From: Desulfobacterales bacterium
GTDB lineage: Bacteria > Desulfobacterota > Desulfobacteria > Desulfobacterales > UBA5616
Direction of reading: 5' to 3'
NCBI GenBank assembly: GCA_046483495.1
Contig: JAWODC010000074.1
Span: 32,001 to 96,000, forward strand
DNA: 64,000 bases
Shown: positions 1 through 64,000 of the stretch, piece by piece
How positions within the stretch are numbered: position 1 is the first letter of the stretch
How the letters are laid out: each line of letters opens with the position of its first letter
Program-made: the position numbers and the translations under genes
Notes under the pieces: generated by a model
The model's input: the letters and a program-made list of their open reading frames with translations, nothing else
Database searches by the model: none
Told to the model about the DNA's origin: nothing

Positions 1-1512
<1,512 letters not shown>

Positions 1513-1597
1513 CGGTTTATTTTGCTGCAGTCAAAACGATCCTGCTTTCGAACCGCCGCACGTCGGTAAGAGAGCCATATACGGCATCCGAGAGGGG

Positions 1598-2470
1598 CTA
1601 TCGATACATTCGCTCGAAGTTTTCGATCAGCGATCGCGGTTCGGCCGACTCGGACGGTTTTCCCGAATCGATCTCGATCAGATGTTCGCCCCTGGTGCGT
1701 GGGTGGGCGGCTCGAATCATGCCGATATCGAATTGATCATCAGGAATCGTGACATCCCGATTTACGGCATCAACGATTATCTCCCGCACGTTGACCGCGT
1801 TGATGTTGAACTTCATGTGCATCGGATAACGGATGCCGTTCACTTCACGCCAATCCAGGAACACGATCTCCTTGCACGCCGGCTTACGTGCACCGCCTCT
1901 GTCCGGCGCAAGCCACCGAACCGGTAGAAAGGCTTCTTTGTCGAACCATATCTGCGGCCGGGATTCATCCGGATACCTGGCTCCGATGACATAAACGACC
2001 GAGCCATTGAACCGCCCGAGGCTGGATATGGATACATCCACCCCCAGTTCCAGCAGATGCTGTTGGAGGGCAGATCGTGAACGGCCGATCAGAAGATCGG
2101 GATAGCGTTCGAAAATCGATTCCTCGACATCAGAAAGTTTGCCGTCGATGACGGTTACGGAACGGCCGTTTGATCGCGCATAAACCCATTCCCGCCCCCC
2201 TTCCGATATTTCCATGCGATATTTGTCGGGGTGCTTATATGTTAAAATCTGAAAAAGTTCAAGCGAATGAGTGGATTCATGCGTCTTAAGCCGCTGCCGA
2301 ACCGCTACATTACCGGCTTTTCCCTGGTTTTTGACGTACATATCCAGTATGTGGGCGCCCTCCAGAACGTACCCGTAAGCGGCAGAACCCATTCCGATGA
2401 AGGCCGCTGCCGCCCCGATGACGAAAATCCGGTGTGTCTGCATGATTTCGGTTATAAACCTGATCATCAT
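1598..2470 (-). CDS. Exported LolA-like / outer-membrane lipoprotein-sorting family protein
   Basis: N-terminal signal-like segment; [34 protein letters not shown] segments typical of LolA-fold proteins; 4-bp overlap with eno stop. Confidence 0.6.
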
Positions 2471-3744
2471 TTTGCGATGAAAAGCTCATCGGAAAACCGG
2501 GCTGCCTCACCCAGTTCTTCCTCGATTCTGATCAGTTGGTTGTATTTGGCAATCCGGTCGCTGCGGGACAACGATCCCGTTTTGATCTGACCACCGTTTA
2601 TCGCCACGACAAGATCGGAAATAAACGTATCCTCCGTTTCCCCGGATCTGTGGGAAATGACCGTCGTATACCCGGCCTGTTTTGCCATTTCGATGGCCTC
2701 TAATGTTTCGGTTACGGTGCCGATCTGATTGAGTTTTATAAGAATGGAATTGGCTATGCCGTTTTCGATGCCCTTTGCAAAAATCTCCGGATTGGTCACG
2801 AATATGTCGTCTCCGACGATTTGAATGGCCCCCTCCAACCGGTCGGTCATCACTTCCCAGTTATCCCAATCTTTTTCAGCCAGGCCGTCCTCGATTGAAA
2901 TAATCGGATAGGATTCGATCAATTTTTCATAGTAGTCAATCAATTCCTCCGCCGTAAATGACTTGTTTTCCGATTTCAGTTCATATCGTTTATTCTTGTA
3001 GAATTCATTGGCGGCGGCATCCATGGCGATTGCGATGTCCACACCCGGTTTATACCCCGCCTGTTCGACGGCCTTCATGATGTATTTAATCGCGTCTTCA
3101 TTGCTCTCCAGATCCGGTGCGAATCCGCCCTCATCCCCTACCGCTGTATAATGGCCTTCCTTTTTCAGAATCTCTTTCAGGGCATGGAAGGTTTCAGCAC
3201 CCATTTGAACGGCCTGCACCATGCGCTTTGCGCCAATCGGAACAATCATGAATTCCTGAATATCCAAGCTGTTGGCGGCATGGGCGCCACCGTTTACGAT
3301 ATTCATCATGGGGACTGGCAGATAACGGGCATTGACACCACCCAGATACCGGTACAACGGCAAAACGTATGCAGCGGCGGCGGCACGGGAAACGGCCATG
3401 GAAACGCCCAATATGGCATTGGCGCCAAGCTTGGACTTATTGGGGGTCCCGTCCAGATCGATCATTGCTTTGTCAACAGCAACCTGATCGGAGGCATCCA
3501 TACCGCAAACCGCCGGGGCGATAACGTCAACAACGTTCTTGACAGCGGTCGCAACGCCTTTACCCCCGTATCGTTTCAGACGCTTATCCCGCAGTTCGAG
3601 TGCCTCTCTGGAGCCTGTCGATGCTCCGGAAGGAACCGCCGCCCGCCCTGTTGCACCGCAGGCTAAAATCACATCCGCCTCCACGGTCGGGTTGCCCCGG
3701 GAATCCAGAATCTCTCTCGCCCGAATATCGATTATCTCAGTCAT
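2467..3744 (-). CDS. eno: Enolase
   Basis: [45 protein letters not shown]; start set at MTEII after GGAGG. Confidence 0.99.
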
Positions 3745-3986
3745 GGCATCCTCCTTGCAAAAATAAATTCCAAAAAAATCCCCGCCTCCCGACGGCGACC
3801 GGAAACTTGACAAACACCATATTTAATGATTACTCATAGCGGAAACATGAGGAAAAATCCGATTCGGTATGTGATGATTTCGCGCATCCATTTTAATGAA
3901 GACCGGTCGGCTGCTGTGTCAATCAGGGTTTTATATGTTCTTTACTGTGCTACGAATCATTTATTTTTTCAATTAAAAAAAACGCC

Positions 3987-4400
3987 ATGGACAAAAAAGA
4001 GTTCTATCATAAAGCACATCTTACGGTCGCGGCCATTCGCATTCTCGAGCATCAAAACGGTATGCCGCCGGCTGTCGACACGTTGAGTTCCATGCTGCGT
4101 TTTTCGCTGGAGGAAAGCCAGTACCTCTGCCGCAAACTCAGCGACTTAGGCATCATCGACATTGTCGAAGGCGCTTATGGAATGAAACTGTTTGTCAAAA
4201 ATCATCTCGGACTTGAAGATATCCCCAATTCCGTGGATGATTCCAGCCTTAAAGAAGACCTCGATAAATTTATGAGCTCAAAAAAAACACTCGAGAAAGA
4301 AATAGCTTCAATCAAGGCCAAGCAGGAAAAAAAGCAAAAAGACCTTTTCGCCGAAATAGACCGGAAGCTCAAAAAGTCGATGGATCCCAAATCATCCTGA
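3987..4400 (+). CDS. Hypothetical protein (possible winged-helix N-domain plus coiled-coil)
   Basis: 137-aa ORF; ...LCRKLSDLGII... wHTH-like segment, K/E-rich C-terminus. Confidence 0.7.
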   Translation: MDKKEFYHKAHLTVAAIRILEHQNGMPPAVDTLSSMLRFSLEESQYLCRKLSDLGIIDIVEGAYGMKLFVKNHLGLEDIPNSVDDSSLKEDLDKFMSSKKTLEKEIASIKAKQEKKQKDLFAEIDRKLKKSMDPKSS

Positions 4401-4445
4401 CCTGATGCTGTTCGAATCCATCCCCGCCGTGAGAGGAACAGACCC

Positions 4446-5222
4446 ATGAAATCCGTTATCTATGAAGTAAAAGACAAAATCGCAACGATTACCATCAACC
4501 GGCCGGAAGCACTGAACGCCTGCGATATGGCCACTTACGAACGCCTTGGAAAAGCATGGCGGGATTTTCGGGACGACGATGATGCATGGGTTGCCATTAT
4601 CACCGGTATGGGAGAAAAGGCCTTTTGCGCCGGAAGCGATATCAAGCAGAATTTCTCGGAGGTCCCTCATCCGTCGGAAGCATTCGATCCCGCTGCAAAA
4701 GATACCCTGACCCATGGATTGGAGATTTTCAAACCGATCATTGCCGCCATAAACGGCCATTGCAACGGCGGTGGCTTGGAATTGGCCTTGGCATGCGATA
4801 TCCGTGTCGCCGCCGATAATGCCCGGTTCGGCCTGGGTGAGGTAAAACTGGGCCTATTGCCGGGCGGCGGCGGTACCCAAAGGCTTCCCAGGGCCGTTAG
4901 CCTGTGCAATGCGCTTTGGCTTCTGTACACCGGAGAACGCATCGATGCACAAGAGGCTTACCGCATCGGTTTGGTCAACCGGGTGGTGCCGCTGCCGGAG
5001 CTCATGTCAACGGCGGCATCCATGGCGAAAAAAATTTTGGCGGCCGGCCCCCTGGCGGTTCGTGCGATAAAGCAGGCCGCAATAAAAGGACTGAATATGC
5101 CGTTGGAAGACGGGTTGCGTCTGGAGCAGAATCTTTTCCGCATGCTTCGCCTGACCGAAGACAGTCGGGAAGGCACTCGTGCGTTTGCCGAAAAGCGCGA
5201 ACCGATATGGAAGGCGCGCTGA
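4446..5222 (+). CDS. Enoyl-CoA hydratase/isomerase (crotonase family)
   Basis: TINRPEALNA, AFCAGSD, GGGLELALACD, EVKLGLLPGGGGTQRLPR; both catalytic Glu present. Confidence 0.95.
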   Translation: MKSVIYEVKDKIATITINRPEALNACDMATYERLGKAWRDFRDDDDAWVAIITGMGEKAFCAGSDIKQNFSEVPHPSEAFDPAAKDTLTHGLEIFKPIIAAINGHCNGGGLELALACDIRVAADNARFGLGEVKLGLLPGGGGTQRLPRAVSLCNALWLLYTGERIDAQEAYRIGLVNRVVPLPELMSTAASMAKKILAAGPLAVRAIKQAAIKGLNMPLEDGLRLEQNLFRMLRLTEDSREGTRAFAEKREPIWKAR

Positions 5223-5233
5223 ACACAATAGTT

Positions 5234-5377
5234 AGTGGCCATCCAGAAATAGGCTATTTCGAGTGAGTTCAAGGCGGGCGCAAGATCGAAACCACAGAAA
5301 TAGTGTGCTATTTTTAGGATTTCGGTTTTGCGTCCAACGCAGAAATCGCGTGAAAGAGCCATTTCTGGATGGGCACT
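5234..5377 (+). repeat. ~145-bp multi-stem hairpin repeat (MITE/REPIN-like), intact copy 1
   Basis: Terminal inverted arms AGTGGCCATCCAGAAATAGGCT / AGCCATTTCTGGATGGGCACT; inner 16-bp stem 5276-5291/5320-5335; homologous to 42246-42390. Confidence 0.85.
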
Positions 5378-5793
5378 CATCTGCTTAAACGCAGTATCGC
5401 CAGTATTTCCTCCTTGCTGAACAAGGTCCCCTTCCCGATGCCGGGACATTCTTTTTCAACCTGCCGCCATGTCAACTCGGACCGCAGGTTCTCGAACCAG
5501 AACGGAAATGTTCGACATTGAACCGGACGGACAGGATATATCCGGCATCCATTTTCGTAAAACAGACATCGCCCCCGGTCATCTTCACGGACGGAATAGG
5601 CATCCCGGTAAGGGTAGAGGTATCGTTCAATCACATGCAAAATGGGGGTGTGCAGAAAATCGGAGATGCTTTTAATCTCATTGTTTCCAACATAAACGGT
5701 GCCGGGTTCGCCGGCACAGCATTTACCGCATTGTAGGCAGGCAAACCGAATTCCCTCATCGAAAAAGTAGTGTCGCTTAAACAGGGCTTCCAT
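5377..5793 (-). CDS. YkgJ-family cysteine-cluster (CxxCxxCC) protein
   Basis: FACLQCGKCC, CLFY, CRIYPVRPVQCRTFPFW, CPGIG. Confidence 0.9.
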   Translation of the reverse strand: MEALFKRHYFFDEGIRFACLQCGKCCAGEPGTVYVGNNEIKSISDFLHTPILHVIERYLYPYRDAYSVREDDRGRCLFYENGCRIYPVRPVQCRTFPFWFENLRSELTWRQVEKECPGIGKGTLFSKEEILAILRLSR

Positions 5794-5861
5794 AATGCCT
5801 GCGACGGATAAGTTTACGTGATTTATGGAAGAAGGGCCTCGGTTGCCTCCTCTTTCCCGTC

Positions 5862-6320
5862 TTAATCGATTTCCGGGTGGGCGGCAGCTGCCTTTCGCTT
5901 CAGAACGCGAATGATTCTGGGGCGATATTCTTCTTTATTTCCCATTTCATTACCCGTTTTTTTGACAACCCAAACGGAAACAAAGAAAAAGGAAAATGCC
6001 AAAACCGCCGACAGCACGGAGGGGTCCATCAGAAACCGCGGGGCAAGTTTTTCACCAATCATTGCTCCAAAAATCATAAATAAAATAGGAAACAGATAAA
6101 GCATAAAGGTCGCTTTTAAAAAAGGCCGTGTATCGATCTGGATCACGACCTCGTCACCCTGTTTGGCCCCAACCCTGTTCACCGCCTCCACTTCCATGTC
6201 GTTGCCTTTCGTGGTGCAGGAATGTTGAGCGGAGCACGCGGCACAGGCTTCCGACTTCATGGTTTTAACCAGAGCCACTCCTTCTACGATTCTCAGGACC
6301 CTGCCCTGTTCCGTTGCCAA
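5862..6320 (-). CDS. rseC: RseC/MucC-family protein
   Basis: ACAACSAQHSC motif, GAKQGDEVVI, LYLFP then two TM helices; TTG start; follows RnfB-like gene. Confidence 0.85.
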   Translation of the reverse strand: MATEQGRVLRIVEGVALVKTMKSEACAACSAQHSCTTKGNDMEVEAVNRVGAKQGDEVVIQIDTRPFLKATFMLYLFPILFMIFGAMIGEKLAPRFLMDPSVLSAVLAFSFFFVSVWVVKKTGNEMGNKEEYRPRIIRVLKRKAAAAHPEID

Positions 6321-6335
6321 AATCCAACCCCCTTT

Positions 6336-8420
6336 TTATACGACGTTTTCCGGTTTTTCAGTGCGGTTTTTATCGCCATCGTTTTTATAACAGATCAATC
6401 CGCACTGCAAACACCGATCCGCTTCCTTTCCGGCCTGGGTTTCATCGAAACCCTTTTCGATTTCACCGGATTGCGCCAGCTCTTTCTCACCGGCCATCGG
6501 CATGATCTGCCGCGGAACGGGGGTTACACCTTCGAGCGAATCCACGTCCTGGTAAACCGACCGGGCCGTCAATACGTTCTCGGGCAGAAAAATTTCAATA
6601 TCGTACATAATCTTGTGAATGGTGGCCGCAGCCCTTCTGCCAGCGGCTATGGCTTTAATGGCAGCGGAGAAATCCGTCAACACGTCCGCTTCGGACATCA
6701 TTCCGACAGCATCGGCAAACAGGGGCAGATTGTAGGGTTCGAAAGCTTCCCAATGGACAGGACGGTTTGCCGATGAATTTTCATCCTCCATGGCTTCATC
6801 CGGCTCCAGTCTTTTAAAAATCAATTCAGGGAACCGTCCGGATGAGAGGATAAGGTTGTTCGCCTCAATGGACTCGGTGGTATGCGTTTGCAAATTTTCA
6901 ATCTCGACTTCACACAGACGGTCGGCTTCTCCAATCAGCCGTGTGACGGCGCACCCAAAATGAACCGCGATGCCGTCGCCTTCCAGTTTGTCCGCATCGA
7001 TTTGTGTGTCCTCGGCATAATGTTGGGGACCTTCCCTGAAAAGGATATGGACCTTGCCGGCTCCGATCGATTTTAAAATGCCGGCCGCTTCGACAGCCAA
7101 TTCCCCGCCGCCCACGATGACGGCATCTCCGGAAACGGACAGTCCGTATTTGTTTTCACTGCCTGATTTCATCACATCCAGCAGCAAGTATGCGCCGGGA
7201 ACGGCTTGTTCACCAACATGAACAGCTCCCCTGGCCAAGCGGCTGTCCCAGCCGCCGGAAGCCAGAAATACGGCATCGTATCCATTTTCAAGCAGAGAAG
7301 CCGCAGTAAAATCCGTTCCCATCGTTTGTCCCGGTTTCAATGCCACCCCGATTTCCCGAATGCCTTCGATATCCCAGTCCAGAACCTCACGGGGCAGCCG
7401 CTCCCGGGCAATTGCCGTGCGCAACAGTCCGCCCATTTCAGAGGATGCTTCATAAACGGTGGCATCGTGCCCAAGTCGGGCTGAGAAAAATGCCGTGGAC
7501 AACCCCTGCACCCCGCCGCCGATTACAGCGATTTTTCGGCCCGTGCTCGGCGCTTTGTAAGGCTGGCTCCGTTTTCCGGTTTGCCGCTCGTAATCCGCGA
7601 CAAATCGTTTCAGGTAGTTGATCGCGACCGGTTCGTCGACGAGTTTTCGGCGGCATTCCAGTTCACAAGGGCGTGGACAAATTCGTCCGATGACGGAGGG
7701 AAAGGGATTCCGTTCCTTTATAACCTGGACCGAGCGCTCATAATTTCCCAGCGTGATTTGACGAATGTATTCACGAATATCGATGCCTGCCGGACAGGCC
7801 CGCTGACAGGGTGTTGTGCAGTCATCAACCGTGTATTCAAGCAGAATTCTGCGCGTGACCGAGGAGAGCTTGATGATATGCTTCGGACAGACCCTTTCAC
7901 AGGTGCCGCACCCCGTGCACTTTTCGTTGTCTACGGCAGGAATGCCGTCGGGCCCCATGGTAATCGCATCAAACGGACAGGCCCTTGCGCAGGTTCCCAG
8001 TCCGAGACATCCGATCGTACATACTTTCATGCCGCCGCTGATCAATGCCGCAGCACGGCAGTCATTGATGCCGTTGTACAAAAATTTCGTTTTCGCTTCC
8101 GCCACACCGTAAGTGCATCCCGGCAAGGCGATATCCGGCTCTTTTGCCTCGACCGAGATTCCCAATATCGCAGCAACGGCCTCGGCGACATCCGCTCCCG
8201 CGGCCACACACGAGGTTGGTGGTGATTTGCCGGCCACGATTGCCTCGGCATTCGAACTGCAACCCGGAAAACCGCATCCGCCGCAATTGGCCCCCGGCAA
8301 CGCGTCTTCCACAGCGAGAACCTTTGGATCGACATAAACATAGAAAACCTTGGATGCGGCCGCCAAGAGCGTACCGATCAGGATTCCCAATCCACCCATT
8401 ATAATGACTGCTTCGATCAT
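6336..8420 (-). CDS. RnfB-type Fe-S domain fused to GltD/NfnB-like FAD-dependent oxidoreductase
   Basis: TM anchor, LPGANCGGCGFPGC, CLGLGTC..CPFDAI, CTGCGTC..CP; then PCQRACPAGIDI, GRICPRPCE..CRR, IAVIGGG, C-terminal RCLQC; start set at MIEAV. Confidence 0.9.
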   Translation of the reverse strand: MIEAVIIMGGLGILIGTLLAAASKVFYVYVDPKVLAVEDALPGANCGGCGFPGCSSNAEAIVAGKSPPTSCVAAGADVAEAVAAILGISVEAKEPDIALPGCTYGVAEAKTKFLYNGINDCRAAALISGGMKVCTIGCLGLGTCARACPFDAITMGPDGIPAVDNEKCTGCGTCERVCPKHIIKLSSVTRRILLEYTVDDCTTPCQRACPAGIDIREYIRQITLGNYERSVQVIKERNPFPSVIGRICPRPCELECRRKLVDEPVAINYLKRFVADYERQTGKRSQPYKAPSTGRKIAVIGGGVQGLSTAFFSARLGHDATVYEASSEMGGLLRTAIARERLPREVLDWDIEGIREIGVALKPGQTMGTDFTAASLLENGYDAVFLASGGWDSRLARGAVHVGEQAVPGAYLLLDVMKSGSENKYGLSVSGDAVIVGGGELAVEAAGILKSIGAGKVHILFREGPQHYAEDTQIDADKLEGDGIAVHFGCAVTRLIGEADRLCEVEIENLQTHTTESIEANNLILSSGRFPELIFKRLEPDEAMEDENSSANRPVHWEAFEPYNLPLFADAVGMMSEADVLTDFSAAIKAIAAGRRAAATIHKIMYDIEIFLPENVLTARSVYQDVDSLEGVTPVPRQIMPMAGEKELAQSGEIEKGFDETQAGKEADRCLQCGLICYKNDGDKNRTEKPENVV

Positions 8421-8503
8421 AAAGCGACCTCCGGACAAAAATTTGCCCGTTTTATTATGTCGTTAAAAGCTCAATATCCTTTTTTTTATTCGGGCGATAA
8501 AAA

Positions 8504-8857
8504 CTACCACGACCCATCCAGCCCTCGAAGCCCGTTCATGTACAAACGGCCGCTGGCCACGAACATTGAATACTGCGTTTGCAGAATAGGCACATTAAAC
8601 GATTCGGCCATCTCGATCACCCGTTCGCCGGGCATCTTCCCCCTGACAAATACGATGGCCCCGACCCCCGCCACCTTTGCGACACGCAGCACCCGTTCGG
8701 TAGGAACGCCTGTCAGCAGAACCGAGCCCTCCGCAAGCGCCGCTAAGATGTCGTCCATTAAATCGGCCGATCCTGCTGCGACGACCTCTTTGTCCAACTG
8801 GTCCTCCCCGACCAGAACCGTCGCCTTTAAGGTTTCCATAACTTCTCTGATTTTCAT
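8504..8857 (-). CDS. DRTGG-domain protein
   Basis: GSADLMDDILA, VLLTG, AIVFVRGK, MFVASGRLY pattern. Confidence 0.8.
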   Translation of the reverse strand: MKIREVMETLKATVLVGEDQLDKEVVAAGSADLMDDILAALAEGSVLLTGVPTERVLRVAKVAGVGAIVFVRGKMPGERVIEMAESFNVPILQTQYSMFVASGRLYMNGLRGLDGSW

Positions 8858-9108
8858 GACTTTACCCGCTTTTTTAAGGAAGCGCTTCCTGATTTTATCG
8901 CTTGGGTTTTCAGAAGCAGTGTTTTTTTCGGCATTCCCGATGTTTTTGTTTAAACCAATGAAATTACAACTAAACTTTCATTACCCAAAAAAAATGAATA
9001 TTTCACAATCACAATGAAATGTCAATGGTCTCATCCGGTTAATCTCCGGTTTGACGGCAAAAATTGACGTCCGCCCGGATCGGCCGGCATTCCCGGTCGT
9101 CCAATCCC

Positions 9109-9137
9109 TTGACGGAGCGATCATCGTCACCTATGAT
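9109..9137 (+). promoter_or_regulatory. Putative sigma70 promoter for PNP gene
   Basis: TTGACG-N17-TATGAT, 62 bp upstream of ATG 9200. Confidence 0.65.
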
Positions 9138-9199
9138 TCGGTTTGTTCACATTCTGTCAACCCTTAAAAGTAATGGAATCGATGATAGGCGGAGGGAAC

Positions 9200-10024
9200 A
9201 TGGATCAACGGGAAAAAGCCGTGGAAACGGCAAATTTTTTAAGGCGGCAGTGGAATGCAACGCCTCGAATCGGCCTTTTTACCGGCACGGGATTGGGGGA
9301 TACAGCGGGGATGCTCGAGGATAAAATTACATTGGATTACGCCCACATTCCCCACTTTCCTGTTTCCACGGTTCAGAGCCATCGCGGCAAACTCGTTTTC
9401 GGCGGCCTTTCCGGAAAACAGGTGATCGCACTTCAGGGGCGGTTCCATCTATATGAAGGATATTCAGCAGAACAGGTCACCTTCCCCATCCGGGTCATGC
9501 AGGCGTTGGGGGTAACTACTATCATTCTCACAAACGCATCCGGCGGTGTAAACCCCGGGTTCAATGCAGGGGATATCATGGTGATGATCGACCATATCAA
9601 CCTTACCGGTGACAATCCTTTGATCGGACCCAATATTGACGCATGGGGGGACCGATTTCCCGATATGACGGCTGCCTATGACCGTGAGCTGATCGCTCTG
9701 GCCTTGCAGGCAGCCGATAAACACAAGGCGCCGCTGCAAAAAGGCGTCTATGCAGGGCTTAAAGGGCCTTCCCTGGAAACGCCGGCTGAAATCCGGTTTT
9801 TAAGAACAATCGGCGCCGATGCCGTGGGATTCTCGACCGTTTTGGAAGTCATCGCGGCGGTTCATGCAAACATTCCCGTTCTAGGCCTCTCGATCATCAC
9901 CAACGTCCACATCCCGGATGCGCCGATTCCTGCATCCGTGGAGGACATCATTGAAACGGCTCGCAAGACCGGGCCGGCATTGGAAAACATCATCCGGCAT
10001 GTCGTTGAAGGGATGTCCGACTGA
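9200..10024 (+). CDS. punA: Purine-nucleoside phosphorylase (trimeric type)
   Basis: GTGLG, QGRFHLYEG, TNASGG, DHIN, GPSLETPAE, VGFSTV; start MDQRE after GGAGG. Confidence 0.92.
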   Translation: MDQREKAVETANFLRRQWNATPRIGLFTGTGLGDTAGMLEDKITLDYAHIPHFPVSTVQSHRGKLVFGGLSGKQVIALQGRFHLYEGYSAEQVTFPIRVMQALGVTTIILTNASGGVNPGFNAGDIMVMIDHINLTGDNPLIGPNIDAWGDRFPDMTAAYDRELIALALQAADKHKAPLQKGVYAGLKGPSLETPAEIRFLRTIGADAVGFSTVLEVIAAVHANIPVLGLSIITNVHIPDAPIPASVEDIIETARKTGPALENIIRHVVEGMSD

Positions 10025-10095
10025 AAAGGGGCACTCAAGCGGACCAAAGGTCGGCCATAACCGTGATAGGCTCACGATGTTCCAAGGCAAACGGT

Positions 10096-10602
10096 TTACG
10101 TTTCAATCAGCCGAACAATCGTGTCGGCCACCTGCTCCGGAGTCCGATCATCGGTGTCGATTCGGACATCCGCGGCCTGCTCGTATTTCGGCGCTCGTTT
10201 CTCCACCATGGCCGCCACTTCCTCGGTAAAGGTCATTCCCGGTGTAAGGGCCGGCCGCTGCGTTTCTTTCTCGATACGGGAGACGATCACCGGCACCGAG
10301 GCCCTTAACCAGAATACCGTTGCATTGTTCCGCAGGTTTGCGACATTCTCCGGCCGTTCGATTACACCGCCGCCGGTATCGATAACCAGATTATCCCGTT
10401 CCGCCAGTAATCGCACTACGGCGGATTCCATATCCCGAAATGTTTTCCAACCGAACTTACCCACGATTTCCGGAATGGACATGCCGGCCGTTTTAACGAT
10501 TTCATCATCCATATGGACGCACGGCATGCCGAGTTTTTCGGCAAGAAGCACCCCTACGGCACTTTTTCCCGTACCGCGATATCCGATCAGCACGATTTTC
10601 AT
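10096..10602 (-). CDS. aroK: Shikimate kinase
   Basis: LIGYRGTGKS P-loop, FRDMES, DTGGG, RPAL. Confidence 0.93.
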   Translation of the reverse strand: MKIVLIGYRGTGKSAVGVLLAEKLGMPCVHMDDEIVKTAGMSIPEIVGKFGWKTFRDMESAVVRLLAERDNLVIDTGGGVIERPENVANLRNNATVFWLRASVPVIVSRIEKETQRPALTPGMTFTEEVAAMVEKRAPKYEQAADVRIDTDDRTPEQVADTIVRLIET

Positions 10603-11465
10603 GTCAAACGCTCCATGACCGCCCGTTGCATCACTTCCACCGGAGCATCTTCTCCCGTGAATTGCTCGAATTGAAGGACCGCCTGGTTGATAAACATGTC
10701 CACCCCGGAAATGGTCATAAGGCCTTTGGCCGCCGCATCGGACAACAGTTTTGTTTCAAGCGGCGTATACACGGCATCGAATACGACCTGGCCGGACCTG
10801 AAAAGATCACGCGGCACCAGAGACTCTCCTTCACGGGGATGCATACCCAGGGGAGTGCAATGAACGATGATGTCCGCGCGCTCCATGGCAGCCGCCAATT
10901 GATCGCCGGCCGGAAAGCCGGTGTTCACCGTTGTATCCGATGCATCTTTTATATCCCGCCTCAACGTCATCCGCATGGATTCGTCGATGTCCAGAATGAT
11001 CAACTCGATCGGCGGAACCTCGAGGGCCAGGGTAAATGCAATGGCACGGGCGACACCGCCGGAGCCCAGCATCAGTACCGTTTTGCCTCCCGGTTCAACC
11101 CCGGCATCCCTGAAAGCCTTGAGTGCTCCCGGTCCGTCCGTCCCGAGCCCCCGCAATCGCCGTTTGTCATGGATTACGGTATTGATCGAGCCGATGCGCC
11201 GGTCCGATTCGGAGATGTCATCCACATATGGTATAGATGCTGTCTTATGGGGGATGGTGACGCTTAAACCCCTGAAGTTTTCAAGAGCGCGAAAGCCGGC
11301 CAAGGCATTTTTGATGTCATCGACCCGAAAGGCCACATAGATGAAATCCAGGTCCAGTTCTCTGAATGCGGCATTATGAACAGCCGGCGAAAGGCTGTGG
11401 GCCACCGGATTGCCGATGACCGCGCAAACCTGCGTGCCGGTTCCAACGGAAAACATATCCACCAT
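10599..11465 (-). CDS. aroE: Shikimate dehydrogenase
   Basis: GNPVAHSLSP, SVTIPHK, INT, TDG, GSGGVARA, DAVYTP, MFINQA; overlaps aroK start. Confidence 0.9.
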   Translation of the reverse strand: MVDMFSVGTGTQVCAVIGNPVAHSLSPAVHNAAFRELDLDFIYVAFRVDDIKNALAGFRALENFRGLSVTIPHKTASIPYVDDISESDRRIGSINTVIHDKRRLRGLGTDGPGALKAFRDAGVEPGGKTVLMLGSGGVARAIAFTLALEVPPIELIILDIDESMRMTLRRDIKDASDTTVNTGFPAGDQLAAAMERADIIVHCTPLGMHPREGESLVPRDLFRSGQVVFDAVYTPLETKLLSDAAAKGLMTISGVDMFINQAVLQFEQFTGEDAPVEVMQRAVMERLT

Positions 11466-11550
11466 AGCGTCTCCTGTATATCCGGGTCGACAGCGGATGA
11501 GGACGACCCTCAAAAGATTGTATCCGCAAATCCCTGTCGGATCGAACGGG

Positions 11551-12702
11551 CTAAAACGTCGGTCCCTGCTTTAAGTAATTGAAAGCGGCGGTTCTGTTTT
11601 TCTCCGCGCAGGTCAATTCACCATCCGCGGTTTGGATGCAGGCATCAAAAATGGCATTGCCGACTTCGTCAATGGTTTTTTCTCCATCGATGATTCCGCC
11701 GGCGTTGACATCCATGTCGCCTGCCATTTTCGTGAAGGTTCGGGAGTTGCTCGCCACCTTGACCACGGGTACGGCCGGAAATCCCGCGATCGAACCCCTG
11801 CCTGTAGTAAAAATGATGATCTGGGCGCCGCCTGCGGCCATACCCGCCATGGAGTCGATGTCATAACCCGGGGTGTCCATGATAACCAGACCGGATGCCG
11901 ATGGCCGTTTTGCGTATTCGACAACCTGTGTTATCGGTGTAGTGCCGCCCTTCATGATACACCCGAGTGATTTCTCCGTAATGGAAGAAAGGCCGCCGTC
12001 GATGTTTCCCGGTGAAATCACCATCCCGGCCAATTCGCCCAGGGACCGGCGCACATGCTGCTCATGGTCGTTTACGAGTTTCTCGACCTGCAGCCCGACA
12101 TCAGCCGTGGCACACCGGCGCTTCAGGATATGGGCCGTGCCGATCATTTCCGTGGTTTCCGACAAAATGACCGTGGCCCCTTCGTGAACGAAACGGTCCG
12201 CCGCCACCCCGACCGCCGGATTCGCCGAAATACCCGAAAACGCGTCTGAACCGCCGCACTCCAACCCGATAATCAAATCCCGCACCGGAACCGTCTCACG
12301 CTGTTGCCGTTTCATATCCTTCAAAAATTTCGCGACGGTCTTAACACCCTTTTCCACAACGGCCGCACTGCCGCCGGCTTCCTGGACAACCAGTTTCTCC
12401 AGCGGTTTATGCATGACATTGCCGATCAGAAAGTCCGGGGCAAGCACTTCACACCCGAGTCCGATCACCAGGCCGGCGCCGACATTCGGGTTGTCGAGAA
12501 CACCTGAAAGCGTCGTAATGCTGGTGGTGATATCCTCCGGTCCATACCCGCACCCATAGGGATTGGCAATCACGACCGCTTCCGGCAGGGCTCTTCCAAT
12601 GGCTTCCACCACCCCGTTAACGCATGAAACGGAAGCCATAACCACAACATGGTTTCTGGCGCCGACCCGTCCATCCTCGCGTCTGTAACCGGAAAATTGC
12701 AT
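11551..12702 (-). CDS. UxaA/GarD/SuyB-family dehydratase, large subunit
   Basis: GYRREDGRVGARN, GLGCE, ECGGSD, SETTE, GN..GGLSSITEKSLG, FTTGRG. Confidence 0.9.
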   Translation of the reverse strand: MQFSGYRREDGRVGARNHVVVMASVSCVNGVVEAIGRALPEAVVIANPYGCGYGPEDITTSITTLSGVLDNPNVGAGLVIGLGCEVLAPDFLIGNVMHKPLEKLVVQEAGGSAAVVEKGVKTVAKFLKDMKRQQRETVPVRDLIIGLECGGSDAFSGISANPAVGVAADRFVHEGATVILSETTEMIGTAHILKRRCATADVGLQVEKLVNDHEQHVRRSLGELAGMVISPGNIDGGLSSITEKSLGCIMKGGTTPITQVVEYAKRPSASGLVIMDTPGYDIDSMAGMAAGGAQIIIFTTGRGSIAGFPAVPVVKVASNSRTFTKMAGDMDVNAGGIIDGEKTIDEVGNAIFDACIQTADGELTCAEKNRTAAFNYLKQGPTF

Positions 12703-12720
12703 GATGGTTTTGCTCCTTTC

Positions 12721-12984
12721 TCAGCTAATCGGTCTGGTATTGTGGGTGTGAATCCATTGCCCGGGGTAAATCTTTTCGAGGGCCTTTACGATGGGTTCCC
12801 CATATCGGATCACATGGTCGCCGGCATCGATCTCGATCAATGCGATTTTATGGCCGGCGCCAACCGCCTCCGCCGCATAAAACAACTGCTTTCCCCCTGC
12901 AACCACCAGGTCATTTTTGGCGATGTCCCGGGTTGCGATCACGACATTGTCGCAACCATTGATGTGAAGGGCATTGTTTTTCAT
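12721..12984 (-). CDS. UxaA/SuyA-family SAF-domain small subunit
   Basis: DNVVIA, GHKIAL, VIRYGEPI, GQWIHTHN. Confidence 0.9.
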   Translation of the reverse strand: MKNNALHINGCDNVVIATRDIAKNDLVVAGGKQLFYAAEAVGAGHKIALIEIDAGDHVIRYGEPIVKALEKIYPGQWIHTHNTRPIS

Positions 12985-13047
12985 GGCATATTCTCTCCTT
13001 TTTCATCGGGTTAAACCCGGTCGGCGGAATTTCCCGGCAATTCGGAT

Positions 13048-14367
13048 TCACCGGTTTTTTTCGAGCGAGTCGGCTGTGCGTGTTGCGATGCATCGGGCGC
13101 GCGCCATGACGTCTTCCACATCCAAGGTCATCACCTTTCCACCGGCCATTACCAAACGGCCGTTGATAATGGTGTGGGATACGTCGGTTCCCTTGGCCGC
13201 GTATACCAGATGAGAATAGGGATTGTACATGGGCGTCAGGTGAGGTTTGCGGGTGTCGACGACGATGATATCGGCCTTTTTGCCGATTTCGATCGAGCCG
13301 ATGCAATCGGCCATACCCAAAGCCTCTGCACCCCCGATGGTGGCCGTTTTAAGCACCGTGCGGGCATCCATTACCGTTGGATCGAGTGTCATGACCTTGT
13401 GCAGTTTCGCGGCCGTGTCCATTTCTGAGAACATATCCAGGTTGTTGTTCGACGCGCAGCCGTCCGTGCCCAACCCCACAGAAACACCGGCATCGAGCAG
13501 TTTCGGGATCGGCGCCGTTCCCGCAGCGAGTTTCATATTGCTTTCCGGGCTGTGAATCGTGCTGACGCCGCAATCGGCCATGATGCCGATTTCAAGATCA
13601 TCCACCCATACACAATGATCGGCGATCACGTGCCCGCCTAAAATGCCGAGGGATTTCAGGTAAGCAAAGGGCGATTTGCCGTATTTTTCACGGCAGTTCA
13701 CGATTTCATCCCGGGTTTCGGACATGTGAAGAATCAGGGGGACACCGTGTTTTACCGCCAATTTATTCGTCAGCACCAGCACATCCGGGCTGCAGGTATA
13801 AATCGAGTGGGGTTCGACGGCTGCGGAAATCAGGGGGTGGCCCGCCCATTTTTCAATCATCCTTTCGGCATACGCCAATCCGTTTTCGATGGAGCCGTAA
13901 TTGGGTGAAGAAAAATCGTACAGCACCTCACCGGCCAAACAGCGCATCCCCGCCTTTTCCGCAGCACGGGCGGTTTCCTCCTCGAAGAGGTACATGTCGC
14001 AAAAGGTGGTGGTGCCGGAAAGCACCATTTCCGCACAGGCAAGCAGGGTGCCGGTATATACGAACCCGCTGTCGATCCGTTTTTCCGCCGGAAATATGTA
14101 GCGGTTCAGCCAATCCATCAAGGGAAGGTCGTCTGCAAGACCCCTGAACAGGCTCATGGCCGCATGGGTGTGCCCATTGATCAAACCGGGCAGAATGATG
14201 CCTCCTGAAGCATTGATGACCGTTTTTGCCTCGAACCCGGCAACGTCCTTTTCGACGGCGGCGATTCGGTCTCCCGTAATTCCAACCAAACCCTTATCGA
14301 CAATCGTATCCTGCTTGTCCATCGTCAGGACTATGCCGTTTCGAATCACCATATCCCATTTTTGCAT
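13048..14367 (-). CDS. Amidohydrolase, MTA/SAH deaminase (MtaD/TRZ-ATZ) family
   Basis: PGLINGHTH, RGLADD, HMSET, SNMKLA, GTDGCASNN. Confidence 0.9.
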   Translation of the reverse strand: MQKWDMVIRNGIVLTMDKQDTIVDKGLVGITGDRIAAVEKDVAGFEAKTVINASGGIILPGLINGHTHAAMSLFRGLADDLPLMDWLNRYIFPAEKRIDSGFVYTGTLLACAEMVLSGTTTFCDMYLFEEETARAAEKAGMRCLAGEVLYDFSSPNYGSIENGLAYAERMIEKWAGHPLISAAVEPHSIYTCSPDVLVLTNKLAVKHGVPLILHMSETRDEIVNCREKYGKSPFAYLKSLGILGGHVIADHCVWVDDLEIGIMADCGVSTIHSPESNMKLAAGTAPIPKLLDAGVSVGLGTDGCASNNNLDMFSEMDTAAKLHKVMTLDPTVMDARTVLKTATIGGAEALGMADCIGSIEIGKKADIIVVDTRKPHLTPMYNPYSHLVYAAKGTDVSHTIINGRLVMAGGKVMTLDVEDVMARARCIATRTADSLEKNR

Positions 14368-14560
14368 GCATCACCCCTTACACCATTTTCCGACCCTTAC
14401 GGTAGATGTTCATTCTTCGAAATCCTCCCGACCTCCCGCCTTCCCGATATGCCATATCCTGTTGATCAAAACATTTCAAGCCGTAAAAACAAGGCCTTGA
14501 CAACGACCGCTCCTTGGTTCAGAAATGAAGCTTTCGGCAATCCAGGCGCGTGAGGATCGA

Positions 14561-15874
14561 ATGACATATGACATGGTGATTCATAACGGCGTCATCGTTA
14601 CCGTAAACAAGCACTTCGACATCATTGAAAACGGGTTCATCGCCATTTCCGGCGACAGGATCGCCGCGGTCGGAACAAGAACAAAAAAGCCGCCTCCGTC
14701 GGGCGGCCGAATGGTTGATGCGTGCGGCGGCATTATGATGCCCGGCTTGATCAACACCCACAACCACCTTCCCATGACGCTTTTTCGCGGCCTGGCCGAT
14801 GATATTCCGCTGATGACATGGCTAAACGACTATATCTTTCCAGTGGAGGCCCGGGTCATCACCCCGGAATCATCCCGGCTCGGGGCCCTGCTCGGCTGTG
14901 CCGAAATGCTGCTGTCCGGCACCACAACATGCTGCGACGCGTATTTCTATGAAGATGCCGTGGCCGAGGCATTCCTCGAGTCCGGCATGAGGGGCGTTGT
15001 AGGCCAGGGGGTGATCGACTACCCCGCTCCGGGGGTGGCCGACCCCTTGGAAAATGTCGAAACCGCACGGCGGTTCGTCGAAAAATGGGCGGACATTTCC
15101 CCGATGCTGACGCCTTCCATCTGTTGCCATTCGGTATATGCCTGCTCGAGAAAAACCCTGATCGATGCAAAAAACTCGGCCCGGCATTACCGTGTGCCGT
15201 TTCAAATCCACCTGGCCGAAACCCGAGCCGAAGTGCTTCAGTTCACATCGGAACACGGCGTTTCACCCGCCGTTTATTTGCGTGACCTGAACATTCTGGA
15301 CCCCGACACCCTGCTGGCCCATTGTGTCTGGGTGGATCAAAAGGACATTGCCGCAATAAAAGAATCCGGAGCAGCCGTTTCCGTCAACACGGAAAGCAAT
15401 ATGAAACTGGCCTCGGGAATCGCACCCCTTTCGAAGCTCATCAGCGCGAACATTCCGGTAGGATTGGGGACGGATGGATGCGCATCCAACAACGACCTCG
15501 ACCTGTTCAGGGAAATGGATGTGACGGCCAAGCTTCACAAGGTCACCGCGTTCGATCCCACATTCCCGGACGCAAAAACGGTGCTCCGGCTGGCGACTAT
15601 GGGAGGAGCCCGTGCCCTGGGTCTTGGGGATTGCATCGGGTCCATTGAAATCGGCAAGCAAGCGGATATCGTTATCCTGGATACCCGAAAACCTCATCTC
15701 ACGCCTATGTACAACCCGGTGTCCCATATCGTGTATGCCGCCGCCGGATCCGATGTAAAGGACGTGATTGTCGCCGGCAAACAGGTGGTGAAGGATTATC
15801 GGTTAAAAACGATCCAGGTGGATCCGTTATTAAATGAGGTCAATGAACTCATTCGGTCCATCGATCGGCCATAA
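14561..15874 (+). CDS. Amidohydrolase, MTA/SAH deaminase family (divergent paralog)
   Basis: PGLINTHNH, RGLADD, HLAET, SNMKLA, GTDGCASNN; start MTYDM after GAGG (14525 also possible). Confidence 0.9.
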   Translation: MTYDMVIHNGVIVTVNKHFDIIENGFIAISGDRIAAVGTRTKKPPPSGGRMVDACGGIMMPGLINTHNHLPMTLFRGLADDIPLMTWLNDYIFPVEARVITPESSRLGALLGCAEMLLSGTTTCCDAYFYEDAVAEAFLESGMRGVVGQGVIDYPAPGVADPLENVETARRFVEKWADISPMLTPSICCHSVYACSRKTLIDAKNSARHYRVPFQIHLAETRAEVLQFTSEHGVSPAVYLRDLNILDPDTLLAHCVWVDQKDIAAIKESGAAVSVNTESNMKLASGIAPLSKLISANIPVGLGTDGCASNNDLDLFREMDVTAKLHKVTAFDPTFPDAKTVLRLATMGGARALGLGDCIGSIEIGKQADIVILDTRKPHLTPMYNPVSHIVYAAAGSDVKDVIVAGKQVVKDYRLKTIQVDPLLNEVNELIRSIDRP

Positions 15875-15897
15875 AAAGCAGGCCATGCATTCATTAA

Positions 15898-15945
15898 GGC
15901 GCGGCTCCCATCGGCTCGCGATACGCTGATCCGCGCCCCTTTTTT
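15898..15945 (+). terminator. Possible intrinsic terminator between convergent genes
   Basis: GGCGCGG/CCGCGCC stem with a T-run 2 nt downstream; loop is long (26 nt). Confidence 0.35.
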
Positions 15946-15998
15946 GAATGTGGGTGCCGCATGAGAAGGCGGGGCAATACCACTGCCGGGGCGAATGT

Positions 15999-16793
15999 TC
16001 ATCCGATTCGCGCGGATTGCCCGCCGTCCACCGGCAGCTGCACCCCGGTGATGAAGCCGGCCTCATCCGAAGCCAGGAAAAGTGAAGCATATGCCACATC
16101 CCACGCCGTTCCCATTTTCCCTTTCAGCGGCACCATGGCATCCCGGGCCTCCCGCAGTGCGGTCTTGCTGATGCCCCGCGCCTTTGAAATCGATTCGATG
16201 GCCATGGGTGTATCCATCAGTCCGGGCATGATGACGTTGACGCGAATGCCGTAGCGGGCATTGCTCACGGCAAGCGAATGGCTGTAGGCGTTGAGGGCGG
16301 CCTTCGAGGTTTTGTAGGCGACGATTCCCACGGAGCAGACCGCCGCCACGGATGAAATGTTCGTGATACAGCCGGACTGCTGTTTCCGCATCACCGGCAC
16401 CGCGTGCTTGCATGTGAAAAAAGAGCCTTTGAAGTTCACGGCCATGATGCGGTCGAGGGCGTCTTCGGTAAGGGAGATCGGGCCGGCATCGTTGTCGCCG
16501 ATGCCGACATTGTTCTGAAGCACGTCGATCCGGCCGTAGCGGTCCAGGCAGACATTCACCATCTTTTCAGCGTCGGCTTCGCGGGAGACGTCAACCTGAA
16601 TCGAAACGGCCTCGCCGCCCTCCGCTTCTATCATTGCCCGGGTTTCTTCGGCGGAATCGAAATGTTTGTCGGCCAGCACCACTTTCGCACCTTCCCGGGC
16701 GAACAGAACAGCCGTGGCCCGGCCATTGCCGATGGTGTCCCCGGGCGTCTGACCGGCACCCGTCACGATGGCGATTTTGCCCGCGAGTCTCAT
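15999..16793 (-). CDS. SDR-family oxidoreductase
   Basis: TGAG-(insert)-GNGRA, NNVG, ISS, YKTSK, IRVNVIMPG, PVDGG. Confidence 0.93.
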   Translation of the reverse strand: MRLAGKIAIVTGAGQTPGDTIGNGRATAVLFAREGAKVVLADKHFDSAEETRAMIEAEGGEAVSIQVDVSREADAEKMVNVCLDRYGRIDVLQNNVGIGDNDAGPISLTEDALDRIMAVNFKGSFFTCKHAVPVMRKQQSGCITNISSVAAVCSVGIVAYKTSKAALNAYSHSLAVSNARYGIRVNVIMPGLMDTPMAIESISKARGISKTALREARDAMVPLKGKMGTAWDVAYASLFLASDEAGFITGVQLPVDGGQSARIG

Positions 16794-16794
16794 G

Positions 16795-17340
16795 TCAAAA
16801 CCCTTTCAGGCCCGGATCGATTTGCACCCCCAGGCTGTTGAGCGCCATGGACACGATGTGATAGTTGCCCACCGCGAAAATAAGATCCATTATTTGATTG
16901 TCATCGTAGGTTTTCTTCAGTTCGTTCCATGTCTCGTCGGTAATGAACGCATCATCGTGCAGTTCATCCGTGGCGCGGAGCAGCGTCTGATCCAGTCTGC
17001 TCCAACCGGGTGCATCGGGCCCCTCCTTGATGCGCTCGATTTCCTCGTCTGTAAGACCGGCGGCCCTGCCGATGACCACATGCTGAGCCCACTCGTATTC
17101 CGCCCGGCAAAGCCAGCCCACACGTAAAATCACGAGTTCCCGCTCACGGGCGGGAAGGGTGGATTTGTTCAAGACGTGGGCGGCGAATACGAGCCATCGC
17201 TTGAGCAGTTTCTTGTGGCGCACCAGTGTCTTGTTGATATTGATGGGATCGTCAAAAGAGGCGCGGTCCAGAAGATAGCGCTGCTCCTCATCCATTTCGG
17301 CAATATCCAGGGGAGATACTCGGGGTTCTGTTAATCGCAT
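16795..17340 (-). CDS. Carboxymuconolactone decarboxylase/AhpD-like protein
   Basis: LPARERELVILRV...AEYEWAQH motif; start MRLTEPR after GAGG. Confidence 0.85.
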   Translation of the reverse strand: MRLTEPRVSPLDIAEMDEEQRYLLDRASFDDPININKTLVRHKKLLKRWLVFAAHVLNKSTLPARERELVILRVGWLCRAEYEWAQHVVIGRAAGLTDEEIERIKEGPDAPGWSRLDQTLLRATDELHDDAFITDETWNELKKTYDDNQIMDLIFAVGNYHIVSMALNSLGVQIDPGLKGF

Positions 17341-17433
17341 AACACTTTCCTCATTTTTTCGTTTGGAATGAATGGTTGAAGACGCCGGCCGGGTCTTTGT
17401 GCGAGCCGCAAGCGGAACGGGATACCGAACGAA

Positions 17434-17514
17434 CATATAGTTGAAAACAGCTCTGATGTCAATTTATAGAAAACGGCCTTCATGCTTTACAAACGGCAAA
17501 AATTTTCATATGGT
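17434..17514. promoter_or_regulatory. Putative divergent sigma70 promoter pair
   Basis: Minus: TTGACA(17462-17457)-N17-TATATG; plus: TTTACA(17486)-N17-TATGGT(17509). Confidence 0.45.
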
Positions 17515-17592
17515 CGACATCTGCACACCGTTTATCCCTCGACAAGCCTTTCGGCACTCCCGTATACGGAAAAACCGTAAAGGAGAACAGGA

Positions 17593-18999
17593 ATGGAATC
17601 GATTTTTTATACGTCCGCTTCCAAGCTGCTGAATCTCATGAACTACGGAGAGCTGTCCCCCTTGGAAGTGATGAAGTCCACCTTGAGTCGGATCGAGGAT
17701 CTCGACAAAAAAGTTAATGCGTTTACCAATCTCTACCCGGAACAGGCCCTTGAATGCGCTGCCGCCGCTACTGAGGCAGCAGCTTCAAAAAAGCCATCAG
17801 GTCCTCTGGCCGGATTGCCCATCGGGGTGAAAGACCTCGAAGATTCAGCCGGAATGGTGACCAGCTTCGGATCCGTACCGTTTCAAAACAACGTCGCCCG
17901 TCACGACTCCACCCAGGTCAGCCGGCTGAAAGCCGCCGGAGCCATTGTCATCGGAAAGACCAACACACCGGAATTCGGATTTACCGGGTTCACCAAAAAC
18001 CGGCTTTTCGGCACCACCCGGAATCCCTGGAACCCGGACCGCACCCCGGGCGGGTCCAGCGGCGGGTCCGCCGCGGCCGTCGCCGGAGGTATGGTCTGGA
18101 TGGCCACCGGATCGGACGGCGGCGGTTCCGTAAGAATCCCGGCGTCGTATACCGGATGCTTCGGGCTTAAAACATCAGCGGGAAGAATTCCCTGGGGCCC
18201 GGTGCCCCTGCTTTACATGGACAATGTCTCGGTCATGGGACCGCTGACACGGACCGTTGAAGATGCAGCCCTTTATCTGGATTGCGTCTGCGGATATCAC
18301 CCGTCCGACCCCCGGTCCCTGCCTGCTCCGAACCTGTCCTATCGCGAATGCCTCAAGCAGCCGCTGAAAAAGCTGAACATCGCCTTCAGCCCAACATTGG
18401 GGTATGCCGCGGTGCAGACGGATGTTGCGGACCAGGTGGCCGAAGCGGTGAAATGCTTCACCGAAATGGGGCATTCGGTGGATCTCCTGGATAATGACTT
18501 CTTCGATCCATCAGACGGATGGTCCGTATTCATGAATATGGATATCTATGCCCAGATCCGCGATGCATTGGCATCCCAAAGAGACAAACTGGGCCGATCC
18601 CTGGTCGGCAGCATCGAAACACTGGGTGCGCTGACCATGGATGACCTCATTCAGGCAAACGTCGTCCGAACCGAATTCAACCGGGTGATGTGGAAGCTCT
18701 TCGACCGATACGATTTACTGCTCACCCCGACGATGCCGACGGAAGCTTATGCGGCCGAGGGCCCGCCCCCCATGGAAATCGAGGGAAAACCCACCGACAT
18801 ATTAGGTGCTGTCGCCTTCACTTACCCGTTTAATCTTTCCGGTCATCCCGCGGCCTCCGTTCCTGCGGGGTTGTCGGACAGCAAAATGCCCGTTGGCTTG
18901 CAGATCGTTGGACCGCGCCACCGGGACGACCTGGTTTTACGAGCGGCGGCTGCATTTGAAAACGTGCGGCCCTGGAACAGCACATGGCCCCGCCTGTAG
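17593..18999 (+). CDS. Amidase (amidase-signature family)
   Basis: GVKD, GKTNTPEFG, TPGGSSGGS, GSDGGGSVRIPA (Ser-cisSer-Lys triad). Confidence 0.93.
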   Translation: MESIFYTSASKLLNLMNYGELSPLEVMKSTLSRIEDLDKKVNAFTNLYPEQALECAAAATEAAASKKPSGPLAGLPIGVKDLEDSAGMVTSFGSVPFQNNVARHDSTQVSRLKAAGAIVIGKTNTPEFGFTGFTKNRLFGTTRNPWNPDRTPGGSSGGSAAAVAGGMVWMATGSDGGGSVRIPASYTGCFGLKTSAGRIPWGPVPLLYMDNVSVMGPLTRTVEDAALYLDCVCGYHPSDPRSLPAPNLSYRECLKQPLKKLNIAFSPTLGYAAVQTDVADQVAEAVKCFTEMGHSVDLLDNDFFDPSDGWSVFMNMDIYAQIRDALASQRDKLGRSLVGSIETLGALTMDDLIQANVVRTEFNRVMWKLFDRYDLLLTPTMPTEAYAAEGPPPMEIEGKPTDILGAVAFTYPFNLSGHPAASVPAGLSDSKMPVGLQIVGPRHRDDLVLRAAAAFENVRPWNSTWPRL

Positions 19000-19069
19000 G
19001 TGGTGATACCCCGGAGCCCGGAGCACTGTCGCTTCACACTTAAACATCCAAACAGACAGCGTAATTTTA

Positions 19070-20233
19070 ATGGACTTCAATTTCTCACAGCAGGAAATGC
19101 TGGTTAAAAATTCGGTAAGAGAATACATACGTGACAAGATCGCCCCCCTTGCCGACGATGCAGACCGGCGAGGCCCTTTATCCGGAAAAGCCGCCCGGGA
19201 CCACTTAAACAGGCTTGCTCCGTTCGGCTATGTCGGCCCGCTCGTTCCGGCCGAAGACGGGGGTCCCGGACTCAGCCATGTAGAGGCGGGCATTATTTAT
19301 CAGGAGCTCGCCGGGGTCTGGCCCGCCCTCGGGCTTTTGGCGCTATGCACCTCCCATGCCGGTTCCTTGTTGCTGCGGTCGGACAATGCACCGCTTCGCC
19401 GGCGATTTCTGCCCGGCCTTCTTTGCGGCGACATCATCGGAGCCGTAGCCGTCACGGAGCCCGGTGCCGGAATCGACACCACGGCAATTTCCACCTCAGC
19501 CGAACCATCCGGAGATTACTACATAATCAGCGGTGAAAAAAGCTGGGTATCGAACGGCGGCATCGCCGACATTCTGATCGTGGCGGTAAATGTCGGCAAA
19601 AATAGTGAGGATGTATCACCCCGGCAATTCATTCTGGTTGAAAAAGAGGCATCCATGGTGGTGATCGAAGAAATTCCCAAAATGGGTCTAAAGGGGATTT
19701 CCACCTCCCGGCTCGTATTTGATCGATGCAAAGTGCCGAAACAAAATGTGCTTGGACCGATCTTCCCGGCCTCCCGGCCCACACCGGATTTCGAAGACGC
19801 CCACTGCTGCCTTTCGGCGGCATTGGCCGTGGGCATTGCGGCAACCTCATTTGAATTATCCGTTTCATACGCCCGACAGCGGGTCCAGTTCGGCAAAGTT
19901 TTGGGGCAATTTCAAATGATTCAGCGCATGATCGCCCAAATGGCCACCGGGGTGGATGCGGCCTTTCTGCTCTGCTTCCGCGCGTTGAAGCGCCTGGATG
20001 AAGGGGCTTCTGCAACAAAGGAGACCGCCATGGCAAAAACATTCGCCGCCCGGACGGCCGTGGAGGCCGCCTCAACAGCCATACAGATTCACGGGGCATA
20101 CGGCTATTCGGATGAATTCCCCATGGAACGATGTTACAGGGATGCCTGCTGCTTGAACTTGGTCGGGGGCCATGCCGATATGCAGGACCTGCGAATCGCC
20201 GAAGCCGTTACGGGTTTTGCCGCCCTCACCTAA
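19070..20233 (+). CDS. Acyl-CoA dehydrogenase family protein (catalytic acid apparently absent)
   Basis: VTEPGAG, GEKSWVSNG, RVQFGK, QIHGAYG; VGGH instead of YEGT. Confidence 0.88.
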   Translation: MDFNFSQQEMLVKNSVREYIRDKIAPLADDADRRGPLSGKAARDHLNRLAPFGYVGPLVPAEDGGPGLSHVEAGIIYQELAGVWPALGLLALCTSHAGSLLLRSDNAPLRRRFLPGLLCGDIIGAVAVTEPGAGIDTTAISTSAEPSGDYYIISGEKSWVSNGGIADILIVAVNVGKNSEDVSPRQFILVEKEASMVVIEEIPKMGLKGISTSRLVFDRCKVPKQNVLGPIFPASRPTPDFEDAHCCLSAALAVGIAATSFELSVSYARQRVQFGKVLGQFQMIQRMIAQMATGVDAAFLLCFRALKRLDEGASATKETAMAKTFAARTAVEAASTAIQIHGAYGYSDEFPMERCYRDACCLNLVGGHADMQDLRIAEAVTGFAALT

Positions 20234-20244
20234 GGAGCCGGATT

Positions 20245-21426
20245 ATGGATTTCGAACTCACCGATAAACAGAAGCAATTGAGACAGACGGTGCGCGAATT
20301 TTTAGAGTCCGAGATCGCACCCATTGCCAATGGAAGAGATTTGCAGGGGGCGCTGACAAAGGCGGAACTGAAGGCCTTTATCAAAAAACTTATGCCCTTT
20401 GGGTATTACAACGGCATGCTGCCTGAAACCCTTGGCGGCAAAGGGCTCGATGCAACAACCATGGCACTTCTCCTCGAAGAGCTCTCCCGGGTTTGGTCCG
20501 GGCTCGCAGCAAGCGTATGGATCGCATCTTCGGTAAATGCCTTTGCCCTGGCATCCCCGCAATTCATGGAGCGTTTTCTGCCGCGAATACTGGAAGGCGA
20601 ACTCATCGGCTGCGCGGCCATCACGGAACCCGACGCCGGCTCCAATGCCGCGGCCCTTAAAACGACAGCGGTCAAGGATAGAGACGAATGGGTGCTCAAT
20701 GGGAGCAAAACATGGATTTCAAACGGCGGCGTCGCCGACGTGGTGAACGTACTCGCCATCACCGACAGCGGAAAGGGGCCTCTCGGGATCTCCATGGTGC
20801 TGGTGGAGCGGGACGTATCCCCATTCGAACACCGGGAGCTGCATAAAATCGGCTGGCGTGCATTTCCCACCGCCGAGCTGTTCTTCAAGGACTGCCGGGT
20901 TCCCGCCGAAAACGTAGTCAGCTCGATGGGGTCCGATCCTGATCCGGGGGCGCCGCGCTCCGGTTACCAGAATATGATGGCGGCCTTTGAATCCGCCCGG
21001 TCCACCATGTCCGTACTGGCCGTGGGGATCTGTCAGGCAGCCGTGGATGCCACACTGGCCTATGTTAAAAACAGGCACCAGTACAATAAGCCGATCGGTG
21101 CTTTTCAGATGGTCCAGGAGATGGTCGCCGATATGATTACGGAAACCGATGCCGCCCGTTTTCTCACGTACCGCGCCTGGCAGCGCATCGACCAGGGGAA
21201 AAGAGCCCGTATGGAATCTTCCATTGCAAAAGGATACGCCTGCGAAGCGGCTGTCCGCGTAGCCTTGAATGCCGTAAACATTCACGGCGGTATCGGCATC
21301 GATGAGCGCCATCCCGTCGAACGCTACCTGCGGGACGCCCGGGCCCTCACCATCCCCGACGGGACCACCCAAATCCAGAAATTGGTCATCGGCAGGGAGG
21401 CAATCGGCATTCGGGCATTTGAATAA
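20245..21426 (+). CDS. Acyl-CoA dehydrogenase
   Basis: ITEPDAGSN, GSKTWISNG, IHGGIG, RDARALTIPDGTTQIQ; start MDFEL after AGGAG. Confidence 0.93.
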   Translation: MDFELTDKQKQLRQTVREFLESEIAPIANGRDLQGALTKAELKAFIKKLMPFGYYNGMLPETLGGKGLDATTMALLLEELSRVWSGLAASVWIASSVNAFALASPQFMERFLPRILEGELIGCAAITEPDAGSNAAALKTTAVKDRDEWVLNGSKTWISNGGVADVVNVLAITDSGKGPLGISMVLVERDVSPFEHRELHKIGWRAFPTAELFFKDCRVPAENVVSSMGSDPDPGAPRSGYQNMMAAFESARSTMSVLAVGICQAAVDATLAYVKNRHQYNKPIGAFQMVQEMVADMITETDAARFLTYRAWQRIDQGKRARMESSIAKGYACEAAVRVALNAVNIHGGIGIDERHPVERYLRDARALTIPDGTTQIQKLVIGREAIGIRAFE

Positions 21427-21460
21427 ACTGGAATGCCCGGCAATAAATAGCACCCTTCTT

Positions 21461-22906
21461 CTATTTCTCATGCCCACCGGTCCGATGAACACTTCGGCGC
21501 CGGTGCAGCTCGATGACATTGTTTAAAGCACGGCTGCATCGTTCGACACCGGGAAATACCGCATACCCTGCTTCTGTTATTTTCCTTTCGAGATCCAGGC
21601 GGATTTTTGCCCGAATGGTTTCGGGAAACACGACCACGATCGGCTTTTTTACATCCTCGAAGGCCTGTGTCAGCACGCCGAGAATGTGATTGGAAATTTC
21701 ACCGGCCAGGCTGCCGGCGACCCCTATGTATTCAATGGCCATTACCACGGTGATAATATCGATGTCTTCTTCTCGGTCCAGCCTCTTGAAAAGAGGCCCG
21801 TGATTGCCAAGGTCGAAAAAAGACGATGCCATATCCAGCGGGTTTTTGATGGACGTTCCAGGCACATCCACCCATTGGCGAAGATCACGGCATACCGATT
21901 CACTGAACTTGGGCACCTCGAACCCATTCATTGAAAACAAGTCCGTAAACATCACGCCGAGTCCTCCGGATACCGACATCAAAGCCATTTTCCGCCCGTT
22001 TGGAACGGGGGAAAACAGCAGCAGTTTGGCGGTATCCAGCATCTCTTCGATGGTGCCGACCATGATGGCACCCGCCTGCCGGCACACGGCTTCCCATGCG
22101 GTCATGGAACCCGCCATGGCGCCGGTATGCGAGAGAACCGCCCGGGTTCCGGAATCGGTTTTTCCCCCTTTGAGCACCAGAACCGGCTTTGCCGCCGCAG
22201 CGGCCGCCAATGCGCTTCTCAGCGCAGCCCCGTCTTTCGTGCCTTCCAGGTAGGCGCAGATGATTTCCGTGTCCGGATCTTCGGCCAGATACAAGAGGCT
22301 GTCCACCGCGCCGAAGTCGCATTCATTGCCGTATGAAATCGATTTGGCAAACCCGATTCCCTTATCCGCCGCCATAAACACGGGTGTCATCGCCACCCCG
22401 CCGCTCTGGCTCAAAATGCTGATTCGGCCGTTTGTCAGCCCACGGGGCATATCGGCGCGATAGCTCAGCCCCGTTTTGGGGCAATAAAATCCCATGCAGT
22501 TGGGTCCGATGAGACGAAGATTTCCTTTTCGAGCGATCTCGACAATTTCAGCCTCCCGGGCGGCGCCGGCTTCCCCCTCCCATTCCCGAAACCCCGACGT
22601 GAACATAACCGCACTTTTGACACCCTTTACCACACAGTCTCTGACGATGTTCGGAACCACGTTTGCCCGAACCGCGACCACAACGTGATCGACCGGTCCG
22701 GGAATATCCAATAAGGATGGATACGTTTCATAATTTTTGATCCGCCCCTTGGGGTTTATGGCATACAGCTTACCCGTGAAACCCTGTTTCATGTGGGCCA
22801 GCAAAAAACCCGGGCCGCCCATTCCCTTGCTGGACTCCCCGACGACTGCAACGGACCGGGGATGGAAGAGTCGATCCACCTGATTGAAATGCTCCGTTTT
22901 GCTCAT
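21461..22906 (-). CDS. ADP-forming acyl-CoA synthetase, alpha (CoA-binding) subunit
   Basis: PRSVAVVG, IGPNCMG, SQSGG, YLEG, LKGG, SHTGAMAG (phospho-His); no ATP-grasp domain. Confidence 0.9.
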   Translation of the reverse strand: MSKTEHFNQVDRLFHPRSVAVVGESSKGMGGPGFLLAHMKQGFTGKLYAINPKGRIKNYETYPSLLDIPGPVDHVVVAVRANVVPNIVRDCVVKGVKSAVMFTSGFREWEGEAGAAREAEIVEIARKGNLRLIGPNCMGFYCPKTGLSYRADMPRGLTNGRISILSQSGGVAMTPVFMAADKGIGFAKSISYGNECDFGAVDSLLYLAEDPDTEIICAYLEGTKDGAALRSALAAAAAAKPVLVLKGGKTDSGTRAVLSHTGAMAGSMTAWEAVCRQAGAIMVGTIEEMLDTAKLLLFSPVPNGRKMALMSVSGGLGVMFTDLFSMNGFEVPKFSESVCRDLRQWVDVPGTSIKNPLDMASSFFDLGNHGPLFKRLDREEDIDIITVVMAIEYIGVAGSLAGEISNHILGVLTQAFEDVKKPIVVVFPETIRAKIRLDLERKITEAGYAVFPGVERCSRALNNVIELHRRRSVHRTGGHEK

Positions 22907-22999
22907 TCACATCTCCTTTTATTCAGTTCCCCCGGCTCGAGGTTCGGTAGACGGCATGGTATGAAACGAACGTTTATAGCCCTTCGGGTCGTCACAATG

Positions 23000-23023
23000 C
23001 ATGAAAATGAGTTTACTTTCATG
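23000..23023. promoter_or_regulatory. Palindromic candidate operator
   Basis: CATGAAA-N10-TTTCATG ~95 bp upstream of the acyl-CoA synthetase gene. Confidence 0.3.
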
Positions 23024-23050
23024 TTCGGTACACCGCTTCAGCCGAATACG

Positions 23051-24586
23051 CTATAGCCGATTCTCCTGCTTTTCCATGTCGATCCATCCATACGTCCGCT
23101 CAACCGCCTTTTGCCACCCCGATATCCCTTTTCTTCTTTCAGCGTCTTTCATGGCGGGGCTCCAGGTCCTGTCCACAGACCAATTTTGGACAAGCTCATC
23201 GAAATCCTTCCAAAAGCCGATCGCTAGTCCCGCAGCATACGCAGCACCCAGCGCCGTGGTTTCGGTCACCGTCGGACGAATCACCGGGACATTTAAAATA
23301 TCCGACTGGAACTGCATCAACAAGTCATTTTCAACCATGCCCCCATCCACCTTGAGATGCTTTATCGAAACCCCGGAATCCATGTTCATGGCGGCAACGA
23401 TATCATGGGTTTGATAAGCGCATGCCTCCAATGCCGCCCGTGCTATATGAGCTTTGGTGATGTATCCGGTAAGCCCTACCACCACACCCCTGGCATCGGA
23501 GCGCCAATAGGGCGCAAACAGTCCGGAAAATGCCGGCACAATGTAAATATCACCGCTGTCATCGACACCTCGGGCGACTTGTTCGACTTCTTTTGCGGTG
23601 GAAATGATACCGAGATTGTCCCGCAGCCACTGGATCAAAGCGCCGGCCACCGCTATGGAACCTTCAAGACAATACACCGGCCTCTGTCCCCTCACCTGGT
23701 ATGCCACGGTTGTGATCAGGCCGTTTTGCGATAATACCGGCCGGCTGCCCGTATTCATCAAAAGAAAGCAGCCCGTGCCGTATGTATTCTTCGCATCACC
23801 GGGCGAAAAACAGGTTTGTCCGAAAAGGGCGGCCTGCTGATCACCCAGGGCGCCGCATACGGGAATTTCGGCACCTAACGGGCCGTCGGACCGGGTGGTT
23901 CCCCAGGACCGGTCATCCATTGACGGCACAATTTCAGGCAGGATTGCGGCCGGAATATGCAACCGCTCGAGCATTTCTTCATCCCAGGCAAGCGTGCCGA
24001 TGTTCATGAGAAGCGTGCGGGAGGCATTCGTTACATCCGATACGTGAACACCGCCGTCAGGCCCGCCGGTAAGATTCCAAATGATCCACGATTCGATCGT
24101 TCCGGCAAGCAAGTCTTCGGTTTTGACCGCTTTGCCTTCCCGAGCGATCGCGTCGAGAATCCAACGCAATTTCGGGCCTGAAAAATACGTGGCGACCGGC
24201 AGTCCGGTCTTTTCACGAAACCCATCCAGACCGTACGTTGCCGTCAAATCACGGCACAGGCGGTCCGTGCGCGTACACTGCCATACCACGGCATTGTAAA
24301 CGGGAATCCCCGTATGCCGGTTCCAGACCACCACCGTTTCCCGCTGGTTGGTAATTCCCAATGCGGCGATCTCGGCTCCGGAAACACCGGACTTGCCCAG
24401 TGCCCTTTGCATGACGGATCGCGTGTTTTCCCACATTTCGACCGGGTCATGCTCGACCCAACCGGGGCGGGGAAATATCTGGCGGTGCTCCTTTTGGCTG
24501 GAGCCGACAATGCAGCCTTCTTTATCGAAAATGATGAACCGACAACTGGTGGTTCCCAAATCCAGCGCTCCGATATACTTGAACAT
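23051..24586 (-). CDS. glpK: Glycerol kinase
   Basis: [58 protein letters not shown]. Confidence 0.97.
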
Positions 24587-24689
24587 GTGAGGGGCTCCCT
24601 TTGTATATGGATGATATAATCCGTTCGGGGGGTTTCTAAAGCGTACAGGCTGTGATTGAGGCTTTATGCCGTGCAGTGTAGCACTAGCG

Positions 24690-25364
24690 CTAACGAACCG
24701 TCGGCCCTCGTTTGTTTATCTGGTCTTTAAGCCATAAGAGCCACGCCTCGAAGCCTTCACCTGTCGTGCAGGAGATTTGAAAAATCGTGACGTCCGGATT
24801 CAGCTCGCGGATCGCCCGGTTAAATGCGTTGATGTCGAAACGAAGATGCGGCAGCAAATCGATCTTATTCACCAGGACGACATCGGCTTCCGTAAACATC
24901 AATGGATATTTTTCGGGTTTATCATCCCCCTCCGGGATGCTCAGCAAAATGGCCTTCTTATGTTCGCCCAATTCAAATTCCGCCGGACAAATAAGATTGC
25001 CGACATTTTCGATCAAGATAAGATCGGTCTGTTCCAGCGGCAGATTATTCAATGCATTCTCGACCATGTTGGCGTCCAAATGGCATCCCCCGGGGAAATT
25101 GATCTGAACCACGGGTACTCCCTGCTCATTGATTTTGTCTGCATCGATCGTAGAGGCGACATCGCCTTCGATAACCGAAATGCGCAGGTTTTCCTTCAGC
25201 CCGTTTATCGTTTCCATGATGAGGCTGGTTTTCCCCGCGCCGGGTGAAGACATGATATTCAGTGCGAAAATATTGAAGTCATCGAACCGCCGCCGGTTGC
25301 CCTGGGCTTTCATTTTATTGGCGCCCATGATGTCTTCCCGAATACTCAAAACTTTAACGGCCAT
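24690..25364 (-). CDS. hypB: Hydrogenase nickel-incorporation GTPase HypB
   Basis: [37 protein letters not shown]; short form without His-rich N-terminus. Confidence 0.95.
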
Positions 25365-25366
25365 AA

Positions 25367-25708
25367 CTATTCGACCTCTATACTTTCTACATAATATTCT
25401 TTCCCGGCCACGACGTCTACGCTTCTTTTCCCGCACTCCGGACATCGCATACGCTGATGTTCAGGAATGAAAATGATGCCGCAATTACGGCATCGAAGCT
25501 GGGTTTCCGGATGGTTAAACGAAAGAACGGCCTCTTCGGCAATGGTGCCTTTCTTGATTACGTCAAATTGAAATTGAATGCACTCGGGCACCAGGCCCGT
25601 GAGCTTGCCCACCACAAGGTCGATTCGCGTTACCTTGCCCGCATGGGCCGTTCCCGCGTGTTCAAGTACGATATCCAACATACTGATAGTAAACGGAAGT
25701 TCGTGCAT
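25367..25708 (-). CDS. hypA: Nickel metallochaperone HypA
   Basis: MHE start, CRNC...CPECG, G.E..VESIEVE. Confidence 0.95.
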   Translation of the reverse strand: MHELPFTISMLDIVLEHAGTAHAGKVTRIDLVVGKLTGLVPECIQFQFDVIKKGTIAEEAVLSFNHPETQLRCRNCGIIFIPEHQRMRCPECGKRSVDVVAGKEYYVESIEVE

Positions 25709-25723
25709 CGAAAAAAATACAGT

Positions 25724-25764
25724 CCCATCCGGAAATGCGAAAATTCACGCCGTTTCCGGATGGG
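25724..25764 (+). repeat. Internally deleted copy of the hairpin repeat (outer stem only)
   Basis: CCCATCCGGAAATG-N13-CGTTTCCGGATGGG, matching the terminal arms of the long copies. Confidence 0.7.
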
Positions 25765-25770
25765 CGCCTT

Positions 25771-26889
25771 CTATTTCATCTTTATCAGTTCAGTCCTTCC
25801 CGTCTGCTGTGCTCTTATTTTCATAAAATCGAGCCATTCATGGGGATAGACGGTGATCTCCTTTTTGCGCTCGAGCTTTCTGGCCTGACTGGGACAAGCC
25901 AGTACACAAAGCCCGCAGCCCAGACATTTTTCTTCGTCAGTGACGGCCTTTTTGTTTTTAGCATCATAGCTGATGGCATTTGCGGGGCATATCTTGATGC
26001 ATTCTTTCTTTCCATCACACTGGTCCCAATCCTCAACGGCATAAAAGTTGGATGTCAAATCAGCTTGTGGAACACCCATCAAATAAACGGAGAGAAGACC
26101 GCAATGGCAGGGGCAGCAGGCACAAATCGCAAGCGTATGCTCACAGTTGAAGGCGTGCAGGACCGCACCCGAGTTCTTGGCTCTTTGATATGTTTTAAGG
26201 ACATCTTCTTTACTGGCGGGTTTTGCACCCTCACATGCAACAAATGTCTGCGCCCAGAACCCCAAAAACGTGCACATGTTGTCCACGGGTACACGGGTGC
26301 AGGGGTTGCCCCTTATCTGGGCCGTTTTACGGCACTGGCAATCGGTTTGAGCCAATCCGCCCTGTTCTTCGGCCCCTGCGTGAACGAGGAGATGGGAAAA
26401 CAGTTCGCTCGGCATTACTTCCATATCGTGGGGAATCGCCTCTTCATAGGGAAGTACCCTGAACCAGGGTGTTATATCGGGAGTCGGGCCGAAAATGGTC
26501 TCAGCCATGGAATCCGGTGTGATTTTATCCAGGACATTTGCGAAAAATTCAGGGCTGTAATGCTTCACCTGCAACTCATAAGTACCGGGTGCGTAAGGAA
26601 TCACCATGTAAGAGCGGTTTTCTTTCGGTCCGGAAAGACCGACCCAGGTCTTGCGGACCAGGCTTTCGAGCAGCGGCTGAATGTCTTCCTTGCTGCGGCC
26701 GATTCTCTTTGCGATATCGTCGATATGCTCCGGATAGGCCATTAATTGACTCATCAGTTCGCCCTCTTCGTCGGTCATCGGGAACGGCCGTTCAAGAATT
26801 TTATATTCATCCCCGTCCGCGGTGCGGGGGAAACCAAACGGCATTTTTCGCAAATGATCGATTACTTTTTTTCCAATTTCAATTTTCAT
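25771..26889 (-). CDS. 4Fe-4S binding protein (N-terminal HTH-like, Cys-rich middle, C-terminal ferredoxin)
   Basis: CQCR, ICACCPCHC, CDGKKEC...CP, CLGCGLC...CP. Confidence 0.85.
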   Translation of the reverse strand: MKIEIGKKVIDHLRKMPFGFPRTADGDEYKILERPFPMTDEEGELMSQLMAYPEHIDDIAKRIGRSKEDIQPLLESLVRKTWVGLSGPKENRSYMVIPYAPGTYELQVKHYSPEFFANVLDKITPDSMAETIFGPTPDITPWFRVLPYEEAIPHDMEVMPSELFSHLLVHAGAEEQGGLAQTDCQCRKTAQIRGNPCTRVPVDNMCTFLGFWAQTFVACEGAKPASKEDVLKTYQRAKNSGAVLHAFNCEHTLAICACCPCHCGLLSVYLMGVPQADLTSNFYAVEDWDQCDGKKECIKICPANAISYDAKNKKAVTDEEKCLGCGLCVLACPSQARKLERKKEITVYPHEWLDFMKIRAQQTGRTELIKMK

Positions 26890-26939
26890 CGAACTCTCCC
26901 TTTTTTATGGTTTGGCTGATCTGTCATTTATCCTGATTT

Positions 26940-28217
26940 TCAGGAAGAAGTCAGGTGCCGTGCCAATCGTTTCCCCAGAGATATCAAGGTGAGCACCGGA
27001 GGCAACCCCCAGGCTGTGGGTATTACCGATGCATCACACACGTAGAGATTGTCCACCTGGGTTTTGAGGTTCCGGTCCACAAACTCACCGATCTTGATGG
27101 TGCCGCCCGGGTGCGCCCCCGAGATGGAAGACGTAAACGTGGATGTCGCCCCGGCATTTTTAAGGATTTGTTCCGCCGTTTCCGTCCCTTCCTTGAATCG
27201 CTTTTTTTCCACCTCCCCCAGTTCCTTTAAAACAGGCCCCTTCTCCGTTAAACGGCCGCTCAATTCATCCCGGATTTTGACCATGATGGACAAGGCGCTT
27301 TTTCCGGAAAACAGTTTGGAGAATTCACCGGCGGAAAGGGCGCTGCTCATGTATCTCAATCCCGTAAACGTCAGATCGGTCAGCAAATAACCCTCCTTTG
27401 AATAGTTGATGCCGGTGGACATGGGAATTTCCCTCAACCCGCCTTTGGTGCCCTTTACAACACCGGTTACGAGCAGCAGGGGATCGAAAAAAAAATCCCT
27501 GCCTACACCATCCACCCCCGACTTTTCCAGTATTTTCGGACTGTACATGCCGCCGGCGGAAAGAATTACGAGGGGTGCTTCAACCCTTACGGTTTCGTCT
27601 TTTTTTCGGAACGCTACGCCTGTCGCCTTGCCGTTTTCGATGATGATCCTGTCCACCTTGGTTTCGACCGCCAATTCCCCACCGTTTTCCAAGGCTTCAA
27701 CGGCAAATGCCCTCGCCGTCCACTTCGCACCGTAAGGGCAGTTGTACGTGCATTTCCAGCAGCCGGGACGGCATTTGGATGCATCGATGAATTTTGGAAT
27801 TTTTTGCCAGTCTATTCCCAAATCCAGGGCTGATTCCATAACGCGTTTGGTCATGGGGCCGATCAACCGATCGGGAAGCGGTTCGATTCCCAGTTCCTCT
27901 TTTGTTTCAGCCGCATACTCTCGAAGATCGATGCCATGCGCATCGAATATATCATAGGGCGGCTCCAGTGCGGCGCCGCAAAAGGAGAAGGTGGCTCCCC
28001 CGACAACGGATTGTGTGATAATCGGTGTCTTGCCCGTAGTGGGAATCGAACGGATTGTAGGCATCATTTGCAGCAAACTCCCCTTCACGGCCGGATCTTT
28101 GCCTTTTTCCAGCATCAGAACCGTTTTCCCCGCTCTGCTCAATTCCCTGGCGACCGTACTGCCGCCGGGACCGGACCCCACAATAATCGCGTCAAACGTT
28201 TGATTTTCAAGTTTCAT
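26940..28217 (-). CDS. GMC-family FAD-dependent oxidoreductase
   Basis: IIVGSGPGG, VGGAT, C..GC..C...CPYGAK, SAGG, HPGGT, YVCDASVIP. Confidence 0.88.
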   Translation of the reverse strand: MKLENQTFDAIIVGSGPGGSTVARELSRAGKTVLMLEKGKDPAVKGSLLQMMPTIRSIPTTGKTPIITQSVVGGATFSFCGAALEPPYDIFDAHGIDLREYAAETKEELGIEPLPDRLIGPMTKRVMESALDLGIDWQKIPKFIDASKCRPGCWKCTYNCPYGAKWTARAFAVEALENGGELAVETKVDRIIIENGKATGVAFRKKDETVRVEAPLVILSAGGMYSPKILEKSGVDGVGRDFFFDPLLLVTGVVKGTKGGLREIPMSTGINYSKEGYLLTDLTFTGLRYMSSALSAGEFSKLFSGKSALSIMVKIRDELSGRLTEKGPVLKELGEVEKKRFKEGTETAEQILKNAGATSTFTSSISGAHPGGTIKIGEFVDRNLKTQVDNLYVCDASVIPTAWGLPPVLTLISLGKRLARHLTSS

Positions 28218-28288
28218 ATGGATTCTCCAGATCGCTGAACGATGTTCCCCCGAGTTGATTCATCAGAAATGCGCTGCTCGGCCGATGC

Positions 28289-29389
28289 CTAAGGCAGCTC
28301 AAAATTCCAATTCGGAGCACTCTTTGAAAACGCCGTGACCAAGCCATTCATCAATTCAGCGTCGAGTTTCGCAATCGCTTCTTCGGATTTACGGATCATC
28401 CGGACGGCGTTTTCCGGACACCCCGATGCACATGCCCCACAGCCGAGACATTTTTCAGTGTCCATGACGGCAACCGGATCCAGGCGGATCGCATCCACAA
28501 AGCACCGCTCTGCACAGGTTCCACAGGATACGCATTTTTCAGGATCAGCCTCGGCATAAAAATGATTATTGAAGTAGATATGATCTTTTCCAAATTTCAT
28601 GGCGAAGAAATTGATGCAGGCATGCTTGCAACAGTTGCAAACGATAAGATTGGGACCGCCCGTATTGACCTGGCCTTTTTCATGGCACTTTCGAATAATA
28701 TCGAAGCATTCGTCAAGAGTAACCGGCCGTGCCCAATGATTTTCGACGGCCCAGCTTGCCATATCTCCGAAACTGAAGCAGCATTCGACAATGCAGTCAC
28801 AGGAGGCGTCGGAATCGACACCGTGCTTGTCGATAATCCTGCACGGGCATCCGGATACCGCAATGCTTACTCCCTGATCATGTACGGCCCTGATCTGTTC
28901 AAAAAGATTTTCCTCGGGCGTTGCGTCCTCGGGAAGCACATCCACATGACACCAAAGCATTCCCGTTTTTCCAAGCTCCGCTATTCCTTCATTGACATAG
29001 ATAGGCCTGAACTTGTGCCAGAGTTCATTCAACCTTTTTTTAAAGGGGGTGCTGTTATCCCCCCAGCTCGCCGTTTCGATAATTCCCAACGCCTCCATGC
29101 CGATGGGTTTGTATAGCGGATCCTCTCTTCCAGGCTCCCTGTAAACCGTACCTTTTTTTTCCATGCTCTCGATCAGGGACAGGAGTTTATCTTTCCGGGT
29201 GCCGGTTTTCTCGATCAGCTCATCGATTTTTCCCCCTTCGGGCCCCATTTTCAAGGCCAGCCGGGCTTCTTCCGGAGTGTATTGAAAATAAAGGATTTCC
29301 ATTAACTCTGGAGACTTTACACCTGGTTGAGCACGAAATGTAGTAATGAGCCAATCCGCCAATCGTCCGTATACGGATGCATCGTTCAT
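28289..29389 (-). CDS. 4Fe-4S binding protein, same architecture as 25771-26889
   Basis: YTPEEA, CPCR, VCNCCKHAC, CVSCGTC...C, CLGCGAC...CP. Confidence 0.85.
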   Translation of the reverse strand: MNDASVYGRLADWLITTFRAQPGVKSPELMEILYFQYTPEEARLALKMGPEGGKIDELIEKTGTRKDKLLSLIESMEKKGTVYREPGREDPLYKPIGMEALGIIETASWGDNSTPFKKRLNELWHKFRPIYVNEGIAELGKTGMLWCHVDVLPEDATPEENLFEQIRAVHDQGVSIAVSGCPCRIIDKHGVDSDASCDCIVECCFSFGDMASWAVENHWARPVTLDECFDIIRKCHEKGQVNTGGPNLIVCNCCKHACINFFAMKFGKDHIYFNNHFYAEADPEKCVSCGTCAERCFVDAIRLDPVAVMDTEKCLGCGACASGCPENAVRMIRKSEEAIAKLDAELMNGLVTAFSKSAPNWNFELP

Positions 29390-29933
29390 TTTTTTCCTTC
29401 CGAAAGTTATGGTTTCGTAATAATCGAGACGAAATACAATCGATTCACGGAAATCTTTCTCAGCCCGCCGTCAATCGCCTTTCTTCACGCACGAACGGAC
29501 CGTTCACCTTTTTTGTGACGGTTATTGTCAGTGTATGCTTCGAACCGTTCCCAGTGAATGTATGACGGACGATCAAGGCGGTTCTGTTGCAAAAAAAGTG
29601 GCGGAATCTGCCGGGTTGACCTGCTCATAAGGGCGGCTACAAGCCTTTATCTTCACGAGGCGAGACGCTCCCTATGCAGGATCTGACGATCCATAGGGTA
29701 TTGCGTAACATCATTCATTTTTAATATCAAGGTTTATCTACTAAGGGTCCATCCATATCCGGAATCATCTGAAAACAAATGGGTGGACAAACGATTCTTA
29801 TCATGATCAAATAAAATTTTCGTGATTTTGTCTTTGCCGGCATTCAATGTATCGTCGATCGGAAAGCCGGTGCTTCGATTTCTTAAAACGGCGTAAGCCG
29901 AACCGGATACAAAAAATTGAAAGGTGCTGAACA

Positions 29934-31061
29934 GTGAGAGAAGTTGTTGTGTTGGGAGCGGGGCTCCATCGATACGGGCTATTTCCGGAAACATCCATTG
30001 CGGAGTTGGGCGCCGAAGCGGTCCGGGGCGCCCTGGCGGATGCGAATATAACATGGGAGAATATCGAAACGGCTTACTGCGGCACCACCCAGCCCGGCTG
30101 GTCCGTCGGTCACCAGGTTTGCCAAACACTCGGGTTCACCGGATTGGGGATTATGAACATTGAAAACGCATCGGCCAGCGGATCGTCCGCCTTTCGTGAA
30201 GCCTATCTTTCGGTTTTATCGGGGGAGCATGACGTCGCCCTGGCGTTCGGTGTAGACAAGACCAAACCACCGAAGCTTTCCCCGTCCGGGCGGAATAAAG
30301 ACGAAAAAACCGCCAAGGCCGGCGATAAGCATTTTACCAGCCCGGTCGAGATATTTGCCGCGATAACCCGGCAGCACATGGATGCGTACGGCACCACGAT
30401 CGATCAACTGGCCCGTGTCGCCGTGAAAAACAGGCATAACGCCGCTCTGAATCCCCATGCCCAGTTTCAAAGTCCGGTAACCATAGAAGAGGTTCACCAG
30501 TCCCGAATGATTGCCGAACCGGTTACCAAGCTGCACTGCTGCCCATGGGGAGACGGAGCCGCCGCCGTGATTGTCTGTGAGAAAAAACAGGCTGAAAAAT
30601 ATACGGATAAGGTATGCCCGAGGGTGGCCGCGTCGGTGCTGAAGAGCACGATTCCGGATGAAGACCCGATGTTTTCGCTCACCCGGTTGTGCGCCCATAT
30701 CGCTTACGAACAGGCCGGCGCAGATCCGGAGGATCTGGACCTCATCGAACTGCACGATGCGTTCACCATAGAGGAAATCATCTACGCCGAGGCGCTGGGT
30801 CTATGCCCCCGGGGTGAAGGCGGACGCCTGGTTGAAACGGGTGAAACCGCCTTGACAGGAAATCATGTCATCAACAGCAGCGGCGGCCTTCTCAGTATGG
30901 GGCATCCCCTGGGTCCGACGGGCGTTGGACAAATAGCTGAAATTCTTTGGCAAATGCGGGGAGAATGTCACAAACGGCAGATCCGGAAGCCCGTCAACCT
31001 GGCCATGGCTCACATGGTGGGGGCCGGCGGCGTCTGTGCCATTCATCTGTTGAAAAAGTGA
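29934..31061 (+). CDS. SCP2/SCP-x-type thiolase-fold protein (Ser at nucleophile position)
   Basis: ENASASG, AVKNRHN, DGAAA, ELHDAF, SGGLLSMGHP; GTG start after AAAGG. Confidence 0.9.
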   Translation: MREVVVLGAGLHRYGLFPETSIAELGAEAVRGALADANITWENIETAYCGTTQPGWSVGHQVCQTLGFTGLGIMNIENASASGSSAFREAYLSVLSGEHDVALAFGVDKTKPPKLSPSGRNKDEKTAKAGDKHFTSPVEIFAAITRQHMDAYGTTIDQLARVAVKNRHNAALNPHAQFQSPVTIEEVHQSRMIAEPVTKLHCCPWGDGAAAVIVCEKKQAEKYTDKVCPRVAASVLKSTIPDEDPMFSLTRLCAHIAYEQAGADPEDLDLIELHDAFTIEEIIYAEALGLCPRGEGGRLVETGETALTGNHVINSSGGLLSMGHPLGPTGVGQIAEILWQMRGECHKRQIRKPVNLAMAHMVGAGGVCAIHLLKK

Positions 31062-31331
31062 TGCTGATTTAATATAATTATTTTTTCGGGCATTCTCCTC
31101 ATCCGTTCACCATCGGGATCCGAATGCCTCGATCTGCTGAACCAATGCCGTCCCGGTGACGATTCATCGGCTTGCTCCGGATTCAGGCCGATAGTGCGTT
31201 TCCGAATAAATACCGTTACAATTCTTATACGAATCTTTTTTTCAAAAAAATGAATCGTATTCACCAAATGTTTCGTTTTTCATAATTTATGAGCACATAT
31301 TACCCAAACCCACTCGTATACCCAACAGGAG

Positions 31332-33023
31332 ATGAACATGACAGCTGCCTATGACAAAATTTGCGATGTTCTGGTGGAAGCCGGAATCGATCATGTTTTC
31401 GGAATCCCCGGTGGCGGGACCATTCCCATCTGGAACGCCCTCTATGACCGACAGGACCGCATCAAAGCGGTTCTCACCCGACACGAACAGGCCGCATCCT
31501 GTATGGCGGATATTTACGGCCGGGTCACCGGCAGACCCGCCGTCTTAATGGGCCAGGGGGCCTTTATTGCCTCGTCCGGTGGTTTCGGCATTCTCGAAGC
31601 ATACCTTTCCAATACCCCCATGCTGATTCTCACGGACACCTCGGACATGGGAACCTTCAGTCAGCATGCCAGTTACCAGTCGGGAACCGGCGAATACGGA
31701 TCTTTCGATATTCGGGACATCTTGAAGGCCATGAGCAAATTCACCACGTATGCCGTTACACCTGAAGAGGCTGTTCAGGGCATTCAACTGGCCGTGAAAC
31801 ATGCCATGGCCGGCCGCCCGGGTCCGGCCGCCGTCGTAATGCGGAGCAGTGCGATTTCCGGCGATATCGATGAAAACAGGGTTCCCAGGATCTACCCCAC
31901 GTCCGGTTACCTGAAAGGATCGTTGCCGACCGCACCACGCGAGGAGATCAAAAAGGCCGTCGGCCTTCTTTCCGAGGCAAAAACTCCCGTCATTATCGCC
32001 GGAAACGGCGTTCACCTCTCAAAGTCGTATGATGCATTGCGGCGTTTGTCCGAATCGCTGGGCATACCGGTCGCCTCCAGTTACAAGGGAAAAAGCGTAT
32101 TCCCCGAAACCCACCCCCTGGCGCTTGGAATGATGGGGAGCTTCGGACAAAAACTGGCGAACGATGAAATCGCCCGTGCGGATGTCATCCTGGTAGCAGG
32201 CTGCCATCTGGCGCCGAGCGACACGCTCTTCGAGAGCCCCGACCTTATCAAGCCGGATGCACAAACCATCATACAAATCGATATCGATCCCCGCAATGCA
32301 GGGTGGACCTATCCCGTATCCCATGCACTGGTGGGTGACCTCAAGCACATTATGGGAAGTATGGCGGATATGGTCGACAGGAACAGCCCGGCCGCCGAAA
32401 ACCGTGAGTCCGAATTGGCCGAACGCAAGCGCGCCTCGGAATTTTTCACGGCGCCGGAAGCCGCTTCCGATGACATTCCCCTGCTCCCGCAGCGAATTGT
32501 TTGCGAGATCGATAAGGCCGTTGATGAACATGCCCTGATAACCCTCGATGCGGGAAACAATCGGCTTTGGATGAGTCATTTTTTCAAAAGCAAGGCCGCA
32601 GGCAGTGTTTTTTGTCCCGGCGGAGCGGCTGGCATGGGATACGGACCTCCGGCGGCGCTTGGACTGAAACTGCTTCACCCGAACCGACCCGTTTTATCCG
32701 TGAGCGGGGACGGGGGGTTTGCCATGGTTCCCCATGTCCTTTCCACGGCCGTACAGTACCGTCTGCCCGTGGCCTTTCTCGTGATGAACAATTCCGGATT
32801 GGGAATGGTGCGCGACATCCAGGGCGACAAAATTATTGCAACGGAATTTTCACCGACGGATTTTGCCCGAATCGCCCAAGGGTTCGGATGCCGGGGGGTC
32901 ACGGTTCACCGTGCCGAAGAAATCCAGCCGGCCATTTCAGAAGCCTTTGGCGCGGATCTGCCCACGGTTATCGACGTGATAACGAGCCCTTCGGAGCCCT
33001 TTTTTAAAATCTGGAACCGATAG
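31332..33023 (+). CDS. ThDP-dependent enzyme, acetolactate-synthase-like family
   Basis: VFGIPGG, RHEQAA, GRPGP, GMGYG, GDGGF...NNSGLG. Confidence 0.92.
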   Translation: MNMTAAYDKICDVLVEAGIDHVFGIPGGGTIPIWNALYDRQDRIKAVLTRHEQAASCMADIYGRVTGRPAVLMGQGAFIASSGGFGILEAYLSNTPMLILTDTSDMGTFSQHASYQSGTGEYGSFDIRDILKAMSKFTTYAVTPEEAVQGIQLAVKHAMAGRPGPAAVVMRSSAISGDIDENRVPRIYPTSGYLKGSLPTAPREEIKKAVGLLSEAKTPVIIAGNGVHLSKSYDALRRLSESLGIPVASSYKGKSVFPETHPLALGMMGSFGQKLANDEIARADVILVAGCHLAPSDTLFESPDLIKPDAQTIIQIDIDPRNAGWTYPVSHALVGDLKHIMGSMADMVDRNSPAAENRESELAERKRASEFFTAPEAASDDIPLLPQRIVCEIDKAVDEHALITLDAGNNRLWMSHFFKSKAAGSVFCPGGAAGMGYGPPAALGLKLLHPNRPVLSVSGDGGFAMVPHVLSTAVQYRLPVAFLVMNNSGLGMVRDIQGDKIIATEFSPTDFARIAQGFGCRGVTVHRAEEIQPAISEAFGADLPTVIDVITSPSEPFFKIWNR

Positions 33024-33037
33024 CATGGAGGCATCCT

Positions 33038-33826
33038 ATGACATTGAAGGGTAAAACGGCCCTGATTACAGGAGCGGCGCGAGGCATCGGCCGCGCGCAT
33101 GCGCTGCGGTTGGCGTCTTTGGGTGCGGATATCGTCATTAACGATATCAATCTCAAATCGCATGAAGAATTCGGCGAAAAGATAACCGCCGAAACCGTTA
33201 TGGATGAGGTGAAGGCCCTGGGCGTTCACTGCATCGGTATCGAAGCGGATGTCACACATAAAGAGCAGGTGACCTCGATGGTGAAAAAAGCAGTGGACAC
33301 CTTCGGCCGCGTCGACATCCTGATCAACAATGCCGGCGGGCTGGCCGGGGAAATGGCGGAAAGTTTTGCATCATCCGTTAGTGAGGCCGATCTGACCGCT
33401 ACCATCGATCGTAATCTCATCGGCACGATTTTCTGCTGCCAGGCGGCGGCGCCTGCAATGAAGGCGCACGGTTGGGGAAGAATCGTCAACACCGCTTCCC
33501 AGGCCGGCTTGAGACCCCAGCAGGGCGGCATTTACGCGTCTTATGGTGCGGCCAAAGCCGGCGTTCTCGCTTACACCCGGTATTTGGCCGTCGAATTGGC
33601 GCCTTTCGGCATCACGGTCAACTGCATCGTACCGGCCTATGTAGCGACCGACCGGCTGGCCACCCGGGTATTCAACCAGATGGAAAATCCTGCCGAGACG
33701 CTGGGAATTCCCTTAGGCAGGCTTGCCACACCCGACGACGTGGCCAAGGTAGCGGAATTTTTTGTGACCGATTTAAGCGATTATGTCACGGGGCAGTATC
33801 TTTCGGTATGCGGCGGCGCGGTTTAA
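33038..33826 (+). CDS. SDR-family oxidoreductase
   Basis: TGAARGIG, NNAG, TAS, YGAAK. Confidence 0.93.
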   Translation: MTLKGKTALITGAARGIGRAHALRLASLGADIVINDINLKSHEEFGEKITAETVMDEVKALGVHCIGIEADVTHKEQVTSMVKKAVDTFGRVDILINNAGGLAGEMAESFASSVSEADLTATIDRNLIGTIFCCQAAAPAMKAHGWGRIVNTASQAGLRPQQGGIYASYGAAKAGVLAYTRYLAVELAPFGITVNCIVPAYVATDRLATRVFNQMENPAETLGIPLGRLATPDDVAKVAEFFVTDLSDYVTGQYLSVCGGAV

Positions 33827-33834
33827 ATTGACTT

Positions 33835-34668
33835 ATGCTGAAAAATAGAGACACCAGGGTTCAGATCGTTATCGTAGAAAAAGGGAAATACATCCTTTTA
33901 CAGCATCTGGCAAAAAAAGAAAACAAGACCTTCTGGGGCCTGCCCGGCGGCGGCCGAGAACCGGGTGAAACCGACGAGAAAGCCGCTATCCGTGAGGCTT
34001 GGGAAGAAACAGGCCTTTGCATCCGGCTTCTGCCGGTAAAGCATGAAATCCTGTTGAGCGGCAAAAAATTCGTTTACGACCGTATTGTCACATTCCTTGC
34101 CTATCCGGTTTCCGGTAAAGCCGGAGTCGGTTATGAACCCGAGGCCCGGCTGTTCGCCGCCTATAATTATGCACTCATCGGATTACGGTGGCAGCATTTT
34201 TACCGGGATGAGGGTCTGACGCCGTTTACCGAAAAATCGATCCATCCCATACGCAACCTGCTCGAATCCGCACCGATACAACACAGGGTGGGACTGATTG
34301 TCCATCACCGGGATAACGGCGCTATGAAATTTCTTTGCATCTCCTCCCGGCGTCATCCCGGTTGCCTGGAAATGCCCCATATCGATGTGGCTGAGAGCAA
34401 TCCTTCGAAGGCGGCTGTTATTTCCCTTGCCGAACAACATTTGGGGATTTCGCTGGAAAGCCCCGTGGATCGGGGATTCTTTTTCCACGAAAATGACGGC
34501 CGGTATTACCGAACAGATGTTTTTTCCATTTCATTGGAGAGCGTCCCTGCAAAACTTCGCCGAAATTCCTGCCACTGGCTCGATCGGCGGCAAGCGGCAC
34601 GCGAGGGGCGATTTCGAGAAGACAGGCGGTTGATTTTGGAATCGATAGAAGAGCTCATGTCCTCCTGA
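33835..34668 (+). CDS. Nudix hydrolase with second degenerate Nudix-like domain
   Basis: Intact Nudix box GGREPGETDEKAAIREAWEETGL. Confidence 0.82.
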   Translation: MLKNRDTRVQIVIVEKGKYILLQHLAKKENKTFWGLPGGGREPGETDEKAAIREAWEETGLCIRLLPVKHEILLSGKKFVYDRIVTFLAYPVSGKAGVGYEPEARLFAAYNYALIGLRWQHFYRDEGLTPFTEKSIHPIRNLLESAPIQHRVGLIVHHRDNGAMKFLCISSRRHPGCLEMPHIDVAESNPSKAAVISLAEQHLGISLESPVDRGFFFHENDGRYYRTDVFSISLESVPAKLRRNSCHWLDRRQAAREGRFREDRRLILESIEELMSS

Positions 34669-34716
34669 ACAGGAATTTTACGATTTCACACTCACTTCTG
34701 AAAGGCTTTATGTATT

Positions 34717-37080
34717 ATGGATAAAAAGATCATCGACATCGTAATGCGGTTTCGCGTTCTCACGCTGGCTGTTCTGATCGGCATTACCGGCATTTTTGCT
34801 TACGGCATCACCAAAATGGACTTCTACACCGAGTTCATCGAACTCTTTCCCTCCAATCACCCATATATTGAAATCCATAAGGAATTTATGGAGTATTTCG
34901 GGGGGGCGAACGTCGCCACCCTGGTGCTGGAAGTAAAGCAAGGCGACGTGTTCACGCAAGAAACACTGGAAAAAATGATTCGAATACAGGAGGGCGTCGA
35001 ACGCATCCCCAATGTAAATCCCTATCAGGTTTTCAGCATCGCCAGCCGCCGTGTACTCGAAACCAAAGAAATCGCCGGGGGCTACAAGAGAGCGCGTCTG
35101 ATGCCCGAAGTCCCTGAAAACGAATCGGACATGTTCGACTTCAAGGCCAAGGTGTTTACAAACGAGGCATACGGCACCTATGTGTCGACAGATCTGAAAG
35201 CTCTCAGGCTTCAGGCCGCCTTCATCGAAGATCGAATGGATTACACGGAGCTTTTTGATGAATTTATGGAAATACGGGAAAGCGAAGAGGATGCCGCCCA
35301 CAACATCTACCTGGCGGGCGAACCGGTCCTCTACGGCTGGATTTACCATCACTTCAATGAGACCGCTGTGATTTTTTTGATCAGCTGCTTGATACTCACC
35401 GCCTTGCTGTTTTTTTTCATGGGCCGGCAGCCGGTCTGGTGGAGTCCCCTCATCAGTGCATTTTTGAGTGCCGTTTGGGGCTTGGGAATGTCCGGTTTTC
35501 TCGGGTATCAGTTCGACCCGCTGATTATCGTGGTCCCCTTTCTGTTGACCGCCCGGGCCATGAGCCACGGCGTTCAGTGGCTCAACCGGTTCGGCCATGA
35601 GTTCCGAAGGACAGGAGACCCCAAAGAAGCCGCCCGCATTACGGGCATCCATCTGTTCTATCCCTGCACCATCGGTGTCGTCACCGATGCATGCGGCGTC
35701 TTGATCGTAGCGTTGATTCCCATTCCCATTCTGCAGCATCTCGCCATTCTGGGCTTTTTCTGGGGTTTGAGCGTAATTTTTACCGTCTCGATTTTCAACC
35801 CGGTGTTTTTTTCTTTCCTGCCGTTAAAGCGCGGATCATTCGTTGAAAAACCCCATTGGGCGTTTTTGACCAACTTGATGAGAAAAATGGCTGAATTCAG
35901 CATCACCAAATCGGGAAAATGGATTCTGATCACCGCCAGCATCGTGATCCTCGTCCTTGGATTCCATGGATTCACACGCGTTCCCATCGGTGATGTAAAC
36001 CCCGGCTCACCGGTATTATGGCCGGATTCGGATTACAATCGGAGTGTCAATGCCATAAACAAGCGCTTTCTTGGAATGGAGCAGATGTATGTTCTCGTTG
36101 AAGGCAATCCCAATGCCCAGGCCCCTTTATTTCTGCCGGAGACCATGAATGCCATGGATAATTTGAAAGAACACCTGATCGCAAAGGGGGATGTGGTGTC
36201 CGGATTCACGCCGGCCGATGTCATCAAGTCTTTTAACCGGTTGGTCCATGAAAACAACCCGAAATATGACATTATTCCAAACACGGTATTGGAAATATTT
36301 CAGCTGCTGACCATCTTTTACATGGACGCCGCACCGGAAGACATCGATCAGTACATGAGCCCGGGCTTTGCCAACGCCAACGTGAGGCTGTTCTTGAAGG
36401 ATCACCGGGGGGAGACCTTGCGAAGCGTCATTGCAGATGTCAAGGACTGGATCGAAGGACCGCAAAGTCAAATTCTCACGGTATCGACAGATGATCCCAC
36501 AGAGCTCATTCCGGCCGTGACGTTCAGACCGGCCGGAGGCCTGGGCGGGATATTGGCGGCGGCAAACGAACTGATCGAAAAGGCCAATCACTGGCTGGTG
36601 GGTGGAATCCTGGTTTTTATTTTTTTATGCTGCACGATAATCTACCGCTCTTTTTTCGCGGGGTTCATCTTCGTCATCTCCTTGATACTGGCCAATTTCG
36701 TGGCGTTCTGGTATATGGCCTCCAAAAATATCGGCTTGAATATCAACACCGTTCCCGTGGTATCGTTGGGCGTCGGTTTGGGCGTGGATTACGGCCTGTA
36801 CATCGTCAGCCAGATCAAGGAACTGATCCTCGCCGGTGCGAGCTGGGAAAAAGGCATTGTGAACGGCGTTGCGTCCACCGGCCGGGCCGTATTCTACCAG
36901 GCCGTCATGATGAGCGCCAGCGTGTTTTTCTGGTGGTTTTCACCCCTTCGGTTTCAGGCTGAGATGGGATTTCTTCTCGCCATCCTCATGATTATCAATA
37001 TGATTGTGGGTGTTCTTCTGCTGCCGTCTTTGCTGCACATTTTCAAGCCCCGGTTCATTACAAGGGGAGGCAAATCGTAA
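34717..37080 (+). CDS. MMPL/RND-superfamily transporter
   Basis: Two repeats of 1 TM + periplasmic domain + 5 TM; ARAMSHGVQ, GLGVDYGLY, TGRAV, FSPLRFQAEMG. Confidence 0.9.
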   Translation: MDKKIIDIVMRFRVLTLAVLIGITGIFAYGITKMDFYTEFIELFPSNHPYIEIHKEFMEYFGGANVATLVLEVKQGDVFTQETLEKMIRIQEGVERIPNVNPYQVFSIASRRVLETKEIAGGYKRARLMPEVPENESDMFDFKAKVFTNEAYGTYVSTDLKALRLQAAFIEDRMDYTELFDEFMEIRESEEDAAHNIYLAGEPVLYGWIYHHFNETAVIFLISCLILTALLFFFMGRQPVWWSPLISAFLSAVWGLGMSGFLGYQFDPLIIVVPFLLTARAMSHGVQWLNRFGHEFRRTGDPKEAARITGIHLFYPCTIGVVTDACGVLIVALIPIPILQHLAILGFFWGLSVIFTVSIFNPVFFSFLPLKRGSFVEKPHWAFLTNLMRKMAEFSITKSGKWILITASIVILVLGFHGFTRVPIGDVNPGSPVLWPDSDYNRSVNAINKRFLGMEQMYVLVEGNPNAQAPLFLPETMNAMDNLKEHLIAKGDVVSGFTPADVIKSFNRLVHENNPKYDIIPNTVLEIFQLLTIFYMDAAPEDIDQYMSPGFANANVRLFLKDHRGETLRSVIADVKDWIEGPQSQILTVSTDDPTELIPAVTFRPAGGLGGILAAANELIEKANHWLVGGILVFIFLCCTIIYRSFFAGFIFVISLILANFVAFWYMASKNIGLNINTVPVVSLGVGLGVDYGLYIVSQIKELILAGASWEKGIVNGVASTGRAVFYQAVMMSASVFFWWFSPLRFQAEMGFLLAILMIINMIVGVLLLPSLLHIFKPRFITRGGKS

Positions 37081-37116
37081 AAGAAACCATCGAAAGGCAA
37101 AACAATGAAAGGCGTA

Positions 37117-38298
37117 TCATTGTCCATACGCCTGTTCGAGCCACCCAGCGATTTCTTCTTCGGTCGGTTTCTTCGGCGCGAGTTGATAATACTGCCCCAA
37201 CGTGGCGTGATGGGCGATTTCCTTCACCTTTGACAAATCCATGCCCATCGCTTTGAGCGATGGCATTCCGATGTCGGTATAGAATTTTCTCACTTCGGTG
37301 CCGACCGCCTCCGCCGTTTCTGCAGGCGTTTTTCCTTCGGCATTCACGGTCATCAAGGCGGCCAGTTTCTTGAGCTGTTCGGGAATGAATTCCGCCAGGT
37401 AAATGATATTATACGGCAGTACGGAAGCGCAAAGAAATCCGTGTTTGTGGATGCTGCACACTTCGCCGATCGCATGCCCGACGGCATGGCCGAAGCTCAG
37501 ACCGCCCAGTGCTCCGAGAATGGACATAAAGGCGGCGTATGCCATGTCCGTTCGAGCCCTCATGTCATAGCCGTTCTCGAGGGCCGGTCTCAAGCCGGCA
37601 AGCACCAGTTCCACCGCCTTTAAAGCGAATGATTCCCGCATGGGAGACGGCGAAAGCAGCGCCAGCCCTCCCATCAGTCCTTCAACGGCATGCGAAAAGG
37701 CATCCATCCCGGTGGAAGCGGTAATATCAGGAGGCATTTCAGCCATGAGTTTCGGATCGATCAGGGCCGCTGTAGGCATTTGGTCCAGCGAGGCGATCGA
37801 TAATTTAAGCTTGCGTTGGGTATCGGTCACAACCGCCGTCGGGGACACTTCGCTTCCCGTCCCCGCGGTCGTCGGCAGAGCGAAAAACGGCTTCAGCGGA
37901 TTTTCATAGGGAAGAATCTGAAGCCCGTTTAAATTCAGGGCATGATCCAGCAGGGTGCCGGGATTGGTGTAGTCGGCATTCACTGCTTTTGCCGTATCGA
38001 TGGAGCTTCCCCCGCCGATGGCGACAAAGGCGTCCGGCTTTTGGGCTGCGGCGACCTCAGATCCCCGCGTGATGATTTCCATGGGCGGGTCCGGAAGCAC
38101 TTCGTCAAATACGATGACCTCTACGCCGGCCGAGGCCAAGCCCTCCAGCAGCGGCGACGTGAGTCCTGCATCAGCCACACCCTTGTCATGTATACACATG
38201 ACTCGTTTGATGCCGTGTTCCGACAGCCTTTCGGCAAGTTGATCGGAGCACCCTCCTCCCACAATTAGTTTCACCGGAAGATTGAATTCGTAGAACAT
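37117..38298 (-). CDS. Iron-containing alcohol dehydrogenase
   Basis: GGGSSID, PTTAGTGSE, MDAFSHAVE, GHAVGH, HG; start MFYEF after AAGGAG. Confidence 0.93.
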   Translation of the reverse strand: MFYEFNLPVKLIVGGGCSDQLAERLSEHGIKRVMCIHDKGVADAGLTSPLLEGLASAGVEVIVFDEVLPDPPMEIITRGSEVAAAQKPDAFVAIGGGSSIDTAKAVNADYTNPGTLLDHALNLNGLQILPYENPLKPFFALPTTAGTGSEVSPTAVVTDTQRKLKLSIASLDQMPTAALIDPKLMAEMPPDITASTGMDAFSHAVEGLMGGLALLSPSPMRESFALKAVELVLAGLRPALENGYDMRARTDMAYAAFMSILGALGGLSFGHAVGHAIGEVCSIHKHGFLCASVLPYNIIYLAEFIPEQLKKLAALMTVNAEGKTPAETAEAVGTEVRKFYTDIGMPSLKAMGMDLSKVKEIAHHATLGQYYQLAPKKPTEEEIAGWLEQAYGQ

Positions 38299-38358
38299 GT
38301 TTTTCTCCTTTTTTTTATCCACGGAAAAGCGCGGCTGCTTGAAGAAAATCACATCGAA

Positions 38359-39126
38359 TCATTCATATGCCGTGCCGAATGTGACATGGTTGCGATAAAA
38401 TCCGGCGTCATGACCGGGAAAAAAACGTGCGTCCAGCATCGATTGCAGTGCCTTGAAACGGGATATCGCATATTGCGCCGAAACGGTGTTCCATACATTG
38501 CCCGGCGGATGCCCCGTCTCTATGCTGTTCATAAGATAGACGCTGTCCGATCCCAGAATGACAAACCGTCCAGAGGGCAGTTCAACCACCAATGCCTGAA
38601 GCCCCGGCGTATGTCCGGCCGCCATCATGGCCGTAATGCCCGGGATGATCACCCGGTCCCCTTCGAGCAATTCCCATCCGGCACCGGAAAGCCGGGTGAC
38701 GTTGCGGTCATACGCATGAGCCTGGAAAGCATTGGGTGCCATAGCATAGGCGAATTCGTCTTTCTGGACCAAAATACGGGCATCCGGGAAGAAGGGAATG
38801 CCGCCGGCATGGTCCACATGGAGGTGGGAGACAATGACCGCAGAAACATCCCCGGGCCTTACCCCGATTTGGTCGAGCTGATTCACCGCGGTGTTTTCTT
38901 CTGAAATCTCCGGGGCCATTTCCAGGGCTTTCAGAACAGGAAGGGCTCCGGGAGACCACCCGGTATCGTATAGCATCCATCCTTCCCCGGTCTCGAAGGC
39001 GAAAAACGGCGTGATGATGCGCTGTTTTTCACCCATCCCCCGACCCATCATCATCATCCCGGTATCGTACAGGAAACTGCCGCCGTCCAACACGAACATC
39101 CGCTTGACCCGGCTTTTTTCTTTCAT
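38359..39126 (-). CDS. N-acyl-homoserine-lactonase-like metallo-beta-lactamase
   Basis: DTG, SHLHVDHAGG, GHTPG, SDSVY, PGHD. Confidence 0.88.
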   Translation of the reverse strand: MKEKSRVKRMFVLDGGSFLYDTGMMMMGRGMGEKQRIITPFFAFETGEGWMLYDTGWSPGALPVLKALEMAPEISEENTAVNQLDQIGVRPGDVSAVIVSHLHVDHAGGIPFFPDARILVQKDEFAYAMAPNAFQAHAYDRNVTRLSGAGWELLEGDRVIIPGITAMMAAGHTPGLQALVVELPSGRFVILGSDSVYLMNSIETGHPPGNVWNTVSAQYAISRFKALQSMLDARFFPGHDAGFYRNHVTFGTAYE

Positions 39127-39974
39127 CTCGGGATCCCTTTCGGAATGCCGCTTTCACAGGGCACCTTGGTCTGGCAGAGACCGCACCCGTAACCATCGAA
39201 GTTCCATTTTTCCTTTACATATTTGCCGCAGGTGCCGGCGGTATGTTCCATGCATTTTTGCTTGTCGTGCCCCTTTTCCGAGATGGCGCCTACGGGGCAT
39301 CGCTCTGCACACGCCATGCATTTGCCCGTGGCATAGTAAAGGCAGTATTCATGGTGATCGGTATACGGACGTGGGGTAGGGGCCAATCGGACCCGGGCCA
39401 CCACCGATCCGACACGGTGCGCCTTTCCTCTCTTCGTAATCAGTCCGTCACATAAGCCGAAGGTGCCCAGTCCGGAAGCATAGGCGGCGTGCCGTTCGGA
39501 CCACCGGGACGAAAGAAAATATTTTTCCGACATCTCGAACTTCCAATGGGGGGAAAGGGTCGGCGCTACGGCCTTTATGCCGGGCCGACCGAGTTCGTCC
39601 ACCACATGCCGCCGCAGGATTTCGTTGAACCGTTCGCCCGGAAAACGCGCCATGACCCACCGTTCTGATGGATAAAAGTTTTCTTTCCGGTTTTCCGCTT
39701 TAACGGCTTCGCGCTGAATCAAGGCCCAGCTGATCACGGAGAGATCTTCCGGCTTGCCCGGATCATCCGGAAACGTCAGGTTGAAAATTTCCGCCGGCGT
39801 ATAGTGAAACTGCCCCACATACGTCTTGTAGCTGTCATAGATGGGGTCGTTCCCGGCGCTGCAGCCGATGATCGCCTCCTCCCAGGCCGGCTCCCCTGTT
39901 GCCATATGCAATGAATTTTCGGGTGATGTACGGATAAAATCCTTAATAATCGATTCGATGACATGTTTGTCCAT
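39123..39974 (-). CDS. Epoxyqueuosine-reductase (QueG)/reductive-dehalogenase-like 4Fe-4S protein
   Basis: WSERHAAYASGLGTFG, R.GSVV, CMACAERCP, GCGLCQTKVPC. Confidence 0.8.
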   Translation of the reverse strand: MDKHVIESIIKDFIRTSPENSLHMATGEPAWEEAIIGCSAGNDPIYDSYKTYVGQFHYTPAEIFNLTFPDDPGKPEDLSVISWALIQREAVKAENRKENFYPSERWVMARFPGERFNEILRRHVVDELGRPGIKAVAPTLSPHWKFEMSEKYFLSSRWSERHAAYASGLGTFGLCDGLITKRGKAHRVGSVVARVRLAPTPRPYTDHHEYCLYYATGKCMACAERCPVGAISEKGHDKQKCMEHTAGTCGKYVKEKWNFDGYGCGLCQTKVPCESGIPKGIPR

Positions 39975-40098
39975 TGGATTCCCCCATGATTAGGATAGCA
40001 GGCAATCGATGTGCCGATCAGCGCGCGAGCACGGGCAAGTGAATCGGTGTTTTGTGCTCGAGCGCAGCCGGTGAAAGGGTGGTGCCGCTTTTCACGGT

Positions 40099-40293
40099 TC
40101 AGCGTTCTTCCGGCACTCCCAATTTCCTTAGAAGGACCGCCATGGGGCAGGTCTTGGTAAATCCGCTCTGCAGCAGGTTCACGCCCACGAACGCCGTAAA
40201 TAAATACCAATAAGAGCTTACCCAGGTCCCCAAGGCCAGTGTCAATAAAATAAACGTTCCCGCAATAATATGCAACCAATCATCGATGATCAT
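40099..40293 (-). CDS. DUF2892-family small membrane protein
   Basis: IAGTFIL, FVGVNLLQSGFTKTCPM. Confidence 0.85.
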   Translation of the reverse strand: MIIDDWLHIIAGTFILLTLALGTWVSSYWYLFTAFVGVNLLQSGFTKTCPMAVLLRKLGVPEER

Positions 40294-40431
40294 GATGCCC
40301 CCTTATTTTTTATTTTGGCAATAACGTCCATTGGCCGAGGACCGAGGTTTGAACTTCAAAGCCGGCCATCCGACCGCAGGTTACGCTCAAAACCGGATAT
40401 TGCATTCAGGTGTGTCAGGGGGAATCCCGAT

Positions 40432-42021
40432 TCAGGCCTTTTTGACCTCGGCTATCTCTCCCGGGCTGGGAACGAATACGGAAAACCCGTTTTCCGAGAG
40501 GAAATCTGCAAAGGACAACGCCTGGTCTTCTTCACCATGCACCAGCGCGATCCGCTTCACGTTAAGATTGGACTCCTTCAAGAACCGCAGCATGTCATTT
40601 TTATCGCCGTGGGCGCTGAACCCCCCCAATTTTCTCACACGGGCCCTTAACGGATATTCCTTATTGAGAAACCTGAGAATGGGCGGGCTTCCGTTTCGGC
40701 CGGATCTTTCATATTCCGTGCCCTGTTCGAGAATCCGTCTTCCCAGGGTGTTTTGGGCCATATACCCCACGATCAGAATCGTATGGCGTTCGTTGTGTAT
40801 TTTATACCGCAGGTGATGGAGCACCCTGCCGGCCTCACACATCCCCGATGCGGCAATCACGATATGGGGCTTTTCTTCCCGGTTTAGTGCCATGGATTCT
40901 TCGACCGAACCAATGTATCGAATTTCCTTGAAAACAAAGGGGTTCTTTTTCTGCTGAAGAAAGGTCTCATGGGTTTCCCTGTCGTAGATTTCGGGATGCT
41001 CGCCGAACACCGTCGTTAAATTGGTCGCAAGCGGACTGTCAACGTAAACCGGAAGCCTGGGAACAACGCCTTCGTTGTATAATTCATGCAGGACATAGAG
41101 AAGCTCCTGGGTCCTTCCAAAAGCGAATGAAGGAATGATAATCGATCCGCCACGTTCGACCGTCTCATTGATCATTTCGGCGAATGCCGGTTTCAGAGCA
41201 CCTACCGGCTCATGGACCCTGTTGCCGTAAGTGCTCTCTAAGATCAGCAAATCCAAATCCCGATCCGGCTCTTCAAAATCACGGTTTGGGTCCCGAATAA
41301 TCGGCTTATCGAATCTTCCGATATCACCGCTGTAGCCGATCTTGAACTCATGCCCGTTTTCATTGATCCGGAGAATGGAAAAAGCCGATCCAAGGATATG
41401 GCCGGCTTCATAAAAGGTAAGAGAAGCACCCTTTCCGATGGTGACCGGATAGCGATAGGGAATGCCTTCAAAATATCCAAGTGATTTTTCAGCATCGGCA
41501 ACCGTATAAATAGGCTCAACCTTTTCCAGGCGGTACTTGGAAATCATTTTGTTGATGATGTCCGTGTTCAACCGGTGCCCTTCACGCTTGAGTTTTTTCT
41601 TGAGTTTGTCATTTTCTTTCTTTTCGCCCTTTGACAAGCCCGAATCGGACTGTATCCGATTCAGGGCGGTCCTCAGGGTCTTGTAGTTAAGATAATCGGC
41701 ATCGGATTCCTGTATGTAGGCGGCATCCATCAGCAAATACGATGAGACATCCTCTGTAGCCCTGGTGCAGTAAATCCTTCCAAAGAACCGTTCCGATCGT
41801 ATCAGCATGGGGATGCGGCCGGAATGATCGATGTGACCATGGGACAACACGACATTGGTAATGATCTTCGGATCGAACGGCAGGACCCTGTTCTTTTCGG
41901 TCGATTCTTTCCGCTTTCCCTGAAACATTCCGCAATCCAGCAGAACTCTGTTTGGGCCGCTGCATACCATGTGCATGGACCCGGTGACTTCACGAACCGC
42001 TCCAATAAAAACCACCTCCAT
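40432..42021 (-). CDS. MBL/beta-CASP metallo-hydrolase (RNA-processing type)
   Basis: GAVREVTGS, DCGMFQG, SHGHIDHSG, AGHILGSA, ESTYG, FAFGRTQE, FSAH, VHGE; start near GGAGG (42021/42024/42027). Confidence 0.93.
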   Translation of the reverse strand: MEVVFIGAVREVTGSMHMVCSGPNRVLLDCGMFQGKRKESTEKNRVLPFDPKIITNVVLSHGHIDHSGRIPMLIRSERFFGRIYCTRATEDVSSYLLMDAAYIQESDADYLNYKTLRTALNRIQSDSGLSKGEKKENDKLKKKLKREGHRLNTDIINKMISKYRLEKVEPIYTVADAEKSLGYFEGIPYRYPVTIGKGASLTFYEAGHILGSAFSILRINENGHEFKIGYSGDIGRFDKPIIRDPNRDFEEPDRDLDLLILESTYGNRVHEPVGALKPAFAEMINETVERGGSIIIPSFAFGRTQELLYVLHELYNEGVVPRLPVYVDSPLATNLTTVFGEHPEIYDRETHETFLQQKKNPFVFKEIRYIGSVEESMALNREEKPHIVIAASGMCEAGRVLHHLRYKIHNERHTILIVGYMAQNTLGRRILEQGTEYERSGRNGSPPILRFLNKEYPLRARVRKLGGFSAHGDKNDMLRFLKESNLNVKRIALVHGEEDQALSFADFLSENGFSVFVPSPGEIAEVKKA

Positions 42022-42245
42022 CATCATCCTCCATTTGCGTGTCGATTTCCTGTCCCTCAGTTCCGCCAATCCGGGACAAGGGATGTTCACCGATTCTGAA
42101 GACTTGCCGGAAAAACGGTGAGAATTCGGAGAAAACGTTTCTGGCATTCGGCGAATGCGATACACCCCGATTGCATTCGATTTTCACCCGGCATATGCAG
42201 GTGAAACAATTCGGCGCAAAACGTGTACTCAACATCGCACTTATC

Positions 42246-42390
42246 GGTGTCCATCCGGAAATGAGAACATTCGATTCCGTTCAAGACGGCCGGGAAATTT
42301 TAACCGCGGGTTTACATTGAGTATTTTGAGGATTAAAATTACCCGGCCAACGCCGAAATGGAGCGAATCAGCCATTTCTGGATGGGCTCT
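42246..42390 (+). repeat. ~145-bp multi-stem hairpin repeat, intact copy 2
   Basis: GGTGTCCATCCGGAAATG...GTTCAAGAC...GAGGA...CAACGCCGAAAT...CATTTCTGGATGGGCTCT; inner stem 42288-42303/42333-42348. Confidence 0.85.
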
Positions 42391-42535
42391 ATTTAGAATC
42401 TCTCCCTATAACAATTGCCTGATACACCTGTCAACATTGCGGAACGGCAAACGAAGGCTACCGTTTTCAACCGGCACCAGGCCTCATGGAAAGGTTATTT
42501 TTTTACCGGACATCCCGTTGATTTTATGGTAGAAG

Positions 42536-42568
42536 AAAAAAGCCGGGCGGTCCGGCGGCGGCTTTTTT
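42536..42568. terminator. Bidirectional intrinsic terminator-like hairpin
   Basis: AAAAAAGCCG-N13-CGGCTTTTTT. Confidence 0.55.
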
Positions 42569-42612
42569 GCATGCAGGCGGTTGATCAATTGAAAGAACTC
42601 TCGGGAAGGGAT

Positions 42613-42918
42613 ATGAACAGAAGAAGATTCAACAGCATCGCTTTTTTTTGGCTTATCACGGGATTTTCCGTGTTTTCCGCCTATATCGCCTATATCGCCG
42701 GTGGAATCGCTCTTGAATCCAAAGAAGGGACCCTGCTTTTTGGATTTTTATTGCTGTTGTACCTGTGCTGGTTCATTTACGATTCCTTCGTGGATATCAC
42801 CGCATCCCTAAAAGATTCCGTCACCTTGAATCTAACCCGCAATCCCGCGGTGTGGGCCATGTACTGCTACTGGATTGCTTTTCTGATCCTGCCGATCGTG
42901 TACGGTTTAGTCACCTGA
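42613..42918 (+). CDS. Small hypothetical membrane protein (3 TM)
   Basis: MNRRRF then three hydrophobic segments; GGAAGGG upstream. Confidence 0.7.
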   Translation: MNRRRFNSIAFFWLITGFSVFSAYIAYIAGGIALESKEGTLLFGFLLLLYLCWFIYDSFVDITASLKDSVTLNLTRNPAVWAMYCYWIAFLILPIVYGLVT

Positions 42919-42961
42919 AATGCCTCATTTTCATAATTGCAGGGAAAATGACATACGGTTT

Positions 42962-43522
42962 TCAAGACATCCCATCCGGAAGCTGCCAATGAACGGGCGG
43001 ATTACCCGGAATGATTGCTGCAATATGGCCGTTGAAATATACATGCTCCACTTCGAACAGCAGGCTGTTGTACCGAAGGGCCAGGCGGCGGTCATCCGGT
43101 ATATGGGTGACACGGCAGTTCAGCATGTCACGGAGTCCGGTGCCGTGAAGTTTGATCAACGCCTCTTTTGCCGTCCAGAATCGGTAAAACGTGACATACG
43201 GTCCGGCATTTGACAATTCCCATTCCGCTTCGATTGCCACCTTTCTGAACAGGCCGGGGTGGCACGGTTTTATTTCCTCCAAGTCGAGCCCCACCGGATC
43301 GGCCGAAACGACCCCGCCGACAAAGGACGGCTTATGGGTGATGCACCAGTAACAGCCGTTTGACGGAATCGGCACCCCATCGGCGTCCTTTATCAATTCC
43401 CCAAGAACCACGCCGCTCGATGCGGCGGAAACAGCCAAGGCTTTTCTGGCATGACGGCTTAAGCATACCACCCGCTCGTTTGGCGGCAGCTTCCGCTTCC
43501 TTTCGGGGAAACGGTGAATCAC
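42962..43522 (-). CDS. 4'-phosphopantetheinyl transferase (Sfp type); start uncertain (ORF open to 43600)
   Basis: GVP, ITH, VGLDLEE, FWTAKEALIK..GTGL. Confidence 0.85.
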   Translation of the reverse strand: MIHRFPERKRKLPPNERVVCLSRHARKALAVSAASSGVVLGELIKDADGVPIPSNGCYWCITHKPSFVGGVVSADPVGLDLEEIKPCHPGLFRKVAIEAEWELSNAGPYVTFYRFWTAKEALIKLHGTGLRDMLNCRVTHIPDDRRLALRYNSLLFEVEHVYFNGHIAAIIPGNPPVHWQLPDGMS

Positions 43523-43535
43523 CGGATGTAAGGCC

Positions 43536-45716
43536 TTACCTGCGATTTTCTTCCTCCCCGGATGCCAGGATAATCCTGCAGTCCGCGACCGTGGCGCCAC
43601 TTCCTTCCGAATGAACCAGCAGCGGATTCACATCCATCTCTTTGATCTCCGGATGGTTTTCGGCAAGATCCGACAATCGGACCATGGTGCGAACGAGCTC
43701 CTCCATGTCCGCCCTGGGCTTGTTTCTGAACCCCTCCAGAAGCTTGATGGATCGAATGGATCGGATCATTCTTCGGGCTTCGTTTCGTTGAATGGGCGCA
43801 AAGCGGAAAGTCACATCCTGAAGAACTTCCACAAAAATGCCGCCTAATCCGAACATCAGCAGCGATCCGAATACCGGATAATCATTAATCCCGACGATAA
43901 TTTCATCCCCCGAGGGCGCCATTTTCTGGACGATCACGCCGTCGATTACCGCCTCGGCATGATACGCTTTTGCCGCGTCGATAATTTCGCCGAACACCGC
44001 CTTGACGCCTTCGTTTGAGGTCACATTCAATTTAACGCCGCCGGCATCGGACTTGTGGATAATCTGCTCTGATGATATTTTCATGGCCACGGGGAAACCG
44101 ATTTCTTCGGCCAATCGGCATGCTTCGTCTTCATCGGCGGCCAGCCGCGTAGGCAGCACCGTAAACCCATAGCATTCAAGAATTTGCGTGCCTTCCACTT
44201 CACCCAGCCGCAACTTGTTTCTATCCAGACACCCTTTGATAATATCCGCAGCCCGCCGGGTGTCGTGTGTAAAAGAGAAATGGGCCAGGTGTTGACGGTT
44301 CAGCCAGTTGGCGTATTTATACAGGACGCCGAACGCTTTTGCCGCCTCTTCGGGAAAGCGAAACACCGGTATGCCCTGCTCCTGGAGGTATTTCACGCCG
44401 GCGGATACGTCAACGATGCCCATGAAAGAGCACAATATGGGTTTATGGGATCTTCGGGCGATTCGTGCAATGGCCTTGGCCGTTTCAAGCGCATTCGTCA
44501 TGGACTGGGGTGTCAGTATGACCAGGGCGCCGTCCACCCCCTCATCGCGGATGACGGCCCATAAAGCGTTTTCATACCTTTCGGGGGCGGCATCGCCGAT
44601 AATATCCACGGGATTCGTCAGGTTGGCCGTTCTCGGCAGATGACTGGCCAGTGCTTCAACCGTGTCGGGCCTGAACTCGGACAGCCGAAGCCCGGAAGTC
44701 ACTGTCATATCCGTGGCCACGATACCGGGACCGCCGGCATTCGTGACAATGGCCACCCGGTTGCCGTCCGGCACTTTCCTCCTGTATTTGCCCAGAGCGC
44801 TCTCGTTTTTGTAGGCAAATACACCGGCATAGTCGAAGAGTTCGTTGATGGTGTTGATGCGAATAATGCCGGCCTGTTGAAATATGGCATCGTAAACCCC
44901 TTCCGATCCGGCCAGTGATCCGGTGTGGGATGCGGCGGCTCGTGCTCCGGCGGTCGTCCGTCCGGATTTAATGGCCAGGATCGGCGTGGGCCGATCCCCG
45001 GAAGTAATATCCTTCACCTGATCGATGAACTCCGCGGCCTTACGGCGCAGTTCTTCCAGATAGATCATGATGACCTCGGTATCCATATCGCGATGCAGGT
45101 AATTGAGAAGATCGAGTTCATCCACATCGGCTTTATTGCCGATGGAAATAAATTTTGAAAACCCGAAATCGCGGTCCGCGGCAAAGTCCAACACGGCCGT
45201 GCATAATGCACCGCTCTGAGAAATGAACGAAATATTACCCGCCTTCGGCATGCGTGTCGAAAAACTGGCGTTCAGCCTGACCTCGGGCAGTGGGTTGATC
45301 ACCCCGAGACAATTGGGGCCCACCAGTCGAATGCCGGCCTCTTTGCAAATCGCAACGATTCGGTTTTCAATATCCTGCCCTTCCGGGCCCACCTCCCGAA
45401 AGCCCGCCGAGACGATTACGATACCCTTCACCCCTTTTTCAGCCGACTCCTCTACCGCCTTTAATGCGTATTGAGGAGGCAATATCAGCATGGACAGGTC
45501 CAGTTCGTCCGGTATGTCAAGAATCGAGGGGTAGGCCTTTACACTCAGAACGGATCTTGCAGACGGGTTGACCGGATAAAGTGTGCCGGTAAACCCGCCT
45601 CTCAGTATGTTTTCGAATATGTCATGCCCCACTTTTCCCGGCGTTTTGGAAGCCCCGACAACAGCCATGGCCTTGGGCAGGAAAATAGCGTTCAGATCTC
45701 CCATAGTATTCCTCAT
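43536..45716 (-). CDS. ADP-forming acyl-CoA synthetase, fused alpha-beta (CoA-binding + ATP-grasp)
   Basis: VGAS, GPNCLG, SQSGA, SHTGSLAG, TNAGGPG, IGFPVAMK, HKSDAGGV, EMDVNP. Confidence 0.93.
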   Translation of the reverse strand: MRNTMGDLNAIFLPKAMAVVGASKTPGKVGHDIFENILRGGFTGTLYPVNPSARSVLSVKAYPSILDIPDELDLSMLILPPQYALKAVEESAEKGVKGIVIVSAGFREVGPEGQDIENRIVAICKEAGIRLVGPNCLGVINPLPEVRLNASFSTRMPKAGNISFISQSGALCTAVLDFAADRDFGFSKFISIGNKADVDELDLLNYLHRDMDTEVIMIYLEELRRKAAEFIDQVKDITSGDRPTPILAIKSGRTTAGARAAASHTGSLAGSEGVYDAIFQQAGIIRINTINELFDYAGVFAYKNESALGKYRRKVPDGNRVAIVTNAGGPGIVATDMTVTSGLRLSEFRPDTVEALASHLPRTANLTNPVDIIGDAAPERYENALWAVIRDEGVDGALVILTPQSMTNALETAKAIARIARRSHKPILCSFMGIVDVSAGVKYLQEQGIPVFRFPEEAAKAFGVLYKYANWLNRQHLAHFSFTHDTRRAADIIKGCLDRNKLRLGEVEGTQILECYGFTVLPTRLAADEDEACRLAEEIGFPVAMKISSEQIIHKSDAGGVKLNVTSNEGVKAVFGEIIDAAKAYHAEAVIDGVIVQKMAPSGDEIIVGINDYPVFGSLLMFGLGGIFVEVLQDVTFRFAPIQRNEARRMIRSIRSIKLLEGFRNKPRADMEELVRTMVRLSDLAENHPEIKEMDVNPLLVHSEGSGATVADCRIILASGEEENRR

Positions 45717-46591
45717 CGTGCATGTTTTATTTTCACGATTTCATCATAGACCGCCTGCTTGGACATTCCCAGCTTTTCCGCAATTTGTTTTGACATGACC
45801 GCCGGCTTTGCATCTGTTCCATCCAGTGCGGCGACGATTTCCTCTCTCAGGGATGATCGGGCATCCGTTCTGTCGTCACCTCCGTCGATTACCAGCGTAC
45901 ATTCTCCTTTTACACCGCCCCTTTTTTCCAACTTCGTCAAAATTCCGGAAAGCGGACCCCTGATAAACTCTTCATGCGGTTTTGTCATTTCTCTGGCCAG
46001 TACGGCATTGCGGTCTTCCAACGCATCGATCAGTTCAGCCAAAAGCGCCATAATGCGTCGAGGGGATTCATAGAGAATGTGGGTTCTGCGGTCATTTTTC
46101 ATGGCCCGGATCTGCTCGAGGCGCCTGTTCTTTTTTCGATCGAGAAAACCGATAAACACGAATGCGTCTGTGGCCAAACCGGAGGCGGTCAGTGCCGTCA
46201 CAAGGGCGGAAACCCCTGGAATCGGGACGACGGGGATGCCGTTTTCAAGCGCTTTCTTGACCAGCCGATACCCGGGATCCGAAACCATGGGTGTGCCGGC
46301 TTCGGAAATCAGGGCGACAGCAGCGCCCCGTTTCAACCGATCGATCAATCCCGGCGCTCGCTTATCCTCGTTGTGATCATGATAGGAGATCAGGCGGTTG
46401 CCGATCGTGTAAAATTTTAAAAGTGCCGCCGCATGACGGGTGTCTTCGGCAGCGATGATATCCACGCACCTCAATATGTCAAGAGCACGCAGGGTGATAT
46501 CCGCCATATTGCCGATGGGGATTGCGACAATATACAAATGCCCAGGCTCCGGTGTCGATCCTGCTTTATCCGTAGGGGATTTCAAACGCAT
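45713..46591 (-). CDS. rsmI: 16S rRNA (cytidine1402-2'-O)-methyltransferase
   Basis: PIGNMADIT.RA, AEDTR, SEAGTP.VSDPG, YESP.R, REMTKPHEE, KGE. Confidence 0.95.
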   Translation of the reverse strand: MRLKSPTDKAGSTPEPGHLYIVAIPIGNMADITLRALDILRCVDIIAAEDTRHAAALLKFYTIGNRLISYHDHNEDKRAPGLIDRLKRGAAVALISEAGTPMVSDPGYRLVKKALENGIPVVPIPGVSALVTALTASGLATDAFVFIGFLDRKKNRRLEQIRAMKNDRRTHILYESPRRIMALLAELIDALEDRNAVLAREMTKPHEEFIRGPLSGILTKLEKRGGVKGECTLVIDGGDDRTDARSSLREEIVAALDGTDAKPAVMSKQIAEKLGMSKQAVYDEIVKIKHAR

Positions 46592-46937
46592 TTTTCACGA
46601 TTTCAATTTGGGGGTCGGCACCCGAATTCAGGATGGTCACCACATCGAACCGGGCTCTTTTGTTCATCTGATCGGTCATTTTCAAATAAAACAATGCCGT
46701 CAAAGCGATCTTTTCTTTCTTTTTGCGGGTTATTGAAAATTTCGGGTCGCCGAACCGGGTGGAACGCCGGGATTTGACCTCGACAAACACGAGCGTGTCG
46801 CGGTCTTTGGCGATAATATCGATTTCACCGGTGAGCGTCTTATAGTTGGTCTCGAGAATTTTATACCCCCTCCGCTTCAGGAGTTTCGAAGCCAACATTT
46901 CGCCTTTTTTACCGAACCGCTGGTGTGCATTCAGCAT
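46566..46937 (-). CDS. yraN: YraN-family protein (UPF0102)
   Basis: G..GE..A, GEIDIIA, LVFVEVKSR, RFDVV. Confidence 0.93.
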   Translation of the reverse strand: MLNAHQRFGKKGEMLASKLLKRRGYKILETNYKTLTGEIDIIAKDRDTLVFVEVKSRRSTRFGDPKFSITRKKKEKIALTALFYLKMTDQMNKRARFDVVTILNSGADPQIEIVKNAFEIPYG

Positions 46938-46955
46938 GTCCGCCCTTCTTTACGA

Positions 46956-47345
46956 TCATGTGTTTTCCAGCACATGGCTGTCCGGAACAAAACACGTGAA
47001 TTCGCCGCTGAATACCGGTTCACCGTTTCGGCAAACGGTCACTTTTACCATCCGCTTTTTACCCCGGGTTTCCGTCACGCCGGCTTCGGCCACCAGATCC
47101 TGACCGACCGCAACCGGTTTTAAAAACTTCACATCCGCGCTTCCGAGCACCACATGTGGATGATTCACCGCGATCATGGCCGCGTAATCCGCCATCCCGA
47201 AAACGAAGCCCCCATGCACAAGGCCCTGTTCATCCGCCGCCATCTCCTGAACGGTTTTTAAGGTGACGCGGCTGTAACCGTTTTTCGTCTCCACCGGATT
47301 GCCGCAAAGACGATTGTCGATTTCTCGATGGGTGGCGATTTTCAT
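46956..47345 (-). CDS. PaaI/hotdog-fold thioesterase
   Basis: GLVHGGFVFGMADYAAM, FLKPV. Confidence 0.88.
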   Translation of the reverse strand: MKIATHREIDNRLCGNPVETKNGYSRVTLKTVQEMAADEQGLVHGGFVFGMADYAAMIAVNHPHVVLGSADVKFLKPVAVGQDLVAEAGVTETRGKKRMVKVTVCRNGEPVFSGEFTCFVPDSHVLENT

Positions 47346-47420
47346 GTCGGCCTTTTATTCCTTTTTTATCCGGCGACGCATTCCTCAAGGTTCAATTGAT
47401 ATGATTATACTAAGTATTTC

Positions 47421-47449
47421 TTGACAAAATAGCAACGTGAATTTAGAAC
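47421..47449 (+). promoter_or_regulatory. Putative sigma70 promoter for ihfA
   Basis: TTGACA-N17-TAGAAC; a minus-strand TATAAT at 47409-47404 may serve the divergent operon. Confidence 0.45.
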
Positions 47450-47611
47450 GTGCTGAATTTACAGGATCCCACGTATGGATGGCCGGAAAGCCGGCTGAAA
47501 TGAGCGGCGGGGCATAGGATCGAACGGGACAACACGTCAAGACCTGTAAATTGCTCATAGCGTGTCGAAACGATTCAATCGGCCCAAAAAAGATTTAAGG
47601 AGTTTTAGGTA

Positions 47612-47896
47612 ATGACGCTTACAAAGTCTGACATCGTGGCTAATCTCACGGACGAACTCAACCTGTCCCGAAAGGCGGGAACGGAAATTTTAGAAACTCT
47701 GCTTGAAATTATCAAAAAAAATCTTGAAAATGGAGACGATGTTCTCGTCAGCGGGTATGGAAAGTTCTGTGTAAAGGAAAAGACCCCCCGGCGGGGCAGA
47801 AATCCATCCACAGGCGAAGATATGACGCTGCCCAAACGCAAAGTCGTAGTTTTCCGATGTTCTCATATACTGAGGGAAAAGATCAACGGCGGCTGA
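47612..47896 (+). CDS. ihfA: Integration host factor subunit alpha
   Basis: MTLTK, SGYGKF, RRGRNPSTGE, VVVFR.S..LREKIN. Confidence 0.9.
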   Translation: MTLTKSDIVANLTDELNLSRKAGTEILETLLEIIKKNLENGDDVLVSGYGKFCVKEKTPRRGRNPSTGEDMTLPKRKVVVFRCSHILREKINGG

Positions 47897-47932
47897 TCGC
47901 CGCCACGTTTTCGGCAGCAGGAGACCGGCCCG

Positions 47933-48484
47933 ATGAACGTTTCCGACTTGGATGAAAGCGCCCGCAGTTTTTTGATGCGCCTTAACGATGTCACCGGCGG
48001 CGATGCATCGAAAACCGTATCGATGTATGATATCGGGGATAAGGAGGGCTTGGATAGGGAAACGGCCGCCAAGATTGCGGAAATTCTTATCGGCAATCAA
48101 CTGGCCTCCATCAAAACCCTTGCCGGAGGAATCGGCATTACGGAAACGGCGCTTAATGAACTCGCCGAAATGGAGCATGGGACATCCGCAACCGAGCACC
48201 GGCATTCCCTTTCCGGTTCGCTGATGATCGATGACGCCGATCGCGAGGCGCTTGAGTCCATCCTCAATGCATTGAAATGCCGGATCAATGACTTGGAACT
48301 CGAATTTGACGCACTGGCCGGTCTGATGGCGGATATCAGAACGGTCGATATGCAGTTGACGTCTCCCTCTCCTCGAACCGCCGTCATCCGCGAATGCTTC
48401 ATTTCCATCCATGGACGGCTTGCCGAAAGCAAGCAAAGCGGCCTGCGTGAGCCAATCACCGACCTTTTAGGGGGCGAGCCTTAA
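47933..48484 (+). CDS. Hypothetical protein
   Basis: 183-aa ORF with AGGAG RBS, co-oriented with ihfA; possible wHTH-like N-half. Confidence 0.7.
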   Translation: MNVSDLDESARSFLMRLNDVTGGDASKTVSMYDIGDKEGLDRETAAKIAEILIGNQLASIKTLAGGIGITETALNELAEMEHGTSATEHRHSLSGSLMIDDADREALESILNALKCRINDLELEFDALAGLMADIRTVDMQLTSPSPRTAVIRECFISIHGRLAESKQSGLREPITDLLGGEP

Positions 48485-48493
48485 ACGAAAAAA

Positions 48494-48778
48494 TCACGAT
48501 CGGCCATAGAAAGCACCGGCCAGGACCCAAATTCCCACTGCAACAAATGCAATCCCCGCCCCGGCCCTGATGTACTGTTCCGGAATCCACCGGCTTACAG
48601 CCGCACCCGCCAGGACCGCCAGCAGCGAGCTCAGTACCAGGGCCCCGGCGGAACCAATGAAAACCGCAACCTTCGAGCCGCTCTCGGCTGACAGCGCCAA
48701 GGTGGCCAGCTGGGTTTTATCGCCAAGCTCCGACAAAAAAACAAGGCCGAATGTCGTCATGAGGATTTTAAAGTCCAT
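48494..48778 (-). CDS. TMEM165/GDT1 (UPF0016) half-size membrane protein
   Basis: ELGDKTQ motif, 3 TM. Confidence 0.9.
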   Translation of the reverse strand: MDFKILMTTFGLVFLSELGDKTQLATLALSAESGSKVAVFIGSAGALVLSSLLAVLAGAAVSRWIPEQYIRAGAGIAFVAVGIWVLAGAFYGRS

Positions 48779-48792
48779 CTCTACATTACCAC

Positions 48793-50814
48793 CTATTGTT
48801 TTTTCAAAAGGTCCGTTGCCGCCTTTACGATATGCTCCGGTGTAAAACCGAATTTCTTCAGCACCTCACCGCCCGGTGCGGACGCTCCGAATGTTTCGAT
48901 ACCGACGACCGCCTCCTCACTGCCCGTATATTTTCCCCATCCCATGGATATGCCCGCTTCGATTGCCAACCGGACCCTTGCCTTCGGCGGCAGAATGCGT
49001 TTCTTGTAGCCTTCGGACATTTTTTCGAAAAGTTCCCAACTCGGCATGCTCACAACCCGGCAGGCGATCCCTTTTTCCGCCAGAAGATCTTTTGCCGAAA
49101 GGGCGATATGCACCTCCGAACCCGTGGCAATCAGAATGATGTCCGGTTTGCCGGGTGAGTCGGACAGCACGTAGGCGCCCCGTTCCAACCCTTTGTCCGC
49201 ATTGCTGTTTTCCAGGATGGGAAGCTTTTGGCGGCTTAACAGCAGCGCAACGGGACCATTGGTGATTTTCAGCGCCTTTTGCCAGGCCTGGGCCGTTTCA
49301 ATGGCATCGGCCGGACGGATGACGGTCAGGTTCGGAATCGCGCGCAACGAGGCGATATGCTCGATCGGCTGATGTGTCGGTCCGTCTTCGCCTACGGCCA
49401 CGCTGTCATGGGTGAAAACGTAAATCACCGGCAGTTTCATAATGGCCGCCACGCGTATGGCCGGCCGCATGTAATCGGAAAAAACGAGAAATGTTCCGCC
49501 ATAGGGGCGGATGCCGTTGTGCAGGAACATACCGGACATGATTGCGGCCATGGCATGTTCGCGGACCCCGAATCGAATATTCCGGCCCTCGTATGTGTCT
49601 TTTTGGAATTCGGCCGGGCCCTCGAGATAGGTCTTGTTCGAGGGTGCCAGGTCCGCCGACCCTCCGACCAGCGTGGGAAGATTCTTTGCAATGGCGTTTA
49701 AAACCTTCCCCGAAGCCGCCCGAGTGGCGATCGGAGCGTCGGACGGTTTGAAATCAGGAATATCCCTGTTCCAGCCGTCCGTCAAATAACCGCTCACGGC
49801 ATCCGCCCATTGGACCGCCTTGTCAGGAAAGGATTCGCGGTATTCATCGAACGTTTCCTGCCATGCCGCCTCGGCTTTTCCACCCCGTTCGATGCTTTGC
49901 CGGAAAACAGCCAGCGCTTCCTCCGGCACCGCAAAAGAGGCATCTTCAGGCCATCCGAGGTTTTTCTTCGTAAGGCGCACCTCCTCTTCACCCAGTGGTG
50001 CGCCGTGAGCATCCGCCGAGCCCTGCTTGTTGGGACTGCCGTGTGCAATATGGGTTTTGACTATGATCAGGGAAGGTTTTTCGGTATCCGCCCGTGCCTC
50101 TTCGATGGCCTTTGCAATCGCATTCACATCGTTGCCGTCATAAACGGTGATCACCTGCCATTTATAGGCGGCAAACCGTGTGCCCACGTCTTCGGAAAAG
50201 GTGATATCCGTGGGTCCTTCGATGGAAATCTCGTTGTCGTCATAGATGCATATCAGCTGAGACAGGCCCAAATGGCCGGCCAGTGAAGCGGCTTCCGAAG
50301 AAATGCCCTCCATCATATCGCCATCACCGCACAGGACGTATGTATAGTGATTGACGATCTCATAAGGCGGACGGTTAAAGCAAGCGGCCAAATGCCGTTC
50401 TGCAATGGCCATGCCGACGGCATTCGCAATGCCCTGCCCTAAAGGCCCGGTGGTGGTTTCGACACCGGGGGTGTGTCCGAACTCCGGATGCCCCGGGGTA
50501 TTGCTCGCCCATTGTCTGAAATTTTTCAGGTCATCGAGGCTTACGCCGTATCCGGTCAAATAAAGCAGGCTGTAAAGCAGCATGGAGGCATGGCCGCACG
50601 AAAGAACAAATCGGTCACGGTCCAGCCATGCCGGGTTTTCCGGATTATGCTTCAGAAATCGTGTCCACAGGACATAGGCGGCCGGCGCCAATCCCATGGG
50701 CGCACCCGGGTGGCCGGAATTCGCCTTCTGAACGGCATCCATGGATAAGGTCCGGATCGTGTTGATGCATAAATCGTCGATGCCCGCGTCAGCAGGCATT
50801 GTGTTGTATGTCAT
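48793..50814 (-). CDS. tkt: Transketolase
   Basis: [43 protein letters not shown]. Confidence 0.98.
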
Positions 50815-50962
50815 GTCATCTCCTTATTTCTCTTGACCGGCGATAAAGATGAAATTCCTTCTTTCGATCTTCGATTTCAACGGGGTGATACAATTCTTTC
50901 GTTCATCATTCAATGTTTTTATGAATCGGCAGGAGTGGAGCAAAATGGATCGTCGACGTCTC

Positions 50963-51832
50963 CTATAACCCGCGCATCCATTCAGGCCTTAATGACACCC
51001 GTCCGGCAAGGGCCCGATCGATCAGCCTGAGTGTTTCTTCCTTGTCTTCGGGTAATGCAGCTTTTATGGGAAGATAATTCGACGCGTGGTTGGCGTGAAA
51101 CAATCCACCGGAGAGATCCGTATGCGCAATCATAATTTTCAACTCTTCCAGCATTTCTCTTGAATTCGGCAGCAGGAAACGGCCCTCCTTATAGTCCTGG
51201 TAAAGGGGGGTTCCGGGAATCAACATCAGGCTCAACGCCCCCACGTACTCCGGATCCATGGCCGAAAGAACCCGGCCGGTTTCCCGGGCATGAACGGGTG
51301 AGCGCTCTTTACCGGCAAGACCCAAAAGAACGGTGACGGAAAGCTTGATGCCGGCCGCTTTCGCCTTATGGCCCATATCGATCATCTTCCGGGAATCAGC
51401 ACCTTTTCGAACCGCTTTCAAGGTTTGGTCATCACCGGATTCAAGGCCCATGTAAAGTATTCCAAGGCCGCATTCATTCAATGTTTTCAATTCGTCAGCC
51501 GTTTTTAACGCCAACGCCTTCGTATTGGCATACGTCCCCACACGAGTCACCCACGGCAGCTGTTTTTTGATTTCATTCAATATGGGCAAAAGCCGCTTCT
51601 GGGGAACGATCAAGGCGTCCCGGTCGCAGAGAAACACCCGCTTTTGGCGCCTGCAGTACTGTGCGGCAAAGGCGATGTCCGCCATGATAATGTTATCCGG
51701 CTTGATTTTAAAACGGCCGGCTTCGTTTGCGCTGCAGAAGGTGCACTTACCGTGAGAGCACCCCACCGTGATTTGAAGCAAAATGCTGTCGGCCTCGCTG
51801 GGAGGCCGGATAATGTTGCCTTCGTAATGCAT
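50963..51832 (-). CDS. Radical SAM protein
   Basis: IIRPPSEA, CSHGKCTFC (CxxxCxxC), GLESG, NHASNYL. Confidence 0.9.
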   Translation of the reverse strand: MHYEGNIIRPPSEADSILLQITVGCSHGKCTFCSANEAGRFKIKPDNIIMADIAFAAQYCRRQKRVFLCDRDALIVPQKRLLPILNEIKKQLPWVTRVGTYANTKALALKTADELKTLNECGLGILYMGLESGDDQTLKAVRKGADSRKMIDMGHKAKAAGIKLSVTVLLGLAGKERSPVHARETGRVLSAMDPEYVGALSLMLIPGTPLYQDYKEGRFLLPNSREMLEELKIMIAHTDLSGGLFHANHASNYLPIKAALPEDKEETLRLIDRALAGRVSLRPEWMRGL

Positions 51833-51836
51833 GATA

Positions 51837-52841
51837 CTAGCTTCTAATCCTTTTTTTCAGTTCTTTTATCAGAACCGTGCAAAACTGGTTCGCATCGGCG
51901 ACGACCGCCACATCCGCCATTTTCATCATGGTTGCGTTTACGTTTTTGTTCACGGATATGATAAAGCGGGCATCGCTCAAAGCCGCCGTATGCTGAATAG
52001 CACCGCTGATGCCGAATGAAAAGAGTACATCCGGACGGATAGGCTTGCCCGCCTGGCCCACAAGGGCCTCTTCGTCCACCCAGTCGGCATAGACCACCGG
52101 GCGTGTGGCACCCACTTCCCCGCCGAGCAGCTTTGCGAGTTCAAACAGTTTCTTGTACTTTTGCTTGCTTCCCATTCCCCTTCCGCCGCACACCACAACA
52201 CGCGCGTCCTCGAGGCGCTGCCCTTTTTTCTGCCACCGCTCGGCACGGACAAGCCTAACCCTTTCGCGAGGCAGGCTGTCGGGAAGGGGGATGCGGATCA
52301 CCTCTCCGACGGCCTCATAGTTGTGCGGTATTTCCTGAAACATTCCCGGCCTTACCGTTGCCATCTGCGGCCGGCACTCCGGCGTTACGATCTCGGCCAA
52401 GAGATTGCCTCCGAAAGACGGTGCAATTTGCACCAAAAGACCATCCGGATTGATGTCCAACCCGATGCAATCGGCGGTAAGGCCGGTTCCCAGTTTTTTG
52501 GCTGTTTTCGGAGCGAATTCGCGCCCGAATGCGGTGGCGCCCACCAGTATGATTTCGGGCCTGTAAATACGGGCAAGGTGATCCATCAAATGGCTGTACG
52601 TCTCGATGCTGTAATTTGTAAGCCTTTCGTCTTCGACGACATAGACCTTTTGGGCTCCGTGGGAAATATACTCGCCCACCCATTCGTCCACCTCATAACC
52701 GAACACCACGGCGCATACGGTCGCGGAAATTTTTTCCGCCAGTTCGTTGGCCCTGGAAATAAGCTGAAGGGTGACGCGATTTTGGAAGTAGTTCCGGTAA
52801 TCTCCGAAAATCCATATGCTCCGTTCGTTTGTAGGCACCAT
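51837..52841 (-). CDS. etfA: Electron transfer flavoprotein subunit alpha
   Basis: TGLTADC, RPQMATVRPG, GGRGMG, GATRP, VGQ.G, GISGAIQH. Confidence 0.93.
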   Translation of the reverse strand: MVPTNERSIWIFGDYRNYFQNRVTLQLISRANELAEKISATVCAVVFGYEVDEWVGEYISHGAQKVYVVEDERLTNYSIETYSHLMDHLARIYRPEIILVGATAFGREFAPKTAKKLGTGLTADCIGLDINPDGLLVQIAPSFGGNLLAEIVTPECRPQMATVRPGMFQEIPHNYEAVGEVIRIPLPDSLPRERVRLVRAERWQKKGQRLEDARVVVCGGRGMGSKQKYKKLFELAKLLGGEVGATRPVVYADWVDEEALVGQAGKPIRPDVLFSFGISGAIQHTAALSDARFIISVNKNVNATMMKMADVAVVADANQFCTVLIKELKKRIRS

Positions 52842-53662
52842 TACTTTTCTACTTTCAAATCCTTCCCGATGACACCGCCGATTTTATCGTCAAATCGTGC
52901 AAAGAGTTCCTCAACGATTTTTTTGGGCGAACCCTTCATCACCACATTGTCTTTTTTGGATGTGGGCGAATAGACGTTTAGAATTTTCGTGGGGGATGCC
53001 GCACTTCCCAATGTTTCAGGGTCAAGGCCGAGGTCTTGTGCTCCTAAACGGTTCATTTCGCCGACTTCAAACGAGATCTGGAGTCCGGCCAGCGGCACAT
53101 ACCGGGGCTGATACCCCTGGGTGCTCACGGTGACAAGGCCGGGAAGATCCATTTCGAGCGTCTCTAAAAAATTATCCGAAAATCGTTGTGATCTCAAAAT
53201 GTTGCCGGCCAGTTCCATATGATGGACATTGGCTATGCCGGGTATGTCGAGCTCTTCGGCCAGTTGGGGGCCGACCTGGGCGGTTTCGCTGTCACTGGTC
53301 GAACACCCGCAGAGGACCAGGTCGAAATCGGGGCATTTCATGGCAATGGCTTTTGCAAGCGTAAAGGACGTCACAGACGTATCCGCACCGGCCATTGCCC
53401 GGTCCGACAGCAAAACGCCGCCGTCCGCACCCATGGCCCGGGCTTCATACAGCACCTCTTCGGCCATGGGAGGGCCCATCGTTACAACGACGAGTTTGCC
53501 GCCGTAGGCCTGCTTTAACTGCAGGGCAGCCTCGAGTGCGTGCTTGCAGGCCGGGTTGATCATGCCCTCGGCCATTTCCCGTTTAAGGGTTCCCGTCCGG
53601 GAATCCCAAGGCAGTTCGGAAACCCCTGGAACCTGTTTTATGCATACCACTAAATTCAGCAT
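52841..53662 (-). CDS. etfB: Electron transfer flavoprotein subunit beta
   Basis: VCIKQVP, TMGPP, GADT..TS, TAQVGP, SPT. Confidence 0.93.
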   Translation of the reverse strand: MLNLVVCIKQVPGVSELPWDSRTGTLKREMAEGMINPACKHALEAALQLKQAYGGKLVVVTMGPPMAEEVLYEARAMGADGGVLLSDRAMAGADTSVTSFTLAKAIAMKCPDFDLVLCGCSTSDSETAQVGPQLAEELDIPGIANVHHMELAGNILRSQRFSDNFLETLEMDLPGLVTVSTQGYQPRYVPLAGLQISFEVGEMNRLGAQDLGLDPETLGSAASPTKILNVYSPTSKKDNVVMKGSPKKIVEELFARFDDKIGGVIGKDLKVEK

Positions 53663-53668
53663 GTTTTC

Positions 53669-54817
53669 TCAAGTCAGTTTGTTGAGTACGGCGCGGGAAA
53701 TAACCATGCGCTGCACTTCGCTCGTTCCCTCATAGATCTCCGTGACTTTGGCATCACGGAAATAACGCTCGACATCATATTCCTTGCTGTAGCCATAGCC
53801 GCCGTGAATTTGAACCGCTTTATCCGTCACCCTCACAGACATGGTGCTGCAGTACAGCTTTGCCATGGCGGCCTCCGCGCCGAATGGTTTTCCGGCATCC
53901 TTCAGGGCGCATGCCCGATACACCATCAACCGGCCGGCATCGATATCGGTAGCCATGTCGGCCAGATAATTCTGGATGGTCTGAAAGGATGAAATGGGCT
54001 TATTAAATTGCTGGCGCTCCTTGGAATACTTTACCGACGCCTCGAAGGCCCCCTGGGCAATGCCGAGGGCTTGGGCGGCGATTCCGATTCGGCCCATGTC
54101 CAGTCCGCTTAGTCCGATTTTGAGGCCGTCCCCCACCTTGCCGAGAAGATTTTCCCGGGGAACACGACAATCCTCCAAAAAAAGGGAGGAAACCGGATTG
54201 GCCCGCATCCCGCAAAGGTCTTCGATTTCCCCGACCGAAAAGCCGGGCCGGCCTTTTTCCACGATGAATACAGCGGCGCTCTGTCGCGGCCGGTTGAAAT
54301 CCGTCACCGCAAAAATCAAGGCCACATCGCAGATGCCCCCGTTTGTTACAAAAATTTTAGTGCCGTTCAACACGTAATGTCCGCCGTCCAATACGGCAAG
54401 CGTTTCCACGCCGCCGGCATCCGAGCCGGCATTTGCCTCCGTCAGGCAGAATGCACCGATATAGTCACCGGCCGCCATCTGCGGAATCAACGCTTCTTTC
54501 TGGTCTTTAGAGCCGAACTGCATGATTGGATACAGTCCAACGCTGTTATGCACGGAAACGCACAGGCCGATGGCGGCACACACCCGGGAAAGCTCTTCAA
54601 CGACAATGGCGTAGCTGATGCTGTCCAACTCCGCACCGCCGTAATCCCGCGGTGCCTGGAGACCGAAATAGTTCAATCCCCTCATCTTTTCGATGACTTC
54701 GATGGGAAACCGGGCCTCGCGGTCTATTTCGTAGGCGAGCGGGCCCAGTTCCGCTTCGGCAAACATACGGACCGTTTTTCGAACCAGGTTATGCTTCATA
54801 CATGGATTAAAATTCAA
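53669..54817 (-). CDS. Acyl-CoA dehydrogenase (short-chain/butyryl-CoA type)
   Basis: FCLTEANAGSD, GRIGIAAQ, RQQF, RDAKVTEIYEGTSEVQ; TTG start after GGAG inferred. Confidence 0.95.
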   Translation of the reverse strand: MNFNPCMKHNLVRKTVRMFAEAELGPLAYEIDREARFPIEVIEKMRGLNYFGLQAPRDYGGAELDSISYAIVVEELSRVCAAIGLCVSVHNSVGLYPIMQFGSKDQKEALIPQMAAGDYIGAFCLTEANAGSDAGGVETLAVLDGGHYVLNGTKIFVTNGGICDVALIFAVTDFNRPRQSAAVFIVEKGRPGFSVGEIEDLCGMRANPVSSLFLEDCRVPRENLLGKVGDGLKIGLSGLDMGRIGIAAQALGIAQGAFEASVKYSKERQQFNKPISSFQTIQNYLADMATDIDAGRLMVYRACALKDAGKPFGAEAAMAKLYCSTMSVRVTDKAVQIHGGYGYSKEYDVERYFRDAKVTEIYEGTSEVQRMVISRAVLNKLT

Positions 54818-55088
54818 AATGGACTCCGAATCAAGCGATTGATATACCTTGGGCCGCCGGGCAATTTTTTCTTCGTTACCCCAATCCTTTTGAAAAATCA
54901 AGCCATTCGATTCGTGGCGTTCGTGGATTCTGTTTAAATGCCGGCACTGACCGCATTCCAACGAGCATCGAATAACGTTCGCCGGTGGCGTGGATACCTG
55001 CTTTACCTGATGGTATTTTCCCCGGTTTTCGCACAAGCTGTTTTAAACGGCATGATTTCCCATACGAAATATCCGGAAAGGCAACGAT

Positions 55089-55450
55089 ATGAAAAATCCA
55101 GAACGCGACGTTATCCAAAACGGAAACATAGAGCGGTCACAACAGTCCGGCGCAGGATTGGCCGCCGTAATAAACGAGTTGAATCGCCTTGCCGATCACT
55201 TCGGCGGCCGGTTCTGGGCACGCTTATTCGGGATATGGGACCGGATCATGTATGCTGGGGAACGGATTCGGTATGGTTCGGATCACCGCAATGGCAGATC
55301 GAAGCGATGCGGCGATTCGAAATTCCAAAAGACATGCAGGAGCAGCACGGCTTCGCCCCTTTAGGTCCGGCGGACGGCGGCACGAAGCAGATGATTTTTG
55401 GAAAAAACTCGGCCGGCCTGTATGGATTGGCTACGACGGATCGGATCTAA
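55089..55450 (+). pseudogene. Remnant of an amidohydrolase_2-family gene (large internal deletion)
   Basis: C-terminal LGTLIRDMGPDHVCWGTDSVWFGSPQWQIEAMRR...IFGKNSAGLYGL is in a different frame from the ATG/RBS at 55089; metal-binding core missing. Confidence 0.7.
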
Positions 55451-55474
55451 ACCGAATCTGCCGGCAATGTCCGA

Positions 55475-56158
55475 TCACTTTTTCAACATGTTATAAAGCA
55501 TCGAACGCACCATCTCGTTGTCCGGGTCGATCGTTTCGGCCTCCTTGACATACTGGAGCGCTTCGAGATATTCCCCCTGCCGCATCAGCGCCCGTGCCAT
55601 ACCGATGTAAGGTTCGATGCTTTTCGGGAGAAGGCTGACGGCTTCTTCAAATAGAATTGCGGCTTCGGCGACGCGCTTTTCCGACAATAGTTTGTCACCG
55701 TATGCGAGCAGCGCTTCGCCAAGCTTATCTTTTACCAGAACGGCATCGGGCTTCAAATCAAGGGCTTCCCTCAAACAGGAGACCGCCCCTTTGAAATCGC
55801 CCCTGTTCATCTCCGCCGCTGCCCCGCCGATCAAACCGTCTATCAGCAGATTCAAAACGTCTTTTCGAGATCGTTCCGGAGCAAGCCTGAATGCACTCCT
55901 CAAAGGCGCGACGGCCTCCTGCCATCTGCCCAGATTCAAGTAGGACCGTCCCAGATAAAGATAAGCCTCACCATGATCCGGCTCCAGGTCGACAACCCTT
56001 TCGAACCGGACAATCGCCTCTTCATACCGGCCGCGGTTGAAGAGCGTAACTCCCCTGTCAAATGCCTGATCGGCACCCGTAAAGACCGGAAGACCCGCAC
56101 ATGCCGCCGCAACCAGCAGCAAGCCGATAAGGGTTGCGCATTTTATTCGCTGCTCCAT
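55475..56158 (-). CDS. TPR-repeat lipoprotein
   Basis: Lipobox-like LLVAAAC; several TPRs (AYLYLGRSY..LGR..EA); start MEQR after GGAGG. Confidence 0.88.
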   Translation of the reverse strand: MEQRIKCATLIGLLLVAAACAGLPVFTGADQAFDRGVTLFNRGRYEEAIVRFERVVDLEPDHGEAYLYLGRSYLNLGRWQEAVAPLRSAFRLAPERSRKDVLNLLIDGLIGGAAAEMNRGDFKGAVSCLREALDLKPDAVLVKDKLGEALLAYGDKLLSEKRVAEAAILFEEAVSLLPKSIEPYIGMARALMRQGEYLEALQYVKEAETIDPDNEMVRSMLYNMLKK

Positions 56159-56187
56159 TTCACCTCCGAGCCGCTCGGAATTCGTGT

Positions 56188-56246
56188 AGGGGGATTTTAC
56201 GGTCAACGCATCGATGGTGTGAACTATCCATTTCTCAATGGGCACT
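56188..56246 (+). repeat. 3'-half remnant of the hairpin repeat
   Basis: CAACGC-N18-CCATTTCTCAATGGGCACT, same spacing as copy 2 (CAACGC-N18-CCATTTCTGGATGGGCTCT). Confidence 0.6.
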
Positions 56247-56378
56247 GATAATTATGTGTATCAACTACCATACTTTTATCGGGATGTACAGGCAGCCTTA
56301 CCGGCATTTCGGGCTCCCGGCGCAACGAGAAGGCATCATGGAGGCATGCAAAATTTGGGAATTCGATTACGGTTACCA

Positions 56379-56407
56379 TTGAAAATTTCATGATTCGGAC
56401 ATATATT
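56379..56407 (+). promoter_or_regulatory. Putative promoter for htpX
   Basis: TTGAAA-N17-TATATT, 43 bp upstream of ATG. Confidence 0.55.
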
Positions 56408-56450
56408 CTGTCCATTACGTTTATTCAAACAAAAAAGGAGTGAAACTTAG

Positions 56451-57374
56451 ATGGGTAATCAAATCAAAACCGCCCTTTTGCTGGGCCTTATGACCGTTTT
56501 TATCATTTGGGTCGGCAATCTCCTGGGTGGCCGGCAGGGAATGATCTTCGCGTTTGTCCTTGCAGCGGGAATGAATTTTTTCAGCTACTGGTATTCGGAT
56601 AAACTGGTGCTTAAAATGTACCGGGCGCAAGAGGTTTCCCCCCGACAGGCACCTGAATTGCATCGAATGGTCCAGGAGCTTTCCCGGCAGGCCGACATTC
56701 CCATGCCGAAAGTGTACATCATTCCCCAGGATTCCCCTAATGCATTTGCGACCGGAAGAAACCCGGAGAACGCCGTTGTGGCGGTGACAAACGGATTGCT
56801 GCAAATACTGAACGAAGAGGAACTCAAGGGAGTGCTTGCCCATGAATTGGCGCATGTAAAGAACCGGGACATTCTCATCGGATCCATTGCGGCCACCATG
56901 GCCGGAGCGGTGATGATATTGGCCAATATCGCCCGGTGGTCGGCGTTTTTCGGCGGCGCAGGAAATGATGAGGAAGGCGGCGGCATGGGGATTATCGGTG
57001 TACTGGCGATGTCGATTCTTGCCCCTATTGCAGCCGTTCTCATCCAGATGGCGGTTTCACGGTCACGGGAATACCAGGCCGACGCATCCGGTTCAGGTAT
57101 CGCCGGCCATTCCGAGGGTCTGGCCGGCGCCCTCGAAAAGCTGGGGGCCTATTCAAAACGGCGTCCCATGGAGGCCAATCCGCAAACGGCGCACATGTTC
57201 ATCGTAAATCCGCTGTCCGGAAAAAGCATCGGGAACCTGTTTTCAACCCACCCGTCACTGGAAGACAGGATCGCGCGATTGCGGGGGGCTGCCGGTTCCC
57301 CCGGAAAACCGGACAAACGATCCAATAATATGAATTCCAACGCCAGGGACATGTGGGATCGACTGTCCCGTTAA
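56451..57374 (+). CDS. htpX: Zinc metalloprotease HtpX
   Basis: [16 protein letters not shown] (HExxH), SRSREY.AD, FSTHP. Confidence 0.96.
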
Positions 57375-57396
57375 GTCCGGGCCCATAGGCCATTTT

Positions 57397-58227
57397 TTAA
57401 GAGAGCTTTTCATACATATCGGCGATGAAAAGCTCTCCTTTTTTGGTCTGGCCGCCTACTTCCAGGAATCGCTTCATCCGGGCGCGGGCTTCCGGCAGCG
57501 CTAAAGATCGGGCAAACAATGCCGTTTCTTCGAACAGGCCGTCCACGATGGGCATGGCAGCTGCATTTCGAACGGATTTTTTTGCAAGGGCGATGGATTC
57601 CGCAGGAAACGAAGCCATGCGGAAAGCCAGATTTTCGACAAATGCTCCGATATCTTCGGCAGGCAAGGCCCGGTTGACGTATCCATACCGTTCCGCCGTT
57701 TCGGCATCCAGGTCTCCGCATCCAAGCACCACCTCCAGGGCCCTGCTTTGCCCGATCAGGCGCGGCAGCCGCTGAGTCCCCCCGCCGCCGGGAATAATGC
57801 CGATCGCCACCTCGGGCTGGCCCAGCATGGCCCTGCCGATGGCGGCAAACCGCATATCCAGCCCCAATACGAATTCGCTTCCGCCGCCGCGTGCCCTACC
57901 CTCCAGCTTTGCCATACTGACCTTGGGCATGCATCGAAATATCTCGCAGGTTTTATTGAGGTCGTGAAGCTCCATGGAAACCGGCGGCTGCTGCTCACCC
58001 ATTAACGCAAGCACTTCCACATCGAAATGCGCGATAAAAAACTCCGGATCGGCGCTTTCGAAAACCACCACCTTGACGTCATCATCCGCTGCAATCTCAC
58101 CGGCAATCCGATAGAGCTCCGATGACAGTTCGAGCGTCATCAGGTTGATCGGCGGATTGTCTATGGCCGCAAACAGGACGCCGTCCTGAAACCGGCATTT
58201 AATACAGCTGTAGTTGTCATAAGCCAT
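57397..58227 (-). CDS. Enoyl-CoA hydratase/isomerase family protein
   Basis: DNPPIN, FFIAHFD, GRARGGGSE, GQPEV.IGIIPGGGGTQRL; start MAYDN after GGAGG. Confidence 0.92.
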   Translation of the reverse strand: MAYDNYSCIKCRFQDGVLFAAIDNPPINLMTLELSSELYRIAGEIAADDDVKVVVFESADPEFFIAHFDVEVLALMGEQQPPVSMELHDLNKTCEIFRCMPKVSMAKLEGRARGGGSEFVLGLDMRFAAIGRAMLGQPEVAIGIIPGGGGTQRLPRLIGQSRALEVVLGCGDLDAETAERYGYVNRALPAEDIGAFVENLAFRMASFPAESIALAKKSVRNAAAMPIVDGLFEETALFARSLALPEARARMKRFLEVGGQTKKGELFIADMYEKLS

Positions 58228-58249
58228 TTCGCCTCCTTGAAGTGAACGG

Positions 58250-58654
58250 TTATTGGGGATTGAACGCATTTATGGTTGAAATCTGTTCATTCAGCGTCCA
58301 GAAATCATATAGGTAGCCGATGCCGAATATCCCGCCGGTAAACAGGTACAGAAGTCCGGTCAGCCATTTGCCCATATAAAACCGGTGGACCCCGAAAAAC
58401 CCAAGAAAAGTCAGCAATATCCAGGCAACCGTATAATCGATGCGACCGGCCCAAAACATCAGGTCCGCTTCACGGTCCATCGAAGGAATCAAAAAAAGAT
58501 CGATAAGCCACCCGATTCCCAGCAGCCCCAGTGTAAAAAACCAAATGGTTCCGGTGATGGGTTTTCCATAATAAAAACGGTGGGAACCGGTAAAACCGAA
58601 TAGCCACAGCAAATAACCCATAAACTTCAGATGCGTATTGTTCCTGTCTTCCAA
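58250..58654 (-). CDS. TM2/NINE-domain membrane protein (two TM2 repeats)
   Basis: GSHRFYYGK...IDLFLIP and GVHRFYMGK...YDFWTL. Confidence 0.9.
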   Translation of the reverse strand: MEDRNNTHLKFMGYLLWLFGFTGSHRFYYGKPITGTIWFFTLGLLGIGWLIDLFLIPSMDREADLMFWAGRIDYTVAWILLTFLGFFGVHRFYMGKWLTGLLYLFTGGIFGIGYLYDFWTLNEQISTINAFNPQ

Positions 58655-58680
58655 AACGGGCCCTCCATATCTTGAAAAGA

Positions 58681-59466
58681 CTAATCGTGCTGCTTGTCTC
58701 CCGCCGGTTTACGAAAAACGCGCAAGCCTTCGAGTGAGGCCTCCTGGCCCGCATAAATGCAGCAGTAGAGCAGCACCTCTTCGATTTCACGAGAAAGAAT
58801 TCCCTGTTTTAGACCTGCCGAAATAAAATATCCGAGATGGGCGGCACTTCTCGAGGCGGCAAACGCGGCGATCAAACACAGGAAAACGGTTCGCTTTTCC
58901 AGCCTGTTCCGGGTCAACAATTTTCCATAAACGGCAATCAATATAAATTCCTGAAAATCGTTGCCGGAAGAAACGGCCCGGATCAGGTCCTCGAATGCCG
59001 ATTTTCCGAAAAGGGCCGCCCCGTTTTCATAACCGGCCTTTATCCAGTCCCTGCCGGTGTATGCATGCCGCAGCTCCCCCGCCGGCGGGCCGGCGATGCC
59101 GTTTTCACGGCAATACTCATCCAACATTCTGACGCCGTCAAAAGCGGCCGGCCACCCGCCGCAAATCGCACACAGAAGGATGACTTCGCGAATCTCGACA
59201 CCGCTCCAGCCCAAATTGAATGCAATCTTCAGGTGCGTTTTCAAGTCGTGCAGGCGCCCGACAGCCGTCAGCATGGCGACCGTGCACAATTCCCGGGTCT
59301 TGATGTCCAGCCTTTCCTCCCGACCGTATACGCGGTTGAAGATATCATTGAACAAAATATCGGCAAATTCCTGATCGACCCCATCGAGAACCGTCCGAAC
59401 GACCGGATGCCATTCCTTTAACATTCTTTCCGCGGCAGCTTCGGGATTCTTTTTTCTATCATTCAT
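58681..59466 (-). CDS. Double-domain carboxymuconolactone decarboxylase-family protein
   Basis: LDIKTRELCTVAML...HLK.A...G...EIREVI...GWP, with the pattern repeated in the C-half; start uncertain. Confidence 0.82.
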   Translation of the reverse strand: MNDRKKNPEAAAERMLKEWHPVVRTVLDGVDQEFADILFNDIFNRVYGREERLDIKTRELCTVAMLTAVGRLHDLKTHLKIAFNLGWSGVEIREVILLCAICGGWPAAFDGVRMLDEYCRENGIAGPPAGELRHAYTGRDWIKAGYENGAALFGKSAFEDLIRAVSSGNDFQEFILIAVYGKLLTRNRLEKRTVFLCLIAAFAASRSAAHLGYFISAGLKQGILSREIEEVLLYCCIYAGQEASLEGLRVFRKPAGDKQHD

Positions 59467-59690
59467 AACGTTTTCCTTTTTCATCCGTGTAAAGGGTTTT
59501 CGAATGCGACACTTTCGCCATTCATGCCATTGCGGCAAAAAGGCAGATCAAATCGGTGCGGCGGCCGGATATGTATCAGCATGCACGCCCGTTTCATCGA
59601 AATCGTATTCGTTGACACCTTGCGCTCGCCATAGTATGTGAAAGCTTCGCCCGTTCGCCTGAATACTGCACACACGCAAAGAGGATTTTC

Positions 59691-61088
59691 ATGCATCATC
59701 TCGCAACACTTATGAACGCGCGCAACATCGCCGTGTTCGGCGCATCCAAGAGCCCTGAGAAGCCTGGTTCCATGCTTCTGCAGATCCTGCGCATGACCGG
59801 GTTCAGCGGCAAGTTCGCCGGTATAAATCCCCAGGGGGGAGACATACAAGGCATTCCCCTTTATCCGAGTATTCGGGAAGTGCCCTTTGAAACGGATCTT
59901 GCGGTGATGATTATTCCACCGGCAGCCGTTGTCGGGGCAATCCGCGAGTGCGCCGAGGCCGGCGTAAAAGGGGTGGTCATTTCCTCCGAAGGGTTTTCCG
60001 AATCCGGACCTGACGGCGCCCGCCATCAGGAGGCCATTGCCGATATCGTCAAAAAGACCGGCATCCGGGTTGTCGGCCCCAATACCCTTGGGATTTTAAA
60101 CACCGCTACCGGGCTGACCACATCCTACTATGCGGATGCCGGCGCTCTTCGGCAGGGGTGCATCGGATTTGCCGCCCAGTCCGGCATCTTTGTCGGGGCA
60201 TTTATGCGATACCTGAGTTCCTTTGACCACCTGGGAATTTCCAAGGGGCTGGGACTTGGAAACAAGCTCGATATCAACGAATCCGATGCCCTGGATTTTC
60301 TTGCCGATGACGTTCAGACCCGCGTTGTCGGCCTTTATCTGGAAGACATTCAAGACGGCAGGCGGTTTTTTGCCGCAGCCGAAAAAGCCGTCGCGAAAAA
60401 ACCCGTGCTGCTCATCAAGGGCGGCCGTACATCACCCGGCAGCAGGGCCACCGCCTCTCATACCGCCAGTATGGCCGTTGATGACAAGATACTGGACGGC
60501 GCCCTTGCTCAATCCGGCGTGATCCGGCTTTCCGGAATCGAAGAAATGCTGGCCGCCTTGATGGGGTTTACCTGGGCGCCGCTGCCGCGCGGGAACAGCA
60601 TCGCCATTGTCACCTATTCCGGCGCTCAATCCATTATGTGCATCGATTTGGCCGCAGATTTAGGGCTGCGCATGGCCGAATTCGGCCCCGCCGCCCGAAA
60701 CGGCCTCTCCCGGGTCATATCACGTGCGTATAAAGCGCAAAATCCTGTCGACATATTCCCGGATATGATGTCCCACGGTTTCGAGGAAACAATGCTCGCC
60801 ATTCTCGATGCCTTATTGAAAGACAACGGGGTAAACGGCATCTTTTTCATTTCTTTCGCCATCGAAGGAAGTGAAATTTACCGGCCGGTGGTGGATATGA
60901 TTCACGACCGGGCCGACAAACCGGTGTTCTTTTCGCTTTTAGGCCCCCGGGACGAGGTTCAGTCCACCGGCGACTTTCTATTGCGTCAGAAAGTGCCCTA
61001 TTTTCTTTATCCGGAGATGGGGATCCGTACATTCGCCCACATGTGGCAATATGCCCGACAGCGCAACAAACGGCATCACGCCCCCTGA
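59691..61088 (+). CDS. ADP-forming acyl-CoA synthetase, alpha (CoA-binding) subunit
   Basis: AVFGAS, VGPNTLG, AQSG, YLE, KGGRT, SHTASMA, NPVD; no ATP-grasp domain. Confidence 0.9.
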   Translation: MHHLATLMNARNIAVFGASKSPEKPGSMLLQILRMTGFSGKFAGINPQGGDIQGIPLYPSIREVPFETDLAVMIIPPAAVVGAIRECAEAGVKGVVISSEGFSESGPDGARHQEAIADIVKKTGIRVVGPNTLGILNTATGLTTSYYADAGALRQGCIGFAAQSGIFVGAFMRYLSSFDHLGISKGLGLGNKLDINESDALDFLADDVQTRVVGLYLEDIQDGRRFFAAAEKAVAKKPVLLIKGGRTSPGSRATASHTASMAVDDKILDGALAQSGVIRLSGIEEMLAALMGFTWAPLPRGNSIAIVTYSGAQSIMCIDLAADLGLRMAEFGPAARNGLSRVISRAYKAQNPVDIFPDMMSHGFEETMLAILDALLKDNGVNGIFFISFAIEGSEIYRPVVDMIHDRADKPVFFSLLGPRDEVQSTGDFLLRQKVPYFLYPEMGIRTFAHMWQYARQRNKRHHAP

Positions 61089-62068
61089 CCGGCCGCTGCG
61101 TTCAACCGCTTTAACAGGTCCTTGGCCTCTTCGATGATATCCTCGACAACCTCGGCGACGGTTTTCAATTCATCGATCAGGCCGACCACCTGACCGGCAG
61201 GCAGCATGCTGTGCTCCGGATCTCCGGATACATATGCGGATTTCGTCCGCTGGCCGGCGACTTTGGCCAATATGTCTTCCAGTGTGGCGCCCTTTTCCTC
61301 TATGGCCAGGACCTCTTCGGCCAGTGTATTGCGGATCGTGCGCATGGGGTTGAAAATCGTTTTCATCAGCAGTGTGGTTTCCTCGGCCTTCGCGTCGATG
61401 TATTTCTGCTTCACCGCCTCATGAATGGGGCATTCGCGGGTGACCAGAAAACGGCTTCCCAGCAGGACCCCTTCGGCTCCCATGGCCAGTGCCCCGAGAA
61501 AACCGGCCCCGTCCGCTATACCCCCCGCCGCGATCACCGGAATCGACAGCCGTTTCACCGCAAGGGGAAGTGATATAAAAGAGGCCACATCCTGCAGGCC
61601 GATATGCCCCCCGGATCCGAACCCCAGGAGGGCGACGGCATCCACTCCCGCAGCCTCGGCTTTGTGGGCATGGTGCACCGAGGTCATCTTGTGTATGATT
61701 TTCACGCCTCCCTCTTTCAAACGGGGAACCAGCGGCGCCGGATTTCTGCCCGCGGTTTCAACGACCGGAACCTTCTCTTCGCAAATGACATCACACAATC
61801 GGTAGGTTCTTTCCTTTAGATCCCCGAGCTCCGGGATCATGGAAATGTTTACGCCGAACGGTTTATCCGTGAGGTCCCGAATTTTCCGGATGTCCTCCCT
61901 GAGGTCCTCCGGCGTTTCAAAACTTTCCGCCGTAATGAATCCCAAACCGCCGGCATTGCATGCATAGGCGACGAATTCCGACCGGGTGATCCACTGCATT
62001 CCCCCCATTAAAATGGGGTGGGTAATTCCAAGCATTTCCGTCAGCCGCGTCCTGAAGATTGACTCCAT
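61076..62068 (-). CDS. Nitronate monooxygenase/FabK-like flavin oxidoreductase
   Basis: HPILMGGM, AGGLG, TDKPFGVN, GGH, VIAAGGIADG, GSRF, AGQ. Confidence 0.9.
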   Translation of the reverse strand: MESIFRTRLTEMLGITHPILMGGMQWITRSEFVAYACNAGGLGFITAESFETPEDLREDIRKIRDLTDKPFGVNISMIPELGDLKERTYRLCDVICEEKVPVVETAGRNPAPLVPRLKEGGVKIIHKMTSVHHAHKAEAAGVDAVALLGFGSGGHIGLQDVASFISLPLAVKRLSIPVIAAGGIADGAGFLGALAMGAEGVLLGSRFLVTRECPIHEAVKQKYIDAKAEETTLLMKTIFNPMRTIRNTLAEEVLAIEEKGATLEDILAKVAGQRTKSAYVSGDPEHSMLPAGQVVGLIDELKTVAEVVEDIIEEAKDLLKRLNAAAGQGA

Positions 62069-62119
62069 ATGTGGTCTCCTTTCATGAAAACGAGTAATCG
62101 CCCCACCCGATGTGCTCTT

Positions 62120-63139
62120 TCAAAATCGCCAAGCAATGTTCAGGGAGCCGAAAAGATCCCCGCTGCTTTGGTCTTCATATTCCTTGGTTCGATAAATTTG
62201 GGTGTAGGTCATCTGAAAGCGGCCCCGCTGAACCGCAAAACCGGCTTGAACATCCCCCACCAGCATGTTTTTATCGACGGAAGGGCTGTCGGTGAAGGTG
62301 TTTCCGTCCAGAAAGATATTGCGCAGAACCAATCGGGCCTCCGAACCGGCAAACACATACCAGTTAAAATCGTCCTCGGGCCTGAAAAAACCGCTGCCCG
62401 GAAGGCTTGGCCGAATACGGGGCGGGCCGAAATCTTCTTCCAGGTTGGAACCGACCCTTACGGTAAATCCAACGGCGCCATAGGTGAATACGTTGCCTAA
62501 ACCGCCGCCGAAGTGCGGGAGGACATCATATTCCAGCCCGAATATGAGATCATGGGCATCGAAACGCCTGGCCTGCTCATAATAGAAGACAACACCGGGT
62601 TCATTGTCGAGCTGGTTGTCCCAACCCCTCGGAACCTTTATGCTGAAAAGATTGTGCCAACTGGTTTGAACTTCCTCGGCAAACGCATCAGGCCCCACAG
62701 TGCCGATTTCGAGATAGACTTTGTCGTACCGCCGGCTTCCCTGGTTTGCGGCAAGCCCGAAGCCCACGTAGAGCCAACCGGCGTAGGGACGTTCATTCGG
62801 CATCAGTTTTCTGGTACGGGTACTTTCCGGCGTATAGATATTCTGACCGATGCTGATGCTTGCCCGTGCCTCCAGAGCGCTGCTGTTTTCCGTCCCGGAT
62901 TTTTCGTACTCGAACCAGGGAAGCTTATTCGCCGCGTCCGAGATCCAATCGATGGGACCGGTTACATATTCCAACCGTGTGCCGTGGGTGAAGTTCCGGT
63001 CTGTTCCCCCGAAAAGATCGTTTTCAAGCTGCACACTGATGACGCTGCCGTTTTCAGCTGCCGGGGAATTGTCAGGACAAACGACTGCAGCAGGCATCCA
63101 CAACAAAATGAGGACGATTTTTATGGCGGTGTGTCGCAT
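62120..63139 (-). CDS. Lipid A 3-O-deacylase LpxR family (DUF2219) outer-membrane protein
   Basis: ENDLF..TDRNFTHG, GQNIYTP, RPYAGWLY, GWDNQL, RNIFLDGN, C-terminal Phe. Confidence 0.88.
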   Translation of the reverse strand: MRHTAIKIVLILLWMPAAVVCPDNSPAAENGSVISVQLENDLFGGTDRNFTHGTRLEYVTGPIDWISDAANKLPWFEYEKSGTENSSALEARASISIGQNIYTPESTRTRKLMPNERPYAGWLYVGFGLAANQGSRRYDKVYLEIGTVGPDAFAEEVQTSWHNLFSIKVPRGWDNQLDNEPGVVFYYEQARRFDAHDLIFGLEYDVLPHFGGGLGNVFTYGAVGFTVRVGSNLEEDFGPPRIRPSLPGSGFFRPEDDFNWYVFAGSEARLVLRNIFLDGNTFTDSPSVDKNMLVGDVQAGFAVQRGRFQMTYTQIYRTKEYEDQSSGDLFGSLNIAWRF

Positions 63140-63339
63140 CAGTCTCGGTATCCTGCGTCGATTCCATCGTGGTCAACCATACAACACCGGTCTTGTGCGG
63201 TAAAGACAAAAAAGTCGGAAAACCGCCTCGAGAATAGGCGATAAATCCACAATCGAGGAGCGGCGATAAAACCGAAAAAGCGTTGGATTCGGAAGATCAC
63301 GGTTTTCATCCTCCCCAAGGTTACCTTTGCGGCACCGGA

Positions 63340-64000
63340 TTACAGCTCGGCGGGTTCCACCTCGAGAAGCGAATAGATGTCGTCCCGGCTTGCCGAATAG
63401 AGAGCATCCAAAAAAGCCACATAAAAGCTGCCCGGCTTGTCGTGGAACTTGACGGCGAGATCACCGCACAAGCCGTAGTACGCGAAAGCCGCGGCGGCGG
63501 CAATTGCCCGTCTTTTTTCTTCGGCCGCCGCGCAAAATGCCGCGGTTACGGCGCTCAAACCGCAGCCGATGCCTGTCACGCGCGCCATCAGCGCCTGGCC
63601 GTTTCTGATCCGGATCATTTTTTCGCCGTCCGTGACAAGGTCTTCTCTACCCGAAACGCCGACGATGCAGTCATAGTCAGCCGCAATTCGTCGGGCCGTT
63701 TCAGCAATTTCTTCCGACATGGAAATGGAGGAATCCACGCCGCGTGTTTTAACGCCGGATGAAGTCAGCGAAAAGATTTCGGAAGCATTTCCCCGTATGA
63801 CCGATACGCTCACCTCATTCAATATTCGGCTGACCACCTGTTTTCGGTAAAGGGTGGCACCGGCGCCCACAGGATCCAGCACCACTGGTATGTTCGTTTG
63901 ATTGGCGATCTTCGCCGCCCGGATCATCGACGGGACCCATTCTTCCTCGATCGTTCCGATGTTCAGGACAAGCCCGTCGGCCATACCGGTCATTTCATCG
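63340..64000 (-). CDS. thiM: Hydroxyethylthiazole kinase (5' end outside window)
   Basis: LNIGT, VLDPVGAGAT, IRGNASEI, GVDS, VTGIGC, PGSF...FLDALY. Confidence 0.95.
   Translation of the reverse strand, partial: DEMTGMADGLVLNIGTIEEEWVPSMIRAAKIANQTNIPVVLDPVGAGATLYRKQVVSRILNEVSVSVIRGNASEIFSLTSSGVKTRGVDSSISMSEEIAETARRIAADYDCIVGVSGREDLVTDGEKMIRIRNGQALMARVTGIGCGLSAVTAAFCAAAEEKRRAIAAAAAFAYYGLCGDLAVKFHDKPGSFYVAFLDALYSASRDDIYSLLEVEPAEL

Follow-up and report, generated by a model that had tools for sequence, protein, structure and literature searches.

The region analysed here, referred to as the window, is a stretch of 64,000 nucleotides from a Desulfobacterales genome and contains two copies of a short, non-coding element (Table 1). 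Copy 1 separates an enoyl-CoA hydratase gene (4446-5222, + strand) from a convergent reading frame for a Cys-rich protein of 138 aa (5377-5793, - strand). Copy 2 lies between two divergent frames, a beta-CASP/MBL gene (40432-42165, -) and an ORF at 42415-42918 (+). Both copies have the architecture proposed in an initial annotation of this DNA and fold into the rod that it described; the positions given there were right apart from one flanking base too many on each side. The stop codon of the Cys-rich reading frame consists of the three bases directly adjoining copy 1. This frame is conserved in two relatives, G001 and G002, and the homologue in G001 extends further. The 46-bp palindrome in the window is likely an internal deletion relic of the same family. 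From position 1376 (+) there is a family-type left end, and the degenerate interior next to it has the apical right-arm motif; this site was missed by the profiles and is probably an old relic of the element.

Table 1. Copies, relics and structural parts of the element in the window (model R1 is described in the text).
Feature	Position	Strand	Remarks
MITE copy 1, subfamily a	5235-5376	+	142 bp, GTG..CAC ends
Copy 1, left terminal inverted repeat, ISNCY type	5235-5250	+	
Copy 1, right terminal inverted repeat	5361-5376	+	
ERIC-type core of copy 1	5268-5344	+	87.6 bits (model R1)
Copy 1 core, asymmetric loop	5271-5275 / 5336-5341	+	closing stem TTC/GAA
Copy 1 core, 16-bp stem	5276-5291 / 5320-5335	+	
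Copy 1 core, apical module with G-U pair and TA/TA hairpin	5292-5319	+	
MITE copy 2, subfamily b	42247-42389	+	143 bp, GTG..CAC ends
ERIC-type core of copy 2	42280-42357	+	85.6 bits (model R1)
Copy 2 core, loop	42283-42287 / 42349-42354	+	one G>A change
Third copy, degenerate right half	56193-56245	+	profile positions 91-143, 23 bits
46-bp palindrome with family-type ends, no core	25722-25767	not assigned	sequence read directly

The element is abundant. An iterated profile gave 249 matches in the 4.19-Mb assembly, 148 of them near full length, and family-specific profiles assigned near-full copies to the subfamilies a (37), b (99) and c (15), all three with GTG..CAC ends. The terminal inverted repeats (TIRs) are 16 bp long. 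Among the 64 copies with both ends exact, 11 are flanked by an exact 6-bp target duplication, where mismatched pairings predict 0.5, and 22 by a duplication within one mismatch (3.8 expected); the other lengths tested from 2 to 10 bp gave no comparable excess. The duplication is missing at both window copies, the flanks of copy 1 showing 4 mismatches. Flanks that differ by at least three mismatches occur in 33 of the 64 copies, copy 1 included. They may reflect recombination between copies or shifted duplications, and they are counted against the model favoured below, which leaves them unexplained. In young GTG-ended copies with mismatched flanks, each flank resembles the target consensus and not its partner.

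BLAST detected the element in 14 of 40 relatives; it is absent from the same-genus genome G001. Very similar GTG-ended elements in named genomes were, among the matches listed, all from Desulfobacterales. A search for an empty orthologous site in contigs of four or five runs gave no joint skipping the element at the two stretches covered. The element is missing from both G001 and G002, which are not syntenic here.

The transposase that could act on these ends was sought in this genome and in relatives. The assembly, which is 96.7% complete, contains no ISNCY gene according to the NF033593 profile, the cut-off of which was exceeded in 7 of the 41 genomes that were searched. Two of the 12 scanned ISNCY loci (L019 and L036) contain complete elements of 1835 and 1820 bp, with nearly the same GTG-type terminal repeats as the MITE and exact 6-bp duplications. 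These autonomous elements, which we take to be the ISDol1 group, thus share with the MITE the terminal 16 bp and a 6-bp TA..TA-like duplication, whereas they are about 1.8 kb long, encode a transposase of about 500 aa (NCBIfam NF033593) and lack the core. No core was present in the terminal 260 bp of L019 and L036, nor did the pattern find one in the ISNCY loci, so the MITE is not a simple internal deletion of such elements. Passages of PMC8147514 list ISDol1 as an ISNCY subfamily. The initial annotation's proposal of a non-autonomous element moved in trans is supported by the TIRs, the 6-bp duplication and the ISNCY ends found in relatives. We are confident that the element is a MITE combining ISNCY ends with an ERIC-type core.

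Other resident transposases were considered as well. The only DDE_Tnp_1 match of the assembly is an intact IS1634 transposase (L001 868-2502, contig C25); it was rejected as the resident mobiliser when no GTG-type end was found in the IS1634 locus. Profiles for DUF772, ISNCY, IS5_3 and IS1182 gave no match in this genome at the thresholds used, and the search for a resident mobiliser listed thirteen long TIR pairs. At the start of contig C83 (1-20), a family-type end is preceded by sequence unlike the MITE subfamilies; it may mark the tip of an autonomous element that was not assembled.

The core is a one-strand rod composed of an asymmetric loop (AAGGC/AACGCA), a stem of about 16 bp and an apical TA-hairpin. 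RNA folding gave z scores of -11.5 for copy 1 and -7.1 for copy 2, and none of 200 shuffled sequences was equally stable. The + strand folds better than the - strand, with -75.3 versus -56.3 kcal/mol for copy 1 and -63.1 versus -52.8 kcal/mol for copy 2. With DNA parameters the same strand is favoured in both window copies, and the + strand also folds better in the consensus sequences of all five subfamilies examined. The initial annotation regarded the conserved motifs as unpaired, which is correct for the loop AAGGC/AACGCM, but TTC/GAA pairs and closes this loop. It rightly reported that the inner left arms of the two copies are identical at 9 of 16 positions and that six pairs changed on both sides; the inner stem of copy 2, read from the sequence, has one A-A mismatch. 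Its statement that structure is conserved rather than sequence applies between subfamilies and fails within them, as relatives of copy 1 in the genome are 85-92% identical. The six double changes therefore amount to a single comparison of two master lineages.

The same core is found inside other ends, a point absent from the initial annotation. A search of this genome with the interior pattern revealed two further core-bearing families, d (21 copies) and e (17 copies), which have IS5-type ends and are flanked by TA on either side in 14 of 19 copies of d and 9 of 11 of e. Their ends differ from those of autonomous IS5-family elements (28 IS5 loci from the same order) by 1-2 mismatches in 17 bases. 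A model, R1, was built from 17 cores that include no ERIC sequence; subfamily c was excluded since it was misaligned, yet R1 still scores its copies at 47-58 bits. R1 matches occur in 21 of 151 genomes of the phylum, this genome included, where the cores are associated with additional end types and, judged by eye, with what look like duplications of 4 and 5 bp. Cores that are closest in sequence often differ in their ends. A GTG-ended core in G039 is 83% identical to a core with GAGACC ends in G028 and 66-73% identical to cores a and b; a core with IS5 ends in G007 is 79% identical to a GTG-ended core and 60% to the d core. Pairs across end types reach 83%, 79% and 79%, against 60-73% within end types. 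For the GAGACC and GGGTG end types no partner IS was identified.

One locus among 18 IS1182 loci, L372 1720-1944 (G208, contig C75), contains a core MITE with tips identical to those of the IS1182 right end. TCGA adjoins this MITE on each side, and beyond it lies an IS1182 right end on one side and an inverted IS1182 right end on the other. It is possible that this is an intermediate of end capture, or that IS1182 targets its own ends; the locus is at a contig end, where an assembly artefact is also possible. Other arrangements were noted as well. A Peptostreptococcales MAG (L207 47-416) has tandem cores with repeated arms, an arrangement that resembles a clustered repeat more than a single MITE. 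In three loci of Bacillus relatives (L122, L187, L192) a different short palindromic repeat interrupts one arm of the core-bearing element or takes its place.

The distribution of the core across bacteria was examined with an exact pattern that specified the loop only, applied to one genome per species; a loose pattern scan gave mostly noise. The exact pattern gave at least 125 matches in at least 122 loci. Of the 125 matches listed, 118 are 73-78 nt long within an allowed range of 69-89, and the apical module, which was not part of the search, is present in 101, versus 13.7 after shuffling. Some matches are chance hits, such as two Mycobacterium rows. The record titles among the matches listed, some of which may be wrong in the case of MAG labels, include Desulfobacterota, Enterobacterales, Bacillus relatives, clostridia, Bacteroidota, Arcobacteraceae, Pseudobdellovibrionaceae, Patescibacteria, Phycisphaeraceae, Balneolaceae and Gallionella. 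In named genomes the core occurs, again among the matches listed, in about ten phyla. A phage origin was considered and rejected: a looser pattern gave 120 matches in viral contigs with a flat length spread and a single weak pass, and because of this flat spread the viral scan serves as a chance control.

R1 recovered 48 of the 54 loci given to it; the six that were missed include one from a Bacillus relative and four enterobacterial ERICs, which places ERIC copies at the edge of the model. In the 48 recovered cores, double-sided changes occur in 32 of 34 pairs and the covariation score is 0.616, compared with at most 0.115 when slid, values to be read in view of the fact that the core alignment (A5) was fitted to the structure and that the loop pattern picked more than half of its rows. 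In an unfitted alignment all 43 rows keep the apical T-A and A-T pairs without change, and the adjoining pairs co-vary. Within the loop a co-change from C-A to A-G is seen in 4 of 48 rows, probably a single lineage. Resemblances to integron attC sites, to the SRP helix-8 loop, to K-turns and to single-strand promoters were dismissed, as the bases that these require are not conserved in the core alignment. The constraint on fold and loop agrees with the earlier suggestion that selection acts on a strand-specific fold with a sequence-specific internal loop.

A strand-specific fold with G-U and non-canonical co-variation could indicate an RNA route, in which the rod is cut from transcripts, a reverse transcriptase (RT) binds the core and copies it, and a DDE transposase integrates the DNA. 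This scenario would also suit the many copies without a resident transposase and the presence of one group II intron-like RT in this genome. Against it, RT genes were found in 11 of the 21 genomes with a core and in 6 of the 20 without one (P 0.21), and G104 and G134, with 24 and 19 model matches, have no detected RT. Of the 162 ORFs neighbouring cores, 150 were scanned; no Pfam family exceeds 3 members, and the 25 most frequent families contain no transposase, RT or HUH enzyme; no RT family recurs. We consider the RNA route quite improbable. The RT of this genome, the only one found, appears intact with 466 aa (L389 1689-3089, contig C58).

Alternatively, the core could be a separate mobile unit, nested in DDE ends and recognised as single-stranded DNA by an HUH enzyme of the RAYT or IS200 type. 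REPINs, the palindromes mobilised by RAYTs, resemble the MITE in being non-autonomous and intergenic and in keeping structure over sequence. A hairpin with fixed mismatches and an invariant TA/TA fits such recognition, as do cores that occur in tandem or without clear TIRs (L076, L207) and a weak replication-strand bias (78:52 and 99:68, P 0.02-0.03, with P 0.02 for the latter), which resides in the ISNCY-ended families. The genomic distribution speaks otherwise: Y1_Tnp is present in 15 of 21 core-positive and 14 of 20 core-negative genomes (P 1.0), neither of the two Y1 genes of this genome has a core beside it, and no HUH family recurs among the neighbours mentioned above. Unlike REPINs, the MITE has DDE-type TIRs and duplications, these duplications track the outer DDE ends, and linkage to a Y1 transposase is absent. 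Recognition by an HUH enzyme is thus very unlikely, and the REPIN/RAYT option of the initial annotation is not upheld.

Comparison with known repeats provides a different link. ERIC (also IRU or RU-1) is, like the MITE, an intergenic, multicopy, non-coding repeat that folds on one strand into a rod, with the apical TA-hairpin at a similar distance. The conserved central inverted repeat of ERIC is present in the MITE as the loop motifs and the apical hairpin. In Escherichia coli K-12 the single R1 match is a 127-bp element between hsdR and hsdM (E 0.55, 19.7 bits), which is not significant by itself. The loop motifs TCAAGGCGG and CCAACGCAGA are identical in this hsdR-hsdM copy and in MITE copy 1. 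An ERIC-like copy between rpsB and tsf has similar motifs, yet was missed by R1. A sequence-only model, R2, gave 10 E. coli sites; it contains ERIC rows and its matches are therefore not counted as evidence. The published ERIC consensus, as tabulated in PMC2759123 (Table 1a), shows the loop and hairpin motifs on its reverse strand. Overall identity is about 52-54% between MITE and ERIC cores, and only 42-56% between the cores and E. coli. The differences lie in the ends and in the hosts: ERIC has TA ends, a TA duplication (as described in a passage of PMC2759123) and a length of about 127 bp, the MITE has GTG..CAC ends, a 6-bp duplication and a length of 142-143 bp, and ERIC occurs in Enterobacteriaceae and Vibrionaceae whereas the MITE host belongs to another phylum. 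Passages of reviews confine ERIC to enterobacteria and vibrios.

Correia elements (NEMIS) of Neisseria show a comparable order. On the reverse strand of the 107-bp form reproduced in the supplement of PMC2229807, CAAGGCG, CCGCAG, a TAC-loop-GTA hairpin and CAACGC follow each other, as compared by eye. By the same visual comparison with PMC2229807, Correia differs from the MITE in a much shorter inner stem, TA ends and a 24-bp TIR; a fixed spacing of the modules is therefore not universal. The long form carries an IHF site according to a passage of the same paper. The comparison with Rfam called for in the initial annotation gave no match in the window, the best having an E value of 1 around copy 1. 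The Rfam family RF02818 (V_AS5), a Vibrio antisense RNA, does match the ERIC copies L060 1482-1605 and L099 1480-1603 with 44.9 and 32.3 bits (E 1.4e-6 and 0.0046), below the gathering score, which makes it probable that this sRNA family is an ERIC repeat; the V_AS5 model gave no match to the window copies. The initial annotation could not assign the element to a named family, which is half wrong, as the ends are of the ISNCY type and the centre matches ERIC and Correia. In the parts of PMC3184786, PMC10969869, PMC11602168 and PMC2267715 that concern them, ERIC, Correia and other MITEs are handled as separate families. A literature search of partial coverage found no paper uniting them by a shared core, and an earlier mention is possible.

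The question of where selection acts was addressed through the decay of inserted copies. Private substitutions per 1000 in subfamilies a, c, d and e are 18-20 for motifs, 23 for stems and 27 for TIRs; motifs and stems do not differ significantly (P 0.45-0.62), and the shared-versus-private test for the motifs was below significance. Single private changes produce G-T and A-C with nearly equal frequency (178:156). The 124 elements that have a GTG-type end on either side include 22 shorter than 130 bp, and a junction, located at a short direct repeat, is shared by only three of these 22 derivatives. Short core-less relics might be immobile simply because their ends are too close.

The core could be kept by host selection, for example if RNA in read-through transcripts steers processing by RNase III or RNase E or renders the insertion harmless. 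Passages of reviews report effects of both RNases for ERIC and Correia (PMC3184786, PMC10969869), the sRNA model V_AS5 matches ERIC copies below its cut-off, and only 12 of 189 near-full copies lie inside crude ORF calls, the copies being mostly intergenic. Yet with the same crude ORF calls the orientation of copies is unbiased, both in co-directional gene gaps (46:37, P 0.38) and near gene 3' ends (40:48, P 0.46), and the private changes are as frequent in motifs as in stems, with G-T and A-C in the proportion given above. Host selection is unlikely on this evidence. With copies that decay neutrally and have no orientation to genes, the notion of a multicopy functional RNA of the host, raised in the initial annotation, is not supported.

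The neutral decay would equally be expected if the core were a functionless remnant of one old MITE whose stems are kept paired by hairpin self-repair through template switching. Private compensatory double changes at paired sites are indeed in excess (6 versus 1.75 expected, P 0.008), but non-compensatory doubles are equally in excess (8 versus 2.9) and there is thus no specific sign of templated repair. A first hint of templated arm repair, 74 compensatory versus 16 other double cells, failed to hold in a stricter test. Moreover, repair would erase the mismatched loops, whereas loops and TA/TA are the same from phylum to phylum and the neighbouring pairs and the ends change. A functionless core has, in our judgement, a low probability. 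Inserted copies look neutral and the motifs are fixed across families and phyla, which makes selection during multiplication the simplest reading; from this contrast between and within families we consider it likely that selection acts on the masters.

In view of the above, we lean towards a mechanism in which an ISNCY transposase mobilises the element in trans and the folded strand of the core is a docking module that a general host protein reads. In this mechanism an ISNCY-family transposase would cut and paste the MITE by means of its 16-bp ends. The folded core, as an RNA transcript or as single-stranded DNA, would be the docking site for the host protein while the element multiplies, the protein reading two conserved modules located about 16 bp apart on one strand. 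New subfamilies would be founded only by masters with an intact module. An IS that inserts directly beside a core-bearing element, on the left as well as on the right, could give rise to a new end type if the IS tips are retained.

An ISNCY-ended MITE by itself is ordinary. What is new here are the ISNCY and IS5 partners, the decay tests and the copy abutted by IS1182. In passages of PMC11602168 and PMC10969869, the MITEs of prokaryotes appear as ISs with an internal deletion, for the most part specific to a genus, and PMC2759123 in part describes ERIC as an enterobacterial and vibrio repeat with unexplained mobilisation. A broader reading, which we put forward tentatively and hold to be somewhat short of probable, is that ERIC, Correia and hundreds of unnamed MITEs form one superfamily defined by an ancient folded single-strand module. 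This module would be a portable chassis that captures the tips of active ISs (ISNCY, IS5, IS1182, TA-targeting and others) and, for its multiplication, enlists a host factor that is conserved across phyla. If this reading is true, many MITEs would be born by end capture and not by IS deletion, and the usual MITE model would be inverted, with an old, conserved interior and exchangeable ends. The conserved centre of ERIC would gain a testable role, for which this genome would be a good test case, as it has five subfamilies with transposases of two types, partner ISs that are identified and a defined set of invariant bases.
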